A DNA stretch of 64,000 nt. Source: Cyanidioschyzon merolae. Taxonomy: Eukaryota. The translations under genes were made by a program, and so were the position numbers. Position 1 is the first letter of the stretch. Every line of letters begins with the position of its first letter. Location: the NCBI GenBank assembly GCA_000091205.1, contig AP006501.2, one strand, 5' to 3'. Below the pieces are notes generated by a model. The model was not told the origin of the DNA and did no database searches. It saw only the letters and a program-made list of their open reading frames with translations. This document shows positions 1-64,000 of this stretch, in pieces.

Positions 1-78
1 GCTGCTGCAGCTGGAGCTGCTGCCGCTACCGGGGCACCAGATACGGACCTTGTGGAACGAACGGATACGGAGACAAGG

Positions 79-1062
79 ATGGCTCTGCTCGATGAATTGC
101 GCCATGCACATGCCGCCGCCGCCGCTGCTACCAGCTCCAGCATGATTCATGGGCATCCCGTGCCCGCGACGGATCGCCGTTCGGTGAAGTACGGGCCGCA
201 CTGGCGATTCGCACCGCTTGCAGCCATTGCCGCGCACGCGCGCAGCCTCGCGACCCCTGGGGTTGTCACGGGAGTCGGCGAAACCGCATGCTCGACGCTT
301 TCGTTACTGAAACTGCTCGCGGAGGATACGAGGCGATTGGTTGACGAGATACTGATCCTAGCTTCTGGTACCGACGAAGCGGAAACAACAGAGCCGGCAA
401 AGCGCCTGCCCGATCGCGATACAACCACAGAGACGCTTGGACGCATTTTGCTTGCGTACGCACAGGCCTTGGTTTCTGTGGCGGAGGCGCAAGCAGGTTC
501 CGGAGAGTCGCAAAACACTGTGATGCATGACCTGGGAAAGACCGCTCTTCAGGCGCTGATCCAGGCTGAACGATCGGGTATTCGAGAACCCCATTTTCGA
601 CATGCACTCCGAACTTTGATCCGAGGCTTCGTACCCGCGACAGCATCAGCGGATTGTGTCGCTGCTATCAGCGCAATACTCGAAGAGCATCTTCCGAGCG
701 GACGCATAGAGCGAGAATCCCACCGCTTAGAGCTACTGTGTCAGGTGGTTACCCTGGGTCCGGATCTGCTTGCCCTAGCATCAGTATTGAGGCGTGCGAG
801 CCGTAACCAGACGTCCCACGTCCTGTCTGCGGTCGCGTGCCCTGACCTGAGGGCTCCTTGTTCTACCAAATGGTACAGGCAGGTCGTCCAGCTCTACGAA
901 ATCGGGGCCAGAACCATCGCGAATCAGCTAACTGGTTGTTGGCCGGCGGAAGACCTGCAGGAACACACCGCTGATTTCCTCGTCAACGGGGCGATGCAGT
1001 TGCCTTTGCTTTGTACAGGAAACCTATCAGAACACGATTCAACTGTTGCGCCTGTGAGATAG
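79..1062 (+). CDS. hypothetical Ala/Leu-rich protein; may be truncated by the window start
   Basis: Track ORF 52..1062 begins at GTG; first in-frame ATG at 79. No recognisable motif. Confidence 0.2.
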   Translation: MALLDELRHAHAAAAAATSSSMIHGHPVPATDRRSVKYGPHWRFAPLAAIAAHARSLATPGVVTGVGETACSTLSLLKLLAEDTRRLVDEILILASGTDEAETTEPAKRLPDRDTTTETLGRILLAYAQALVSVAEAQAGSGESQNTVMHDLGKTALQALIQAERSGIREPHFRHALRTLIRGFVPATASADCVAAISAILEEHLPSGRIERESHRLELLCQVVTLGPDLLALASVLRRASRNQTSHVLSAVACPDLRAPCSTKWYRQVVQLYEIGARTIANQLTGCWPAEDLQEHTADFLVNGAMQLPLLCTGNLSEHDSTVAPVR

Positions 1063-2501
1063 ATTCATACTGCCTGCTGTTTTCGCGAATGGAGGCAGTA
1101 TCGTGGACAAGTTGCCTCGTGTTGGCGCGTTCTGTGGCGGAGCGGACCACGCCACCACCAGGAAATCCATGATGACGCCCTATGGAGACCAACGGAGACG
1201 CCGCATCAACCCTCATGCGCAGACAAGGACGAAAACGATCCGAAGCGAGCGATAGGATGCACTGGTGGCGTCTGCTTGCGCGCCGTCTCCACCGGCCGCA
1301 TCACGTCGCCCGCAACAGAACACCGGTTGCAAGCATGGTTGCGCTTACAAGTCACCAGCGCGGGCCGCGCTGTGCTGTATGCCGCCTGTAGCCTGAGGCC
1401 GCTGCAGCCTCCGGTGCGCAGAACCCGAGCGATTCTCGAGAACTGCCACGTTACGCGGACACCCGTTTCTACTTTTCAGCAGAAGGACACACTCCCGACA
1501 GAACATAGCCTGGTACTTGGCGCCAGGGGCGTTGCAGCGACAGCAGCGCGGCGTCTCGCCTCGCCGTTGTGGTTGCTCGACAAGCAGAAGCGCACAGTCT
1601 GCGCAGATGCGAGCAGGTTCGAATAGCGCGTGCACTGCTTCACAAGTCACGCACTGACCGTCGCAGCGCGCACATAACAAGCCGACTTCACTGCCCTGTG
1701 TGCGGCCGCACTGAGCTCCGGTATGTTTCAGGGACATTTGCGGTGCGCTCGAGCGTCTCGCTTTCGCCTCCTGAGAACGCGACGGCCAACTGCACGCACA
1801 GTTCACAGGTTCAGACTCGTAGTTGTCGTGGGTTTCGTCAACTAAGCACCGCTGCGCCTTTAGACGGTGCCAGCGCGTCTCCAAAGCCGCCTAACGGGGA
1901 ACTCAGGAACCAGTTCGGTGTCAGACTTGGAGCAAAACTTTCAACCAGTGCGCTCGTTCCACACGTTGCAGTACCGTCAAATCAAAAGGTTGAGCACTGG
2001 CTTATCGGGTACGCTGAAAGACTCGGCTAGTCCAAGCGGACGCGTGTCTGCCAACGTAACACTGACTAGAACGCGGCCCTGTTTTGGTACTTGCTCCGGG
2101 GCTCGGTGGACCGCGATGGACCACGCGACGAGCGCGCTCTGGCAGGCAGCTGCACAGCGATGAAGTCAGAGGCCTGGGAACGCGCACAGCGCCGCGGAGT
2201 TAATCCGACGCGCGTCCGGAACGCCACAGCGCACCGTTTATGCCGCAAGTTGCAGAGCGCCTGCGAGCAGGCCGGCCCAATGAGCAGCTCGCCACAAGTC
2301 CATGAACTGAACGGGCGTTCAGCAGGCTCGGAACGTGCACAGCCTCCTGCTGTTGCGGATTCGACGTTAGCAAACGAGTTAGAAATCGACCAAAAGCCGC
2401 TTTACAACGAATGCACCGCATTTTCTGCATTTAGGCCCCGTTTCATGCCGTATATGTATGTCAACGCCAGTGCTTAGTCGCCGCACCGTCTCGGCAGCGT
2501 T

Positions 2502-3761
2502 TCAAGGTGATTCGGGTTCGGGTTCGGATTCGGGTTCCAGTTGCGCAACGATAACGCTCGCATCGTCACCCTTCCCAGGACAAACAAGTCTCGGCATGCG
2601 TTCCGATATGTAAGGATCGCAATTGGTGCAGCTGGAGAAGTTATGTGCGAGTTGTGCCAGTTGATAGCTTAACAACACTGGATCTATGTGGGTAAAGGTG
2701 CCCAAGCAGGTCCGATTCGCCACCGCCAGATTCGAATCATACGCAGAAGAGACCGGACACACCAGCGCGAGAATCTGGCTCTCACTGATATTATCGAAAA
2801 GGCCATCCGTCCCAAATATAACCGTATCGTACGCTCGTAGTCGGAACACGTCGAGGTAAATGGGCACCACATCACCCGTACACGTCTCGATCGTGATGCT
2901 GGTGCGTTGGGTTTCCGGATTCCCCTCGATGCCGTTGAGGCTCGAGAACACAATTGTTTGATCACGAATCACGAGGAACCCGATATTGCCTGTACGCACG
3001 GCATAGAGCAGATTCCCATTGTTTGCGAGACATGCCGCCAGCACCGACACCGAACGCACTGCTTCGGGCGGCCGCATATGCGTCACGGCATCACGGAGAC
3101 AGCTGAGTAGTTCGAAGCGTGGTTGCCAGTTTCGTCCTCGAGCGGTGTCTTGCTCCGATTCAGAAAAAAGCACCTGTTCAATGAACCCGTCTAAGATGTT
3201 GCGCACATGGTACTGCGCCGTGTACATATGCGCCAGTTCTACATCGCGCGTGTCCTTAATCGGTGCGAATGCCGCGCGAACAACACCACGCTCAGTGGCG
3301 TAGAGAACGTGACCGCAGTCCGCAAGGCCCACCGCGCCCTTCCCCTCGCAAACGAAGACCGTGTCCGTCGACCCCGAGAGAAGCAACGCCTCACCAGGAA
3401 ACGTTGTACCTTGTTCCGCACTAGGACGATCGCCGATGATCTGGTACGTTCCACACCGAAAGACGCACCGCTGCTCTGAGACTGCAAGCGGACGCTGCTC
3501 GTTGTGCGGCTCGCTCCGCAACGACAGTTTCGCCACGCCGCACCGCCGCTGTGCCTCGTGTGAGTGCTGACCGCGCAAACACCTCAGTGCAGACGCCGAC
3601 GAGAAGAGGCTTCCGCGATAAACACACGTGTTAATAACGAACTGCAACGGATTATCAGGTTCAACTGGCTGCCGCAACGAGCTTGGGGTTTCTTTGAACA
3701 GAGTGCCGCCTCGTTGCCTGCCGAGCGACCGCATGGCGAAAACGTACCGCCTGCTTGGCAT
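2502..3761 (-). CDS. PPM/PP2C-like protein phosphatase, divergent
   Basis: 419-aa ORF with an ATG start. PP2C-like blocks: LANNGNLLYAVRTGNIGFLVIRD (cf. VANVGDSRAVL), VIFGTDGLFDNISESQI (cf. LILASDGLWDV), C-terminal GKGDDASVIVAQL (cf. SKDNITVIVV). The N-terminal ~120 aa are not obviously PP2C. Confidence 0.4.
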   Translation of the reverse strand: MPSRRYVFAMRSLGRQRGGTLFKETPSSLRQPVEPDNPLQFVINTCVYRGSLFSSASALRCLRGQHSHEAQRRCGVAKLSLRSEPHNEQRPLAVSEQRCVFRCGTYQIIGDRPSAEQGTTFPGEALLLSGSTDTVFVCEGKGAVGLADCGHVLYATERGVVRAAFAPIKDTRDVELAHMYTAQYHVRNILDGFIEQVLFSESEQDTARGRNWQPRFELLSCLRDAVTHMRPPEAVRSVSVLAACLANNGNLLYAVRTGNIGFLVIRDQTIVFSSLNGIEGNPETQRTSITIETCTGDVVPIYLDVFRLRAYDTVIFGTDGLFDNISESQILALVCPVSSAYDSNLAVANRTCLGTFTHIDPVLLSYQLAQLAHNFSSCTNCDPYISERMPRLVCPGKGDDASVIVAQLEPESEPEPESP

Positions 3762-3872
3762 AGACAGTGACCGGAAAGCTGCACCGAAAACGCCGTTGTG
3801 CTCTTCTCGAGCCTGTGTTCCGAGACCTGCACGCCGCCTCCAACAAACGCCGTTCTAAAGAAAAGGCTGCTG

Positions 3873-6145
3873 TCACCAGTGGTACAGCAGTGGCGCGCCA
3901 CGCGCCCCCCAGACAAAACGTCTCGAGCAGATGCGCAGATGCCCTTCAGATTTCTTGAACCGGCCACCCAATACTGCTTCCAACTTCTTTTCATATAGTT
4001 CAACTTTGAGAGGTTGTCCAAGAAAATTTTCTCTTGACAGCTGTGGAGGTCGTTTCTCCAGCAGCGCACATTTCCTTATATTGATTGCGGCGTTAAAGTC
4101 ACGATTCACAAACTCCATATGTTTCTTGCCATTGGTAGTTGGACTCACTAGTGCAAGCAATCCACGAACTTTCGCCCTCCTTTTCATTTGCTCTTCCGTC
4201 AGCGGTCCGTACTTTTTTACATCCTCAGGGCTTCGCTGATATTTTTCCATCTCGACCGTCTGAAGTGTGCACCCCAGTTCATGGTGTGTATAGGACGTTC
4301 GGAACTCATCTGCAGGTATCGTAGCGAAGCTCCGTGCGCACTTCTTGTACGTTCTTGTTGTTGGAGCTGGCGTAGTTCCTTTTTTGGGTCCTCCATCGCC
4401 CTGCTCCGTATGCTACTACGAGCCTTTGACTTTCATCCTCCTTCAAGGCGCTCAACTGACTGAAAAAGTTGGCGACTGCAAGCCGCTTCCCACAATACAG
4501 GTTCATAAGCAGACGGGCCCATCGAGGCTTTGTATACTCCTCCCACAGCGCATCCCAATGAGCAACGCGAACTTCCATAAACTCCCGAAAAGCGTTAGAG
4601 TCCGCTCCTCGGGTCGTCACCTCGCTCAAAGCCTCCAGGTGCTCTTTCATTCCTGAATTCCATGTAATGATTTTCTTCCTTGCATTCATTACGCCGGATC
4701 CTCGGTAGTATCTCGCTCTCGAGAACCTCAACAGACGCATGTCTTTCTGACGTGAGTTGCCGTCAGTACCATCTTCCGCGCGCTTGGGAGCAGCGATGGT
4801 TACGATATTCGTAACCCCAGGGTCCGCGCCAACGACAAAGTCGTTATCCTGCACTTTCTGTGTGGCACAATCTGCCTCCTTCTCATCTTCATGCTTCGTC
4901 ACGGACACTATCGAAGACGGAACTGGACGATCCGCCTTCAAGCGCCGATAGTGAACACACATGGCTACTCCATCGGTTTCGATCACCCCTGTGAATACCT
5001 TTTGTTTGCTCACTTTCAGACTTGTGAAATCGAAGATATTCTTCCAGTACGTGTCCCGGTTTTCACCGGTACTCTCCTTCCTGCTGACATTAAACTCGGG
5101 GCTGAACTCCTTCATGATGCCGTAAAGGATTCTGGAATCGATAGTCACAAAATGTGACTCGATGTTGGACAACGGAACGACGTTGAAGCGCTTACCCAGA
5201 AGCGCAGCCTTTCGTCTCCCCCACTCTTCATTTTTTCCTCACTCAGCTTCATCTCTGCCTTGCGTTCGAGCTCACGGTCCAGAAACACAAAGTAACGCAG
5301 GACGTGGCGGTAGTATCTTTCGTTATCTTTTTTCAACTCTGATATGTTTGCTGCTCGGTTCGCCAACCCCAGTACCGCACGATGCTCTTGTATAGCCGCT
5401 CGGATGACGGAATCCTCATTCATGCTCCTGAGTGATTTCTTCTCGTCGATGAATTCAATCTCATCTTCATGCTTGCGATCGTTCGTGTTGCCATTGATAA
5501 TCGCCCATATCCCCTGGCGAATGAGACCGGGTAGAGTGCAAAGATGGAGCGTATCATGAAGTTCTTGAGGTTCATTGTTAAATGGTTCTTTAGACTGGTG
5601 AGGTAGTTCATCGCTCCGTAGGTGTAAATATTCGAATCCCCCCCTGTATCGAGTACCGTCGAAGCGGAACTCGGCGTAAATTTTGTGGAGGGCATGAACT
5701 CGCTCATTTCACCTAGACGTTTCACCGGTGCCAAGCATCCGGTGATGAAAAACGGTTTTGTTGAGAAAATCTTCCAGAATATGGACTGTTTTGATGTCCG
5801 TAACGTCATGATACCATTTTCTTAGGAAATCCACCATTCCTTGAGAAGCGTCACGAACACCGCTGGAGTTCGGCTCGACACGGTTCCAGATTGCCTCTCG
5901 AACGTTTTCCCTGTACGGATCCTTGGTATGTTGAAGAAGACAGGCTTTCACCGCCATCTCGTCGTACCGTCATCTTTTGCGTAGCCTTTGACGTAGGGCC
6001 TCCCGCTTTTACTTCTTCTTCTTATCCTGTTCCTTTGCACTTGGCACTGTTCTTCATTTTTTCGGGCTGCCGGCGACATTGGCGCCCAGGATCCTCCACT
6101 TCCCCTCCCGTAACTTTCCTTTTTCAATATAAAAAACCGAAACAA
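3873..6145 (-). pseudogene. Fanzor-type TnpB-like RNA-guided endonuclease gene with at least 4 frameshifts
   Basis: The reading frame switches between consecutive ORF segments. One example lies at 4250-4306: a third frame restores ...FRTSYTHHELGCTLQTVEMEKYQR. Catalytic-looking residues are retained. Confidence 0.65.
3876..6116 (-). mobile_element. Fanzor/TnpB-like element, copy A (~2.24 kb, degraded)
   Basis: Colinear ORF segments on the minus strand (5948-6145, 5709-5957, 5420-5809, 5145-5423, 4306-5172, 3873-4250) jointly encode a ~700-aa protein. It carries [12 protein letters not shown] (RuvC-I-like) and EFVNRDFNAAINIRKCA (the classical TnpB/Fanzor RuvC-III motif). Homology to copy B begins at ~6116 and ends just after the stop codon. 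Confidence 0.7.
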
Positions 6146-7199
6146 CTTTGGATGGTACAGCTATTACGCATAAAAAAGCACTTGAATACATTAGTGTGAA
6201 GGTTGAAACACGATTGAGGACAAACAATGGGCTTTTCTACGACTTGAAATCGTTAAAATTTGTACGATAGAGCTACATGCTTCATTTTTCCGATGGAAAA
6301 ACACTTACATTGACAATGGATCCCAGATTGTGCTATAAATGGGTATCGGATTTGGCGAAAGCATCCATCATGCTGCATTCTAACTCCAGATTCCATTACG
6401 TATACTTCCTTTCAGATGTACTACTCGTCTCGTGCTTCCTGTCATTCGCCGGGTGCATGCGTTGATGCACCCGCCTTAGCGTCTAATCCGCTGATGCCGA
6501 TGCATAACAGAGACAGGACAGCGTTGCCGTACTACTGAGGGCGTCGGATCGAGGAATGCTCCACCTGACACAGAGTCGGAGTATAGGATCATTCTGGGAG
6601 CCAGCAAGCTCCGCAGACAGACACACTGCCTGCGATAGCGTGAAGCTATATACCAGGACTCCACCGCGACCAGATCGACGCCCAGATGCAGTTTAACTGC
6701 CGCTAGTACCAGAATAAACAGTGCTGCAGACGAATTGCTCAGATTTCTATGCAGCACCCGCCACTGGGTGGCGAGCACGAAGCACGTGCCTGGGGTACTC
6801 GTCTGGCTCGCGGGTTTTTCCGTCGAGAAATTCAACTTTCGACAAAACGGGAACCGTGTTTCCTTTTTATCGTTTATCGTGCAGGGAAGATAAATTGGTA
6901 TATCGTTGCTAGTTAATGGTTAGTCTCTGTTCTTTGCTCTGTATGCTGCGGTCGGTTAGCGCGCCGGGGAGATCAGGTCGTACGAGACAAGACGCACGTG
7001 TCGCCGTTGAAAGGAAACGCGAAATTGTGAAAATCCGTTTTCTTATTGTTCTACCGTACAAGTTGTATTTGCGTTAAAGTCGTAACAAAGTAAAGTTGTT
7101 TCATGCAATTGTGTTTCAAACCTCAAGTAAGTGTATACAAATGATGTTTGGCAATTCAGATCAGAAGCGTCGAAAGAACCTTCTTCTTCTTCAAAAATA

Positions 7200-9416
7200 A
7201 AAAAGGTTATGGAAAAGAAACTGGAGGATCCTGGACATCTGGTGTCGTCGACTGCCGGAGACTGACGAAAAACATGGCGGAGCTAAAAGGAACATGAGAA
7301 GACGATGGAGCAAAAGAGGAAGGCCCGAGGTCAGAAGCTGAACGAACCACGACAGTACGACAAGATGGTGGTGAAAACCTGTCTTCTCGCACATATCAAG
7401 GATCCGTCCCGGCGAAGGCTGCGAGAGGCCATCAGAAACCGTATCGAGTCATACTCCATGAGTGTTATGATGGCTTCTGCAGGTATAATGCATTTGGTGA
7501 AGGAGATGCGCGACGACGTAACGGGCATCAAAACAGTCGAGGTTCTGGAAGAATTTTTCGGCAAAACCTTTATTCGTCACCTGATGCTTGGTACAGGGGA
7601 AACGTCGAGGAGAAATGAGCGGGTGCATGCCCTCTGCCAAAAATACTCCTTCTACAGCTCCAACGGTACTCGAGACAGGGGTGACTCGCATATTTACACC
7701 GTCGGGTTATGAAGCACCTCACGAACCTGAAGAACTATTTGACCATGAGCCTGGAACGTTTCATGATACGCGCCGTCTGTACGCGCTACCCGGGCCCCTC
7801 TCGCGAAGGGATATGGACCATCATCGACGGCATCACAAACGATAGTAAGAATGAGCAGGAGATCGAATTTGTTCACGGGAAGACATCACGCAGGAGAGCA
7901 AATGAGGATTCTGGAATCCGTGCAGCTATTAAAGAGCATCGTGTGGTCTTGGGGCTGGCGAGTCCAGCAGAAAAGATATCCGAGTTGAAAAAAGATTCGG
8001 AAAGATACGATCGCCTCATCTTGCGCTATACCATATTCCTGAACCGACAACTGAAATGCAAGACCGATATGGAGCAGGGTGTTGAAGCAAATGCAGTGTC
8101 GGAGAAACGGAAAGCTGCGCTTCTGGAGAAGCGCGTCAACGTCGTTCCGTTGTGCAACATCAAGTCACATTTTGTGAGTATCGACTCCGAAATCCCTTAC
8201 GGCATCATTACGGAGATCTGTCCAGTGTTCGATGTAAGCAACAAGCAGTTCACCGATGAAAACCAGGAGACGTACTGGAAGAAGAATATCTTCGATTCCA
8301 AACGTCTCAGAACGAGCAAGAAAAAGGAATTCACTGGGATGATCGAAAGTGATGCGATAGCCATGCGTGTACATTATCGGCGCTTGAAGGCGGATCGTCC
8401 AGTTCTGTCTTCGTTGCCGTCGCTGGCAAAGCGTGAAGAAAACAAAGAGGCTAGCCCAACGACGCAGGAGGTGCATGAGAACCACTTTGTCGTTGGCGCG
8501 GGCCCTGGGAACACGAATATCAGGACCATCACAACACGCAATTGCGGGGATGATGGCATCGACGACAACCTACGTCAAAAAACACATGCGTGTTTTAAAG
8601 CTTTCAAGAACGAGATATTACCGAGAATTCGGTGTGATGAATGCAAAGAAGAAAAGTGGGGCGTGGAACGCAGGATTGAAAGAGCACCTGGAAGCGATCA
8701 GCCAGGTGACGGGCCGGGGAGCGGACTTTCACGCTTTTCGGGAGTTTATGGAAGTTCGTGTTGCTCATTGCGAGGCGCTGTAGGAGGAGTATACAAAGCC
8801 CCGGTGGGCTCGGTTGCGTATGAATCTACACGGTGGGAGCCAGCGTGCGTTCGCGAGTTTTTTCAATGAATTGAACGTCTTGAAGGAGAGCGACAGTCAG
8901 AGGCTCGTACTAGCGTATGGAGCAGGGCGATGGAAGACCCGAAAAGGGTGTACACGAGCTCCAACTACAAGAACGCACAAGGAGTGTGCAAGGCGTTTCG
9001 TTACGATACCTGTAGATGAGTTACGAACGTCGTATACACACCATGAACTGGGTTGTACGCATCATAGAGTGGAGATGGAAAAGTACCAGTGAAGCCCTGA
9101 GGATGTAAAAAAGTACGGAGCGTTGACGGAGGAACAAATGGAAAGCAGGGCGAAAGCTCGTGGACTACTCGCATTACTGTGTACAAACAAAGATGGCAAG
9201 AAACGTATGGAGTTTGTGAATCGTGACTTTAACGCCGCTATCAATATAAGGAGATGTGCGGTGGTGGAAAGAAGACCTCCAGAGTGGACACGATAGAACT
9301 TTGTTGCGCAATCATTCAAACTGGAACTGTATGAGAAAAAGTTGGAGGCAGTAGTAGGTGGCCTGTCCAAAAAGGCTGGGAGGCGTCTGCACGTCAGCCG
9401 AAGACGATTTATCTAG
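7200..9416 (+). mobile_element. Fanzor/TnpB-like element, copy B (~2.2 kb, degraded), inverted relative to copy A
   Basis: ORF segments 7305-7712, 7709-8869, 8433-8783, 8814-9092 and a 9095-9416 frame are colinear with copy A at ~55-65% aa identity. RuvC-I reads [10 protein letters not shown] (D to G). The C-terminus reads MEFVNRDFNAAINIRRCAVV with in-frame stops (MEKYQ*, ...EWTR*). Confidence 0.7.
7305..9416 (+). pseudogene. Fanzor-type TnpB-like endonuclease gene, inactivated (frameshifts, stops, RuvC-I D to G)
   Basis: As above; the aligned sequence contains stop codons. Confidence 0.65.
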
Positions 9417-10217
9417 CGCGGGTTTCTCGCCACTACTGTACACGGCCGCCGGCGACGTTCGTCTTTTAGGGCGTTCCTTGTGTCGGCGATACCACGGACC
9501 AGCAGCAGGCGACCGCGCCCATCGCCCGAAAGAAGCAACCGGTTTCGCGAGCTGGACGCAGTACGGCGCTCTGCCCTGTGCGCCTTTTGTGGCTTTCAGG
9601 TACGCGGTCTACCGCTCCGGACACTGCTCCAACAGTCTGGCCGGTCCTTGATTACGACAAGTAGCGCTGAAAGCAAGCCTTTCGTGCACGGAAACTGAAC
9701 GCGAGTCGGAGCACTGTTCGTCACACAAGTGCTGGGTTATCCGTTCTCGTCCCTATCATAGACGTGTGTGTGTGGGCGTGCGGGTGGCTCCGCTTTGCTC
9801 CTCGAGATTTTCCCTTCCGTGAAACGGGGACGTGTCTGCAGGATTATGTGACGTACGCGAGTTTGATCGGAAGACAGTTACTGTCAGGAAAGCGCTGGCT
9901 GGAGCTGCCCGCAAGACGACTGGTCGCAGGAGGTGTTTTCGTGGTAAGCGTCACCCTCGCCGGCATCACGCTTTACCACGGGTGGTATTCCAACACACAA
10001 AGCATTCAAGACGATCATGTCCGGAATGGCTCTGTGGAGACGTGCGACTGCGCCCCGCTATGGAGATGCATGCAAGCGTTCGGTAGCGAGCACGCACCAG
10101 AGTGCGCAGCGGAACGAAGCAGCCTCCTGCGCTGCATGGCGCACAGCAAGCCTTCTACATCATAAACATGAAGGGGCACCATTGGCGGCCTTTATGTGAC
10201 TGTGCAAAGAAGTGACA

Positions 10218-10853
10218 TCATGAAACTTGCTCATGGAGAATTTGGTCAACCATCCAGTACAAACGCGGACGGCGTGGTGCACGTGGAGCGCCTGGCAACG
10301 CTCGGCGGCTGAGGCAAAACCTGAAAACGGCAACGTCGTCCACGCTCGAGAGAACCTGGATACGGCAGTGGTAGAGGTATGGGGTGACTCGCATTGAGCT
10401 AAGCACGCATCGACTCTTGTGACGGAGCAGCGCGGAATACGGCCTCGCCATCATGATGCGCTTAAAGCGTTCAAACTGACCCAAATCAATGCGCTTTCCG
10501 AAGAACTCATTCTTGATCGACCAGACGTCAAAGTTCGCAAAGGCATACAACGCTTCAATACCCTCATCACACTCCTGCGCGGTGGTGAGTGCCTGTCGAC
10601 GCGAGAGACCTTCCAGTAAGTGCTCCACAGTTTGTTCAGCGGAAAGCTGTGCATAAAGCGCAACGGTATCACGCCAGCGAAGCGAGTCGCCCCCGGCCGG
10701 TCGAGGTGCACACGCGTCGAGCTTGGCGGGACCTGCACCCCGGCGCGCGTTTGCGAGGCGAAGCCGTTCACAGCGCGTTACCCGCACTGCTTTGGCTGGG
10801 TAACGCAAATAATTCAGACCCAAAGAAGGACTAGAAGCAAGTGATACCAGCAT
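10218..10853 (-). CDS. hypothetical protein
   Basis: 211-aa ORF with an ATG start; no recognisable motif. Confidence 0.2.
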   Translation of the reverse strand: MLVSLASSPSLGLNYLRYPAKAVRVTRCERLRLANARRGAGPAKLDACAPRPAGGDSLRWRDTVALYAQLSAEQTVEHLLEGLSRRQALTTAQECDEGIEALYAFANFDVWSIKNEFFGKRIDLGQFERFKRIMMARPYSALLRHKSRCVLSSMRVTPYLYHCRIQVLSSVDDVAVFRFCLSRRALPGAPRAPRRPRLYWMVDQILHEQVS

Positions 10854-11431
10854 TGATGGCGGTTCACGCCTCCAACAGGCACCCTTTTGGAGTCGACCTC
10901 AGTGCAGCAGCGTAGCGGTACCTGGGGGGGAGAATTCGCTGCACCCCACACAGGATTCCGTTGCGCGAGCTGTGCACGCACTTTGGCGAGCATTCGCGCT
11001 ACCTCGATGGCCAGCGCGCGCAACCGAAAGCGCAGCAGCGCCTCTGGCACGAATGGCGCCACCAAACTGCCTTCCGCAGCTTGCATGGTGGATGGTGTCG
11101 GATTGTCCAGGTTATGCGCTTATGCTAATGTGCGCGACGCGCATCGGCATCAAGGGTACCTTCTGGGCGCAAGGTCCAGCGAATCGGATACGCATACGGG
11201 GCCAGTGCGCTTTCTGCGCCTACCCACTGTGGTGGGTGTCAAGCACAAACCCGCATTGCCAACCGACAACAGCGCATTCCATGCATGATCACGAAGGAGA
11301 GCGGCGGCTCCCAGCATTCATCCTAACAGCCAAGTTTCTCCAGCGTGTCGTTCAGCAAAGGCAAGCCTGCATCCGCAGACTGTCCGAGCACATACCGACG
11401 ACGAGACCCGATTCTACGTCGGGTGAAGCAC

Positions 11432-11750
11432 GCCTCAAGCCGACGCCCTCTCGGGTATAGAAAAGCTGTTCTAGCTCTATGAACTATCTGCTCTAGCATT
11501 TAAGGTCCAAAGGCGGATACGGAACGGCAGGCACTAGGCACACCCGATGGGACGTATGAAACGGCCGGAATATCCGAGAAGAGGTATCGGTAATGTAACT
11601 TGGAGGTTCGGGGGTTTGATGGACACCTTACCGCCCACTGAAAAAAACCACAAAAAAAGTAAGAAACAAATGCGCTTAATCGGAGAACGCTGGCCGAAGT
11701 AAACGTGTTGTCAGTGAAAAAAATCCGAACGTGCTGCTGTGGTGGCATAT
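11432..11750 (+). repeat. dispersed ~320-bp repeat R1, copy 1
   Basis: Colinear with 18490-18808 at ~80% identity, from agccgacgccct...ctagctctatgaactatctgct through an A-rich tract to gctgctgtggtgg. Followed by an AT-rich 50-bp patch. Confidence 0.7.
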
Positions 11751-12049
11751 AGATACCTAATGATATATTTATCAATATTTATAGTACTATAGATTCATGA
11801 TGGTGCGTAAATGGAGAGGTGCATACCGTTTCGGATTGCGTGCGCGCAACTGCGCCAGCGCAGGCGGAAGAAAACGTGCGCCTGTGCGGACGCTGTCCGT
11901 TGAAGAGCAAAGGCTGGGTGTGCGGACTTGCGTATGCGCGTGTGGTATCACGAGCGTCAGACTCGAGCGCTCGTGTGACGCCAAACGTCAGCCGATGGAC
12001 TTGCAGTGAACGATAGCTGTTTGTTGGGGTTGCATACACCTCCGATGGT

Positions 12050-12475
12050 ATGGACAGTGCACCGTTGGTGCCGGTACTGAGCTCCATGGCGGCGATTCAA
12101 CAAGCACTGGCTGAGGAAACCGAGCGTCTGGTTGCCCTGCGCTTTAGCAGCGATCCAGCAGCCGTAGATTGTGTCTTCATGGACGAATTCCTGGCAAGAT
12201 CAGCAGCGCGCGTGCGGCGGTTCGCAGTGGTGTACGATGTGGACTTGCGGCAGGTTCCGCAGGCTGCGCGGCGCTTCGGCGTTGAGGCGTGGCGACCCCT
12301 GTCGCTCCAGTTCTATTATCGAAAGCGCCTCATCAAGGTGGACTGTGGTACTGGAGACACGGCGCGTCTGACCCGTCCGGTGCCGAGCGTGCAGCAGGTG
12401 GTGGACCTCTTCGAAGTCGTCTATCGACAGGCGTTGCGCGGAAAGGGTCTCGCGATGGCGCCGTTCCGACTCTAG
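12050..12475 (+). CDS. Dim1/TXNL4-family thioredoxin-like protein (U5 snRNP Dim1/DLP-like)
   Basis: 141 aa with an ATG start. Colinear with Dim1: LVALRFSSDP (cf. VVVIRFGHDWDP), RRFAVVYDVDLRQVP (cf. KNFAVIYLVDITEVP), LIKVDCGTGDTARLT (cf. HIMIDLGTGNNNKI), VVYRQALRGKGLA (cf. TVYRGARKGRGLV). Confidence 0.75.
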   Translation: MDSAPLVPVLSSMAAIQQALAEETERLVALRFSSDPAAVDCVFMDEFLARSAARVRRFAVVYDVDLRQVPQAARRFGVEAWRPLSLQFYYRKRLIKVDCGTGDTARLTRPVPSVQQVVDLFEVVYRQALRGKGLAMAPFRL

Positions 12476-13359
12476 CGCGGACTGTGGACGTATGCTGGCG
12501 GCCTCGGAGGTGTAGGATGCAAAACGTCAGCCCCGCAGCTTCAATGCATGGCGGGATTCGCTCGTGCGTCATTCGTGCAGCATTCCATATGCTTTGATGG
12601 CTGCTGCGAACGTCGACTCATGCTATGAAGCTCCCGAGATCGTAAGAATGCCAGGTCCAGGGCGCTGCATCGCCCAAGTGGACCGCAGTTGCCACTCACG
12701 AGGGAGCGTGCGTCGACCACGTATACCGAAGCGCGCGAACGCAGAAAGCTCCCCGTCTGTGGAACAGCTGGAGCCACAAGGGTGGACACGGCAGCGCGAG
12801 CCGCACCTGGCCACGAAATGTTCATGAGTGCACGGGTACGGCTCGCTGGGGAACGCCCGCTCACCGGTCTCGCGGCAACTGACATACTGCGCAAGGCGTC
12901 GTAATCACTGGCCAGTGCCTAGACGTATGTATGCATGGATACATGTGCGCGTACGTGCGCTCAAGCGTCGCTCACGCAGTCTCCTGGATACATTCGACAC
13001 CAGTCTGAGACCAAGAAAAGGCGTCATCGACTATATCAACGGGAACGATGTGCGGTACACTGCACGCAGACGGCACAGCGTGCTACCACATCGCCGTAGT
13101 GCGCGCTCAGAATGAAACCTTCGGATGCTGCGTCAAATTTTGGTGTCTGGATTTACCCCGGATACTTCAAATGCTTTGTCAGGTGCGCCTGCTTCCTATT
13201 TGTCGCACGTATCCACATTCGAGACTCGTTTCCTATTCATACTGAGAACAGCGTGCTTCTTGTCCTACCATGCATCAATCGGCAGTGTAGATGCGCGTGC
13301 ACCTTCCTCGGCTTCCGTTCGGGCTCGGAGCCCGTCAGCGGCACTCATGCAGGGTAGCG

Positions 13360-14310
13360 CTACCACCATCGCTGCTGGTCATACACAGCCAGTTGCTCCT
13401 GTGGGCGAACTGGATTTATATCGCACCACGGGATCGCAAACTGACCCAGGCTCGACGGTGACAGCTCCGGTGCCTCGCGGGCGATGAGCTCCAAAATGGC
13501 ATCGTAAACGAAGCGCTGACCTCGATCACTCAGGTGAAGTCCATCGATGAAGAGGCCGGAACGTTCCGCTGGAGGCAGCTGCTCGATTTGCGTAAAGAGA
13601 TCTAGGAGCAAGACTCGATCTCGGGGTCGAATCTGCGCAGCAACACGGCGACAAGCAGCCGCGTACTGTCTAGTTCGTGCACACATACGATCAGACTCAG
13701 TTCGTTGACCTGAGTCCGATGGCTGGTGGGCGTCGGGCGCAGCGCGCTCCGCTGCGAGACTGCTTTGGATATGGCGCCGCCGAGCTTCCTCGTCTACCCA
13801 CGGTGGCGTCATCAGCAGAACACGAGGGTATCGAACAGACTCTATCTCATTCGCCTCCGATGCATCAGGTGCCGGTGCCGCTGCGAGCGACGGTGGCGTT
13901 CGACCGTGCTGCTGCCGCTGTGGACGCCTCTCGCTGGTCAGGGTCAGGGATGCGTCGTGCGAGCGCTCCAGTATGAGCCGAAGCATCTCGTAAACATTGC
14001 TTGCGTATTCATCCAGTGGAACGTACTGTGCAGTACCGGGTGCTGCGGCATCATTCGCTCCAAACCAGATCCCAACGAGCAGCAGACGCTCCTGTGCCAC
14101 ATCCGACAGGTGATGCCGGACCACTGGCAGCGCCCACCGCGTGTTATAACCCGACAGACCACGAAAGATGCAGTCCGCCGCACCGTTATATGCGTGAACG
14201 AGTCGCAGACCCCAGCCAACGGAGGTGTATCCAGCGTATTCGTTGATATCGAGGCCGCGACGTGTCAGCGAGTCACCCAGAAATAGCAGCACTGGAGTGG
14301 CAGCGGCCAT
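13360..14310 (-). CDS. SGNH/GDSL hydrolase, IAH1-like esterase
   Basis: LLFLGDSLT (block I), GANDAA (block III), DGLHLSD (block V). The track ORF runs to 14529 but would start 12 bp from the divergent neighbour, so the in-frame ATG at 14310 (MAAATPVLLFLGDS) is preferred. Confidence 0.55.
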   Translation of the reverse strand: MAAATPVLLFLGDSLTRRGLDINEYAGYTSVGWGLRLVHAYNGAADCIFRGLSGYNTRWALPVVRHHLSDVAQERLLLVGIWFGANDAAAPGTAQYVPLDEYASNVYEMLRLILERSHDASLTLTSERRPQRQQHGRTPPSLAAAPAPDASEANEIESVRYPRVLLMTPPWVDEEARRRHIQSSLAAERAAPDAHQPSDSGQRTESDRMCARTRQYAAACRRVAAQIRPRDRVLLLDLFTQIEQLPPAERSGLFIDGLHLSDRGQRFVYDAILELIAREAPELSPSSLGQFAIPWCDINPVRPQEQLAVYDQQRWW

Positions 14311-14742
14311 CCGGCGCGCAAAGAGAGCCCGAAACTGCTCGGTAATACCGCCGTGAGCCCTGGACACGACGCCGCCCAGTGCGTTGAAGGTTCGTTGCCA
14401 GCGTAGCTGCCATGGTAAGCGCTGCTGCGAAGCTAGGGCGCTGACCGGTCGCTCCTCCGACTGGTTGAAGGTTGCCGCGTCGCGCGCTTGCGCGGGGTCT
14501 TCGACGCCCGCAGGCTGCTCGGATGCCATTAGCCCAGCTCAGTGCACTCAGTGACAAGCGTAGAATCCATAAACCGCACCAGCATAGCAGCACTCGAGTC
14601 GCTGAGCGGACAGTCGGACCTAAGGACGTTACGCTTGCAAGGCGTATGCGCTCGCACTCGACTGCAGTTGGTGCTGGCGCTGCGGCATGCCAAGCGGCAT
14701 GCGCTGCGTACCTTGCTCGAGCGCACTACGTTGAAGCAGCGC

Positions 14743-15204
14743 ATGGACGAGACTGCTTCATACGAAGTACGTGAACTATGCGAAACAGATCTTGAGCACG
14801 GGTTTCCAGAGTTGCTTGCCCAGCTTACACAGACGGGTACGCTGCCGTTGTCCTTTTGGCGCGAACGCTACCGCCTTCGCCAGCAGCTGCCGGGCACGTA
14901 CGTGACGCTGGTGGCCGTCGAAAGTGCCACAAAGCGCGTAACAGCGACAGCAACGCTGCTTATCGAGTACAAATTCACGCGAAGCTGCGGGCAAGCCGGT
15001 CACATTGAGGACGTTGTGGTTGACGCAGCGTATCGGCGGCGGAACCTGGGCTCACGCCTCGTTCGAGAGCTGTGTGCACGAGCGCGGGACCAGTTCAAGT
15101 GCTACAAGGTTACCCTGGACTGCGTCGAAGAAAACGAGGCCTTTTATGCGAAACTCGGTCTGGAGCGGAAAGGTGTCCAGATGGTGCGCTACTTCCGTAT
15201 TTGA
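14743..15204 (+). CDS. GNA1: glucosamine-6-phosphate N-acetyltransferase (GNAT family)
   Basis: GHIEDVVVDAAYRRRNLGSRLV...CYKVTLDCVEENEAFYAKLGLERKGVQM closely matches the GNA1 signature (GHIEDIVVD...GCYKIILDC...FYEKCGF...QM). Internal ATG at 14743; the track ORF starts at 14542. Confidence 0.7.
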   Translation: MDETASYEVRELCETDLEHGFPELLAQLTQTGTLPLSFWRERYRLRQQLPGTYVTLVAVESATKRVTATATLLIEYKFTRSCGQAGHIEDVVVDAAYRRRNLGSRLVRELCARARDQFKCYKVTLDCVEENEAFYAKLGLERKGVQMVRYFRI

Positions 15205-16019
15205 GGCCCTGCACTGACCCAGCATCCGGACGCAAATAACCAGTGCCGAGAGGTGTACTCGTCGTTGCTGCGACTCCTGAACTTTTCCAGACGATCTAGC
15301 ATATCGCGGATGACACTGAATGCAGGCGAGAAGCTTCCCGTGATCAAGTCTAGAATTCGCAAAACCTTTTCATTGCAAGCAGCAACATGTCATAATGTTG
15401 CACGAGTATAACCATCGGTTTTCGTATTGCAGCGCACGAGGGACGACGACCCGTCCGCCCAGGAGGCTTGCGGGCACGCTGCTGCGATCGCTGGCTCGCT
15501 CCTGGTGCTCAACGCGAGCGCCCCGGATTCTCCATATGTGTGGGATCACGAGCGTACCCAGTCGCTCGTTTCCTGGATGAAACGTGTGTGCACGAAGCCG
15601 CGCTCTCTGTGGTCGAATTCGCTACCTTAACCGTTGGCAGCGAAACCACCAGCTCGATACGTGTACTGAACTCACCGGTGTCGTGATGAAAACGCATTTT
15701 ACGAGTTTTCGAGGGTTTGTGCAAGCTCGCACACCCTCGACAGCAAATGCTCGTTACCGATCATGCTTCGGATCACAACATGGATACGTTCAGCGTGCTT
15801 CTACGCTAGATGCCGCCTTTCTTCATCTGGATCGCCGCTTACACATGCGGGATATTCGGCCAAGGACGCCCGCATCGCGAACCCTGATCGCTCCAACTTG
15901 GTATCATGTATGTTCAATAGAGCGAAAACGTTTCGCAACCATGTAGGTTCAATGAATACCCAGGCGCAGACGCCTCCCAGCCTGTTTTGACCAGCGGCCT
16001 GCTATCGGTTTTGATTTAC

Positions 16020-16215
16020 CCAGGTGCACCTGTAGTCTGGGAGGCTGCCCACAAAGTTGGATCGCGTCAGTTCTGCGGATCTGGCCTTCAGCACCGCACA
16101 TCGTCTGATATTGATGGTGGCGTTGAGGTCTCGGTTCTTGATCTCCTTGCGTGCAGTGCCACTGGTTGAACGCACGATTGCAAGAAGTTTTAGAACTCGT
16201 GCTCGCTGTGCCACT
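16020..16215 (-). mobile_element. solitary internal fragment of a Fanzor/TnpB-like gene (RuvC-III region)
   Basis: The minus-strand ORF encodes ...RARVLKLLAIVRSTSGTARKEIKNRDLNATINIRRCAVLKARSAELTRSNFVGSLP. This matches RAKVRGLLALVSPTTNGKKHMEFVNRDFNAAINIRKCALLEKRPPQLSRENFLGQPL from copy A. It is more diverged than the other copies. Confidence 0.55.
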
Positions 16216-16861
16216 AGAGGCTCGCCTATCCAACACCTCTTCTTCTGCTTCTTCGTCGTCGTCGCTTGTGCTTCTTCTTCGCTCGATCGTCAGCAAGAAG
16301 AGGATTTTTCGGCAGCGGACGATAACGGCCCTTCAGGATCCCCGACTTTCACGCCCATAACTTTCCCTTGCACTCCTTATTTCTTCAAATGAACACACCT
16401 TGAATGCATCAGCGCTAACCAGCGAGACAGCCTTTGATGAAACGCATCTAGGGATTGGAAAACAATTCAGGAGCATGTCAAGGACACGACGATGCGGGAA
16501 TCGCGCAGGCATCGATCGGGCGACGCAGGCGGGTGCACACGCTCCAGTTCACACTGAAACGTAGGAGCAGGCGGTTGAAAGGCCCTCGCGTGGGCAACAA
16601 CGTGCTCTGCGTTGCTTCGGTGGCGTTCATAGCAAGCTGTTCAGGTACGGGGTTTGTGAGGTCTGGCTTGGCCCAGGTGTGAGCAAGCTCTGCTCATAAA
16701 CGTTATCTGTAGTCGGTACGAAGACGATGTTCTTGAACGCAGGCTGTGTGCCACGTCGTAGTGGGCCTGGGTCTCAGGCACGCCCCGTACGAGGTCTCGG
16801 ACGTGAACGCAAGCTGCGCTGGAGCGCCCGGTTCGCGAGGCGACGAGTGGCGTTTCTTGAC

Positions 16862-17122
16862 ATGCTGGTACTTCCCAGTGATATGCTGAGTGAACTGGGA
16901 CCACAGCCAGTGAGCCCAGTCATTTGGGTTGCCTCTTTGTTGAGCACGGTCCCGTTCTTCGTCGGACTGGTAGTGTTTCTGAAGGCGATAGCGCGACAGC
17001 GATCCTGTGCGACGTGCAAGGGCTCGGGTTTGGTCGCCACCGACTCAGCGAAGCTAGAACGCTGCCCACGGTGCGGCGGTTTTCTTCCATGGCAGCACTG
17101 GTGGCGATTTTTCACAGGATGA
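16862..17122 (+). CDS. candidate small membrane protein with a DnaJ-CR-type zinc finger (CxxCxGxG)
   Basis: 86 aa from an internal ATG. Predicted TM helix VIWVASLLSTVPFFVGLVVFL followed by CATCKGSG ...(10)... CPRCGG. Weak. Confidence 0.25.
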   Translation: MLVLPSDMLSELGPQPVSPVIWVASLLSTVPFFVGLVVFLKAIARQRSCATCKGSGLVATDSAKLERCPRCGGFLPWQHWWRFFTG

Positions 17123-18489
17123 CTTGTCGCTCTGTAGACCAGGACTCAGAAAAGGATCAAGGCCCCTGGGCGTTTAGATATGCGTCTGCCCAGCATCCAA
17201 GAACAGACTTGATCGGTGAGCAACAAATGCTCGGCGATACTGCGGAGATATTCTGTGCTCCTGTCGCTTGGTGCGCACCGCTCTAGGCCGCCTGAGCGTT
17301 GCAGCGTCCAGATTGTCTGGGGCGCGCGTCAGGCACTGCTGGAAGACCCGTACCAATGCCCTGCGAGCTGGTAGGCTGACACCATCCCTGCTACAAGAAT
17401 GATGATATCAAGCATGATGCGTACCCAGCGTTTCTCTCGCTCAGACGCTAGCATGAAATATGGCTGAAACGTAGAACAAGCATGCGAATATCTCCGCGAG
17501 ATTTGCGTAAAGGAAAACGCTATGCGCTCTGACGAACCAGAATGGCACTCGAGCTGAGCATTCCCTGACGCCGTGACGGACGGTGCTCGGTGGACCAGTT
17601 CGGTACGCGATCAATGGGCAGGCAAGTCACCCATCTGGTGGTGATGTCCTTGCGTTGCGGGGTGGTCGCAGCTGCCCAAAGTGCAAAATCCACTCTGACC
17701 TGGTTTGGACTTGCTCGGAAAGGCGCTCCCACAGAGCACATGCTGTTTTGTTCTCGAGTTGCAGCAAACACCGGCGTGCTCCTGTAATTTGAGGGCAAAC
17801 GCTCCGTTGTCAGCAGTTGCCGCGCTAGCGTCACGCGGTTGCGAACGAAGGCTGGTTTCCAGTCAGGCCGATCCCGAGGCTGCCTCGCAAACTTGGTACC
17901 ACGACGAGTACGCACGATCTGAACATTCAGGCGCATTCTGGATTTCGAACCTGTCCAAGTCGGTGGTGCAGAGCAGACTACACGGACGCGCACCCACAAT
18001 GAGGCCGGCTGCCGGGAGCTCAGTCTCTCTGCTTCCGCAAATGCAGCCGCGCTGCCCTCGCCTCCCGGAGCGCCTCGCTGCCCTGTGGAACAGAGCCATG
18101 TACGCACCGGCGACGTTTCTTACGCCAAAACTTTCCGAATTGTTGACGACTATGCACAAAGTGCGCCACTGCACCCGCCACGCGGCGGCGACACGGGCAC
18201 GTCAGCCACAAAGAACCCGTAGCGTGCTTCGCCTGGATGCCTGCCGCCGGTACCTGGATATCAAGGCCTCGTCGATACCGCGCCAAGCGTTAGCGGTGCG
18301 CTTAGCACGCATCGATTCGTTCAATGGATACAGATCCAGATCCGTAATACAGTACCCAGCATGGTACATATCCTAGCGCTGGAGGAGGCGCTCACGTCTC
18401 AAGTTGTCGCGCGCCCGCTCATCATATTCAGGCAAAGCGGCCTGTAACGGCGCTGTGATCGCAAAATGCGCATACAGGAATCGCTACCC

Positions 18490-18808
18490 TCGAGCCGACG
18501 CCCTTTGTGCGGTACAGCAACGCAGCGCTAGCTCTATGAACTATCTGCTCCAGCGGTTCAGGCGCAAAGGCGGATACGGAACAGCAGGCACTAGGCACAC
18601 ACGAGAGGACGTGAGAAACGACCAGAATATCTGAGAAGAAGTATAGGTAATGTAACTCGGAGGTAGGGAATTCGGTGGATACTTCACCGCGCACTGAAAA
18701 AAAAACAGAAAAAGAAAAGAAAGGAAAAAGCGCGTAATCAGAGAACGCTGGCCTAAGTAAACGTTCTGTCAATGAAGAAAAATCGAAATCGCTGCTTGCC
18801 GGTGGGCG
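18490..18808 (+). repeat. dispersed ~320-bp repeat R1, copy 2
   Basis: See copy 1 (11432-11750). Confidence 0.7.
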
Positions 18809-19041
18809 CTCAGGCAGCGCTTCGTGGTACGCGCTGCAATCACAGCGGCGGCGTTACAGGCACGCGGCGCGCATGCAGCGCACGTCACGCTCGGGACAGC
18901 GGTTACGGTTGCGGGAATTTGAACCCGGCGCATGGATCGCGTTGTTGTTGAGCCTGCAGCCGTTGCAGCTGCGGGCGAGCGTGCGTATCGTTGCGCGTTG
19001 TATTTGCTCTCCGGCTCTTTCAAGCAGTCTCAACAGATAAC

Positions 19042-20004
19042 ATGTCTCTGCAGACACCTCCGCACTATCGTCGTCCTCAGGGAATGCGCTCACCACTTGC
19101 GTACGAAAAGGAGAATGTGCGCTTGACGCCGAACAATCTCACGCGAATGAACGAGTCTTTCGCTACGCCGTTCAAGGAGCTTGCAAACTCCCCGATGCGG
19201 CTGGAGGACAAAGCCTTGCTCGTCAAAAGGATACAGGAGGAAGCCTATAAAGCGAAGCAGCTCAAGCTCCTGAACGCTACGCTCATTTCTCGTCTGAGGG
19301 AAACCACTCTCGAGCTGGAAGGAAACAGGGAGAGGCTGCATCAAGCGGAGCAGCGCGTGACGCACCTGGACCAGCAGGTCAAGACACTGGAAGCGCAGCT
19401 CCACGACAAAGACGTGGATCTCGTCTCCGTTAGCAAACAGCTTGCACTTCAGGAGCAAGCAAATCGCGAGCTCCAGGCCTACATGCGGGAGCTGGAAGAG
19501 CTCAGGCTCGAGGTCGTTGCCTTGCGTGAGTCAAAGCAGCAGGTGCTGGTGGATATGGAAGGACTGCGTTTCGAGAAGGATCACGAAATGGAGCTACTTC
19601 AGAATGACATGGAAAAGCGCCAACAAGCTCGAGAGAGGGAGCTCGCCGAGTTACTGGAGACGGTCGCAACATTGCGGCGCGAGCAGGCACAGCTTCGGAG
19701 CACGCTTGAAACCATTGAATGCAAGAAAAATGAAGTTGCTCTTACTCTTGACCGCATGTTTGGCGAAGTCCGAGTCTACCGGGAGGCGTGTCAGCTGCGC
19801 GATCAAGAAAATCAACAGCTACGCAACAGGAACCTGGAGCTGGAAGGCGAGCGCACCCAGTTACTCTTGGAAATAGAGAGGCTTGGCAAGCAGATTGAGG
19901 CCCTGCGTATGGATCTGGAAACGACGCGTCTCAAGAGCACGTTGTATTACAAAGTTCGCAGTCTGTTGGGTAATCTATTCACTTACTTTACACGCAGTAA
20001 CTAG
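19042..20004 (+). CDS. coiled-coil protein, function unknown
   Basis: Track ORF starts at TTG (18991); first ATG at 19042. Heptad-rich, E/L/Q/R-rich sequence throughout. Confidence 0.4.
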   Translation: MSLQTPPHYRRPQGMRSPLAYEKENVRLTPNNLTRMNESFATPFKELANSPMRLEDKALLVKRIQEEAYKAKQLKLLNATLISRLRETTLELEGNRERLHQAEQRVTHLDQQVKTLEAQLHDKDVDLVSVSKQLALQEQANRELQAYMRELEELRLEVVALRESKQQVLVDMEGLRFEKDHEMELLQNDMEKRQQARERELAELLETVATLRREQAQLRSTLETIECKKNEVALTLDRMFGEVRVYREACQLRDQENQQLRNRNLELEGERTQLLLEIERLGKQIEALRMDLETTRLKSTLYYKVRSLLGNLFTYFTRSN

Positions 20005-22506
20005 ACTCATTGAGAAAGATACGTAAACGGCGCGTGCGCTCCACGCCAGACCGAGGCGTAGCAGCGAATCATCCGTACATGGCCCCCGATGGGACACGCT
20101 ATTTGTGGCAGCGGTCCGCGAGAAGAAAGCGATACCGTCGCGCTCGTACTTGCTGCTTTTATGCGTATATGAGTGGATGACGCAACCCAGGCGATCGAAA
20201 CGTCTACAGCCCGGGCGCGAAAAATGAAGCAGACTGAGGGTAACGGCCGTTTGCGGATCAATCGCAAATGCACCCTGGAGGCGCACCCTGCTGACGTCGT
20301 ACGATCACGTTGCCGGTCCAGAAAAGTGGGAATTCACGCGAGGCATTCCTGATGTGTCGACAGAGGCAAATGACAGGCTGGTGGCGGTGGAGGAGCTCGA
20401 AACGCTTCCGACTTTGGACGGGACATCGTCGCCAGCGCACGAGTCGCGTAGCTGCGTCCGAGTTCATCGTTTGGCGCTCGGCCTCGGGCTGACGGATATC
20501 GTATCGTAAGGCTGGTTTACGCATCATGTCTGTCTTCGTTGCATCTTGCGCTCCTACGTGTTCCTCAACGGACCCGTATAGAGCAAAGCAGACGACGCCC
20601 TGTCCGAATACTAACGCCTCGCCGCCACATGCGTTTCTTCTACGCGTCTCCCATATGTCACATCAAGGGTAATGATGGCATCGTAGACACGTTTGACCTG
20701 CATGGAGTCACCAGGGATCGACGGCCGGCCTCTCCGAGCAAGAAACAAGCATTCGACCGGCGTCGCGAAGCGCATGGACGGTGCTTATCCCAGGTCTCTC
20801 GTTCACAGATACAATGCGGAGCGAATGAAAATCCATATACAGGCATTTCGTGAAATCTCGACCCGAGTCGAGCAACGAGACTCATTCTCAGCCGCTCACC
20901 GTAGATGAAGAGATGGACCTGGAGATGCCGGGCTGAAGAACCTCATTGCCGTCGATGCAACGCTGCGTCAAGGAGACACAGCTAGAGACCTGAACGGAAA
21001 ACAGATGAAACGAGGCAACGTTACCGGGGCTCGTCATAATCCGTAGTCGGGCATGGCAGATGCCGGGACGCATACCAACAAATGGGATGAGGTCGTCGAG
21101 ACCGGTCTCGACACTCTCGACATCGTACTGAATAGTGGCACATGGCTTGTGCGCTTCATGTAGAGAGACTATCAATGTGTAAATCGCTCATGCGGACGAG
21201 GTTTTTGGCAGGACAACACGAGACCGCGCCAGAACACCAGCGATTTCAGTTGTTCAAGGGCGAGAAGCTCGCATTCGCCTACTTGTTCAATGCCTTGGAA
21301 AAGCAAGTAACTGACAAGTCGCGTTGTTAGGTAGTGACCCACGGCGCCGAGCACGCTGTAGCGCGCAAGGGCTGCTTTCGCGCTACCTCGTCCATAGCCT
21401 GCAACGAGCACGGGGATCGATTCGAAACGATTCCCATGGATGCGTCCAGGACGGCATCCATGAATCATGAGCAGGAGCGCACGCTGCAACAAATAGAGAA
21501 GAAGAGCGCCAAACAGAGACGGTTGCAAGAGGTGATGTAGAATACGCGGACCGGACCTCAAATGGCGAGACAATCGTAAGCGAGAGGCTTGCTATGGAAT
21601 GACTCCAGAGCTGGCAAGCATGCGCGCAAACGTGCTTCGCACTCAGCCTTGAACGCGTCAATGAACATCCAAAAACATGTCGTGCTTGCAGAGCGCCCAG
21701 CGGCTCTGTGTCGAGGCAAGTCTCTGACGGAATCGTTCAGTACCCAGTTTGGGCATCGTGCAGAAACGTTGCGATCTGGCGATGAGCGAAAATCACTGGT
21801 CACGAGAGACGGGATTGGATCCTCGCCTGGAGCAAGGCATTGGCATGGTCGGGTTCCGCTCTGTCACGAACCGCTGGAGCACCGTCTTCACACAACGGGA
21901 ACGATTTTGCGGGGTTACCGGTCGACGAAAATTCGTGCCCCATGGTTATCGATAACCGATTCCAGCACACTTGTTCTTCACGCCGTATCAGAAAAGAGGC
22001 GCGTCTCATATGCAATGCTCGTCATATCGACGCATTCCACGACGGGGTCCAGGGCCTGGGCGGGTCCCCGCTGAGCCTCGGCGACGACGACGTCGCGCGC
22101 ACTGTGCGCAACGGCACGAAGGCGGTTGTGCGGCACGCCTCAGAAATACAGCGCGTACGGCACTTTTGCCGTTTCGCATACATATCCACGCATCAGAGAC
22201 GCGGTCCTTACCGAGTACCTGGGCAGACTCGCGTCCTGCACACGACGCCAGCACAGAGTCACGTCGACGGATCGCAGCCGATGAGAGCAGTTGCAGAGGA
22301 TGCCTCCGAGGACCCGTGAGCGATTCCTCCACAGCAGCCGCCACAGCAGCCGCCACCACGGCCACTTCCATGTACGATGGTTCCGCGAACGATACCGGGA
22401 ACTGGCCCCCATCGGGCCGTGTTACGCGTCAAATACAACGCGGAGATTCTCTCGACAGCGTCTACCGACAGCAGAAGAAGCAACGCGCATCCGCGTTTCA
22501 TCGACG

Positions 22507-24885
22507 TCAATCGCTCGCCTCTTCGACAAGCGCGGCATTTATGGCAGTGCCAACCTTCACGTAACGCCGCATCTCAAAAACCAGGGCCGCATCATCCACG
22601 AGCAGCGCTCCAAGTTCGGATGAAGCGTCATAAGGCAGCAGCCGTTGCAGGTTCATGTTGTAGCGTCGAAGTTCCTGAAATGAACGTCTCAGAACAGATG
22701 CACCGATCTCCCAGTTCGGAAAACTCCGCACGATAGCCTTACACACGAGTTCGAGCTGGGCCTTCCACTCCGAGCGGAACTCGGCCAACACGAGGCGCCA
22801 GTGCTCCGTCGACGGTGCGTTCGCTCTCGGTGACGATTCGGCCTTGGAGGAGGCGAGCGTCAGAAACTCCCCGAAACTGCCCATGAGCACCATCGCCGCC
22901 AACTGATTCGTACACGCCTCGAGCTCCAGCTCGAATTCCCGCTTCATTTCTTGCAGCGTTTCGAGGCCAGCGTCGGTGACCGGATCGCGCTCACGCTGAA
23001 CCGAGGACGCCACCCGAGTCAGGCGTTGAACAATCGTTCCTAGCTGATTGATGAGGAACGCGTTCCTGTTCTGAGCCGTCTGAAAACGCTCCGCCATGCC
23101 ATGCAAAATGCGATGCATCTCTCGTTGCTGCACGTGCAACGACTTGAGCACCATCGCATCCGATGAGGGCACGCGTAGCGCCAGCGTGAGCAGTATCTGC
23201 ACGTAGTCTGCGTAGCGTTGCACAACGGCATGTATGCGCCGTGCGAGCTCAGTCTCCGGATCCTGTTCAGCACTGTATGCAGCAGCAGATATTTCGAATA
23301 GGAGCCGTGGATCCGCTTGCGCAAGGCTCGTTTCGTTCGCATCCAAAATTTCCTTCAGACGCGGAATGATCGCTAGTTCGACACGCGAGAAGAATATCTC
23401 GAGCAGCGCGAGTCCATTTGCACGTGCGTCGTCTCGCTGCGTCTGTCCGATTCGGGTGCACAGCAGGAGACCAACCACATCTGTTGTCCGGGCGAAATAT
23501 TCTGAGAATCGCTCCGCCACATAGTCTCTTGCCTGCAGCATGACGTGCTCCAGCGTGGGCGACTCAACAGGTCCGAAAAAGTCCGCGAGAAAGTCCCTTT
23601 CAGAGCTGCAGATCGTTAGTAGCATCCTTCCAACCGACCAGAAGATGCGTTCTGGGGGAATGAGCCGCCCCTCGGCCTGAGCGACGGCGAGAACTAGTGG
23701 AGGCTCGGCCAGCTCCTCCAGAACGGCTAGGCGCTGGCCGAGACCACTGGGAGTGGCAGCGCCAGCCGCGGTCCGGTCACCTGCCGCAGCGCTACCAGCT
23801 GTTGTACCAGCGCTACGCATTCGATCACCGCTGGTGGAGGTGGCGGCTTTGCTGTTGGACATCCAGGAGCTCGTGAACATCGACGGCAGACGAAACGACG
23901 TCGCGGTTGGCAGCAAGCGCTGCCAAACCGCCCCAAGGGAGCTCGACATTGACGGTGGAATCAGCAAGGTATCTTCGAGATTCTGGTCCGGCTCGTGAAG
24001 GGCCCAGAGTCCATCCAGGTACTGGCGAAAGAAATTCAGATACACCCGACTCTGCGTATTCTTATATGTTTGCGTGATGCTCTCAACCGCCTCCGGTGCA
24101 ACGTCTTGCAGAAACTCGATGAAATACCTATATTTCAGGAGCATATTCTGTTGCAGAATCTGAATATTCGTATTCGGCTCTTCCAGACGACTCATTTGAC
24201 CCAGCAAGAACGCCTGCAACCGAGCGACCACTCGACGCTGCAGCTCGTGCAGGATAGGTCGCAGGTCTTTGTAGGCCGCAGTTCGCTGTACATCCGGAAG
24301 GCTGGCGAACGCTAGCTTACTGCGAAAGCGCTTCACTTCTTCGAGGTAGACTTCATCGATCTGTGGGCGTGCTGTGAGCCTGCGTACGAGCGCTGGTGGT
24401 AGCACGACCTCCAGGGCGAAGGCTTGCAGGTGACCAGCCGCTTCGCGTGTTGTGTGCACGCGCTCGTTCCAGCGCTGACTTTCTACTTCATCGAAAGCAA
24501 GCCGACGTCTGCGGTCGTCCAGTTGCCCTAGAACTTGACAGAGTCTTTCTTCGGCGTCGGTGAAGAAGCCCTCGCAGCGAGCGAGTTCGGTAGCGGTAGT
24601 CTCGAGCAGCGGCTCGTCGGCAGCCACTCGTTGCAGCAGCTTCGATTCGAGCGCCCGCAGCTCTTGCTCGTACTGTAAGTAGAGTTCTTGCACGTGTTGC
24701 AGGGTGTCCAGAGACAGCGGCCTCTCGACCTGTGGCGCGTCGTCGAGTTCGCGTGCGAGTTTCTCCAGAAGCCGCCCTAAGTCGTCATCGAGTGCATCTT
24801 TCCCCAGAGGCGCTAGTGGTTCCTCCGGTTGGGCGATTCGCCAAGCCACGGCAAAGTCTTCCTCAGAGAAGAGGCTTTCTCCCAT
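22507..24885 (-). CDS. VPS52: VPS52/Sac2 (GARP/EARP tethering complex subunit)
   Basis: ILQQNMLLKYRYFIEFLQDVAPEAVESITQTYKNTQSRVYLNFFRQYLDGL resembles the VPS52 block LLKYRFFYQFL...AKEIRDEYVETLSKIYLSYYRSYLGRL. MLLTICSSERDFLADFF resembles ALLDNSCREYLFICEFF. C-terminal SEWKAQLELVCKAIVRSFPNW resembles SWKSSVESLSQDVMRSFTNF. Track start is GTG at 25170; first ATG at 24885. Confidence 0.7.
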   Translation of the reverse strand: MGESLFSEEDFAVAWRIAQPEEPLAPLGKDALDDDLGRLLEKLARELDDAPQVERPLSLDTLQHVQELYLQYEQELRALESKLLQRVAADEPLLETTATELARCEGFFTDAEERLCQVLGQLDDRRRRLAFDEVESQRWNERVHTTREAAGHLQAFALEVVLPPALVRRLTARPQIDEVYLEEVKRFRSKLAFASLPDVQRTAAYKDLRPILHELQRRVVARLQAFLLGQMSRLEEPNTNIQILQQNMLLKYRYFIEFLQDVAPEAVESITQTYKNTQSRVYLNFFRQYLDGLWALHEPDQNLEDTLLIPPSMSSSLGAVWQRLLPTATSFRLPSMFTSSWMSNSKAATSTSGDRMRSAGTTAGSAAAGDRTAAGAATPSGLGQRLAVLEELAEPPLVLAVAQAEGRLIPPERIFWSVGRMLLTICSSERDFLADFFGPVESPTLEHVMLQARDYVAERFSEYFARTTDVVGLLLCTRIGQTQRDDARANGLALLEIFFSRVELAIIPRLKEILDANETSLAQADPRLLFEISAAAYSAEQDPETELARRIHAVVQRYADYVQILLTLALRVPSSDAMVLKSLHVQQREMHRILHGMAERFQTAQNRNAFLINQLGTIVQRLTRVASSVQRERDPVTDAGLETLQEMKREFELELEACTNQLAAMVLMGSFGEFLTLASSKAESSPRANAPSTEHWRLVLAEFRSEWKAQLELVCKAIVRSFPNWEIGASVLRRSFQELRRYNMNLQRLLPYDASSELGALLVDDAALVFEMRRYVKVGTAINAALVEEASD

Positions 24886-26535
24886 AAAGAGAGGTCGGTG
24901 GCTCTCGTTCGTGTCCCCCGAAGAGAGACCGCGTCGCTTAGAGCCAGAGTAGAAAGGCTTCCGCACGGAGTTTTCGAGGCCTACGGTCGACGACTCTACC
25001 AAGAGCACCCTGGTTGTGCAAGTGCTACCAGTAACCAGCGAAGACAAAGCCGTCCTCCTTTGGAGGCGTCCACGTTCTACCAGCCCCAGTCCAGGCGTGC
25101 AGCTACGCACTGGTGAGGCAGGCGTTGCATTCGTTCGTGACGGGCCGCCCGCACCATACGGGTGCCACACTGTTGCGATCCCGCAACAAGCGTCGTGTGT
25201 TCATCCAAACGACAGGTCCGCTGATACAGGTCACGCGCTTTCTTGATTCGTACGTGATGCTGCGGCGTGCATAGCCTGTGTTTACGCATACGATTTGCGG
25301 TGTCAGGTCAGGCATGTCTGAGCACAGGATGCACGCTGGTGGATGCTTCTCATCGACACGCGCGCCGTCACCAGCACATAACGTCGCATATATCGCGTTT
25401 CCCAGAGCGAGTGCCCGTTCTCCAGCACATTCGTCGCATCTTTTGAACAGGAAGAGCGCTGTTCACGCATCTGCTGGCCGGATCCGAATCCACCGAAAGC
25501 ATCGAACGATGGATTCACCGGCATGCAAGACAAGTACCAAAGGCGCTGCTGCACGTTCCACACATCCACAGAGGAAGAATGAGACGAAGAAGAAATAACC
25601 GGTGAGGCGTACCCTGGCAACATTTGCCGATGATTTGGGCGCATTGCCTGACACGCCCATGATACCGATCCGAGAGTTGCAGCGTCATCCTGCGCCAGCG
25701 AGGACGGGTGCAATGCACCATGTCATCCTATATCCAATTATGTCTCATGAGCGAATCGGGTCATGCGTGACGCCTCGGCTGTCGACGGCGCGCGGGTGGC
25801 AGCGTGCACCCGCACACCAGGCGGCACGATGAGGTGTCGCGAGTCGTGCCGTTGACGAGCACCCCTAAACCGTTGACGAACGGTACAGCAGCGCTGGGCC
25901 GCTCAGTGCATCACTTGACACCACGCGATGCCTCGATCAGCGACAGTTTCAGAACGAGCCTTCGCTCATGAACCCTGTATACTGCCTGGTGCTTTTGCCA
26001 TGCGCGAATATCAGCGTCGATGCTACGGCACTGCACCACGGAATTGGAAGCAACTCGTAGAGTCTCTAGGACGATGTCGTGACATGCCCGAAATATCGGT
26101 GTAGAATATACACAGGATCTCGATTGAGCGGTACAGCGGCAGCGATCAGGGTGCTGAACATGGCTTGTTTGCGATCGATCACCGACCCTCGCAGGGATGA
26201 TGATGGTGCATCGCGCGGCGAGCGGATACTTCATCGATTCCAGAATGAATGACCCGTTAGGCGTCCGTGCGAGGCTTCACAGCCGCAACCAACGGATTCC
26301 GGAACTAAAACGTTCCAGAAAACCTGGCGTTTGTGGATGCGCAAACGCGGCTGGTGATCAGAGCAGCATCCTGACGGCTCCAGCAGATGCCTCAAGGTGA
26401 CATTTCCCTCTACGCAGTACCATTGCGTTCCCATCAGGTGCGCTCATGGAATCGACCAAGACGCCTGCGGAATCGCATTCGCTGCCAATGATAGAGGCTG
26501 CATACGCATCGCTGCTGCAGAAGCGCCTCGCTTTG

Positions 26536-26610
26536 GCACCAGCACCAGCACCAGCACCAGCACCAGCACTAGCACCAGCACCAGCACCAGCACCAGCACT
26601 AGCACCAGAG
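26536..26610. repeat. (GCACCA)n hexanucleotide microsatellite, ~12 units
   Basis: Direct reading of the sequence. Spuriously translated as poly-AP/poly-ST/poly-LV in three overlapping ORFs. Confidence 0.9.
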
Positions 26611-26993
26611 CACCTCGCCCGATCCGCAGACGCTCAGCAGCGAGGCGCAGCGGCGTCGATGCTGGCGCCACCGCGCGGCCGTTGCCCGGAGTGCGTACTG
26701 ATGTAGCGTTTCAGTACGGCCTGCACGTTCGACCTTATCTGCGCCTGTGGAGGCGTCGGCGGCGGTTTCGTAACACTCCAGCCTTCCTCGAGGACGATCA
26801 GCAGACACCGTGACTCGTGGTGGTGCTGTGCGGTGCTGGGCTTCGTAACGGCACGCAAAGCAGCATCAACGTAGCGGCGCTAAGGTTCGGCTCACACGCG
26901 GTCTGGGCGCCGTTCGAGCTGCGACACGGCGTGTGTGCCTGGGTCGTGAAAAGCGCGCGTGGGACGCTCGGACTTTAGATCTGCGGAAGATTC

Positions 26994-28742
26994 ATGGAAA
27001 AACCCGTAGCCGACGGGCTTGAGGGACTTGAGCTCGAAAAAAAGCAAAGTCATGCACCAGATTCCGTCGCGCTCGGGAAGGAAAAGCCGGCTCGCTCTGC
27101 TGCAGCGCAGGGATCCGTGTCTGCGGAGACAAAAAAACGTGTCGAGCGAGAGACGAAAGAAGGAATAGATTGCCGCAAGGCAGATAACTTTAGTGCATGG
27201 TACCAACAAGTGGTGATCAAAGCGGAGCTCATTGAGCTCTACGATATCTCCGGCTGTTACATCATTCGACCATGGGCGTACGCCGTCTGGGAGAAGATCG
27301 TCGAATTTTTCGACGCTGAAATCAAGAAACTTGGCGTCCAGAATGCGTATTTCCCTGTCTTTGTTTCCGAACGTCGTTTGCGAACAGAGCAGGAACACCT
27401 GGAAGGGTTTGCCGCCGAGGTGGCCTGGGTGACCAAAAGCGGCTCCAGCGAGCTCGAAGAGCCGATCGCCATCCGCCCGACGTCGGAAACGATCATCTAT
27501 CCGGCGATGGCGAAATGGATACGATCGCACCGGGATCTACCCTTGAAGCTGAACCAATGGAGCAATGTCGTGCGTTGGGAATTCAAACACCCGACACCCT
27601 TCATTCGTTCACGAGAATTTCTGTGGCAGGAAGGCCACACCGCCTATGCCGATCGATCAGCAGCTGACGAGGAAGTGCTCCAGATTCTCGAGCTCTACAG
27701 GCGCATCTACGAGGAGCTGCTTGCGGTTCCCGTGATCAAAGGCATCAAAAGTGAGCGGGAGCGGTTCGCTGGCGGCCTGTACACAACCACCGTAGAGGCA
27801 TTTGTGCCCGCAAATGGCCGTGCTGTACAAGGTGCAACGAGTCACTCCCTGGGCCAGAATTTTGCCCGCATGTTTGGAGTGTATTACGAAGGCAAAGACA
27901 GCGGAGAGAAGCTCATGCCTTGGCAAAACTCATGGGGTTGCACAACACGCACCATTGGTGTTGCCGTTATGGTCCACGGAGACGACAGAGGCCTCGTATT
28001 GCCCCCACGCGTGGCACCACTGCAAGTGGTCATCGTGCCCATCATCGTGAAGAACGCCGCAGCAAACGTATCCCAAGTATGCGAGGTTCTCTGCCTGCGA
28101 CTCCAGCGTGCAAACCTGCGGGTGAAATTCGATGATCGCCCCGAGAAGACCCCGGGATGGAAATTCAACGAATGGGAGCTGCGAGGCGTCCCGCTGCGCA
28201 TAGAAGTCGGCCCTCGGGATGTGCAGTCGAAGACGATCACCATTGCACGCCGAGATACCATGGAGAAGCGAAGTATCCAGTTGGTAGATTGGGATGCGCT
28301 TGAAGCAGACGACAGCTTTGGCAGGGAAATTGCGAAAATCCTCGACGATATCCAAAAGAGCATGTTCGAAAGGGCTTCTGCTGAGCGAAACGCGCGCATT
28401 CGCTGTGTCGCAAGCTGGGAGCCGTTCATGAAAGCCATCATCGAACGTTGCCTGGCACTGACACCATGGTGCGCTGAAACCAACTGCGAGGAGCAGGTTC
28501 GTCAGAGAAGCATGCAGGACTCTGTGAGCTATCGTGAGCGCCTGGCCAACGAAGTCGACCCTGCCGCCGCGGACACTGTCCTCTCTGGTGCAGTGAAAAC
28601 GCTTTGCATGCCCTTCGCGTCCGAGCTGGAGCGGCTGCGTCTCGTTGACCGGTCAGAGTACGAGGCGCCAGCGCCTGGCAAACAGTGTTTTGCATGCGAC
28701 GCAGCAGCAAAGCGCTGGGCACTCTGGGGTCGTAGCTACTAG
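26994..28742 (+). CDS. prolyl-tRNA synthetase, eukaryote/archaeal type (class II aaRS)
   Basis: 582 aa with an ATG start. YDISGCYIIRPWAYAVWEKI, WSNVVRWEFKHPTPFIRSREFLWQEGHTAY (motif 2), GGLYTTTVEAF...GATSHSLGQNFA (motif 3), anticodon-binding LQVVIVPI, and a C-terminal ProRS-C domain ending in Tyr. Confidence 0.85.
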   Translation: MEKPVADGLEGLELEKKQSHAPDSVALGKEKPARSAAAQGSVSAETKKRVERETKEGIDCRKADNFSAWYQQVVIKAELIELYDISGCYIIRPWAYAVWEKIVEFFDAEIKKLGVQNAYFPVFVSERRLRTEQEHLEGFAAEVAWVTKSGSSELEEPIAIRPTSETIIYPAMAKWIRSHRDLPLKLNQWSNVVRWEFKHPTPFIRSREFLWQEGHTAYADRSAADEEVLQILELYRRIYEELLAVPVIKGIKSERERFAGGLYTTTVEAFVPANGRAVQGATSHSLGQNFARMFGVYYEGKDSGEKLMPWQNSWGCTTRTIGVAVMVHGDDRGLVLPPRVAPLQVVIVPIIVKNAAANVSQVCEVLCLRLQRANLRVKFDDRPEKTPGWKFNEWELRGVPLRIEVGPRDVQSKTITIARRDTMEKRSIQLVDWDALEADDSFGREIAKILDDIQKSMFERASAERNARIRCVASWEPFMKAIIERCLALTPWCAETNCEEQVRQRSMQDSVSYRERLANEVDPAAADTVLSGAVKTLCMPFASELERLRLVDRSEYEAPAPGKQCFACDAAAKRWALWGRSY

Positions 28743-29346
28743 ATACATGTTTTAATCAATTTAAATGAGGCTCGTGACCTGAAACCCACACGACATGCTG
28801 CACTCCTTGTCTGAACAGACGCGCGACGCCGAGCTATGCGACATGAAGCTGTCGCTGCGAAGCGTCGACACAGCGACTGTATACGCGGTGCTCGCGTGCA
28901 ACAGAGGCACCTTTCTGGCGTCCGCGAAAGGACCACGCTTTCAGCAGCGATGCTGTTTTCGTGGTGGTGTCTCGGCGGATGCACCCGGATGCCGGTGGAT
29001 GCGCGCCAGCTAACGGTCACTGGGCAAACGGCTGTTATTCCTTAACCGACACGTTTACGTTCCGCAAGCGCGAACCCTGGATTTCTCATACAAACTCATT
29101 CTTGGTCAATCTGGTAAGCAGACAGCATTGTTAGACAAGCACACGCAGCCGCGCGCACCGCGGCAGTCGACAGACGCAATACATGGGCGTCAGCGCTCCC
29201 AGCCGGCGAACAACAACTGTGCTGGACGCTCCATGAAGCAGCGCAAACCGGCAGCTGTGGCGCGATTTACCAGCGCTTGCTCGCAAAGCGGCCCGCACAC
29301 GCTGCACCGGCTTGTCTGCTCGCAAAAGAACCGAGAACACCAGCTC

Positions 29347-29598
29347 CTATACCCGCGTAGCGGCTGGTGCACAGACCGGAACCGCTCTGCTGGGACACCA
29401 CGCCTCTACGTCATAGATGACCCGGATGCGAAGCGAGCACGACGGGCACTTGGCAATCTGTTCCCCACGCCGCATTTCTGCGACTGTGAGAACGAATAGG
29501 TCCCCACACGGGCAATTGTACGTGTACCTCTGGGCATCTTCTTCATAGTTCATATCTTCGATCTCGACTTCGTCGTATACATTAGTCTCTGTTTCCAT
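29347..29598 (-). CDS. DPH3: diphthamide biosynthesis protein 3 (DPH3/KTI11, CSL zinc finger)
   Basis: METETNVYDEVEIEDMNYEEDAQRYTYNCPCGDLFVLTVAEMRRGEQIAKCPSCSLRIRVIYD matches DPH3 YDEVEIEDM...FTYPCPCGDRF...CPSCSL.IKVIYD. Start set at the internal ATG 29598; the track ORF extends to 29748 into transposon-derived sequence. Confidence 0.8.
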   Translation of the reverse strand: METETNVYDEVEIEDMNYEEDAQRYTYNCPCGDLFVLTVAEMRRGEQIAKCPSCSLRIRVIYDVEAWCPSRAVPVCAPAATRV

Positions 29599-29749
29599 TC
29601 CCTGGTCGTTATCCACGAAGCGTTCGCTCGAATGACGCACCCGGTGAATGCGAAGACAACCCTGAAAACAAACCCCTTTCAAAAGAAAAACGTTGCTGCC
29701 AACGGTGTACGGTAGTGGCGACCAGCGCCTAAGCCTTGACGTCTCCAAC

Positions 29750-30200
29750 TGACGTGTAGACGCCTCGCCGTCTTTCTGGACCGGCCGCCTACAACTGGTT
29801 TCAATTGTTTCTCATATAGTTCCACTTTGAGAGGGTGTCCCACAAAGTTCACTCTTGTCCACTTTGGAGGCTTTTTCTCCATCATCGCACATCTCCCTAC
29901 ATTGATTGCTGCGTGAGAGTCTCGGTTCGCAAATTCCATACGTTTCTTGCCATCACTGGTAGTACTTACTAGTGCAAGCAAACCACGCACTTTCGCTCTC
30001 CTTTCCATTTGATCTTCCGTCAGCGCTCCGTACTTTTTTATATCCTCAGGGCTCCGCTGGCACTTTTCCATCTCCACTCTCTAAAGAGTACACCCCAGTT
30101 CATGGTGTGTATAGGACGTTCGGAAAGCATCTACAGGTATCGTGACGAAACGCCGTGCACACTCCTTGTGCGTTCTTGTCGTTGGAGCTGGTGTACACTC
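29750..30200 (-). mobile_element. 5'-truncated Fanzor/TnpB-like 3' fragment (zinc-finger region + RuvC-III + 3' end)
   Basis: Minus-strand frames give ECTPAPTTRTHKECARRFVTIPVDAFRTSYTHHELGCTL then MEMEKCQRSPEDIKKYGALTEDQMERRAKVRGLLALVSTTSDGKKRMEFANRDSHAAINV...RRLHVSWRR. These are colinear with the copy A/B C-termini. Confidence 0.7.
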
Positions 30201-30552
30201 CAGAGGGTGGAGATGGAGAAATGCCAGCGGAGCCCTGGGGATATAAAAAAGTACGGAGCGCTGACGGAAGGTCAAATGGAAAGGAGGGCGAAATTTCGTG
30301 GATTGCTTGCATTAGTAAGTACAACCAGTGATAGCAAGAAACGTATGGAGTTTGTGAACCGAGAACTTAACGCGGCAATCAAGGTAGGGAGTTGTGCGGT
30401 GATGGAGAAAAGACCTCCAGCGTTGACCAGAGAGGATTGTATGGGGCAACCTCTCAAAGTGGAACTATTTGAGAAAAAAATGAAACCAGTAGTAGCTTGG
30501 CGGCCCAGAGAGGCTGGGAGCCGTCTGCACCTCAGCTGGAGACGATTTGTCC
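30185..30552 (+). mobile_element. 5'-truncated Fanzor/TnpB-like 3' fragment, inverted partner of 29750-30200
   Basis: The plus strand encodes VEMEKCQRSPGDIKKYGALTEGQMERRAKFRGLLALVSTTSDSKKRMEFVNRELNAAIKV...SRLHLSWRRF, ~80% aa identity to its minus-strand partner. The junction lies at ~30184, where homology switches strand. Confidence 0.7.
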
Positions 30553-30642
30553 AAGGCGCGTTCGCCGCCACGACTACACACCGCTGGCGGCAGCGGTTCT
30601 CTTTTGAAAGGCGTTATCGGACTAGCCTCTGATTCATCAAGG

Positions 30643-31440
30643 ATGGTGCTGTTTGAAATTGAATATCGAGTGCGGCTTCCTCGGGAGGAGATGTGGAGCC
30701 TGCGAGAAGACCCTGAGTTTTTGCGTTGGCAGTATGAGCACTCCTCCGATATGAGCAACCTGGAAATTGTGGAGAAAAACGTCGACGCAGCCGACCCCGA
30801 CCGCATAACCGTGACGTGGCGGATAACACCTAGCGTGCCGCTGCCGCAGTTTGTACTTGCGTACGTTGGCGAAGGTGCTGGCATCTACATCGAAGACGTT
30901 CACGAATACCGCCTGTCGAAGCCGTACTACATCAACTTCCGCAGCCATCCGAATATGTTTCAGGAGTACACCGAGACCAGGGGTGAGTGCGAGTTCGTTG
31001 ATGAACCTGCTGACTCCGCGGATGCCCAGGCTGGAACACGCGTCTGCATCCGAGGAGAGGTGATTGTGAACGTCCCGCTTGTGGGGCCTTACGTCGAAAA
31101 CTTCGTGGTGAATAACTTGCGGAACTTTTACACGGGGTTTCCAGACCTGGTGCATTCATATGTAGCGGCCAAAAATGGACGTTTGAACCCCGACGACAGT
31201 CAGATGTGGTTGAACCCGGAGTCATCGGTGCATGTACAACCGAATACCGCAGAGGCAAACGAGGCGAGTGCCATCCACGGGGCTGGCGCGGATGTGGCCC
31301 CTGCTCTGGCGGCTCTGCAGCGCTCGCTACCGCCATCGGTCGACGCGTCACTGGCATCCGTGCCAGTGGCTTCTGGCGCCCCTGAAGCGATCCCAGAGTC
31401 CATACAAGCGCCAAGAAGATCATGGTGGCCATGGCAATGA
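30643..31440 (+). CDS. hypothetical protein
   Basis: Track ORF starts at TTG 30547 inside the transposon fragment; first ATG is 30643 (MVLFEIEYRVRLPREEMWSL...). No confident family assignment. Confidence 0.35.
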   Translation: MVLFEIEYRVRLPREEMWSLREDPEFLRWQYEHSSDMSNLEIVEKNVDAADPDRITVTWRITPSVPLPQFVLAYVGEGAGIYIEDVHEYRLSKPYYINFRSHPNMFQEYTETRGECEFVDEPADSADAQAGTRVCIRGEVIVNVPLVGPYVENFVVNNLRNFYTGFPDLVHSYVAAKNGRLNPDDSQMWLNPESSVHVQPNTAEANEASAIHGAGADVAPALAALQRSLPPSVDASLASVPVASGAPEAIPESIQAPRRSWWPWQ

Positions 31441-32228
31441 ATTGCGTACCCGCCGGTGCCTTGTGGTGCCTCTGAAGTGGCACCAGAGACCGTGCACGTC
31501 CCAAGCTGATCACGCTGACCATGGCGCTGAACAGGCGGCGCAAGCCACCGTTTGAATCGATTGTCGTGGTATCATGCATACATGACGCAATATTTATTGG
31601 GGGCAATCATCGAAATGTGAACGAGAGTATTGGGCTACTCGCGTGCTTGTGGAGCACCAATGCGCAGAACTCTTGGAGATGGGACGGTGCGAATCAGAGG
31701 CTCTCCATTGTAGCGTATGCTCTGCGAAGGGTTGATTCCGCTTGCGATTCCCGAGCTGCGAGCACCAAGTACCCTGATGTACGCTATTGCTTAGGCGGGG
31801 AACGGGAGCGTTCACTCGTCGTCGAAGCGAATTCTCCCGCGACAAAGATGAGTATTCGCATGGAGCGCGCACCGCGAGTCGCCTGCGCAGTCTGTATGCC
31901 GCCATCCTGTCCCCGGAGGATCAACGAAAGCGCGAACCACCAGCAGTTCAGTCAGAGACGTCATTACCATCGAGCTGGGGTTTAAGAACGCACGAGAAAT
32001 CGTTCCAGCGATCGAGCGCGTGTTTCTCGGGGGAGATGTCTGGAAACGTCAAGAAGAGGAAGGCTTCACGCACCACGGCACGTCATTCGCTCCCAGGCTG
32101 CAATGTCTTCATGATGCCCCGAAGTGCGCGTCAGTTCGCCGGATACCGGTGTCGCTCATGACCTGGGGAACGATTCCTCGCCGCTGGTGGTGCCCATGTG
32201 GCCACGAGTTGTGCGGCTGTTTCAGGAA

Positions 32229-32302
32229 CAACGTAACGCAACGCAACGTAACGTAACGCAACGTAACGTAACGCAACGTAACGCAACGCAACGTAACGCA
32301 AC
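32229..32302. repeat. (AACGY)n pentanucleotide microsatellite, ~15 units
   Basis: caacgtaacgcaacgcaacgtaacg... read directly. Confidence 0.9.
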
Positions 32303-33755
32303 TGCGCATTCTCGAGCGCGTATGGTGAAGGAAGCGAGCTGTTGCGTGACAGCGCCTGCCGCGTACCCTACGCTGTCGCGACCCTGAGCCTTGTTCAAGT
32401 CTGGAGAACGTGCGCGTCGCGAAACGAGCGGCCAGATGCAGTGCGACCTGTCGCGCTCGCAATGTCGTGCTGTGGTTATCAGCGGATATTGACGCGAATG
32501 CCACGGCATTGTAGCGGCGTCTCTGTAAACCATACGGCCGCTCGTCGGCTGCAGTACGTGCTTTATTCTGCCACGGACGCGTGCTTGGTGCAAGCCAGCG
32601 TGTTCTTATACAGACCAGTTCATCCACAGAACAAGGGTGATGCATGTTTCGATTTGAGTTTTGATATCGCTGACCATTGGGGGTATGCTTCCCGAAACGG
32701 TCCCTGTGTCATGCAGGTTTACGCCCGCCTGACGACCCGGTGTTCGCACCGCACTGCGACCAAACGCGCGGCTCCATCAGCTTGTCTGGCATCACTCAGA
32801 AGCTGGACGAGGCGGCCTGGCGGGCGCGTTCGTGGCTTGCGTCCCCGGCGCAGCTGCTCAACTAGATTGCAGCGCATGCGGGCATGCACGACGTCCGCGC
32901 TCTCTTGTTACGCACACTGGGAGCCAGGTATTCGCAAGAGCTCACGCGAGTGGCGGGCGCGCTTGGTGTTTGGCGCGTAGCCGAGCGCTGCACCTATGCC
33001 CCGGGGCTTACAAAACGCATATCTGTGACCTAGCTCTGCAGCAATGCTTCTCACGGTGAGCCGCGTGGATCATAAAAAGTGTCGTTTTTGATTGCCCTGT
33101 CATCCGCGAAAGCAGCATGTTCAAAGCTTATTGAATCCTGGAAGCGACTGTTCTCGGAAACTGATGTTTCATCTCGAATCACCGGCGGCAGCGGCAGCGG
33201 TATTGCCTCGAGCCGTCACCTCGCCAACGCGTCGAAGAGCCGGTCGGCCGCAGAGCATTGAACGCGGCAACAATTGTCGTGCGAAACCAAATGCCAACGC
33301 TAGACACCGTTCAGCAGCTCTGTCTCTGGGGGGATCAACTGCGACGCGGGCGTAGCCCGAGTCACGCCACGCTTCTGGAACATGTTTGATGCCCCGAACG
33401 TCGCTAGATCGAATCAACTTGTATTCCTTCGGGAAACACATCCCGGTCGATTATGGTATGCAGATGCGTATCTGGATAGGCTGGGGTATCTTTCATTTCC
33501 TCTAGGAGCAGTTATGTATCCACGAGAAGCCTGATAAGATTCATCGATCTCACACCATGAAAAATCGACAAGCTTGGCACCCAGCAGTGCACTGTACGGA
33601 CTCTCGCTGCCCACCAAACAGGAACACTCGTCTGGGGCTTGCGGAAAATACAAGCGCCTTGTGAAGCTACAGCATTTTCCATCCGCAGGATAGGCAGCAC
33701 CTGCACATTCCACTGCGTACTCGCACTGCACGCATCGATCATGCATCATGCATCG

Positions 33756-33830
33756 TAATTCGATCGTGCATCAAGCACCATAATTCGATCGTGCATCAAG
33801 CACTATAATTCGATCGTGCATCACCAGTGC
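33756..33830. repeat. 25-bp tandem repeat x3 (taattcgatcgtgcatcaagcacya)
   Basis: Read directly. Lies just upstream of the CBS-pair gene and is followed by (GCT)7 and (GGCT)5 tracts. Confidence 0.85.
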
Positions 33831-34043
33831 CTACGCATCTGGCACTGCCGCATTCTTTCCATGATAGGCGCTGCTGCTGCTGCTGCTGCATGCGTGAGGC
33901 ATCCGGTGAACGCCTGCGGGCATGCGTGCCGATCTGCCAATGGAATCTGTGGCTGGCTGGCTGGCTGGCTGGTGCTGCTGCGCACGCGCGCTTTCACCCA
34001 ATTGTTTACACCACGGTGCCGAGCATTGGTGTCACCCAGCGGT

Positions 34044-34799
34044 ATGCGCAGTCTCCAGCGTCTCTTGCCAGTTTGGCGTCAAAAGAGCGCGGTAGAATCG
34101 GTGGTTATCGCTCCACTAGTGCAATGGAGAAGACGCTTGGCTGCTCTAGCGATGCTGGAGCGCGAGTTACCCCAGTACCTAGACCTGGACTCGTGGCAAA
34201 TGACGCTGGCACAGTTCATTCAGAGCCAGCCACGAAGAGCGTACACCATATCGCCCGAGTCGACGGTATTCGAAGCTGTACAGAAAATGGTAGCGCACAA
34301 CGTTGGTGCTGTCGCGGTGGTGGAACCGGACGCAAACGATGCCGCACGACAGGCACAGCGGCTCGTTGGCATCTTCACGGAACGCGACTACTTGCGGAAA
34401 ATTATTGTTGCCTCGAAGGCATCGAAAACAACCCCCATAGCTGAGGTCATGACCCAAGACCCGGTATGCGTAACGCCGCAGCAACGAGTCGGTGACGCGC
34501 TTCACCTCATGACGGAGCTCGATATACGACATCTGCCCGTACTGGAGAGCCTGCCGAACGGCTCCCTGCTGACGATGGTTTCCATGCGCCAACTCATGCG
34601 CGAGGTAGCGGCTAGTCACGAGAAACAGGTCTCTGCGCTGATGGCACAGCTGCGGAAACTCTCGCTCCTCGTGGTCGACGATCGCTCTCCCGGGGACGGA
34701 GCAGCGACACTGGGTCCGGCGTCATCGACGACACCGAACACGAGGACGATCCACACGGGATCGGATCGCTTGAGCCTGAAATCCTGGTGGCAGCGCTGA
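34044..34799 (+). CDS. CBS-domain pair (Bateman domain) protein
   Basis: Two CBS motifs: YTISPESTVFEAVQKMVAHNVGAVAVVE...LVGIFTERDYLRKI and IAEVMTQDPVCVTPQQRVGDALHLMTELDIRHLPVLE. The track ORF begins at GTG 33816 within the repeats; first ATG at 34044. Confidence 0.6.
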   Translation: MRSLQRLLPVWRQKSAVESVVIAPLVQWRRRLAALAMLERELPQYLDLDSWQMTLAQFIQSQPRRAYTISPESTVFEAVQKMVAHNVGAVAVVEPDANDAARQAQRLVGIFTERDYLRKIIVASKASKTTPIAEVMTQDPVCVTPQQRVGDALHLMTELDIRHLPVLESLPNGSLLTMVSMRQLMREVAASHEKQVSALMAQLRKLSLLVVDDRSPGDGAATLGPASSTTPNTRTIHTGSDRLSLKSWWQR

Positions 34800-35292
34800 A
34801 CGCTTGAGCGCTTCACGTGCAACGGACGGGAATCGTTCCGGGCACGCGCTGCTGAGTGGAGGTCTCGTCCAGCAGGTGACGCACGGTACCAGTGCGCCGA
34901 GGTGGCGCTCGCAAAGCCACGTATAAAAAAACTTTCCCCGTACTCGACGCAGTATATGCTTTACGGCGACTCAGATTCGCAAATGTTGGCTCGTAGTCGT
35001 ACGCATTGCCAAACAAGTCCGCGGATACAAAACTACCCAGAGTACATGAAGCATCCACGCGCAGCGCCTGCTCGCACGGGATGCTCGTACGGTGGCGAAA
35101 GCGGATACCCGCGCTGCGTTGACATGTGCCCGACAACCGGTGAACCAGCGAACGCTGTTCGCGAAAAACAAAAGTGATGGCAAGTGTGGTATTCCAAGGA
35201 CGCGCTGAGGACAGTATTCGGGTTTCGAGCACATCCTAGTGACCAGGGTGCAGTGCATTGAGGCCCCTGCACGAGCCAATCACTGACAAGTC

Positions 35293-37458
35293 TTATCGAT
35301 TCGCGGGATGACGCGGTCGAGGAGGTATCATCGCCGAGACACCCGGAACGGGCGCCCCGGTGTCAGCAGAAGCAGCCGTGGTGCGCGCACTGCCAGCGCT
35401 GCTCAGGCCGCCGCTCGGTGCCTTCCACTGGGCCTTGGAACGTGAAGTGGTGGGTTTTGTTTCCAGCCGTGCGCCATCTGAAGGCGAGGAACTAAGCATC
35501 AACAGATTTCCCGGAGAGAGTTCAAATTCGGACGCATCCGCCATGGGCAAGAGGGCTGCGCTAGCGCCAGCTGCCCCTGCTCCTGTGCCAGCTGCTCCTG
35601 TGCCGAATCTGCTCGTCGAGGCGTCGAGTGCAGACGCGCTGCTGCGGCTCGTGTCGTCGATATGCGGCATAGCGCGTTGCGAATGCAACGCAGACTCGCC
35701 AGTGATGCCACCGGCTGCCGTGCGATGCGCCTCGCCCGCATGTTCACCTCTTAGCGCCGGCCCGCGGCCCGCTGTGCAGGACATATCTGTGGAGCACTGC
35801 TCGAGCGCATCCATGGGGACCAGGGCCGAAGCGGGCGCCTCGGCGAGGCGGGTACCTCGGTAAGTCACGTCCTTGCGCTCATCCTCAGACATTGGTGGAT
35901 CCGAATCCAATGGCTGGGGCATGACAAAGTACGCTGCCGCAGCATTCGCGGAGGTTGAGATGCTTTTCCAGTACTCTGGTGTGCGTCCAGTATAGAGATA
36001 ATCGCGCGGACTCGACCCGAGCAGGCTGGATGTTCCGGTGGGGAATCCTGAATGGTTGCCTCCTCCGAGCCAACCCGTATTCGTGCCGAACGAGTGCATC
36101 GGATGCGTCGTCCACGGCATGGTTTGTTCGTACGACATACCGCTCGGTGGCGACGAAGCACCGGTCGGATGCATCGCCATCACGCCTTGGATGTGGGCAG
36201 ACGTCTGACCATTCGCTGCAGCAACCATTGCCATGGTGTTGTGGTAGTGGCCGATCGAGCCAGCATTGTTCGTGTCTGCTGCTGGAGAGCCGTACGGATT
36301 AAAGTACAATGGAGATGAACCTGCGGTCATCTGGGCGAGGCTTTGGGGCAGGCCCTGGTGAAATGACATCTCGGCGGTCTCAATGGGGCTCGAATCACGG
36401 TGCATGTAAGAAAAATGCACCGAAACGTGATCCGCTCCACCCTCGAATACAGTTCCAAGACCGGAAAGCGCGCGTGTATCGCCACGCACAGGATTTGCCA
36501 CCAGAATGTGTCGACTATCCGGATTCGTGTGCATTCCCGAGGTACCGACGGGCATCGGTTGGCTCGACCGCATGGTGCGGGCGCCTCCTGCAGGTGCATC
36601 ACCGGCTCGTGGTCGCATGTTCATGTTCGAAAAATCGGCACTGGTCGAGGTCGAAAAAGCAGACTCCGAATGGGGGCCTGTTCCAACAGCCCCAAGCACG
36701 GGTCGCCCCATCAGCCGGTCTCCCATGATACCCAGAGCGCTCGAATGGGCACCAACCTGAGTAGTGTCGGCGTCGGTCGAGACGGCCGCCAGAACTCTGT
36801 CTTGACCATTGTAAACCTCGCACTCTGGGTGTTTCGCAAGGTACTTGGCGAGATTTTTCCGCAGCGGTGCGGCATTCCCAGTGACTTTGCGGCGCTCTAT
36901 TCGATGCCAGATGGGCACGTGTTCATTGTCGACCATGGACGCGCGGACTTCGGGGTCAAGACGCTCATCCTGTCCATCGAATACCTCGCACTCGGGGTGC
37001 CTGCTCAGATACTTGCGCAGGTTCCGCCGCAGCGGAGCCGCATTCCCAGCGATTTTACGCAACTCGGCACGATTCCATATCGTCACGTGCATGTTCGCCT
37101 CTTCCTCTGATAGCTGCGACACGTCCTCTTGTAGCATCTTTAAAGTAGCGTGGTTCACGGGCAAGTTGCGAAAGATGGTGGCAGGTTCCGCGCCGCCGCC
37201 CAACGAGTCCGAGTCGGCCTGCGAGGGACTTGTCGCTCGCGAGCCCACTGTGTCTGCTCCGGGTTCGCTTTTCTCGGAACTTTTGCCCCCGTCGTGCACC
37301 TGGAAGGAACTGGCCACTGATTCCATTCCAACGTCAGGGGACAGCGGTGCGTCACCCGCGACAAGGCCCCCAAGCGCGGCTGCGTGCTGTTTCGAAACCG
37401 CAGCCGCTCGCAAAGCCCCCTGGGTCAGCCCGCCTCCCCCGTCTGGTAAAGCTTCCAT
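35293..37458 (-). CDS. Ser/Pro/Gly/Ala-rich protein with two tandem copies of an unidentified ~40-aa module
   Basis: 721 aa with an ATG start. Duplicated module: HVTIWNRAELRKIAGNAAPLRRNLRKYLSRHPECEVFDGQDERL and HVPIWHRIERRKVTGNAAPLRKNLAKYLAKHPECEVYNGQDRVL. The rest is low-complexity. Confidence 0.45.
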   Translation of the reverse strand: MEALPDGGGGLTQGALRAAAVSKQHAAALGGLVAGDAPLSPDVGMESVASSFQVHDGGKSSEKSEPGADTVGSRATSPSQADSDSLGGGAEPATIFRNLPVNHATLKMLQEDVSQLSEEEANMHVTIWNRAELRKIAGNAAPLRRNLRKYLSRHPECEVFDGQDERLDPEVRASMVDNEHVPIWHRIERRKVTGNAAPLRKNLAKYLAKHPECEVYNGQDRVLAAVSTDADTTQVGAHSSALGIMGDRLMGRPVLGAVGTGPHSESAFSTSTSADFSNMNMRPRAGDAPAGGARTMRSSQPMPVGTSGMHTNPDSRHILVANPVRGDTRALSGLGTVFEGGADHVSVHFSYMHRDSSPIETAEMSFHQGLPQSLAQMTAGSSPLYFNPYGSPAADTNNAGSIGHYHNTMAMVAAANGQTSAHIQGVMAMHPTGASSPPSGMSYEQTMPWTTHPMHSFGTNTGWLGGGNHSGFPTGTSSLLGSSPRDYLYTGRTPEYWKSISTSANAAAAYFVMPQPLDSDPPMSEDERKDVTYRGTRLAEAPASALVPMDALEQCSTDMSCTAGRGPALRGEHAGEAHRTAAGGITGESALHSQRAMPHIDDTSRSSASALDASTSRFGTGAAGTGAGAAGASAALLPMADASEFELSPGNLLMLSSSPSDGARLETKPTTSRSKAQWKAPSGGLSSAGSARTTAASADTGAPVPGVSAMIPPRPRHPANR

Positions 37459-38801
37459 GTCTTAAGCGCGGCTCCTTCCCCAAAATCAATGAAGAGCCAG
37501 CCTCAAGCAAGAAGGAGTCGGTTGAAACGAACAGCCTGCGAGGCGCCCCGCAAAAACAGGTTTCGAAAACTGCGCACCCGTTCCTAGATCGAATCCATGG
37601 CTAGCGCGAGACGCGAAGCGCTGTGTGCTGAAGATCCTTCAAAGGCTAAACAAAAATGTATTTTTCGGTCAGTAGACGTGAAATGGTATGATTCGATTTA
37701 GGTAGATTAGTACAGACTTTTAACCTCGATGGGATGCGTGGCCTCTAGACGCGACGTTGCTGACGAGGTACAGCGCGCCTATGTATTCGTTTTGTTGCAA
37801 ATCTTCTCCTCCACGAGGTGATGCAACTAGCGTGGAGCACCAGGCAGCATTGCGGACAAAATACGAGCGTTGTACATAGAGCACTGAATAGTGCACGGAG
37901 TCGGTGCCCGCGCTGGGGCACGGGGTCGATGTGAGAATCAGGCTCTGTGGCGTGGCGTGGCATAGCGTGGCGTGGCGGTAGCGGTGCCGTTTGCCCTTTC
38001 TGCTGCACGTGTGCTCGTCTAGACCACACCTATACGAACCGTTTTGTTTTAGAAGCACCGCCGCATGGCAAAGAGAACTGCAGAATGCAGGTACTTTTTG
38101 AAATAACGCTTGGGCACTCTATTGGACACAGTGCGGACGCAAGCTAAGCGCTATCTTCAGCCTCAGTGCGAGGTTTGTCGGAACTAGTCAGTACCACCGA
38201 AGCAAGTAACTGCAGATTTTTTGAATAGCACGGATCTCCTGCTGCTTCTCGATTCAAATCGGAATAACCATAACGACTAATACGTCGACAAAGCCGATGG
38301 AGCGTAGGTGCAGTGCGCGTGCGCGTACCTGTGGGGTGACGGTTTGCTCCGCGCTGCGTATTCAGGTGGCGCGCTGCAGCTCGTGTACCGTGCAGTACCT
38401 TTCGCTGAGCGACGCCAGTCACAGGAGGACGCCTCTGCTTGGCAGATGAGTGGGCACTCGCGCAAGAGCGGTCGCACGCCGTCACGCACTACCACAGAGA
38501 CAGCGTGCTTCTCGTGTTGACGCTTTCGCAGCTACAGTCGCGTCGCTGCTCGAAATCACACCTGTAAGAGTGATTCAATCGCCACCGCCACTGCTGGTTT
38601 GTTTTCGATAGCTGTCCACCGACGATGAATGCCTTGTCCAGCTGTCAACAAATGCCGTCTCGTCGAGATGACGCGCGGATGAGACACGCTGTGGCTGGTT
38701 CGGACGCTGCGAGCACCGCAGCACGAGTCTTTGTGCCTATGGAGCAACCGACTTTTGGGTGAACCTCTCCATCCTTGCTTGTGCTTCATGGCTAGGCGCG
38801 A

Positions 38802-40055
38802 ATGCGTTACCTACCGCTCCCTCTTGTATGCGAAATAGCGTCACGGCGCTGGCGAGTCTGGCGCGCTCATACACGATCCTCTGTAAACTGGATCGCAAAA
38901 CCGCTTTATCTAGGTCTGAGCCTCGTTTTGATTTCTTGTGTATGGTGGCTTTTGTCCCACCAGGTAAACTTGGCGGCCTGCTGGCAGAGATACCGCCACG
39001 CCTCAGCGCCCTACCAGCGCTTGGATGTGAAGCAGGTCGATACGCCCCGCATCGCCATCGTGACAGGGGCGACGTCCGCGTTCCTGAATCGATTCTCGCT
39101 TGCCATCACGAACAAACAATGCTTTGCACGGCTTCATGGGTACGAATTTATCATAGATATTCGAGATTGGTCGGAAGTGCACGGTAAGAGCGACTACTGG
39201 AATCGTTTGTGGTTTTTGATGGAATATGTCCAGGCGTGTCTTGGTGGCAACTCGTGTCCGGACTGGATCTTCTACGTGGATGCCGACGCAATGGTGATGA
39301 ACACCAGCATTCCGCTGAGCGCTTTCACTGACGCAGTATCCGAAGATATCGATCTCGTGCTGCATGATGGTGCCGATTACATCAACTCTGGAGCGTTTTT
39401 CATTCGACCAACGGAATGGTCGTTGGCCTTTTTGGAGAAATGGCGAGCGCAAGCCGATGAGCCGCAAACGCTCGCAGACCAGTCAGCGCTCTGGGAGGTG
39501 CTCCTCGAGCTGGCGGATGCGCATGCGCAAGTGGATGCATCCCTGCAACCATCTCCAGCAGTTGTTGCACGCTACACCGGAGCTTGCAAGCCGCAACAAC
39601 TTCACCGAGGCACACCAGACGAGAACTGCTTCACCTGGGACACCTGTCGATGCAAAAGGTGTCTTCGACGCGCAGAGCGCTGCTGGCGGGAGGAAATGCG
39701 TCGCCTGGGGCATCCGTACGGGCAGCGGCGGCTGCCTAAAGTCCATTTCTGGTCACCAGACGGAGACTGGACTACAAACTGGACGAAGCCATGGCCAAGG
39801 GGTTTCAATTTTTACGCCTCTGTGGGCCACTGGGGCAACGTGGAACGATGTCATCCTGCGCAGTTGTGGCGACTGGGCGATCTGCTGGTCCAAGATGCCA
39901 AAGGTCTTGGCCAGGCCTACGCAACCTGGTGGGATGCTTTCCGCTGCCCGACGACGATGACGACAGAGCAGCTTCTTGTACACCTCGAAGCATCGAGAGG
40001 TCCGACGCACCAGCAGCTCTGGGGTCCTAGCGGGCGCTTCCAGGGCTCGCGCTAA
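38802..40055 (+). CDS. glycosyltransferase, GT34 (GMA12/MNN10-type galactosyl/xylosyltransferase)-like
   Basis: N-terminal TM anchor, then RIAIVTGATSAF...NKQCFARLHGYEFIID...DWIFYVDADAMVMN...DLVLHDGADYINSGAFFIRPTEWSLAFLEKW. This is colinear with the GT34 conserved blocks, including the DxD-like motif. Confidence 0.5.
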   Translation: MRYLPLPLVCEIASRRWRVWRAHTRSSVNWIAKPLYLGLSLVLISCVWWLLSHQVNLAACWQRYRHASAPYQRLDVKQVDTPRIAIVTGATSAFLNRFSLAITNKQCFARLHGYEFIIDIRDWSEVHGKSDYWNRLWFLMEYVQACLGGNSCPDWIFYVDADAMVMNTSIPLSAFTDAVSEDIDLVLHDGADYINSGAFFIRPTEWSLAFLEKWRAQADEPQTLADQSALWEVLLELADAHAQVDASLQPSPAVVARYTGACKPQQLHRGTPDENCFTWDTCRCKRCLRRAERCWREEMRRLGHPYGQRRLPKVHFWSPDGDWTTNWTKPWPRGFNFYASVGHWGNVERCHPAQLWRLGDLLVQDAKGLGQAYATWWDAFRCPTTMTTEQLLVHLEASRGPTHQQLWGPSGRFQGSR

Positions 40056-40454
40056 GACCTCATTCGCAAACGTCAAAACGGTGCCTGCGGCGGCCGACTG
40101 GAGCGCGGCTCACGGATAAGCTGCAGACGCTTCCGGACACCAGTGTGAGCGAACGAGGCGGCGCCGAACCGATGGTACTCGTCAAGGCGTGTAGTTGACC
40201 GATGCATCGGTAACCTGCAACGCAAAGCTGACAACGTCAACTGCAGCATACAGACTGCTGCTACCATATCGGTCTTCGCACATAGATGCACACATGCGAG
40301 CACACGAGGAGCCTCATAGCCGCACGCAAGGATAGACATCTGCAGAGGCTGCTGTTTGGGTCCAGCTCCGCCCAGTGGGCACAGCCGCGCTCCATGTCGC
40401 TTTGGTGCAGTGAAGCGCTGACTCTCAGATGCTGGCGTCGGTCTGCAAGTTCGA

Positions 40455-40505
40455 GCACACACACACACACACACATGCATACATACACACACAGACACAT
40501 ACACA
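40455..40505. repeat. (CA)n / (CATA) microsatellite
   Basis: Read directly. Spurious ORFs 40073-40504 and 40261-40506 translate it as CVCV/HTHT tracts. Confidence 0.9.
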
Positions 40506-40561
40506 AAGCCTCAGAACCGATTTGATGATGCCTGACCCAAAATACAGGTCAAGCGATCGCT

Positions 40562-41641
40562 CTAGAGAACCAATGCGCCTACGATGACCGCAAGCACTGC
40601 ACCTATCGCTGTGTTCAAAACGTTAACTGCTTCGTTGGAGAGCCACGGATACCGCCGCTGCAGGGTAGCTCCGATGACGCTCTCGATGAGGGTTGCGCTG
40701 AACGCAGACACGGAACAGATTGCAAGCGCATTCGCCTGAAACGGTATCAGCCTGGACGCTGCCCCGAAGAGCGTCAGGATCAGGATTCCCGCAGCACAAG
40801 CGATGGTGCCTTCGCGACTAATGGCACCCTCAGTACCAGGCTGCACCTCCTGCATTGTGGTGATCAAGTACGTCTTGCGTCCGTACGCCTTGCCGATTTC
40901 CGTGGCGAGCGTATCGCCTAGCTTTGTCGCCATGGATGTCAGAAAACCTAGTCGAGCAAGCGCCTTCCATCTAGCAGAAGCGCCAGTCCCTGGGAGCCAG
41001 ACGTGTAGAAGCGCGCAGAGCGCAGCGACAGCGGCCGCGCCCCAGACGTTCTCTGGGCCCCGGGCACCGCCGCGCTTCTCCGCGATGCCGAGTTGCTCCT
41101 TTCTATCCTGTTTTAAACGGGTGGCTATACTGGATATGACCAAAAAGAGCAGACAAGTGGTCCACCCAGCCCAGCCGAGTGACGCCCATAACAGCGTCCC
41201 GAGTGCGGCAGCGTGCAGCAGGCCAGCTTGCGTGAGCGCCCGCTGCCTAGAGACGAACCCAAGCGCCCAGAGTGCCCCGTTCACAAGCACAGCTGTGAGC
41301 GCCCGTCCGGATGATGGCGCCCAAGTGACGTTCATGTCGAGCCGTCTCTCTCGACCCGCACGCTGGTGACGTAAGCGTGGGGTCAAACGCGCACCGCTGT
41401 GCCCAGGAGTGACTGCCGATCGCCGGAGCCGTCGCAACGGGCACCTAATCAGCGTTGTTGCCGTGTGCACACGTTCATAGACCAGAGCCAGCTCCATTCC
41501 CGTGACACGGGACCTGGTGTTAGCCAGAGCGTGTCCACAAGCGAACGCTGCCGCATGACTCTCCTCCATAAGGCCTGGAAGGCGTTGCACTTCAGGAGCC
41601 GGCTCTGGCAACCCAGCCGTACCCTGGAGGCGCCTGCGCAT
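40562..41641 (-). CDS. DUF92 (TMEM19/VTE6-family) integral membrane protein
   Basis: Multi-TM C-terminal half with LGFLTSMATKLGDTLATEIGKAYGRKTYLITTMQEVQPGTEGAISREGT, resembling the DUF92 signature (ADTWASEIG...G.P.LIT...VPPGT.GGVS..GT). The start is uncertain: the track begins at TTG 41782, and in-frame ATGs occur at 41641 and 41335. Confidence 0.5.
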   Translation of the reverse strand: MRRRLQGTAGLPEPAPEVQRLPGLMEESHAAAFACGHALANTRSRVTGMELALVYERVHTATTLIRCPLRRLRRSAVTPGHSGARLTPRLRHQRAGRERRLDMNVTWAPSSGRALTAVLVNGALWALGFVSRQRALTQAGLLHAAALGTLLWASLGWAGWTTCLLFLVISSIATRLKQDRKEQLGIAEKRGGARGPENVWGAAAVAALCALLHVWLPGTGASARWKALARLGFLTSMATKLGDTLATEIGKAYGRKTYLITTMQEVQPGTEGAISREGTIACAAGILILTLFGAASRLIPFQANALAICSVSAFSATLIESVIGATLQRRYPWLSNEAVNVLNTAIGAVLAVIVGALVL

Positions 41642-42464
41642 GATTGCGGGTTCGCGTTTGCGTCGATGGTGCGGGATCGAAACCCCCTGATCAAAACATT
41701 CCAGAGGTGCACGTGGAACAAGTGATCGCGGAAGAAGCGGCAGCTGTTCAGGAACTGCTGTCGGGTTCCAGCGCTTCCGCAATGGTATACCATCCGAGAG
41801 TAGAGGCTCGATCGATGCAGCGACCGTTCAGGTGCGGACACGAGGCAAGCCAAGCCTGTCGATGACGCTGGATGCGCCACTGCAGTCACCGCTCGAAAGC
41901 AGAACGTCCCTGCGATACCCATGGACCCGTTATCTTGACAAGTGCATTCGATGGGGCTGTGGTGTAGCGCTCGGGATCGCTGCCTTGACGCAGCGCACAG
42001 CCTTTTCGGCTGTTACAACAGCAACGTCTGAGCGCTGGTTGTCGCTGATGCTCGTACCTGGAATCAAGTCGTGCGATCACCGCTCTGTGAGCGCGAAAAG
42101 TGACCATTTTACGGTATCCATGAGTAGCGAAGAATCGGTCGTAAGGCATGCTGCCCGTACCCGTATGCCGCATAGAACTTGCGGGGATCGAAATCTGCCA
42201 ACCGTTCAGGAATCGATAACGAGAACGAGTGCTACGGACGCCATAGCCCGAGTCTGGGGTCGTCCCAGGCTCGAGCGGAATACCCGTGACAAGCCGCTCG
42301 CCTATGGAACGAGTCGTCGGAGTTGGGGTAAGCTCCGTACCTGCCGCCTGAGCGGCAAACGTCTGGCGCGGAATGCTGCGTCTATGCCCGGACGGGAAAG
42401 CGTGTGCAATTTGCATTTGCGACCAGCATCCTGGTCGCCACGGGAAGCTACCGCGTTGATTTGT

Positions 42465-42790
42465 GCGTATTTTCGACTGATCATCGTTCACGCTCTGTAG
42501 CGAGGCCAGATACTGCGTACCAGAGTGCACCCACCAGCTGTTCGAGCGGAACATCGCTTGCAGCTGGGGGCCGGGCGTATTTTCGACTGATCATCGTTCA
42601 CGCTCTGTAGCGAGGCCAGATACTGCGTACCAGAGTGCATCCACCAGCTGTTCGAGCGGAACATCGCTTGCAGCTGGGGGCCGGGCGTATTTTCGACTGA
42701 TCATCGTTCACGCTCTGTAGCGAGGCCAGATACTGCGTACCAGAGTGCATCCATCAGCTGTTCGAGCGGAATATCGCTTGCAGTTGGCTT
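42465..42790. repeat. 110-bp minisatellite, ~2.9 tandem units
   Basis: Units at 42465-42574, 42575-42684 and 42685-~42790 are near-identical (gcgtattttcgactgatcatcgttcacgctctgtagcgagg...). No interspersed unique spacers. Confidence 0.9.
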
Positions 42791-43451
42791 CGGTTGATAC
42801 ACTCTGCGAATCCGCAAAACGAATGGGAATCATGGCATGGAACTGGAGCGCCATCACCAGGCAAGAGTACTCGACGCATCGTTCCGGATCACGGGAATCG
42901 GCGTGTGTTTCACGGTAACGCAGCGCTAGATTGATGATGAGCTACCCAGTGAGCTTGCCGTGAATCGCGAATACGAACGTGAATCTCCAGGGACGATTTA
43001 CGAGACCGATGGACGGTCTCACAGATTCAATCGTTTTCGCCAATAAGATACTCCAGTAATTTTCTGGACTTTTTCTCCGAAGCAGCGCTCGAGCGGCAGC
43101 ACGAAAATGACCAGCTTCACAGCTGCCATCCGCGAGGCCTATCCTTCACTCTGCTTCACACACGAACGCGCATGTGCATCGTATTGATCACACATCCGCA
43201 TATTAGCGCGAAAGTCATTCCCCAGTTCATGGTAAACAACCTGTTGCCGATATCATCCGCATGGTATCCGCTGCTGTTGCTGGCGGTGTCGCAACCGCCG
43301 CCGCCGCCGTTGCGCCCGGCGTGTCTGCCGACGACAATGCGACACCGCCAGCGCGGCGCTTGCCTTAAAAGGGCGCATCCCCCGAGGCCTCAGTAGCACG
43401 CTCCTGTGTTTCAGTGCTTTCCGTGTCAAGAAGCGTTTCTGCATCGGCTCC

Positions 43452-44015
43452 ATGGCGACGTTCTGGTCAAAGTATACGCAATTGTTGGCTGAGAAGCCAC
43501 TTCAGGTGAAAACTATGACTTCTTTCATAGGTTTTACGATCGGTGACCTGGTGGCTCAGATCCCGGCCTTGATGGACGGGAAACCCTGGGACGCTGCCCG
43601 CACAGCAAGAATGGCGTCATTCGGTCTTGTACTGCACGGACCTATCGGACACTACTGGTACGAGTTTCTAGACCGGACTATCATGCCGCAGGCGAGCAAG
43701 AGTACCGCTGCTGTGGTTTCGAAAATGGCCATCGACCAGTTGCTCTGGGCTCCAGTTTTTACGTCGCTTTTCTTTTCTTATATGCAGGCGGCGGAGGGGA
43801 AACCGGAGCGGGCTCCTGAAGTCGTTCGGGAGAAATTATGGCCAACATTGAAAGTGAACTGGACGGTTTGGCCGTTGGCGCACCTTATTAACTTCCGCTT
43901 TATCCCTTCTTCTCAGCGTATTTTGTACATTAACACGGTTCAGGTGGGGTATAACGCATTCCTGAGCACCATGGCTGCAGCGAAGACGAGCGTGCCGGTG
44001 GAGAAAACCAGCTGA
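43452..44015 (+). CDS. Mpv17/PMP22-family membrane protein
   Basis: 187 aa with an ATG start. Family-typical FGLVLHGPIGHYWYEFLD, DQLLWAPVFTSLFF, WTVWPLAHLINFRFIPSSQRILYINTVQVGYNAFLS. Confidence 0.7.
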   Translation: MATFWSKYTQLLAEKPLQVKTMTSFIGFTIGDLVAQIPALMDGKPWDAARTARMASFGLVLHGPIGHYWYEFLDRTIMPQASKSTAAVVSKMAIDQLLWAPVFTSLFFSYMQAAEGKPERAPEVVREKLWPTLKVNWTVWPLAHLINFRFIPSSQRILYINTVQVGYNAFLSTMAAAKTSVPVEKTS

Positions 44016-47000
44016 GCATGCTGCAACCAGACCGGGGCGCTCTGCAGAGTGCACGCTGGCCACAGGCAGCGTTCGAAGGTAGCGCGCGTTCTCTTCGCGC
44101 GCCTGTCTTGAACGAGTACGAAAGCACACCAACGCACTAGATTGTATGCTCGCGAACGAAAGGTGTTCATTTTTTGATACTGAAGGATGGATCCGCTTCG
44201 AATGAGATGTCCTTGACAATTCATTGACGAGACGCTTGGACGAGGTCACTCATGGAGATGCGTAGCGGGGAGGGCGTGCGACTCGACGCTGTACGCACCC
44301 GGCTAATAGATACAACGACTTTTTACGTATGGCCCAAAGAATGCCGTATATCTTGCATGGGTCGATATAGATGGGCGTAAAACCTGAACCCGATGCTGAA
44401 AGAATGAAATTGTCGTTCTGGAGACCGCGACATATGTCGCGGCCTTTATGTGTACGGGGAGCGCGAATCGAACACCGAGCGCATGACGCGGAGAAACGTG
44501 TTCGGTGCTGTCTGGGAAGCCCCGAGCTATCGCCCTGACAATGAGTTCGAGTACCCGATGCCGCTCATCATGATAGCATACTCGACAAAATCCCCTTCGG
44601 GTCCAAGATGATAAGCTCATAGCGTTGGAACGTAGCGTTCGTGGGCACAAATGCGGTGTGATCACCAGCACGACGATGCAGCATACCTTGGGAATGCACG
44701 ATTGCGAGATATCTGGAATGTGCTCTATGCACATGTTGCTCAAAGCGCGTGGATAAAACCATTCACTTGATCTTCAGGTGCTTGGCATTCGATTGAAGCA
44801 AGTGGTCGTTCTTGCAGCTAGAGATCGACATGGATACGAGTGCCTTCTAACTCGTGTTTGGAGCAACGACTGCAGGGCCGTTCGCACGGCTCGCTGCCGC
44901 AGCCCTATCTGCAATGCTCGAGGCGAGCATGCGGTGTTGCTGGTGCAGTTTGGAGGTCTTGGGCGGAAGCGCGGGCATTCTCGCGCATGCCGCTAATCAT
45001 CGCGCGATTCGGAATCCTCGATGCAGATCAACGGCTGTTCACCCGACATGTAGTGCGATGCTCGCCAGCACCCGTATCATATATTGATATGAGACACTGG
45101 AGTGCTCGCTCTATTCATGCCTTTGGTTATGTTCCGAGCTTTTCATTGGATGTGTAGCCTCTAAATCCCAAGTGCAGCAGGAAGGCCTTGCGAATCCATA
45201 AGTAGTTTAGAGACTCGAGGTTGGTTTTTCACCATAGATCCGTAGACGCTTTGCAGCAGGGAGTTATTACGTGAATGGAATCAGAATGGTTTACGACGCA
45301 TTTGAACAGAGGCTCGTAAAATAAATTATATCGTTATTCAATGTACACGTACAATGCTTCACTCGTCTCCTTTACTCACGTGTGGCCTGGTCAGATCACA
45401 AGCTCTTCAAGTTTTCCATCTTCCTTATTCAAGGCAACTCGTGGGCGCAGCGATTCTCGCCGCAGCGCTGACGACGGGTGAAATCGCTGTCGTTCCATGA
45501 AGAATGCATCACAAGTTCTTCTCTCTAGTTCAATGAACGTGTCACATGATGTAATCGATTCTGTTCGAAACACTAGTCCTCGTCTATTTGTGGTAATCGA
45601 CTATATGGAATTCAATACGAGCATGATGCCGCTCAAAGGGGGCTGATCCGAGAGACTCCCGTTTCGTCTGTTTGCATAGAAAACGGCCTTGGGCTCGCAC
45701 TGAAGGCTTCGCAGGCATTGCCTGCAGCAGAGAATGCGTCTTGGCATTGCACTGCTGGTTCGTGGACGGATCCGGATATCTCGACTTGAGCTCCAGTCCG
45801 GGATTTCCTTACGGGACTTATTTCATCGTGGACAACATCACGGTCGACGGATCTGTGATCCAAAGGAACAGCGTTCGCTTGTGCGAGAAGCAGACAACAT
45901 ACTCGCCGCAGAGATCGTCTCGAAGAAGCCTGCGATCGCAGGCGACGGCACCGGGGCGCAGAAGCGGAGGAGCGTATCGCAGAAAGCCCATTGTACCCGC
46001 CAAGATCAGGCATCGAGCGACGAAGCAAGCGTTCGCGTGCCAAAAGACAGCACTCATAGGAGGAGGATGCCGAGGAGGAGGCGTCGCAAAAGCATAGGAT
46101 CACCTCATTACATCCAAGTCTCGCCGCTGCGAATGGCCCACAGAGTTTGTATACAAGGAAGATGAGAACGGCAGGCGATGCGTAGATGTCCACTTTTGCC
46201 TGTGCATGAAATGCGTCGACAGCAGTCGGGCGCAGCGAAATCGGGACGTCTATGCTGGTGTCAACATGCTTAGATTTGTTAACGACGGAGCTGAAGTGAC
46301 ATGGAAATACCGGCATATTTAAAGCCGGATACAAGAGCTCGGAAAAGGAATCATGCGCATAAATATCCACCAAAAGGTTGATGTAGATGACTATTGGCGG
46401 AGACCCAAAACATAGCGCGTGCGCCCGGGTTACGTGAGTGCACGGTTCTGTTCTATGCGGACATGTGTGTTGCACGGCGCCAATAACTCTGTACCACCCC
46501 CGAAATCCCACAGGCAGAGACGTTTGCTGCTTAAAGGTGTCTTCTGGTCGACGACCTGAAAAGAGTCAGGAGAACAAGCTTTCACAGCGATATCGTGGAA
46601 GGCATGGAGATGTGTAGTTCAGTCGCGAAGCGCGCGACCGTGCGCAGCCCCACAACGCCACCGCCGCGCTGCCGCGTATCCGCGGGAAGATGCCGCCATC
46701 CAAGCGGACGCACGCATCGATCTGCATTCGGGATCATTTTGTTCATATTGGTTCTAAAATATATATATTAGGACATTACTGGACCAAGAGGTACCGTGGC
46801 ACTGCCCCATCGAAATCAAGCCGCTGGCTGGGCAATTCGAATTTTTGGCAGCGCAGCACCGATACGCGCGAACAGATCCCCAGGCACTGTGGACGTTTTC
46901 GGTACAGGAGCCATTTGGGAGTGTTCGCTGCACGATACTTCTACTTGGGCAACGCTGGTCGAGACCGGATCCCAACAGCGTGCACGCCTTTCTGTTTAAG

Positions 47001-47133
47001 CACCTAAGAGTGGGCGTTTCAAGTGCTTTTTGTTTGTCAGTTGCTTTACGCCCGAGACTTTGCGGGAAACCTGAAGGGCGGGGACCATCGGCATAGCGAT
47101 TCTCGCGTTCGCCACGAAGTCTCTTCGAATTAT

Positions 47134-50100
47134 ATGGCAGATATAGGCGAACCGCACGATCAGGAGTATGCAAGTCACCCGTGGCGGCCACTTGGAAGTG
47201 AACGTTGGAACCAGAGCCTTTCTCCAATAGAGAAGGATACTCCAAAGCCGCCGGGCGCCGCAGAGGAAGCCGGCCAAACATACTGGCGGAACTTCCTCCA
47301 AACTCCAAGCTCCATTGCCCAACTCAGTCCCGAAGCGCTGGATGAAACCGCACAGAGCGAGGCCGTCGTCGCGTCTAACGGTGCTTTGGGGACAGTTGAG
47401 TCTCGACAGGAAGGCGATACCGCCGCCGACCTTGTCCATGGGGCAAACAGCGTCGCCGCCTCCAGTGCAAGGCGCAGCAACGCACCGCATCCGCGCAAAA
47501 GCGCAGAGAACATAGGCGAGGAGTCCATTGAGAATGGTGTTTCGTCCGAGCTCTCCCGCACATGCAGCACTTTGGAAGATAACGCTTCGGGATCTCGGGA
47601 GAAAGCCCTGGAGGGCCTCGGCAGCCCGCATACCCGGCGAACGGGAACACGCGGAGACTTTGCACCGTCGATGCGAACGCTCCTAGACGCTGGTGTCGAG
47701 CGGACTCCCAGGCCGAGCTCGCCACCGACGCCACCGTCGCCGACGACGCCGCACCTTGCTATGCGGCATATGCAGCAGGAAATTGAGCGGCTCAAGAAGC
47801 AAAACTTTAACTTGAAATTGCGAATATATTTTCTGGAAGAAGCCTTAGCTGCCGCTGGCATAGACTATAGAGCGATTGATGGGACGGCGCCCACCGGCGC
47901 GAGAAAACTGAACGACGATAGTACTGTTTCGCAGTGTGGAGCAATCGACTTTGATTTCGATTCTATTCGACTAGAATTGGAGGCGAAAGAAGAGCGCCTG
48001 CGTAGTCTGCAGGCAGAGCTCGAAGAGAGGCTAGCCGATCTTGAGGAGCGAGATGAATTGCTTCAAACGGCCCGAGAGGCTATTATGGGCCTTCAAGAGG
48101 CGCTCCAGGACGCACAAGCGCGAATTCAACGTGCCGAAGAACAGGCATTGGAAGCGGCCAAGAAGAGCTCCGCAAGCGGTGAAGCACTACCGTCGCCACC
48201 CCCGCAAGCAGGCGATTGCCAGACGCCTACACCCGTGAATCTTGACGCCGCAATTCGAGAAGCGCTAGCGTCCACTGAGGCGGCGTTCCGTGAAGAGATC
48301 CAAAGGCTGGAAGAGCAGATACGTATCCGTGACGAACAGATTCGAGATCTCGAGCAGGAGATCTGCAGCGTTCGCGACAGCAAGGACGAAGAGATTCGAG
48401 GCCTTCAAGAGGAATTGCAAGCTGCCATTCATGAGCGCGAAAAGGGAATCGACGTTGGACATGTGCCCGCGGATGCGAGCCACGTCGTCGAGCGAGAGCA
48501 ACGAAGTGCCCTCGAGTCACATCTCGCTGAGGCGGAAAAACGTATTGAACAGCTCAGTTTAGAAGCGAAGCATTATCAAAGCCTTCTGAAAGAATCCGAT
48601 GAACAGAGAACTATGCTTCAACGAGCTCTTGAAAAAGCCACGACGCATGCAGCTCGCGAGCCCGCCGTGCAAACCGAGCTGCAGGAACGGCTGACTGCAG
48701 CACAAAAGGAGCGCGACGCCCTCGCATCGGCACTCGAAGCTGTTCGGACCGAGCAGGCCACCTCGAACGAACGAGTTGCTGCCGCGGAGGATGCATGCCG
48801 CCACGCTGAGCAACGATGCCGCGAGCTGGAGTCTACCCTGACCAGGACGACCAGTGACGCGATGGAGCGTGTGCGCCGCCTAGTGGAGGCCCATGAGAAG
48901 GAGCGCGAGCACTGGCAGTTAACAGAGGAGCAGCTGCGGCACAGGGAGTCTGCGGAGCGCGAGGAGCTCCATCACGCGCAAAAAACGTTGAAAGAGACAC
49001 AAGAGAAACTCGCGGCAGAATGCCGCAGTCACGCTCAGTTGAGTCTCGAGCACGCGCAAGCGCTCGGCCACATCGAACACCTGCAGGCGCGCCTAGAAGC
49101 AGGCGATTCCGAACTGGACGCCCTGCAGGCGCGACTCAAGAGCATAGAACTGGAAAGCCAACGACAACAGGAGGAACTGGAATTGTGCCAGAGCGAACGC
49201 GATGAGCTTGCCGAGAAACTCCACGAAGCCATCAGGCGTATTGCTACTTTGGAGCGGGAGCTGCAAGCAAAAGCTCCAGCCGGTGAACACAGCACTGCTG
49301 CGACGGAAGCAAACGTGAAGAAACCGGAAACTGGAAATTACTTGTCTCACAGCAGCGGATATGAAACATTGAAAGCGGCATCCGCTCCTCCCAGTACTGA
49401 GGAAAACGAACGCAACACCACTCGCGCCGCAGAATCGCATGCGGCCGCCGTTCAGGCTGAGCGAGAGCCGCAAGACCAGCATGTCGAGCGACTGCGCGCC
49501 GAGTTCATGCATTACCAGAGCCGCTGTCGCTCGCTCGAAGAAATGATCGCAGATCGCGACCGTCACATTCATCAGTTGTGTATGGAGCTCAGCCAGTCGA
49601 TCACTCGTGAGCAGCAGCTCCAGGACCAGATTCGCGAAGTGACAATGCGAACGGCCAACGCTCGACCGCCGCTGAGCGCCCCAGCGGCAACCGCCACTCC
49701 ATCAGCGGGAAATGGTGCAGGTGGTCGCAAAGCAGCTGACGGTGCACCAGCGTCGACGGACGTGCTCCACTGGGATGCCATTCATCGAGACATTCGGACG
49801 CTCCATGAGGATATTCGCTTCTGGCGCGAGGAGGTGCGCCACTTTTGCGAACAATTGGTCAGTCTGCAGCGCTTCCAGGGCCCGCGCCCAGAAGCTTCCG
49901 TTCCGCCTCCCACGTCGACACCTGAGCCGCACCTGGAGAAGAAAGCACCACCGGCACTTGGAGAAACACCTCCAAAGCCCGCACAAAACTCCTGGGAGAG
50001 GACGCTACACGGTTTGGAACAGCGTATTGAACGGGTGATGCGAACTGTAGACCGACTTGCGCAAGTTCGCGGGCGCGATGCGGCCTCTGAACCAGGATCC

Positions 50101-50631
50101 CCGTGCGCCCCGGAAGCAACGCAAGCGGTACCTGACGAGGTTCCGCAGCCAGCGCCACCGTCGCGGAGCCAGGCTGTCGCGGCAAAGCCCCCGGCAGCGG
50201 CTCAAGCCTCGCGACAAAAGACCGAGACTCGACGGCGGCCAAAGCATCACGATCACGATGCGTCCGCGTGGCGTGCCGAAGAGCTGGACACCGATGAGCC
50301 GTCCATAGCATTGGACCAAGTGCCTGATGACCTGCAAGTAAGTCGAGAGATGATCCATTTTATGCGCACCAGGCATCATCGACGGCGCGTCGAGGCACCG
50401 GAACCCGCTGTGCAGCCCGTATCCGCTCCGAAGCAGAACGATGCTATCGCACCAACGCAGAACAAACTCTCGAAACAGGCGTGGCAAGACGCTATACTGC
50501 GTCAGGTAGAAGAGACACAGCGCGTTATAGCGGCCACCCAGAAGCGCCTGGAGCGCGAGCGCGCCGCCTTTCTACGACGTACCCACACGCAGTCCGCAGC
50601 TCGCACCACTGACGACTTGTTCAGCGCCTAA
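47134..50631 (+). CDS. CM1-motif coiled-coil protein (centrosomin/CDK5RAP2/Mto1-like gamma-tubulin complex anchor)
   Basis: IERLKKQNFNLKLRIYFLEEAL closely matches CM1 (CDK5RAP2 ITELKKENFNLKLRIYFLEER), followed by >900 aa of coiled coil and a Pro-rich tail. Track start is GTG 47023; first ATG at 47134. Confidence 0.7.
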   Translation: MADIGEPHDQEYASHPWRPLGSERWNQSLSPIEKDTPKPPGAAEEAGQTYWRNFLQTPSSIAQLSPEALDETAQSEAVVASNGALGTVESRQEGDTAADLVHGANSVAASSARRSNAPHPRKSAENIGEESIENGVSSELSRTCSTLEDNASGSREKALEGLGSPHTRRTGTRGDFAPSMRTLLDAGVERTPRPSSPPTPPSPTTPHLAMRHMQQEIERLKKQNFNLKLRIYFLEEALAAAGIDYRAIDGTAPTGARKLNDDSTVSQCGAIDFDFDSIRLELEAKEERLRSLQAELEERLADLEERDELLQTAREAIMGLQEALQDAQARIQRAEEQALEAAKKSSASGEALPSPPPQAGDCQTPTPVNLDAAIREALASTEAAFREEIQRLEEQIRIRDEQIRDLEQEICSVRDSKDEEIRGLQEELQAAIHEREKGIDVGHVPADASHVVEREQRSALESHLAEAEKRIEQLSLEAKHYQSLLKESDEQRTMLQRALEKATTHAAREPAVQTELQERLTAAQKERDALASALEAVRTEQATSNERVAAAEDACRHAEQRCRELESTLTRTTSDAMERVRRLVEAHEKEREHWQLTEEQLRHRESAEREELHHAQKTLKETQEKLAAECRSHAQLSLEHAQALGHIEHLQARLEAGDSELDALQARLKSIELESQRQQEELELCQSERDELAEKLHEAIRRIATLERELQAKAPAGEHSTAATEANVKKPETGNYLSHSSGYETLKAASAPPSTEENERNTTRAAESHAAAVQAEREPQDQHVERLRAEFMHYQSRCRSLEEMIADRDRHIHQLCMELSQSITREQQLQDQIREVTMRTANARPPLSAPAATATPSAGNGAGGRKAADGAPASTDVLHWDAIHRDIRTLHEDIRFWREEVRHFCEQLVSLQRFQGPRPEASVPPPTSTPEPHLEKKAPPALGETPPKPAQNSWERTLHGLEQRIERVMRTVDRLAQVRGRDAASEPGSPCAPEATQAVPDEVPQPAPPSRSQAVAAKPPAAAQASRQKTETRRRPKHHDHDASAWRAEELDTDEPSIALDQVPDDLQVSREMIHFMRTRHHRRRVEAPEPAVQPVSAPKQNDAIAPTQNKLSKQAWQDAILRQVEETQRVIAATQKRLERERAAFLRRTHTQSAARTTDDLFSA

Positions 50632-51362
50632 ACCTAGCAGCTTCACGCACAAACTCAGCTCGAGTGGCGCGCGCGACTCGTCTACGAAGCACTGTTCCGT
50701 AGTGCCCCTGCAGTTACGCTTCCGCGTCCACCAGCGTTTCAGTGAAGAGCGTCGCACGTCTGCACCGCACCTGGATCATGATGCGATAGCGCAACTCGCG
50801 CCTCTGCCCAGCAACGGTCAGCGTGTGCCGCACCGGCTACTTCGCCGCCGCGCAATCCAGCGCGTAACCCCGCCAGCCAGGCGCGCTTCAGCGAGTTCGG
50901 CTGCGCGGCAGCTACTGCACCCTGTTCCAGACTCTCGTGGACCAAGAGCGCCTCTATTCGCTCAAGCTCAACTTGATGATCATGTCGAATGAGTTCCAGT
51001 TCATCTAGACTGCTCTCCTCCATTCGAGTCGAGAACGAGGAACACGTTGCGTGCACGACCAGTCTCACAACGAGGGTATTCGGGGGTGGCGCGCGTACGC
51101 CTCAGCGTGACATTTGTCCTATTTGTACATACTCGAACAAAAACAGACAAGTTAGAGGCATTGGATCTACATCGACGTCTTCGATGGCTACTCGGGGTGG
51201 CGTGTGCGCGCCTGCGACACATCGAACCTATCTGTACACACCTATATAAAAAAGACAGGATGGAGGATGCCACGCGCAGCTGCCATGCGCGTCCGTACCG
51301 TCGAAAGCGCGGGCAAACGTTTCCAGCGCGTGCGCTCCTAGCGCTCGCACGACTTTGGTGCC

Positions 51363-53114
51363 ATGAGTGCTGCCCAGGTCATTGATCCCGTTTATGTGAC
51401 CGACCAGTCGCTTGGACCTGGGTCACTGCGGCTGTCGAAGGCTGGACTACTCTGGTCACCGCGCAACGAAGGTCTATACACGATCAGTGTGGCTCGCGAG
51501 GACCTCGCGTCGCTGCGCTGGTTCAGAGGCGCTCGCGGTGACCAGCTACGCTGCACTCGTAAAGACGGCAGCACCGTGAACTTTGAAGGTTTTCGTCCAG
51601 CGGATCGCGCAACCTTGGAGGAGTATGTGAAGGAGGCCTGGGCATGGACCAAGGGTGTACCGCGCGGCGAACAGGGCGTCGTCGGATGGAACTTTGGACA
51701 GGTGCGCATCGAGGGTGAGAGCGTGCTCTTCGTCTCTGGATCAGAGACGGCGTTCGAGTTGCCAATTTCGGATATATCGCAAGTGGTGCGTTCAGGTCGC
51801 AACGAGCTGGCGTTGGAGTTTCATCTCGACGACACGGCAGGGAAAACCGACGAGTGCCTTGTTGAGATGCGCTTCCAGGCACCGACCGAGGAGGACGCAA
51901 TCGCGCTCCACGCAGAGCTATCGGCGCGTGTTGGCTCAGCGTCGTTTATGGGTGAGTCTCTAGTTTTCTTCGAGGAACTCCCGTTTATCGTGCCGCGAGG
52001 TCGCTACGATCTCGAGCTGTTCCCCACGTACCTGAGTATGCACGGCAAATCTTTCGACTACAAGATCCTGTACAAGACAGTGCGGCGTATGTTCCTGCTG
52101 CCAAAACCGGATGAGATCCATCTGGCGCTGGTTATCTCTCTGGACCCGCCGATTCGCCAGGGCAACACAACCTATCCACACCTGGTGCTCCAGCTCCGCC
52201 GCGACGACGATGAGATCGAGGTGGCGTTAAACATGAAGCCAGAAGAGTTGCAGAAACGCTACGGGGATAAGTTGCCGCCGAAAATCAGCGGTGAGCTCTG
52301 GCAAGTCGTCACGAAGGTGCTGCGTGTTTTGGTCGACAAGCCCCTGCATGCACCGAAGAATTTTGTGACCTCACAGGGTGCCCATGCGCTGCGCACCGCG
52401 CTCGGTGCCAATGACGGTTATCTGTATCCGCTGGAGAACTGTTTCTTCTTTGTGAACAAGCCGCCGACCTATTTGCGTTATGAGGATGTTGATTTTGTTG
52501 AATTCAAACGACTGGAAATGGATAGAAGGTTTGACCTGCAGGTCGTGATGCTGAATGGCTCCACGCTGCTCTTTACGAATCTCGAGCGAAGCGAGTTCTC
52601 GACACTCTACCAGTTTCTGGAGAGCAAACAAGTTCGGATGGTCGGGATCCCGCCGGCGCTCCTGCGCGGTGCAACGACCGGCAAGACCAGTATGCGCGCG
52701 GCAGCCGTGCGAGCCGAAATGGCTATCGCCGCAGAGGAGGCTGCTCGTCGTGAAGCGGATGGTGAGGACGACGAAGAAGCCGACGACCAGGATACCAAAT
52801 ATGATGGGAAACGTGATCCGCAGACGTTTGACGACGAGGATGACGAGGAAGATGAAGATTTTGCAGGCGACGTTGAAGATGAGTCCGACGGTGCACCCAG
52901 TGACTCGGATGCAGCGCGCGACGATGACGATGATGATGACGATGATGATGATGATGATGATGATGAGGCGCTAGAAGCCGAACTCGAGCCCGAGGAGCCC
53001 CTCGAGCAAGTCACGGAGGAAGATCAGTCGCAAGGCGATCCGGAATCGACATCAGCAGCAGCAGCAGCAGAGACTGGGCATGCAACTGACCTGGAAAAAG
53101 CTTTACATTCCTGA
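51363..53114 (+). CDS. POB3: FACT complex subunit SSRP1/Pob3 (no HMG box, acidic tail)
   Basis: ATG start. N-terminal domain colinear with SSRP1: GSLRLSKAGLLWSP...TISVAREDLASLRWFRGARGDQL...FEGFRPADRATLEEYV...VGWNFGQVRIEGESVLFVSGSETAFELPISDISQVV. Acidic C-terminus includes D17 encoded by a (GAT)n microsatellite. Confidence 0.8.
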   Translation: MSAAQVIDPVYVTDQSLGPGSLRLSKAGLLWSPRNEGLYTISVAREDLASLRWFRGARGDQLRCTRKDGSTVNFEGFRPADRATLEEYVKEAWAWTKGVPRGEQGVVGWNFGQVRIEGESVLFVSGSETAFELPISDISQVVRSGRNELALEFHLDDTAGKTDECLVEMRFQAPTEEDAIALHAELSARVGSASFMGESLVFFEELPFIVPRGRYDLELFPTYLSMHGKSFDYKILYKTVRRMFLLPKPDEIHLALVISLDPPIRQGNTTYPHLVLQLRRDDDEIEVALNMKPEELQKRYGDKLPPKISGELWQVVTKVLRVLVDKPLHAPKNFVTSQGAHALRTALGANDGYLYPLENCFFFVNKPPTYLRYEDVDFVEFKRLEMDRRFDLQVVMLNGSTLLFTNLERSEFSTLYQFLESKQVRMVGIPPALLRGATTGKTSMRAAAVRAEMAIAAEEAARREADGEDDEEADDQDTKYDGKRDPQTFDDEDDEEDEDFAGDVEDESDGAPSDSDAARDDDDDDDDDDDDDDDEALEAELEPEEPLEQVTEEDQSQGDPESTSAAAAAETGHATDLEKALHS

Positions 53115-54309
53115 ATGGATTCGGGACCAAGCAGTTAAATGGCACAACTTGCCTAGCGAGGCGTCCAGCGTTTCGTGCCAGAGACGGTGTAGGCGGTGCT
53201 CGTGCTCGTTACCTGCAATCACAGGTTTCGGATCAAGTGCAAGCGGTGGACGCTGGACCAGCGAGGCGTGGCGTTTACGTCATTTCCATGTGCCGACGCT
53301 GCGTGATACGAAAAAAACAACAGCATCGCCAGATGGTGCGCGTTTTTGGCGCGAGATAAGGCTCTTCCCCGGAACGCAAATCCTATTTCTCACAGGGCAT
53401 CTCCGCAGCTGGTGCCGATTCGAAGAGACCTTCATCCGCCAGCAGCCAAGGGTGCCGAATCGCGACTCCAAAACCCCCTGCTGGGTATTAAGTCGTCGGC
53501 GCCTCGCTGGACGCCTCATGTGCGCATCCGTTTCAGACTGCCTCCCGATGCCGAGCACGTGTCAGCGCGCATGCCACACGGAGCTGGCTTGCCTCTATCG
53601 GAACCAAGAAGTCGACTGCGACGGTCGCATACGGTCGAGGTGCATCTGGCAATCTTCTCGTTGGCGCATTGCCCGAGAAGCGGCTGAGAAGCACCGCCAC
53701 GAACGTCAACGAGGTCTTCCACTTGATTCTGGTTCTCGTTGCAGTGCGCGCATGCCACTATGGAGACAAGAGAACCGGCCCTTGCTTCCAGAGGGAATCC
53801 GCATAAGGTTTGCTGCTTTGGTGCAGCGTCATCTCAAACGCTCACGAATACGCTTTCTCAACGGGGTAATCGGGGATGAGGATCCTAGATACCGCCTGAT
53901 CTCCGGGCCGAGGTTCGCATACCTCGAGCGATTCCTGGAGCTGCCGCTCTGCTTGTAGGCACAGTGCGAGGCAAGCTGCTGCCATGATAAACGTAATCCC
54001 GATAGGTAGTGCCGCCGGATATGACCCTAAACGAAGTGTGTGTCTTTGTGGGTGCGCGGAGATTGGGCTACTCGTTTGTTGAAGCGGATGCGTGTCAACC
54101 AGCATGGATGCAGTTCCATCGGTGTGAGCTGGAGTGTGCAAAACACCGCATAGCCATTCCGTATCCATACAGCAGTAGCAGCAGCAGCAGCAGCAGCAAT
54201 CGTCAGTGAAAGAAAAAACTGTTTTTACGAACACGGACGGTAAATGAATATCAATATATGGACGCCTCCTAGCCGTTTTCGACCGGCCCCCTGTTATCGG
54301 TTCCAGTGT

Positions 54310-54480
54310 ATCCGCTGTACACCACGAGCCTGAGAGGTTGTGCGATAAAGTTAGATCACGTCAGCTCTGCGGCTCTCGTCTCCAGCACAGCATACTGCCT
54401 GATACTGGTAACAGCGTTGAATTCTCGGTTCACGAGCTCCTTGGGTTTATTGCCTCTGGTTGAACACATCCGTGCATGGA
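54310..54480 (-). mobile_element. solitary diverged fragment of a Fanzor/TnpB-like gene (RuvC-III region)
   Basis: Minus strand encodes ...RGNKPKELVNREFNAVTSIRQYAVLETRAAELT*SNFIAQPLRLVV, colinear with GKKHMEFVNRDFNAAINIRKCALLEKRPPQLSRENFLGQPLKVEL. The listed plus-strand ORF 54306-54512 is its antisense frame. Confidence 0.5.
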
Positions 54481-55010
54481 TCACTAGATCTCGTACCCTC
54501 TGTGCCACTTAAGTCTAGCCTACTTCCCTCTTCTTCTTCATATCACTCGCTCTTCTTCGCTCGATAGTTGGAGCGAAGCGAATTTTTGTCGTTGTTTTCC
54601 GGCACCCGGCGAGGAAGGCACTCCAGGAGCCCCGACGCTCACGTTCATACCTCTGTATTTTTATTTCGTTACATGAACGCACTTTGAACACACCTGCTCG
54701 ATACCACGAAAAAGCACATTCTTCCACGCACCTGAGGCTCAATCATAATCGGAATGAAAGATGCTATGCAGCGCTCATATCCCGCTTTACGTATGAAACG
54801 TTGCCCGTCGTAACGCGGGCTGTACGATGAGGGCGCTCGACGCGGGGCACACGCGTCAGGCGCGTGCAGCACCATCGTGAACAGTTAGGGTTTGGCTGTT
54901 TTCGCTGACGTACCATACGAGAACGTTTGGGATCAGAGGCTTGACTTGGCCTAGACTTTGGCTTGAGATCCGCACGCGTTGCGGAGCACCATTACAATAG
55001 TTACGTCGTT

Positions 55011-56294
55011 ATGTTTGTAGTCGTGCCTGGGAACGCCTGGCGCTTGCCCCGTCCTCGGGGCGGTTTGCACCGTCGCCCTACCTGGAGACTTTCCCTGATT
55101 CACGGGAGCGAGGACGGTCAACATGCGCTGACGAGCTCAGGTACAGCACGGAACGCCGCTTCACCGGCGACGAGCACGACCGCGACTGCAACGACGGCGC
55201 GCGTGGCAAACCGGGGCACCGCTGGCAGCGCCTCCTTCCTGGAGCCACGTTTTCAAGGCCGAACTGGTCTCATTCTGGTAAACATCGGGACACCGGCGAG
55301 TCTGAACGTTGCTGATGTGCGGCGTTACCTACGCGAGTTTCTCGGCGACGACCGGGTGGTCGACATCCGACCCAAATGGCTCAAGACGATTTTGCTGCAA
55401 GTGCTGCTCCTCACTCGACCAGCAAAGTCAGCGGAAGCTTACGCGAATATCTGGGATAAGGAGACAGGCTCGCCGCTGTTGCACTATTCTCAAGAACTTG
55501 CGACAAAGATACAAAAGCGGGTCGGCAATGGCTACGCAGTCGCTGTCGGCATGCAGTTTGGTGAACCGAACCTGGTCTCGGTGATGCACGATTTTCGTCG
55601 ACGCGGTATCGATCGAATGATTATCGTACCGATGTTCCCGCAGTACGCGAGCAGTACCACTGGGAGTGCCAGCGAGATGGCTTATCATACCGCGAGCAAA
55701 CTGTACTCTACACCGTACCTGCACATCGTGCCGGCATTCTATGACCATCCCGCCTACATACAAGCCTATGCGAACGTAATCGAACGAGTCATTGGGCCGC
55801 GAGGATCACGACGCGTAGATCACCTTCTGTTGAGTTTTCATGGTGTCCCTGAAAAACACTGTCAACAAACTGATGATACTGGTTTAGTTTGTATGCAGCA
55901 AGAGCATTGCTGCAGCGCGTTGGTGCAAGCGAATCGCAACTGCTATCGGGCGCAGTGTTTCGCTACTGCCCGCGCTCTAGCACAGACGCTGGGCTTGGCA
56001 CCTCACGAGTACTCGGTGTCGTTCCAGAGTCGCTTGACTGCTGCTGGACCAGAGTGGATTAAGCCGTATACCGATGAAGTGTTGACGATATTGCCGAAAC
56101 AGGGTGTGCGGCGCCTTGCTGTCGCCATTCCGTCTTTCGTTACAGACTGTCTGGAGACGCTCGAGGAAATCGGGATGCAAGGGCGAGAAGAATTCCTCAA
56201 TGCGGGCGGGGAAGAATTTTACCTGGTGCCGTGTCTGAATGATTCCCAAGAATGGGCCGATGCCTTGCTGCGTATTATCGAGGACTCGTGTTGA
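55011..56294 (+). CDS. FECH: ferrochelatase with N-terminal extension (likely organellar targeting)
   Basis: GLILVNIGTPAS, MIIVPMFPQYASSTTGSA, LLLSFHGVPEKH, ...SFVTDCLETLEEI. The track begins at TTG 54963; first ATG at 55011. Confidence 0.8.
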   Translation: MFVVVPGNAWRLPRPRGGLHRRPTWRLSLIHGSEDGQHALTSSGTARNAASPATSTTATATTARVANRGTAGSASFLEPRFQGRTGLILVNIGTPASLNVADVRRYLREFLGDDRVVDIRPKWLKTILLQVLLLTRPAKSAEAYANIWDKETGSPLLHYSQELATKIQKRVGNGYAVAVGMQFGEPNLVSVMHDFRRRGIDRMIIVPMFPQYASSTTGSASEMAYHTASKLYSTPYLHIVPAFYDHPAYIQAYANVIERVIGPRGSRRVDHLLLSFHGVPEKHCQQTDDTGLVCMQQEHCCSALVQANRNCYRAQCFATARALAQTLGLAPHEYSVSFQSRLTAAGPEWIKPYTDEVLTILPKQGVRRLAVAIPSFVTDCLETLEEIGMQGREEFLNAGGEEFYLVPCLNDSQEWADALLRIIEDSC

Positions 56295-56520
56295 GCGCGC
56301 AGCCTCTGTGTCTGCGCTGCTGTAGAAGCGCACATACCCGGCTTCGATGTATATGGTAGGCGCTGCGCTCATAAACGTGCCTCGGGGATTCAGAGTCCGT
56401 AGCGATCTATGGTATCGGACGTTTCGTTTATGAACCAGACACCTTGTAGCGCTATTGTAAACGTGCCGAGTGCCTGGTCGGCTTGATGCAAGTTCCCGAC
56501 TGTCTCGCGTTGGCGTCTCT

Positions 56521-59427
56521 TCAAGCCGGGCGCGAAGGCTCCTCATCGTTGTTTTCCGCGCCTCCGAAACAGCAGACACCGCATATGCTGCGAAACCATG
56601 AAGCGCTGCGCCCTCCGCCACGGTTATTCCACTGTCCGCGACGTTGCACTCGTGCCTGACGTCCAGAACGACGCAGTCCGGTACGCTCGGATGCAGCAGG
56701 GGCCCCTGCATCACTCGTTTCGGTGGATGAGCGGGCATCCGCGAGCGCTGCTTCCAACTCCGGATCGACGGGGAGGCGCTCCAGTCGACAAGCCGCGTCT
56801 CGATCATCCAATGCTTGGAGCGCTTGCATGTAAGTGGTCGGCACCAGCATGCCACTGCCGCCAAGAATGATATCCTGACCGGTTCGACTCATCACTTGTG
56901 CCGCGGACCGTGCTTCACTGTAGCTGATGCCGCCAGCGACAAACACAACGAGTCGCGGGGTGCGCTCCACGTAGTCGTCAGCAGCACCAGCAGCAGCAGC
57001 TGCAGCAGCAGCAGCTGGTGACCCGCTGGCACCGCCTCCTGCCGTCTCCACTTTCAGGGGCGACGACTGTGCACGCTGCACACTGGCAGCGTCCGTGGTG
57101 CTCAACGCACGTTGGCTTCCACGTCGACGTGCTCCAGCAGGCGTCGAAAAGGTTGCTCCTGGTGACCTATGCGCGTCGACAGTTGCCCCTGCGCTGGATC
57201 CGGTGCTCATGGACTTGGTACGCTGGATGCGCTGTGTAGCAGACTTCCCCGGTCGTCGATTCGACCCAGCAACAAACGAACTCGGCTGCTTTGGCGTCGT
57301 GTGCTCGTCGCTTTCGGTGCCAGTGTCGCTTTCAGTGCTCGATGCATTCGCGCCTGCTGATGTGCGTCCATCCGAGGCATTCACCTGGTGATCAGAGACC
57401 AAGGGCCATTCCGAAGCTCGCAAACGTCCATCCGCAAAGTCCTGCATGACGGATCGGAAGGCAGGCACATAGCGGCTGAGGGTGTACGGGACGTCTGCCT
57501 GTTGCATGCGCATTCGGTGCAGCTTGCGCTCTCGGCGCCGCCATTGACGCCGTTTCCACCAGTTCTTCGGTGCGTACTCATTGACGGGTGCACGGAAACT
57601 GACCAATGTCTTCGCTCCGTTCAGGAGGTGCTCAACGGACCCAGACGAAACCCTCGCGCGCTGCATCATCATGCGCTCATCGAAGAGCGCTGCGGATTCA
57701 CACTGACCGGTATACTTTGCGAGCATGGCGATCAGCACGAGACGCACACGCTCGGAATCCGGTAAAGCGATCGCTTGAGGTGCCTTTGAGGCATCCGCCT
57801 TGTCTCTGGTGCTCGAGGGTCTCTCGGTGCGCTGGATGTCGGGAAACAGGCGAAGGAGCGCCTGCTCGAGGGCTTCGCGGCGCACCCGGTGCCCTTCCAG
57901 ATCACGACCACAGGCAAGATCCTGTTCGAGACTCGCCACCTCTTCGAGATGACGTTCGTGAAACGCCCGCATGCACTGGCCTGCCAAGTACGTGTGCAGC
58001 GAGAATGCGCTCAGCTGTTCTCTGTACTGTGGGAGCGCACGAATCGCCGCACCGAGCTGCTTCAAGTTAATCTGCTGCGTACCGGGGCTACTGGCGCTAG
58101 TCTTATCGAGGCCATCAGTGCCGCCGCTGTTCGCGTTGCCATCAGCGTCATCTTTTCGGGCCTTGGTCATTTGCAGGCGAGCAGCTGGATTCGTGTCCAG
58201 AAACCTCTGAAACGCACTCGTCAGCGCTGGTATCGCGTCCGCCATGTGCAGATAGCGAATCGATCGGAAGAGTGCGTCATTCTCGACGTCGTCGATGACC
58301 ACCTCTCGCGACTGTTCACGGCCGCTGCTGTCGAAGAACGGGTGCCGTAGACGTGCACCACCAGCATGCGACCGATCGATTTCGTCAGCAAGAATATCCA
58401 TAACCATCGCCTGGTAAGTGAATTCATGAATCACCGGAGCCAGCGGATCATACGAGCGATCTGCGATCAGCAGTGTCCACGGTACTGGTGTTCGACTCGC
58501 TTCCGCTGCGCCTCCACCGGGCAGCATGCGACGAGCTTGGGAGCGTTGCGTACGCAGCGATACCTGCTTGTTCAGATCAGCGCTATGGGGTAACGCTCGG
58601 GCCCGAGCGTGCGTTGCCAGTGCTCGCTCAAGCTGGTGCGCCATCCACTTGGAAAGCGGCGCGTCTACCGCGAAACGAATCAGCGGCCGTGCTCCAATGG
58701 TGCAACACAGCGAGACCAGTTGCTCGACCTGGGTTTGCATCTCATTCACCATGCTGCCCTGGTCGGGGCAGTAGAGACGGTGCAGGGCCCCAAACGGACG
58801 ATCAAGGCTGAAGTAGCGTTCGTCTAGTGCCAGAAAATCGAGGTCCAGATCCACGCTCGCTACTACACGATCCCTGATGCTCTCCGGGAACACGTACTGA
58901 AGCGACGAGGCACCTGCCTCTGGAGCCAACGGGCGACCCAGTCCAGGCAACTGGGCTGCCAGCGACGAAGCATCTCGCGTGAAGTAGACGTGAATCGCGG
59001 CGTATTCATTTCGAGAAGGTTTCGATAAATAGGTGAAGGACTCAACGACAGGTCGCAGAATATAAATGGCATGCATTCTGGGAAATTTCTCTCGCGGTAA
59101 TTCGAGACGCTCGACAAGCGCGACACCCTCGTTGAGCAGATCCGATAAGCGCATTGCAGCGGATACAATACGTAGGGCATAGCGATCAAGGACCAGAAGC
59201 ATCCACTCGCGTTGTGCATCGACCGGTTGAGGGTGCTCCGTCGAGCGTACCCCAGTCCGAGCCCGTTCGATTTCGCGAAGGCGTTTCAGGCTAGCCTGAA
59301 TGACCAGGCGATGGAAACGCTCTCGCACAAGACTACGGATACCGGGTTGCAGGACGCTATCGTCGTCGACGGGGCCAAGGTCGAACACCGGCGACGATAC
59401 CGCCGGCACTTGAACATCGATCGGCAT
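56521..59427 (-). CDS. Sec1/Munc18 (SM) family protein, Vps45/Sly1-like, with long low-complexity insertion
   Basis: WMLLVLDRYALRIVSAAMRLSDLLNEGVALVERLE...MHAIYILRPV (domain 1), LLIADRSYDPLAPVIHEFTYQAMVMDIL, C-terminal VVFVAGGISYSEARSA...DIILGGSGMLVPTTYMQAL. A ~250-aa Ser/Ala/Gly-rich insert includes poly-Ala. Track start is GTG 59637; first ATG at 59427. Confidence 0.7.
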   Translation of the reverse strand: MPIDVQVPAVSSPVFDLGPVDDDSVLQPGIRSLVRERFHRLVIQASLKRLREIERARTGVRSTEHPQPVDAQREWMLLVLDRYALRIVSAAMRLSDLLNEGVALVERLELPREKFPRMHAIYILRPVVESFTYLSKPSRNEYAAIHVYFTRDASSLAAQLPGLGRPLAPEAGASSLQYVFPESIRDRVVASVDLDLDFLALDERYFSLDRPFGALHRLYCPDQGSMVNEMQTQVEQLVSLCCTIGARPLIRFAVDAPLSKWMAHQLERALATHARARALPHSADLNKQVSLRTQRSQARRMLPGGGAAEASRTPVPWTLLIADRSYDPLAPVIHEFTYQAMVMDILADEIDRSHAGGARLRHPFFDSSGREQSREVVIDDVENDALFRSIRYLHMADAIPALTSAFQRFLDTNPAARLQMTKARKDDADGNANSGGTDGLDKTSASSPGTQQINLKQLGAAIRALPQYREQLSAFSLHTYLAGQCMRAFHERHLEEVASLEQDLACGRDLEGHRVRREALEQALLRLFPDIQRTERPSSTRDKADASKAPQAIALPDSERVRLVLIAMLAKYTGQCESAALFDERMMMQRARVSSGSVEHLLNGAKTLVSFRAPVNEYAPKNWWKRRQWRRRERKLHRMRMQQADVPYTLSRYVPAFRSVMQDFADGRLRASEWPLVSDHQVNASDGRTSAGANASSTESDTGTESDEHTTPKQPSSFVAGSNRRPGKSATQRIQRTKSMSTGSSAGATVDAHRSPGATFSTPAGARRRGSQRALSTTDAASVQRAQSSPLKVETAGGGASGSPAAAAAAAAAGAADDYVERTPRLVVFVAGGISYSEARSAAQVMSRTGQDIILGGSGMLVPTTYMQALQALDDRDAACRLERLPVDPELEAALADARSSTETSDAGAPAASERTGLRRSGRQARVQRRGQWNNRGGGRSASWFRSICGVCCFGGAENNDEEPSRPA

Positions 59428-60830
59428 CCTGGGGTTGACGTCGCCCCTAGATGACGTTGATGCAGAGATAATGCAGTGCTGGGGGGTAGTCGCACCAGAG
59501 CTTTCCGAAATATGGCAAGCCGCTCCGGGGATACGCTCGACACGGGACTCGTATGGTAAAACGAGCCGCGCGAGGCTCCCGAGGTCCTCGATCAAGTCCC
59601 TCGCGGATGTACGATGAACACAAAGTGACTCGTGCACTCACTGACAGACGAACTCAGTGAATCTCGGTTTGAATGCCTGTCTGCCTCACGAGTAGCTACA
59701 CTGCGCGTTTCGCTCGGAAGCGAGCTTCGGAGTGAAAGATACCCGCAGCGGCGCCTTTCCCGTGAAAATCCCTCTCGAGCCCGCTTCCAGCGAGCACGCT
59801 CAGAACCTGCGTTAGCCGCCAGGTCGTGCAAGGCCGCCGTTTCAACGAGCCCGTCAACTACCCAGACCTATCAGGGAAGTCAGCGTTGACGCCTAAAGGC
59901 CGCTGTCGCGTCAAACTGCTCACAAGTGCAATGTCGCGATCGCTCCCCTACAAGAGCGGTCGCCAAAAAATAAATATTCTGCAAGTGCCAGAGACTGCCA
60001 AGGAAAACGTTGAAAACTGCTGACCCGACGTGTCAGTGCTCGCACAAGACGTGCACCTACGGTTACCGTTTCGTGCAGCCAAGGACCTATCACAGGCGTC
60101 TCCAACTGCGTCACGGAAATAGCTACGTTCCGGACACCAGCGCTTCCGTATGGCCTTGGCGAATCTGCACTAGACACCGAGCGCCAAAGCTCGTATGGAC
60201 TCGCGGCAAACGTGGATGTACGCTCCCTCGATTGCGGTGTCCAGTGAAGAAGCCTAGTGCGACACCAGCGCCGCGCTGCTCAGTTCTCGTCGTCAGAGGC
60301 GTTGCAGACACCCCTGCGTCGCCCGTTCTCGAAGCACAACTTGGACCCAGAACGCCGGTTTCACCGGTCCGCAGAAGCCACCGTCTAACCGTGCAGTACG
60401 GAATCACACCAAACACGTTCAGAAGCGTGTTCACGAAGGCTTGGTTCGCGTCCTCTGCGATAACGCGTTTATCGCGAAGAAGAAGCGGAACCTGCGCTAA
60501 CGATGATACTCGTCGATGCGTTACGCGGCTCGAGATACGGCTGGCATCCACGGGCGCAACGACAAGCCTCTTTACCTGGAAAAGTTTGTTGTGGAATGTC
60601 GGCGACGGTTTCCTCTTAAAACAAAGTGCTTGTTTCCTAGAGACTGCTGTCCGTCATTCGGGAGCGTGAGCTAGGCGTTACGTACCGCATACTCGCCAAG
60701 CACGAGTGTCGCTTGCTCGAACAGACACCGCTGGGCAGCGTCACGCTTCGTTGAACGGTCGGAAAAGCGGGCCCCTGTGAGACCAGCACCCGATTCACAC
60801 ACGTGCCCAGTGGGTCACGCTGGTGTGGCT

Positions 60831-62399
60831 ATGGAGCATGCGAACAAGTCAGGCGTTCAGCGCTGGAAAGCGTTACCTCCGGCGGCTGACTCGGTTCTGG
60901 AGTGCATCGGGGGTACGCCGCTCGTACGGCTCTCGCGAGTTGAACGTGCGCTCGATGTTGCATGTAAGTTGTACGGCAAGTGTGAGTTCTTGAACGCTGG
61001 TGGAAGCGTGAAAGATCGCATCGCGGTCCGCATGCTTCTCGAAGCGGAACGACAGGGGCGAATCAAACCCGGTGACACGTTGATCGAGCCCACGAGTGGC
61101 AATACTGGCATCGGAATCGCCCTTGTTGCAGCTGTTCGGGGTTATCGCTGCATCATTACCATGCCAGAGAAGATGAGCGAGGAGAAGGTGAACATTCTCA
61201 AGCTTTTGGGCGCTGAAATCGTTCGCACACCCACTGAGGCAGCCTTCGACTCGCCCGATAGCCACATTTCAGTGGCGCGCAGGCTCACCGCTGAGATACC
61301 CAACTCTTTTATCCTGGACCAGTATCAGAACCCGGAGAATGTCTTGGCACATTATCACGGGACAGCTGCTGAAATTCTAGAGCAAGTTCCGGAAGGCCGA
61401 GTCGACGTGTTTGTGGCGGGTGCCGGCACCGGAGGCACCATCACCGGGTGCGCTCGTCGCTTCAAGGAGCAAGCGCCCGCCACCAAAATCGTTGGTGTAG
61501 ATCCAGAGGGTTCCATCCTTGCCCAGCCGGAGGCACTGAATGCAAAAGGTGTCCATTCGTATGCGGTTGAAGGCATAGGATACGATTTCGTTCCGGGAGT
61601 TTTGGATCGCTCGCTGGTGGACCTCTGGGTGAAGACCAGTGATCGCGAGTCCTTCTGTGCTGCACGTCAACTGATAGCGCTCGAGGGGCTTCTGGTCGGT
61701 GGCTCAAGTGGAGCAGCACTCGTTGGGGCGTTACGCGCCCTCGACCAGTTAGACCTACGCCAACGCACTGATGTCGTGGTTGTGCTCATCCTGCCCGACA
61801 GTTGCCGTAACTATATGAGCAAATTCGTTTCAGATTCGTGGATGATGAAGCATGGATTTCTCGATGACGTGACGCCGCGAGAGCTTTGGGAAGCGTATCC
61901 GGTCTCTCGTTTGCCGCTGCAGGTCCCGGTCACCGTTTTGCCGTCGGTCAGCTGTGGAGACGCGGTCAAAGTGCTCGCTGAGAACGGCGTCGATCAGTTG
62001 CCCGTGGTGGCTGAAGGGGAGATTCTCGGTGTTGTGACGGAGGGCAACCTCATGGCGCAGCTTGTTTCAAAGCGCGTATCGCCGAACGATCCGGTTTCCA
62101 AGGTCATGTTTCGACAGTATGCGAGCATCACGCCGTCCACAACGTTGGGCGAACTCTCACGCCTTTTCAAATTCGATCATTTTGCGATTGTCTCAGCAGC
62201 GCAGCGGGAGTATCGAAATAACGGGGAATGTGTCCTGAAAAAGATCGTGCTAAGCGTCTGCACACCGATTGACCTGCTGAGCTTCCTCGTCAAGGCCGGA
62301 TTTGAGCCTCCGGAGGCAGCGTCGTCGCAGTCACCAGTACCGTTGCGAACCCGTCGGCAGCATGAATCGAATCACGTCGATGCTTGCCTGAACGCGTAA
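60831..62399 (+). CDS. CBS: cystathionine beta-synthase (PLP fold type II + C-terminal CBS pair)
   Basis: IGGTPLVRLSRV, GGSVKDRIA, EPTSGNTGIGIALVAAVRGYRCIITMPEKMS, GTAAEILEQ, VDVFVAGAGTGGTITG, then two CBS motifs (VSCGDAVKVLAENGVDQLPVV...). Track start is GTG 60777; first ATG at 60831. Confidence 0.8.
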   Translation: MEHANKSGVQRWKALPPAADSVLECIGGTPLVRLSRVERALDVACKLYGKCEFLNAGGSVKDRIAVRMLLEAERQGRIKPGDTLIEPTSGNTGIGIALVAAVRGYRCIITMPEKMSEEKVNILKLLGAEIVRTPTEAAFDSPDSHISVARRLTAEIPNSFILDQYQNPENVLAHYHGTAAEILEQVPEGRVDVFVAGAGTGGTITGCARRFKEQAPATKIVGVDPEGSILAQPEALNAKGVHSYAVEGIGYDFVPGVLDRSLVDLWVKTSDRESFCAARQLIALEGLLVGGSSGAALVGALRALDQLDLRQRTDVVVVLILPDSCRNYMSKFVSDSWMMKHGFLDDVTPRELWEAYPVSRLPLQVPVTVLPSVSCGDAVKVLAENGVDQLPVVAEGEILGVVTEGNLMAQLVSKRVSPNDPVSKVMFRQYASITPSTTLGELSRLFKFDHFAIVSAAQREYRNNGECVLKKIVLSVCTPIDLLSFLVKAGFEPPEAASSQSPVPLRTRRQHESNHVDACLNA

Positions 62400-64000
62400 G
62401 GTCCGCAAACGTGTCGACGGACGCCCGTAGGACTGCTCAGAGAGGCCATTCCACACGTCTTTTTCAAACTGATGGGTACACGTTTGCGTTGCAATGCGGT
62501 ATCGCCGTCGGTCGAGTGATTCCTCAACCGCTCCGCATCGCTGCAGCGAGAGCTTCTCTTCGTGATGATATGTACGAACAGCGGGTCGCTCAATGAGCCA
62601 ACATCATTACCGGCTGGAAAGGATTTTGCTTTCTCTGACGGGAAGCAGTGGATTGGCTGCTTCTGGGGCTATCGTCTGTGACGACGACGTGCTGATGCAC
62701 GTTTCCAGAGAGCGGTACTGATCTCGAAACATGTCCGAATGGGCAGAACCGGTGCATGCTCCGGGAACAACGCGACTTTATGGTGCGACCTGGCCAAGTC
62801 GCTGCACATTCGGTGCTCTGAAAGAGCAGCACAGGCACAGCATTCGCTCTGGTCAAAACGCGATGCACCTTGTACGCATGGACGAGGTCTGCCAAGGAGA
62901 ACGCGATGCGGTTGCGCTGTCTATGATGAACTGGCAAGAGCCGCCAGATGAGAGCCGATGCCGCGGGTGTGTTTCATGGCCATCGTGGCCCCGTGCGCCA
63001 GCTGCAGCGATGTACCCAGCACCGCAGCATGTGCCTGCAGGGTCCGGCTCGCAGAGTCGATCAGAACTGAATATGAGACGCGCGTCGTGGTCTAAAGCTC
63101 GTCGACACTAGGAGCATCTGCACGGGCGCTGTGGTGCCTCCACTGGTTACGGGCTTTTGTCAAGGATGTATGCAGGAGTTCCTGGTGTCAATCCATCGAA
63201 TCTCTGTAGTAAATAACGCACTGTCATGCGATATTTGCACGCGACAGAGACATTCATCTGCAGGCAGAACGATCGGCATCGTTGTTCTTGTACTTGCATT
63301 GACCGTGGATGCCACTGGACGCTTTCCTGTGCAGCGTTGCGAAGCAAAAAGTGTCGCGTCGACGACAGCTGTGCGTTTGCAAGTACAGCGCTCGTTATGC
63401 ATGCTCATTTTCTACGAATAGTGTGTGTTGAACCCCATGTGCTCTGGGCATATCGGGCATGATGCTGTGTCGACTACCACGCAGGAATATTCTTGGCGTG
63501 TCGCAGGTGCTGGGAATCCCGCCTAGTGTTTCTCTCGGATGACGTTGGGAGATTGACGTCGACGCCCAGGTCAACGAATCCTGACAGCTGATGAGCACGC
63601 CTGGGCCGCACCATAGAAATGTATGTGTAGGCGCAGGCTCTGGTGCCGTGCGGAATGGAGGAAGCGATGCGCTCCTCTCACAGATCATCGGCAGCGGAGC
63701 GTTCGTCGACCTTATTCGGACTGGAGTGATGAAGGGAGAGCGGCTGTGAGCAGTGCTCACATCTACGGGCTCTCACGGAGTGTTTCACTTGAAGCATGGA
63801 TCGTTTCAACGGCCGTGTACGTGCTGCCTTGACAGATGCTGTGCATCGCTACCGTACGATGTGCCAGAAAATCCGGATGATGAGGACCAGGGACAAACTC
63901 GCGCGTGGACGCTCCGCAGAGGAGGCAATCGCGTTTGAAGAAAAAGGGATGGCGATGATGCACTTGAATCGGAGTTTTGTCTGCTGGAAAATACAGCGTA

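Follow-up and report, generated by a model that had tools for sequence, protein, structure and literature searches.

A decayed inverted dimer of the Fanzor1 transposon CMe-1A in the divergent DPH3-CMS026C spacer of Cyanidioschyzon merolae

Relation to described Fanzor1 systems

CMe-1A is a Fanzor1 family of C. merolae, listed in Repbase and described as comprising ~150 copies, ~80% identical to the consensus and ~3 kb long, with a single Fanzor1 ORF that is reported to be intact in some copies; the elements lack terminal inverted repeats, and target-site duplications are not detectable (Bao and Jurka, 2013, Mob DNA 4:12; PMC3627910). As searched here, that article does not contain the string "palindrom", and no passage on CMe-1A deals with head-to-head dimers, 5' truncation, a 3' hairpin or placement by start codons. 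The same article describes the Chlamydomonas Fanzor1 families CRe-1, CRe-2 and CRe-3 as Helitron2-like, with 3' ends in common with Helitrons, insertion after TTTT and variable target-site duplications, and proposes a rolling-circle (Helitron-like) chemistry for them (PMC3627910). CMe-1A resembles the CRe families in its frequent 5' truncation, its nearly always intact 3' ends, its 3' hairpin and the lack of an own transposase. It differs from them in that no Helitron partner, TTTT target or duplications were found at the loci examined, and inverted dimers are not reported there for the CRe families. Compared with Helitron and IS91-like rolling-circle elements, CMe-1A copies show a hairpin ~12-22 nt from the 3' end and a 3'-biased truncation, and no CTRR end, consistent target motif or target-site duplications were seen in them.

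A second point of comparison is ghost Spu-1 of Spizellomyces punctatus, which carries both inverted repeats, is present at 134 loci, is strongly conserved and expressed, and is functional with SpuFz1 (Saito et al., 2023, Nature 620:660; PMC10432273). Like the palindrome analysed here, the ghost Spu-1 loci are ORF-less Fanzor1 derivatives that keep the right-end region, which encodes the omega RNA. Unlike them, the palindrome carries the right end twice and lacks a left end, was found at one locus only and has decayed.

The window, a stretch of 64,000 nucleotides, belongs to chromosome 19 of C. merolae 10D (contig AP006501.2, assembly GCA_000091205.1). The Fanzor origin that a first-pass annotation had assigned to the fragments could be substantiated, with CMe-1A as the family. 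Joining the frames of the frameshifted copy that we call A gives a protein of 699 aa with 55 homologues, and a profile built from nine family members matches the solved Fanzor1 structures 9cf0 (Parasitella Fz1, 3.2e-14), 8gkh (SpuFz1, 2.7e-13) and 9cer (GtFz1, 5.8e-5). Only this profile search succeeded: a single-sequence search of the PDB gave no match, and a Pfam search with the ORF pieces of the window gave no Fanzor or TnpB match. The CMe-1A consensus and the intact homologues contain a split RuvC domain with the D-E-D triad (D484, E656 and D725, invariant in the family alignment) and the NRDFNAAINI motif. No CxxC zinc finger is present in CMe-1A between RuvC-II and RuvC-III (TSYTHHELGCTLQRVEMEKCQ...LLALVSTT); the distant relative P0054 alone keeps a CWRC...C..C pattern, with a PF07282 match of 7.9e-5 that lies below Pfam's cutoff.

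Besides the palindrome, the window holds two longer family members, copies A and B (Table 1), which are ~80% identical to each other and to whose 3' ends both arms of the palindrome are homologous. A unique spacer of 0.9-1.7 kb between A and B was considered and rejected, since what looked like a spacer proved to be the 5' part of copy B, common to many copies; A and B are therefore directly adjacent. The 5' terminus of copy B is common to L006, L030 and L032.

Table 1. Coordinates of the host genes, the palindrome and its components, and the two longer CMe-1A copies in the window.
Feature	Position	Strand	Remarks
Copy A of CMe-1A	3860-6284	-	frameshifted pseudogene, 5'-truncated by ~730 nt, abuts copy B 5' terminus
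Copy B of CMe-1A	6285-9467	+	full length (~3.2 kb), frameshifted pseudogene
DPH3/Kti11, CSL zinc finger, 83 aa	29347-29598	-	Pfam PF05207, E = 2e-23; syntenic orthologue also 83 aa
Left arm, 5'-truncated CMe-1A 3' part	29660-30198	-	reference ~2300 to 3' terminus; blastn against full-length L001 copy and alignments
3'-terminal hairpin remnant AACGTTTTTC-TTTT-GAAAGGGGTT	29671-29694	-	left arm, 1 mismatch
RuvC-III remnant RDSHAAINV	29898-29924	-	left arm; family consensus RDFNAAINI
TATAAAAAAG (DIKKY codons), intact	30033-30042	-	left arm, read off the sequence
RuvC-II remnant VDAFRTS	30114-30134	-	left arm only; catalytic E to A (family motif VDEFRTS)
Arm junction	30185-30198		11-14 nt overlap; 30185-30195 alignable to sense and antisense reference
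Right arm, 5'-truncated CMe-1A 3' part	30190-30615	+	reference ~2394 to terminal hairpin
TATAAAAAAG (DIKKY codons), intact	30242-30251	+	right arm, read off the sequence
RuvC-III remnant RELNAAIKV	30360-30386	+	right arm; catalytic D to E
3'-terminal hairpin remnant AGCGGTTCTC-TTTT-GAAAGGCGTT	30592-30615	+	right arm, 2 mismatches
CMS026C, DUF2505	30643-31440	+	100% identical to C. merolae 10D CMS026C; Pfam PF10698

Anatomy and age of the palindrome

The genes DPH3 and CMS026C diverge from a gap of 1044 nt, of which 956 nt (92%) are element-derived; ordinary divergent gaps within the window measure 817-2108 nt. The element-derived part is an imperfect palindrome of 956 bp (29660-30615), composed of two 5'-truncated CMe-1A 3' parts with their 3' ends outward, and its left arm ends 61 nt from the ATG of DPH3 and its right arm 27 nt from that of CMS026C. 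The palindrome and the profile matches agree with the earlier description of inverted, outward-pointing Fanzor 3' fragments of which only the 3' parts were kept, although the extent then given (29750-30552) was too small. An inverted-repeat search returned arms of 370 nt with 83% complementarity (29725-30094 and 30190-30559) and an outer extension of both (29671-29728 and 30558-30615). Folded as single-stranded DNA, the segment 29658-30615 forms one long hairpin of -364.6 kcal/mol, against -131.7 +/- 6 kcal/mol for shuffles (z = -38). The structure is not an assembly artefact, since it is also present in an independent metagenome assembly (L053) that is 99.2% identical.

Taking the full-length copy L001:4600-7500 as reference, homology begins at position 2300 in the left arm and at position 2394 in the right one. 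The minus-strand arm is thus the longer one, as had been noticed, by ~94-100 nt rather than by ~120 bp. The additional stretch does not correspond to the proposed zinc finger, since CMe-1A has no CxxC there (HHELGC), and instead carries the RuvC-II remnant. The arms meet slightly beyond the previously suggested ~30184 (Table 1), and within their junction we identified the palindromic octamer GTGTACAC (30191-30198), which is the family consensus at reference ~2394; copy B has GTGTACAC at ~2300 too.

Both RuvC-III motifs are degenerate in the way first described. With RuvC-I missing from both arms and RuvC-II present in the left one only, the arms cannot encode a nuclease, and the left arm, although stop-free over 132 codons, is non-functional. 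At its outer end the left arm has a tail, GTTTGTTTTCAGGG, common to copies L029, L051 and L012, and in the right arm the short post-hairpin tail of other copies is absent or diverged. The TATAAAAAAG boxes may be regarded as candidate outward-facing core promoters, which we offer only as a lead.

The syntenic ProRS-DPH3-DUF2505 spacers of Cyanidiococcus (922 bp) and of a third lineage (~615 bp) contain no trace of the element, so that the insertion is confined to the C. merolae lineage. At the DPH3-CMS026C gap the native spacer, which measures 600-900 bp in the relatives, was lost. The metagenome strain of L053, from Yellowstone, is 99.2% identical over 6.5 kb, and between it and the window strain the palindrome accumulated 9.4 substitutions/kb versus 3.8-4.6 in the adjacent genes (small numbers). 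Divergence of the arms from the consensus amounts to 20-25% in the non-coding tail.

Taken together, we favour, with a probability of roughly 60%, the reading that the palindrome is an old, non-coding head-to-head dimer of CMe-1A, typical of its family, which arrived after the Cyanidiococcus split and serves by default as a bidirectional promoter region. The dimer would have entered the divergent spacer between DPH3 and CMS026C after that split, replacing nearly all of the native spacer.

Conservation of the 3' part and the guide RNA question

It had been proposed that a structure preserving the element 3' end twice could be a non-autonomous derivative bearing an omega RNA. We collected 80 related loci from metagenome contigs, which gave 52 distinct 3' ends for the analysis of conservation. 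For the RuvC-III region, variability at the three codon positions was 0.08/0.08/0.18; for the C-terminal tail, as far as the stop codon, it was 0.10/0.07/0.15, and the ~70-nt non-coding end was the most variable part (0.28). Third positions are about twice as variable as first and second positions, so that the coding frame explains the conservation, and across the 52 copies no nucleotide conservation beyond the coding-frame expectation was found.

RNAalifold identified no consensus structure in 46 copies, which as ~80%-identical, star-like sequences provide low covariation power, and in the consensus minimum-energy structure there were no compensatory changes; pairs vary one-sidedly, often disruptively. 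The only recurrent structural element is the 3'-terminal hairpin, of which there are two subfamily versions in different registers, followed by a subfamily-specific tail of 12-22 nt. Microsatellite-like (TGG/TTG)n tails after the hairpin were considered and rejected, as the tails are short subfamily-specific sequences.

ORF-less ghost loci in S. punctatus supply working omega RNAs (PMC10432273), and intact ORFs are reported for some CMe-1A copies (PMC3627910). By analogy, each arm of the palindrome might express an omega RNA, with a guide taken from the adjacent host DNA, for use in trans by intact CMe-1A Fanzors. We consider this highly improbable. Although the consensus of the 3' 177 nt folds better than shuffles (z = -2.7) and two subfamilies have kept the terminal hairpin in different registers, in the arms themselves the terminal hairpins and the long-range helices are damaged, and neither arm folds more stably than its antisense strand (z = -1.6 and -0.7). 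To this are added the lack of covariation, the coding constraint that accounts for the conservation, the absence of a left end and the faster change of the palindrome relative to its neighbours. An Rfam search of 29000-31200 gave only sub-threshold matches to miRNA precursors, which are due to the hairpin of the palindrome itself.

The unit also seems to be confined to one place: a junction-spanning ORF of 207 aa matched the same locus only (P0060), in a search that needs an ORF called across the junction. The palindrome likewise falls outside the definition of terminal-inverted-repeat or foldback elements, as it has no flanking duplication and its junction type was found at one locus only. 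Judged from their sequence, the arms give no sign of a preserved omega RNA, and coding-type conservation, missing covariation, damaged hairpins, fast change and the single locus speak against a non-autonomous omega-RNA-bearing derivative. The palindrome represents the decayed, inverted dimer of an already described Fanzor1 transposon; apart from its positional role, it is an inert relic.

Head-to-head dimers, host start codons and the origin of the palindrome

Copies of CMe-1A that are 5'-truncated and have intact 3' ends are common, with starts at reference 2161, 2271, 2320 and 2394, so that the truncation is 3'-biased and not random across the family, as the first-pass annotation had anticipated. 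Fragments of 68-90 nt that resemble 3' ends were observed upstream of some full-length copies. Head-to-head pairs with outward 3' ends are also recurrent and comprise at least five junction types: the DPH3-CMS026C palindrome, A|B (6284/6285), L004, L070 and the type of L033, L043/46, L060, L067 and L069. At the A|B junction, the truncated 5' side of copy A adjoins the complete 5' terminus of copy B with no spacer, and the same junction is found again at L017, where the B side comprises just 680 nt. In L033, L043/46, L060, L067 and L069 the junction is identical, at no fewer than five loci with unrelated flanks. The recurrence of the same junctions at several loci indicates either that the dimers were re-copied, entirely or partially, or that they formed more than once at hotspots; the junction present at at least five loci would fit a re-copying of the dimers themselves. 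The junctions with short spacers overlap by 11-27 nt at three distinct break points. Among the family loci we saw no tail-to-tail pairs and ~6 tandem adjacencies; inverted repeats are lacking in solo copies, and around five solo truncated copies, the palindrome and the L067 dimer we found no target-site duplications.

We suggest that CMe-1A copies may be made from the 3' end inward, often stopping early, which would produce 5' truncation with an intact 3' end, and that the inner ends may be sealed on short self-complementary microhomology, at the palindrome GTGTACAC. The insertion chemistry could be rolling-circle (Helitron-like), target-primed or a break-repair copying. Inverted or partial-tandem dimers of 5'-truncated units, with head-to-head arrangement, outward 3' ends and microhomology junctions, are also formed by Penelope-like and LINE elements, through twin priming or template switching in target-primed reverse transcription, and by copy-back defective genomes. 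Penelope-like and LINE elements use a reverse transcriptase, whether their own or one supplied by others, whereas for CMe-1A we found no link to a reverse transcriptase, to a poly-A or microsatellite tail, or to a target-site duplication. That the palindrome is a remnant of aberrant transposition, as had been proposed, is plausible: its junction lies on a microhomology, and comparable dimers are found repeatedly among CMe-1A copies.

The number of events behind the palindrome bears on this proposal, and we considered three routes. In the first, which we put forward tentatively, a nascent copy, made from the 3' end inward, stalled at ~2300, its GTGTACAC 3' end looped back to pair with the same octamer located ~94 nt behind it and was extended outward by self-copying, and the resulting hairpin was integrated as one piece; the pair would then be a passive by-product of aberrant transposition. 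Such a snap-back places the junction exactly on the palindromic octamer that is found at both break points, predicts the 94-nt asymmetry of the arms and agrees with the overlapping junctions of two other dimer types. The relationship of the arms is less clear-cut. As was first noticed, they are closer to each other than to copies A and B (17.0% of coding sites versus 20.8-22.8%); however, 17% falls no lower than the 15th percentile of the pairwise distances within the family, and L012, at another locus, lies nearer to the left arm (15.4%). The differences between the arms are spread roughly evenly over the codon positions (17/13/23), that is, without codon bias, as the snap-back route would have it, while the 19 derived substitutions common to both arms are codon-biased (7/2/10); these patterns would fit a source in one active subfamily, followed by neutral decay. 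Those 19 substitutions and the grouping of the arms as sisters in a neighbour-joining tree of 3' ends argue for a single event, but the tree is star-like and the grouping weak, only three of the substitutions are near-private, and the right arm has as many in common with each of L019 and L067. For the other head-to-head pairs, moreover, divergence between the arms exceeds that of random pairs (98th percentile in L067, 94th in A-B), which weakens a pure snap-back model. Finally, a snap-back leaves unexplained why both 3' ends lie by start codons.

This placement is a property of the family. We analysed 49 distinct 3' flanks, which represent mixed metagenome strains and not the complete 10D genome: where a long downstream ORF was present, it was co-oriented with the element in 31 of 46 cases, and in 22-24 of the 49 flanks (~45%) a co-oriented ORF of at least 200 aa starts within 150 nt of the element end, compared with 6.3% for random intergenic positions at the same loci (P ~4e-14). 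The ATG often follows the hairpin by 13-40 nt, and the downstream ORFs are genuine host genes, among them a kinesin (motor domain from residue 24), an NDUFS8-like protein, an M13 peptidase and a bicarbonate transporter. L067, the only other complete dimer, likewise lies between divergent genes (753 and 984 aa), whose ATGs are ~31 and ~55 nt from its hairpins. In the literature that we searched, no description of CMe-1A 3' ends placed by host start codons was found, and no paper on head-to-head Fanzor dimers or on the transcription start sites of CMS026C. Retrotransposons that cluster just upstream of genes, following a rule of orientation or distance, are well known (Ty1/Ty3, Tf1 and the Dictyostelium TRE elements); their integrases are tethered to transcription factors and the 5' UTR is not replaced. 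CMe-1A departs from them in that the element end lies 13-70 nt from protein-coding ATGs.

If the 3' end of CMe-1A typically lands just upstream of a co-oriented host ATG, a divergent gene pair would receive two outward 3' ends, one per gene. The palindrome may accordingly have arisen in a second way, from two independent insertions directed to the two gene starts, whose inner ends were joined by microhomology or whose intervening DNA was deleted later; we regard this as possible, though short of probable. The orientation-specific association of 3' ends with ATGs would by itself predict head-to-head pairs between divergent genes and an absence of tail-to-tail ones. The arms are as distant from each other as are members of the same subfamily at different loci, and the arms of the L067 and A-B pairs are clearly not sisters. 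However, the zero-length spacer and the 11-14 nt overlap would have to arise secondarily, all native spacer between the copies would have to be lost, and the derived substitutions common to both arms would call for another explanation.

A third route, unlikely in our view, starts from a full-length head-to-head pair of the A-B kind, from which recombination between GTGTACAC sites removed the 5' portions. Spacer-less head-to-head pairs do exist, in A|B 20 kb away and in L004, and the octamer would serve as an 8-bp direct repeat for microhomology-mediated deletion. On the other hand, no intermediate forms were seen, the deletion would have to span ~4.5 kb and have its two break points within the C-terminal region, and the present data do not separate this route from the other origins.

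Whichever way it arose, the head-to-head dimer leaves only 61 and 27 nt of DNA that is not element-derived before the two ATGs, so that the promoters and most of the 5' UTRs lie in the arms, or transcription starts within these stubs and the leaders are very short. Given this position, the arms probably carry the promoters of both genes, and of the three ideas first advanced for this locus (an omega-RNA-bearing derivative, a remnant of aberrant transposition and a bidirectional promoter), position makes the bidirectional promoter the best supported. A wider proposal, which we advance with reserve, is that the 3' end of CMe-1A, which in other Fanzor1 elements is the omega-RNA-encoding region, acts as an outward promoter and 5' UTR, that integration or retention before host ATGs is orientation-specific, and that dozens of genes are transcribed in this manner. 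If so, DPH3 and CMS026C would be among the genes transcribed from Fanzor ends, and the dimers would represent the two-sided form found in divergent pairs.

These observations bear on how Fanzor1 elements without an own transposase spread, CMe-1A having remained unclassified since 2013. The data point to a 3'-anchored, truncation-prone copying, with sealing on microhomology, re-copying of inverted dimers and element ends that lie within tens of bases of host ATGs much more frequently than expected by chance, and both the recurrent head-to-head dimers and the association of 3' ends with start codons are worth pursuing. If this picture holds genome-wide, it would constitute an unusual rule by which a DNA element targets, or is retained in, a very compact eukaryotic genome. 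The ends of Fanzor elements would then serve many host genes as promoter and 5' UTR, and there would be a direct test of whether the omega-RNA promoter was reused for host genes.

Palindromic dimers of CMe-1A

Copies A and B of the Fanzor1 transposon family CMe-1A in the window, both frameshifted pseudogenes, form a head-to-head dimer of ~5.6 kb, in which the 5'-truncated copy A is set against the intact 5' terminus of the full-length copy B. A unique spacer between the two was considered and rejected, as A directly adjoins the 5' terminus of B (6284/6285). We also found this junction at an unrelated locus, 87% identical, where the B side comprises only the first 680 nt.

A second type of palindromic dimer has its break point in the internal 75-bp repeat region, and the identical junction is present at at least five loci with unrelated flanks. 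The shared junction reflects either copying of the whole dimer or its recurrent formation at a hotspot. The 75-bp repeat itself, a tandem repeat in the Fanzor ORF (25 aa, KHE(E/D)xKEA-like), lies immediately upstream of RuvC-I and differs in copy number among CMe-1A copies.

Position of the 3' ends and of shorter pieces

We considered the distinct copies from the window and from the CMe-1A-related metagenome loci L001-L081. In ~45% of these 49 copies, the 3' end lies at most 150 nt from the start codon of a genuine host gene in the same orientation, frequently only 13-40 nt away, against a rate of 6.3% for random intergenic positions.

Some full-length copies carry, ~760-870 nt upstream and in direct orientation, a 68-90 nt duplicate of the 3'-terminal non-coding region, within a 5' extension common to those copies; this duplicate may be related to TE-N2_CMe. 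Two further short fragments of CMe-1A in the window, 71-74% identical to the reference copy (full-length, L001:4600-7500), are without the element 3' end. The window also holds three 110-nt units repeated in tandem, with 92-99% identity, and two copies of a separate dispersed family (mutual identity 76-84%). DNA homologous to this dispersed family directly adjoins the 5' side of CMe-1A copies in three loci, L001, L004 and L059.

Coordinates of CMe-1A features and other repeats (window positions unless a locus is named)
Feature	Position	Strand	Region
A/B dimer	3860-9467		
A/B junction, second locus	L017:1212-4485		
Second dimer type	L033; L043/L046; L060; L067:2299-4474; L069		
75-bp repeat	L001:6146-6450 (reference-copy positions 1547-1851); ~4824-4903; ~8425-8501		Fanzor ORF
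3' ends near host ATG (examples)	L038:~4479; L073:~478; L029:~1663; L067:2285 and 4476		
3'-terminal duplicates	L024:1135-1227; L035:821-888; L036:752-819; L057:796-863		
Short fragment	16086-16187	-	RuvC-III coding
Short fragment	54331-54453	-	RuvC-III coding
Dispersed repeat	11157-11738; 18488-18809		
Tandem repeat	42465-42794		

Divergence from the family consensus

Family-wide, including copies A and B and the two arms of the window palindrome (5'-truncated 3' parts), differences from the consensus are codon-biased, affecting ~6-10% of sites at position 2 and ~18-22% at position 3. It follows that much of the ~20% divergence arose in source lineages, under protein-coding selection, and does not represent post-insertion decay.
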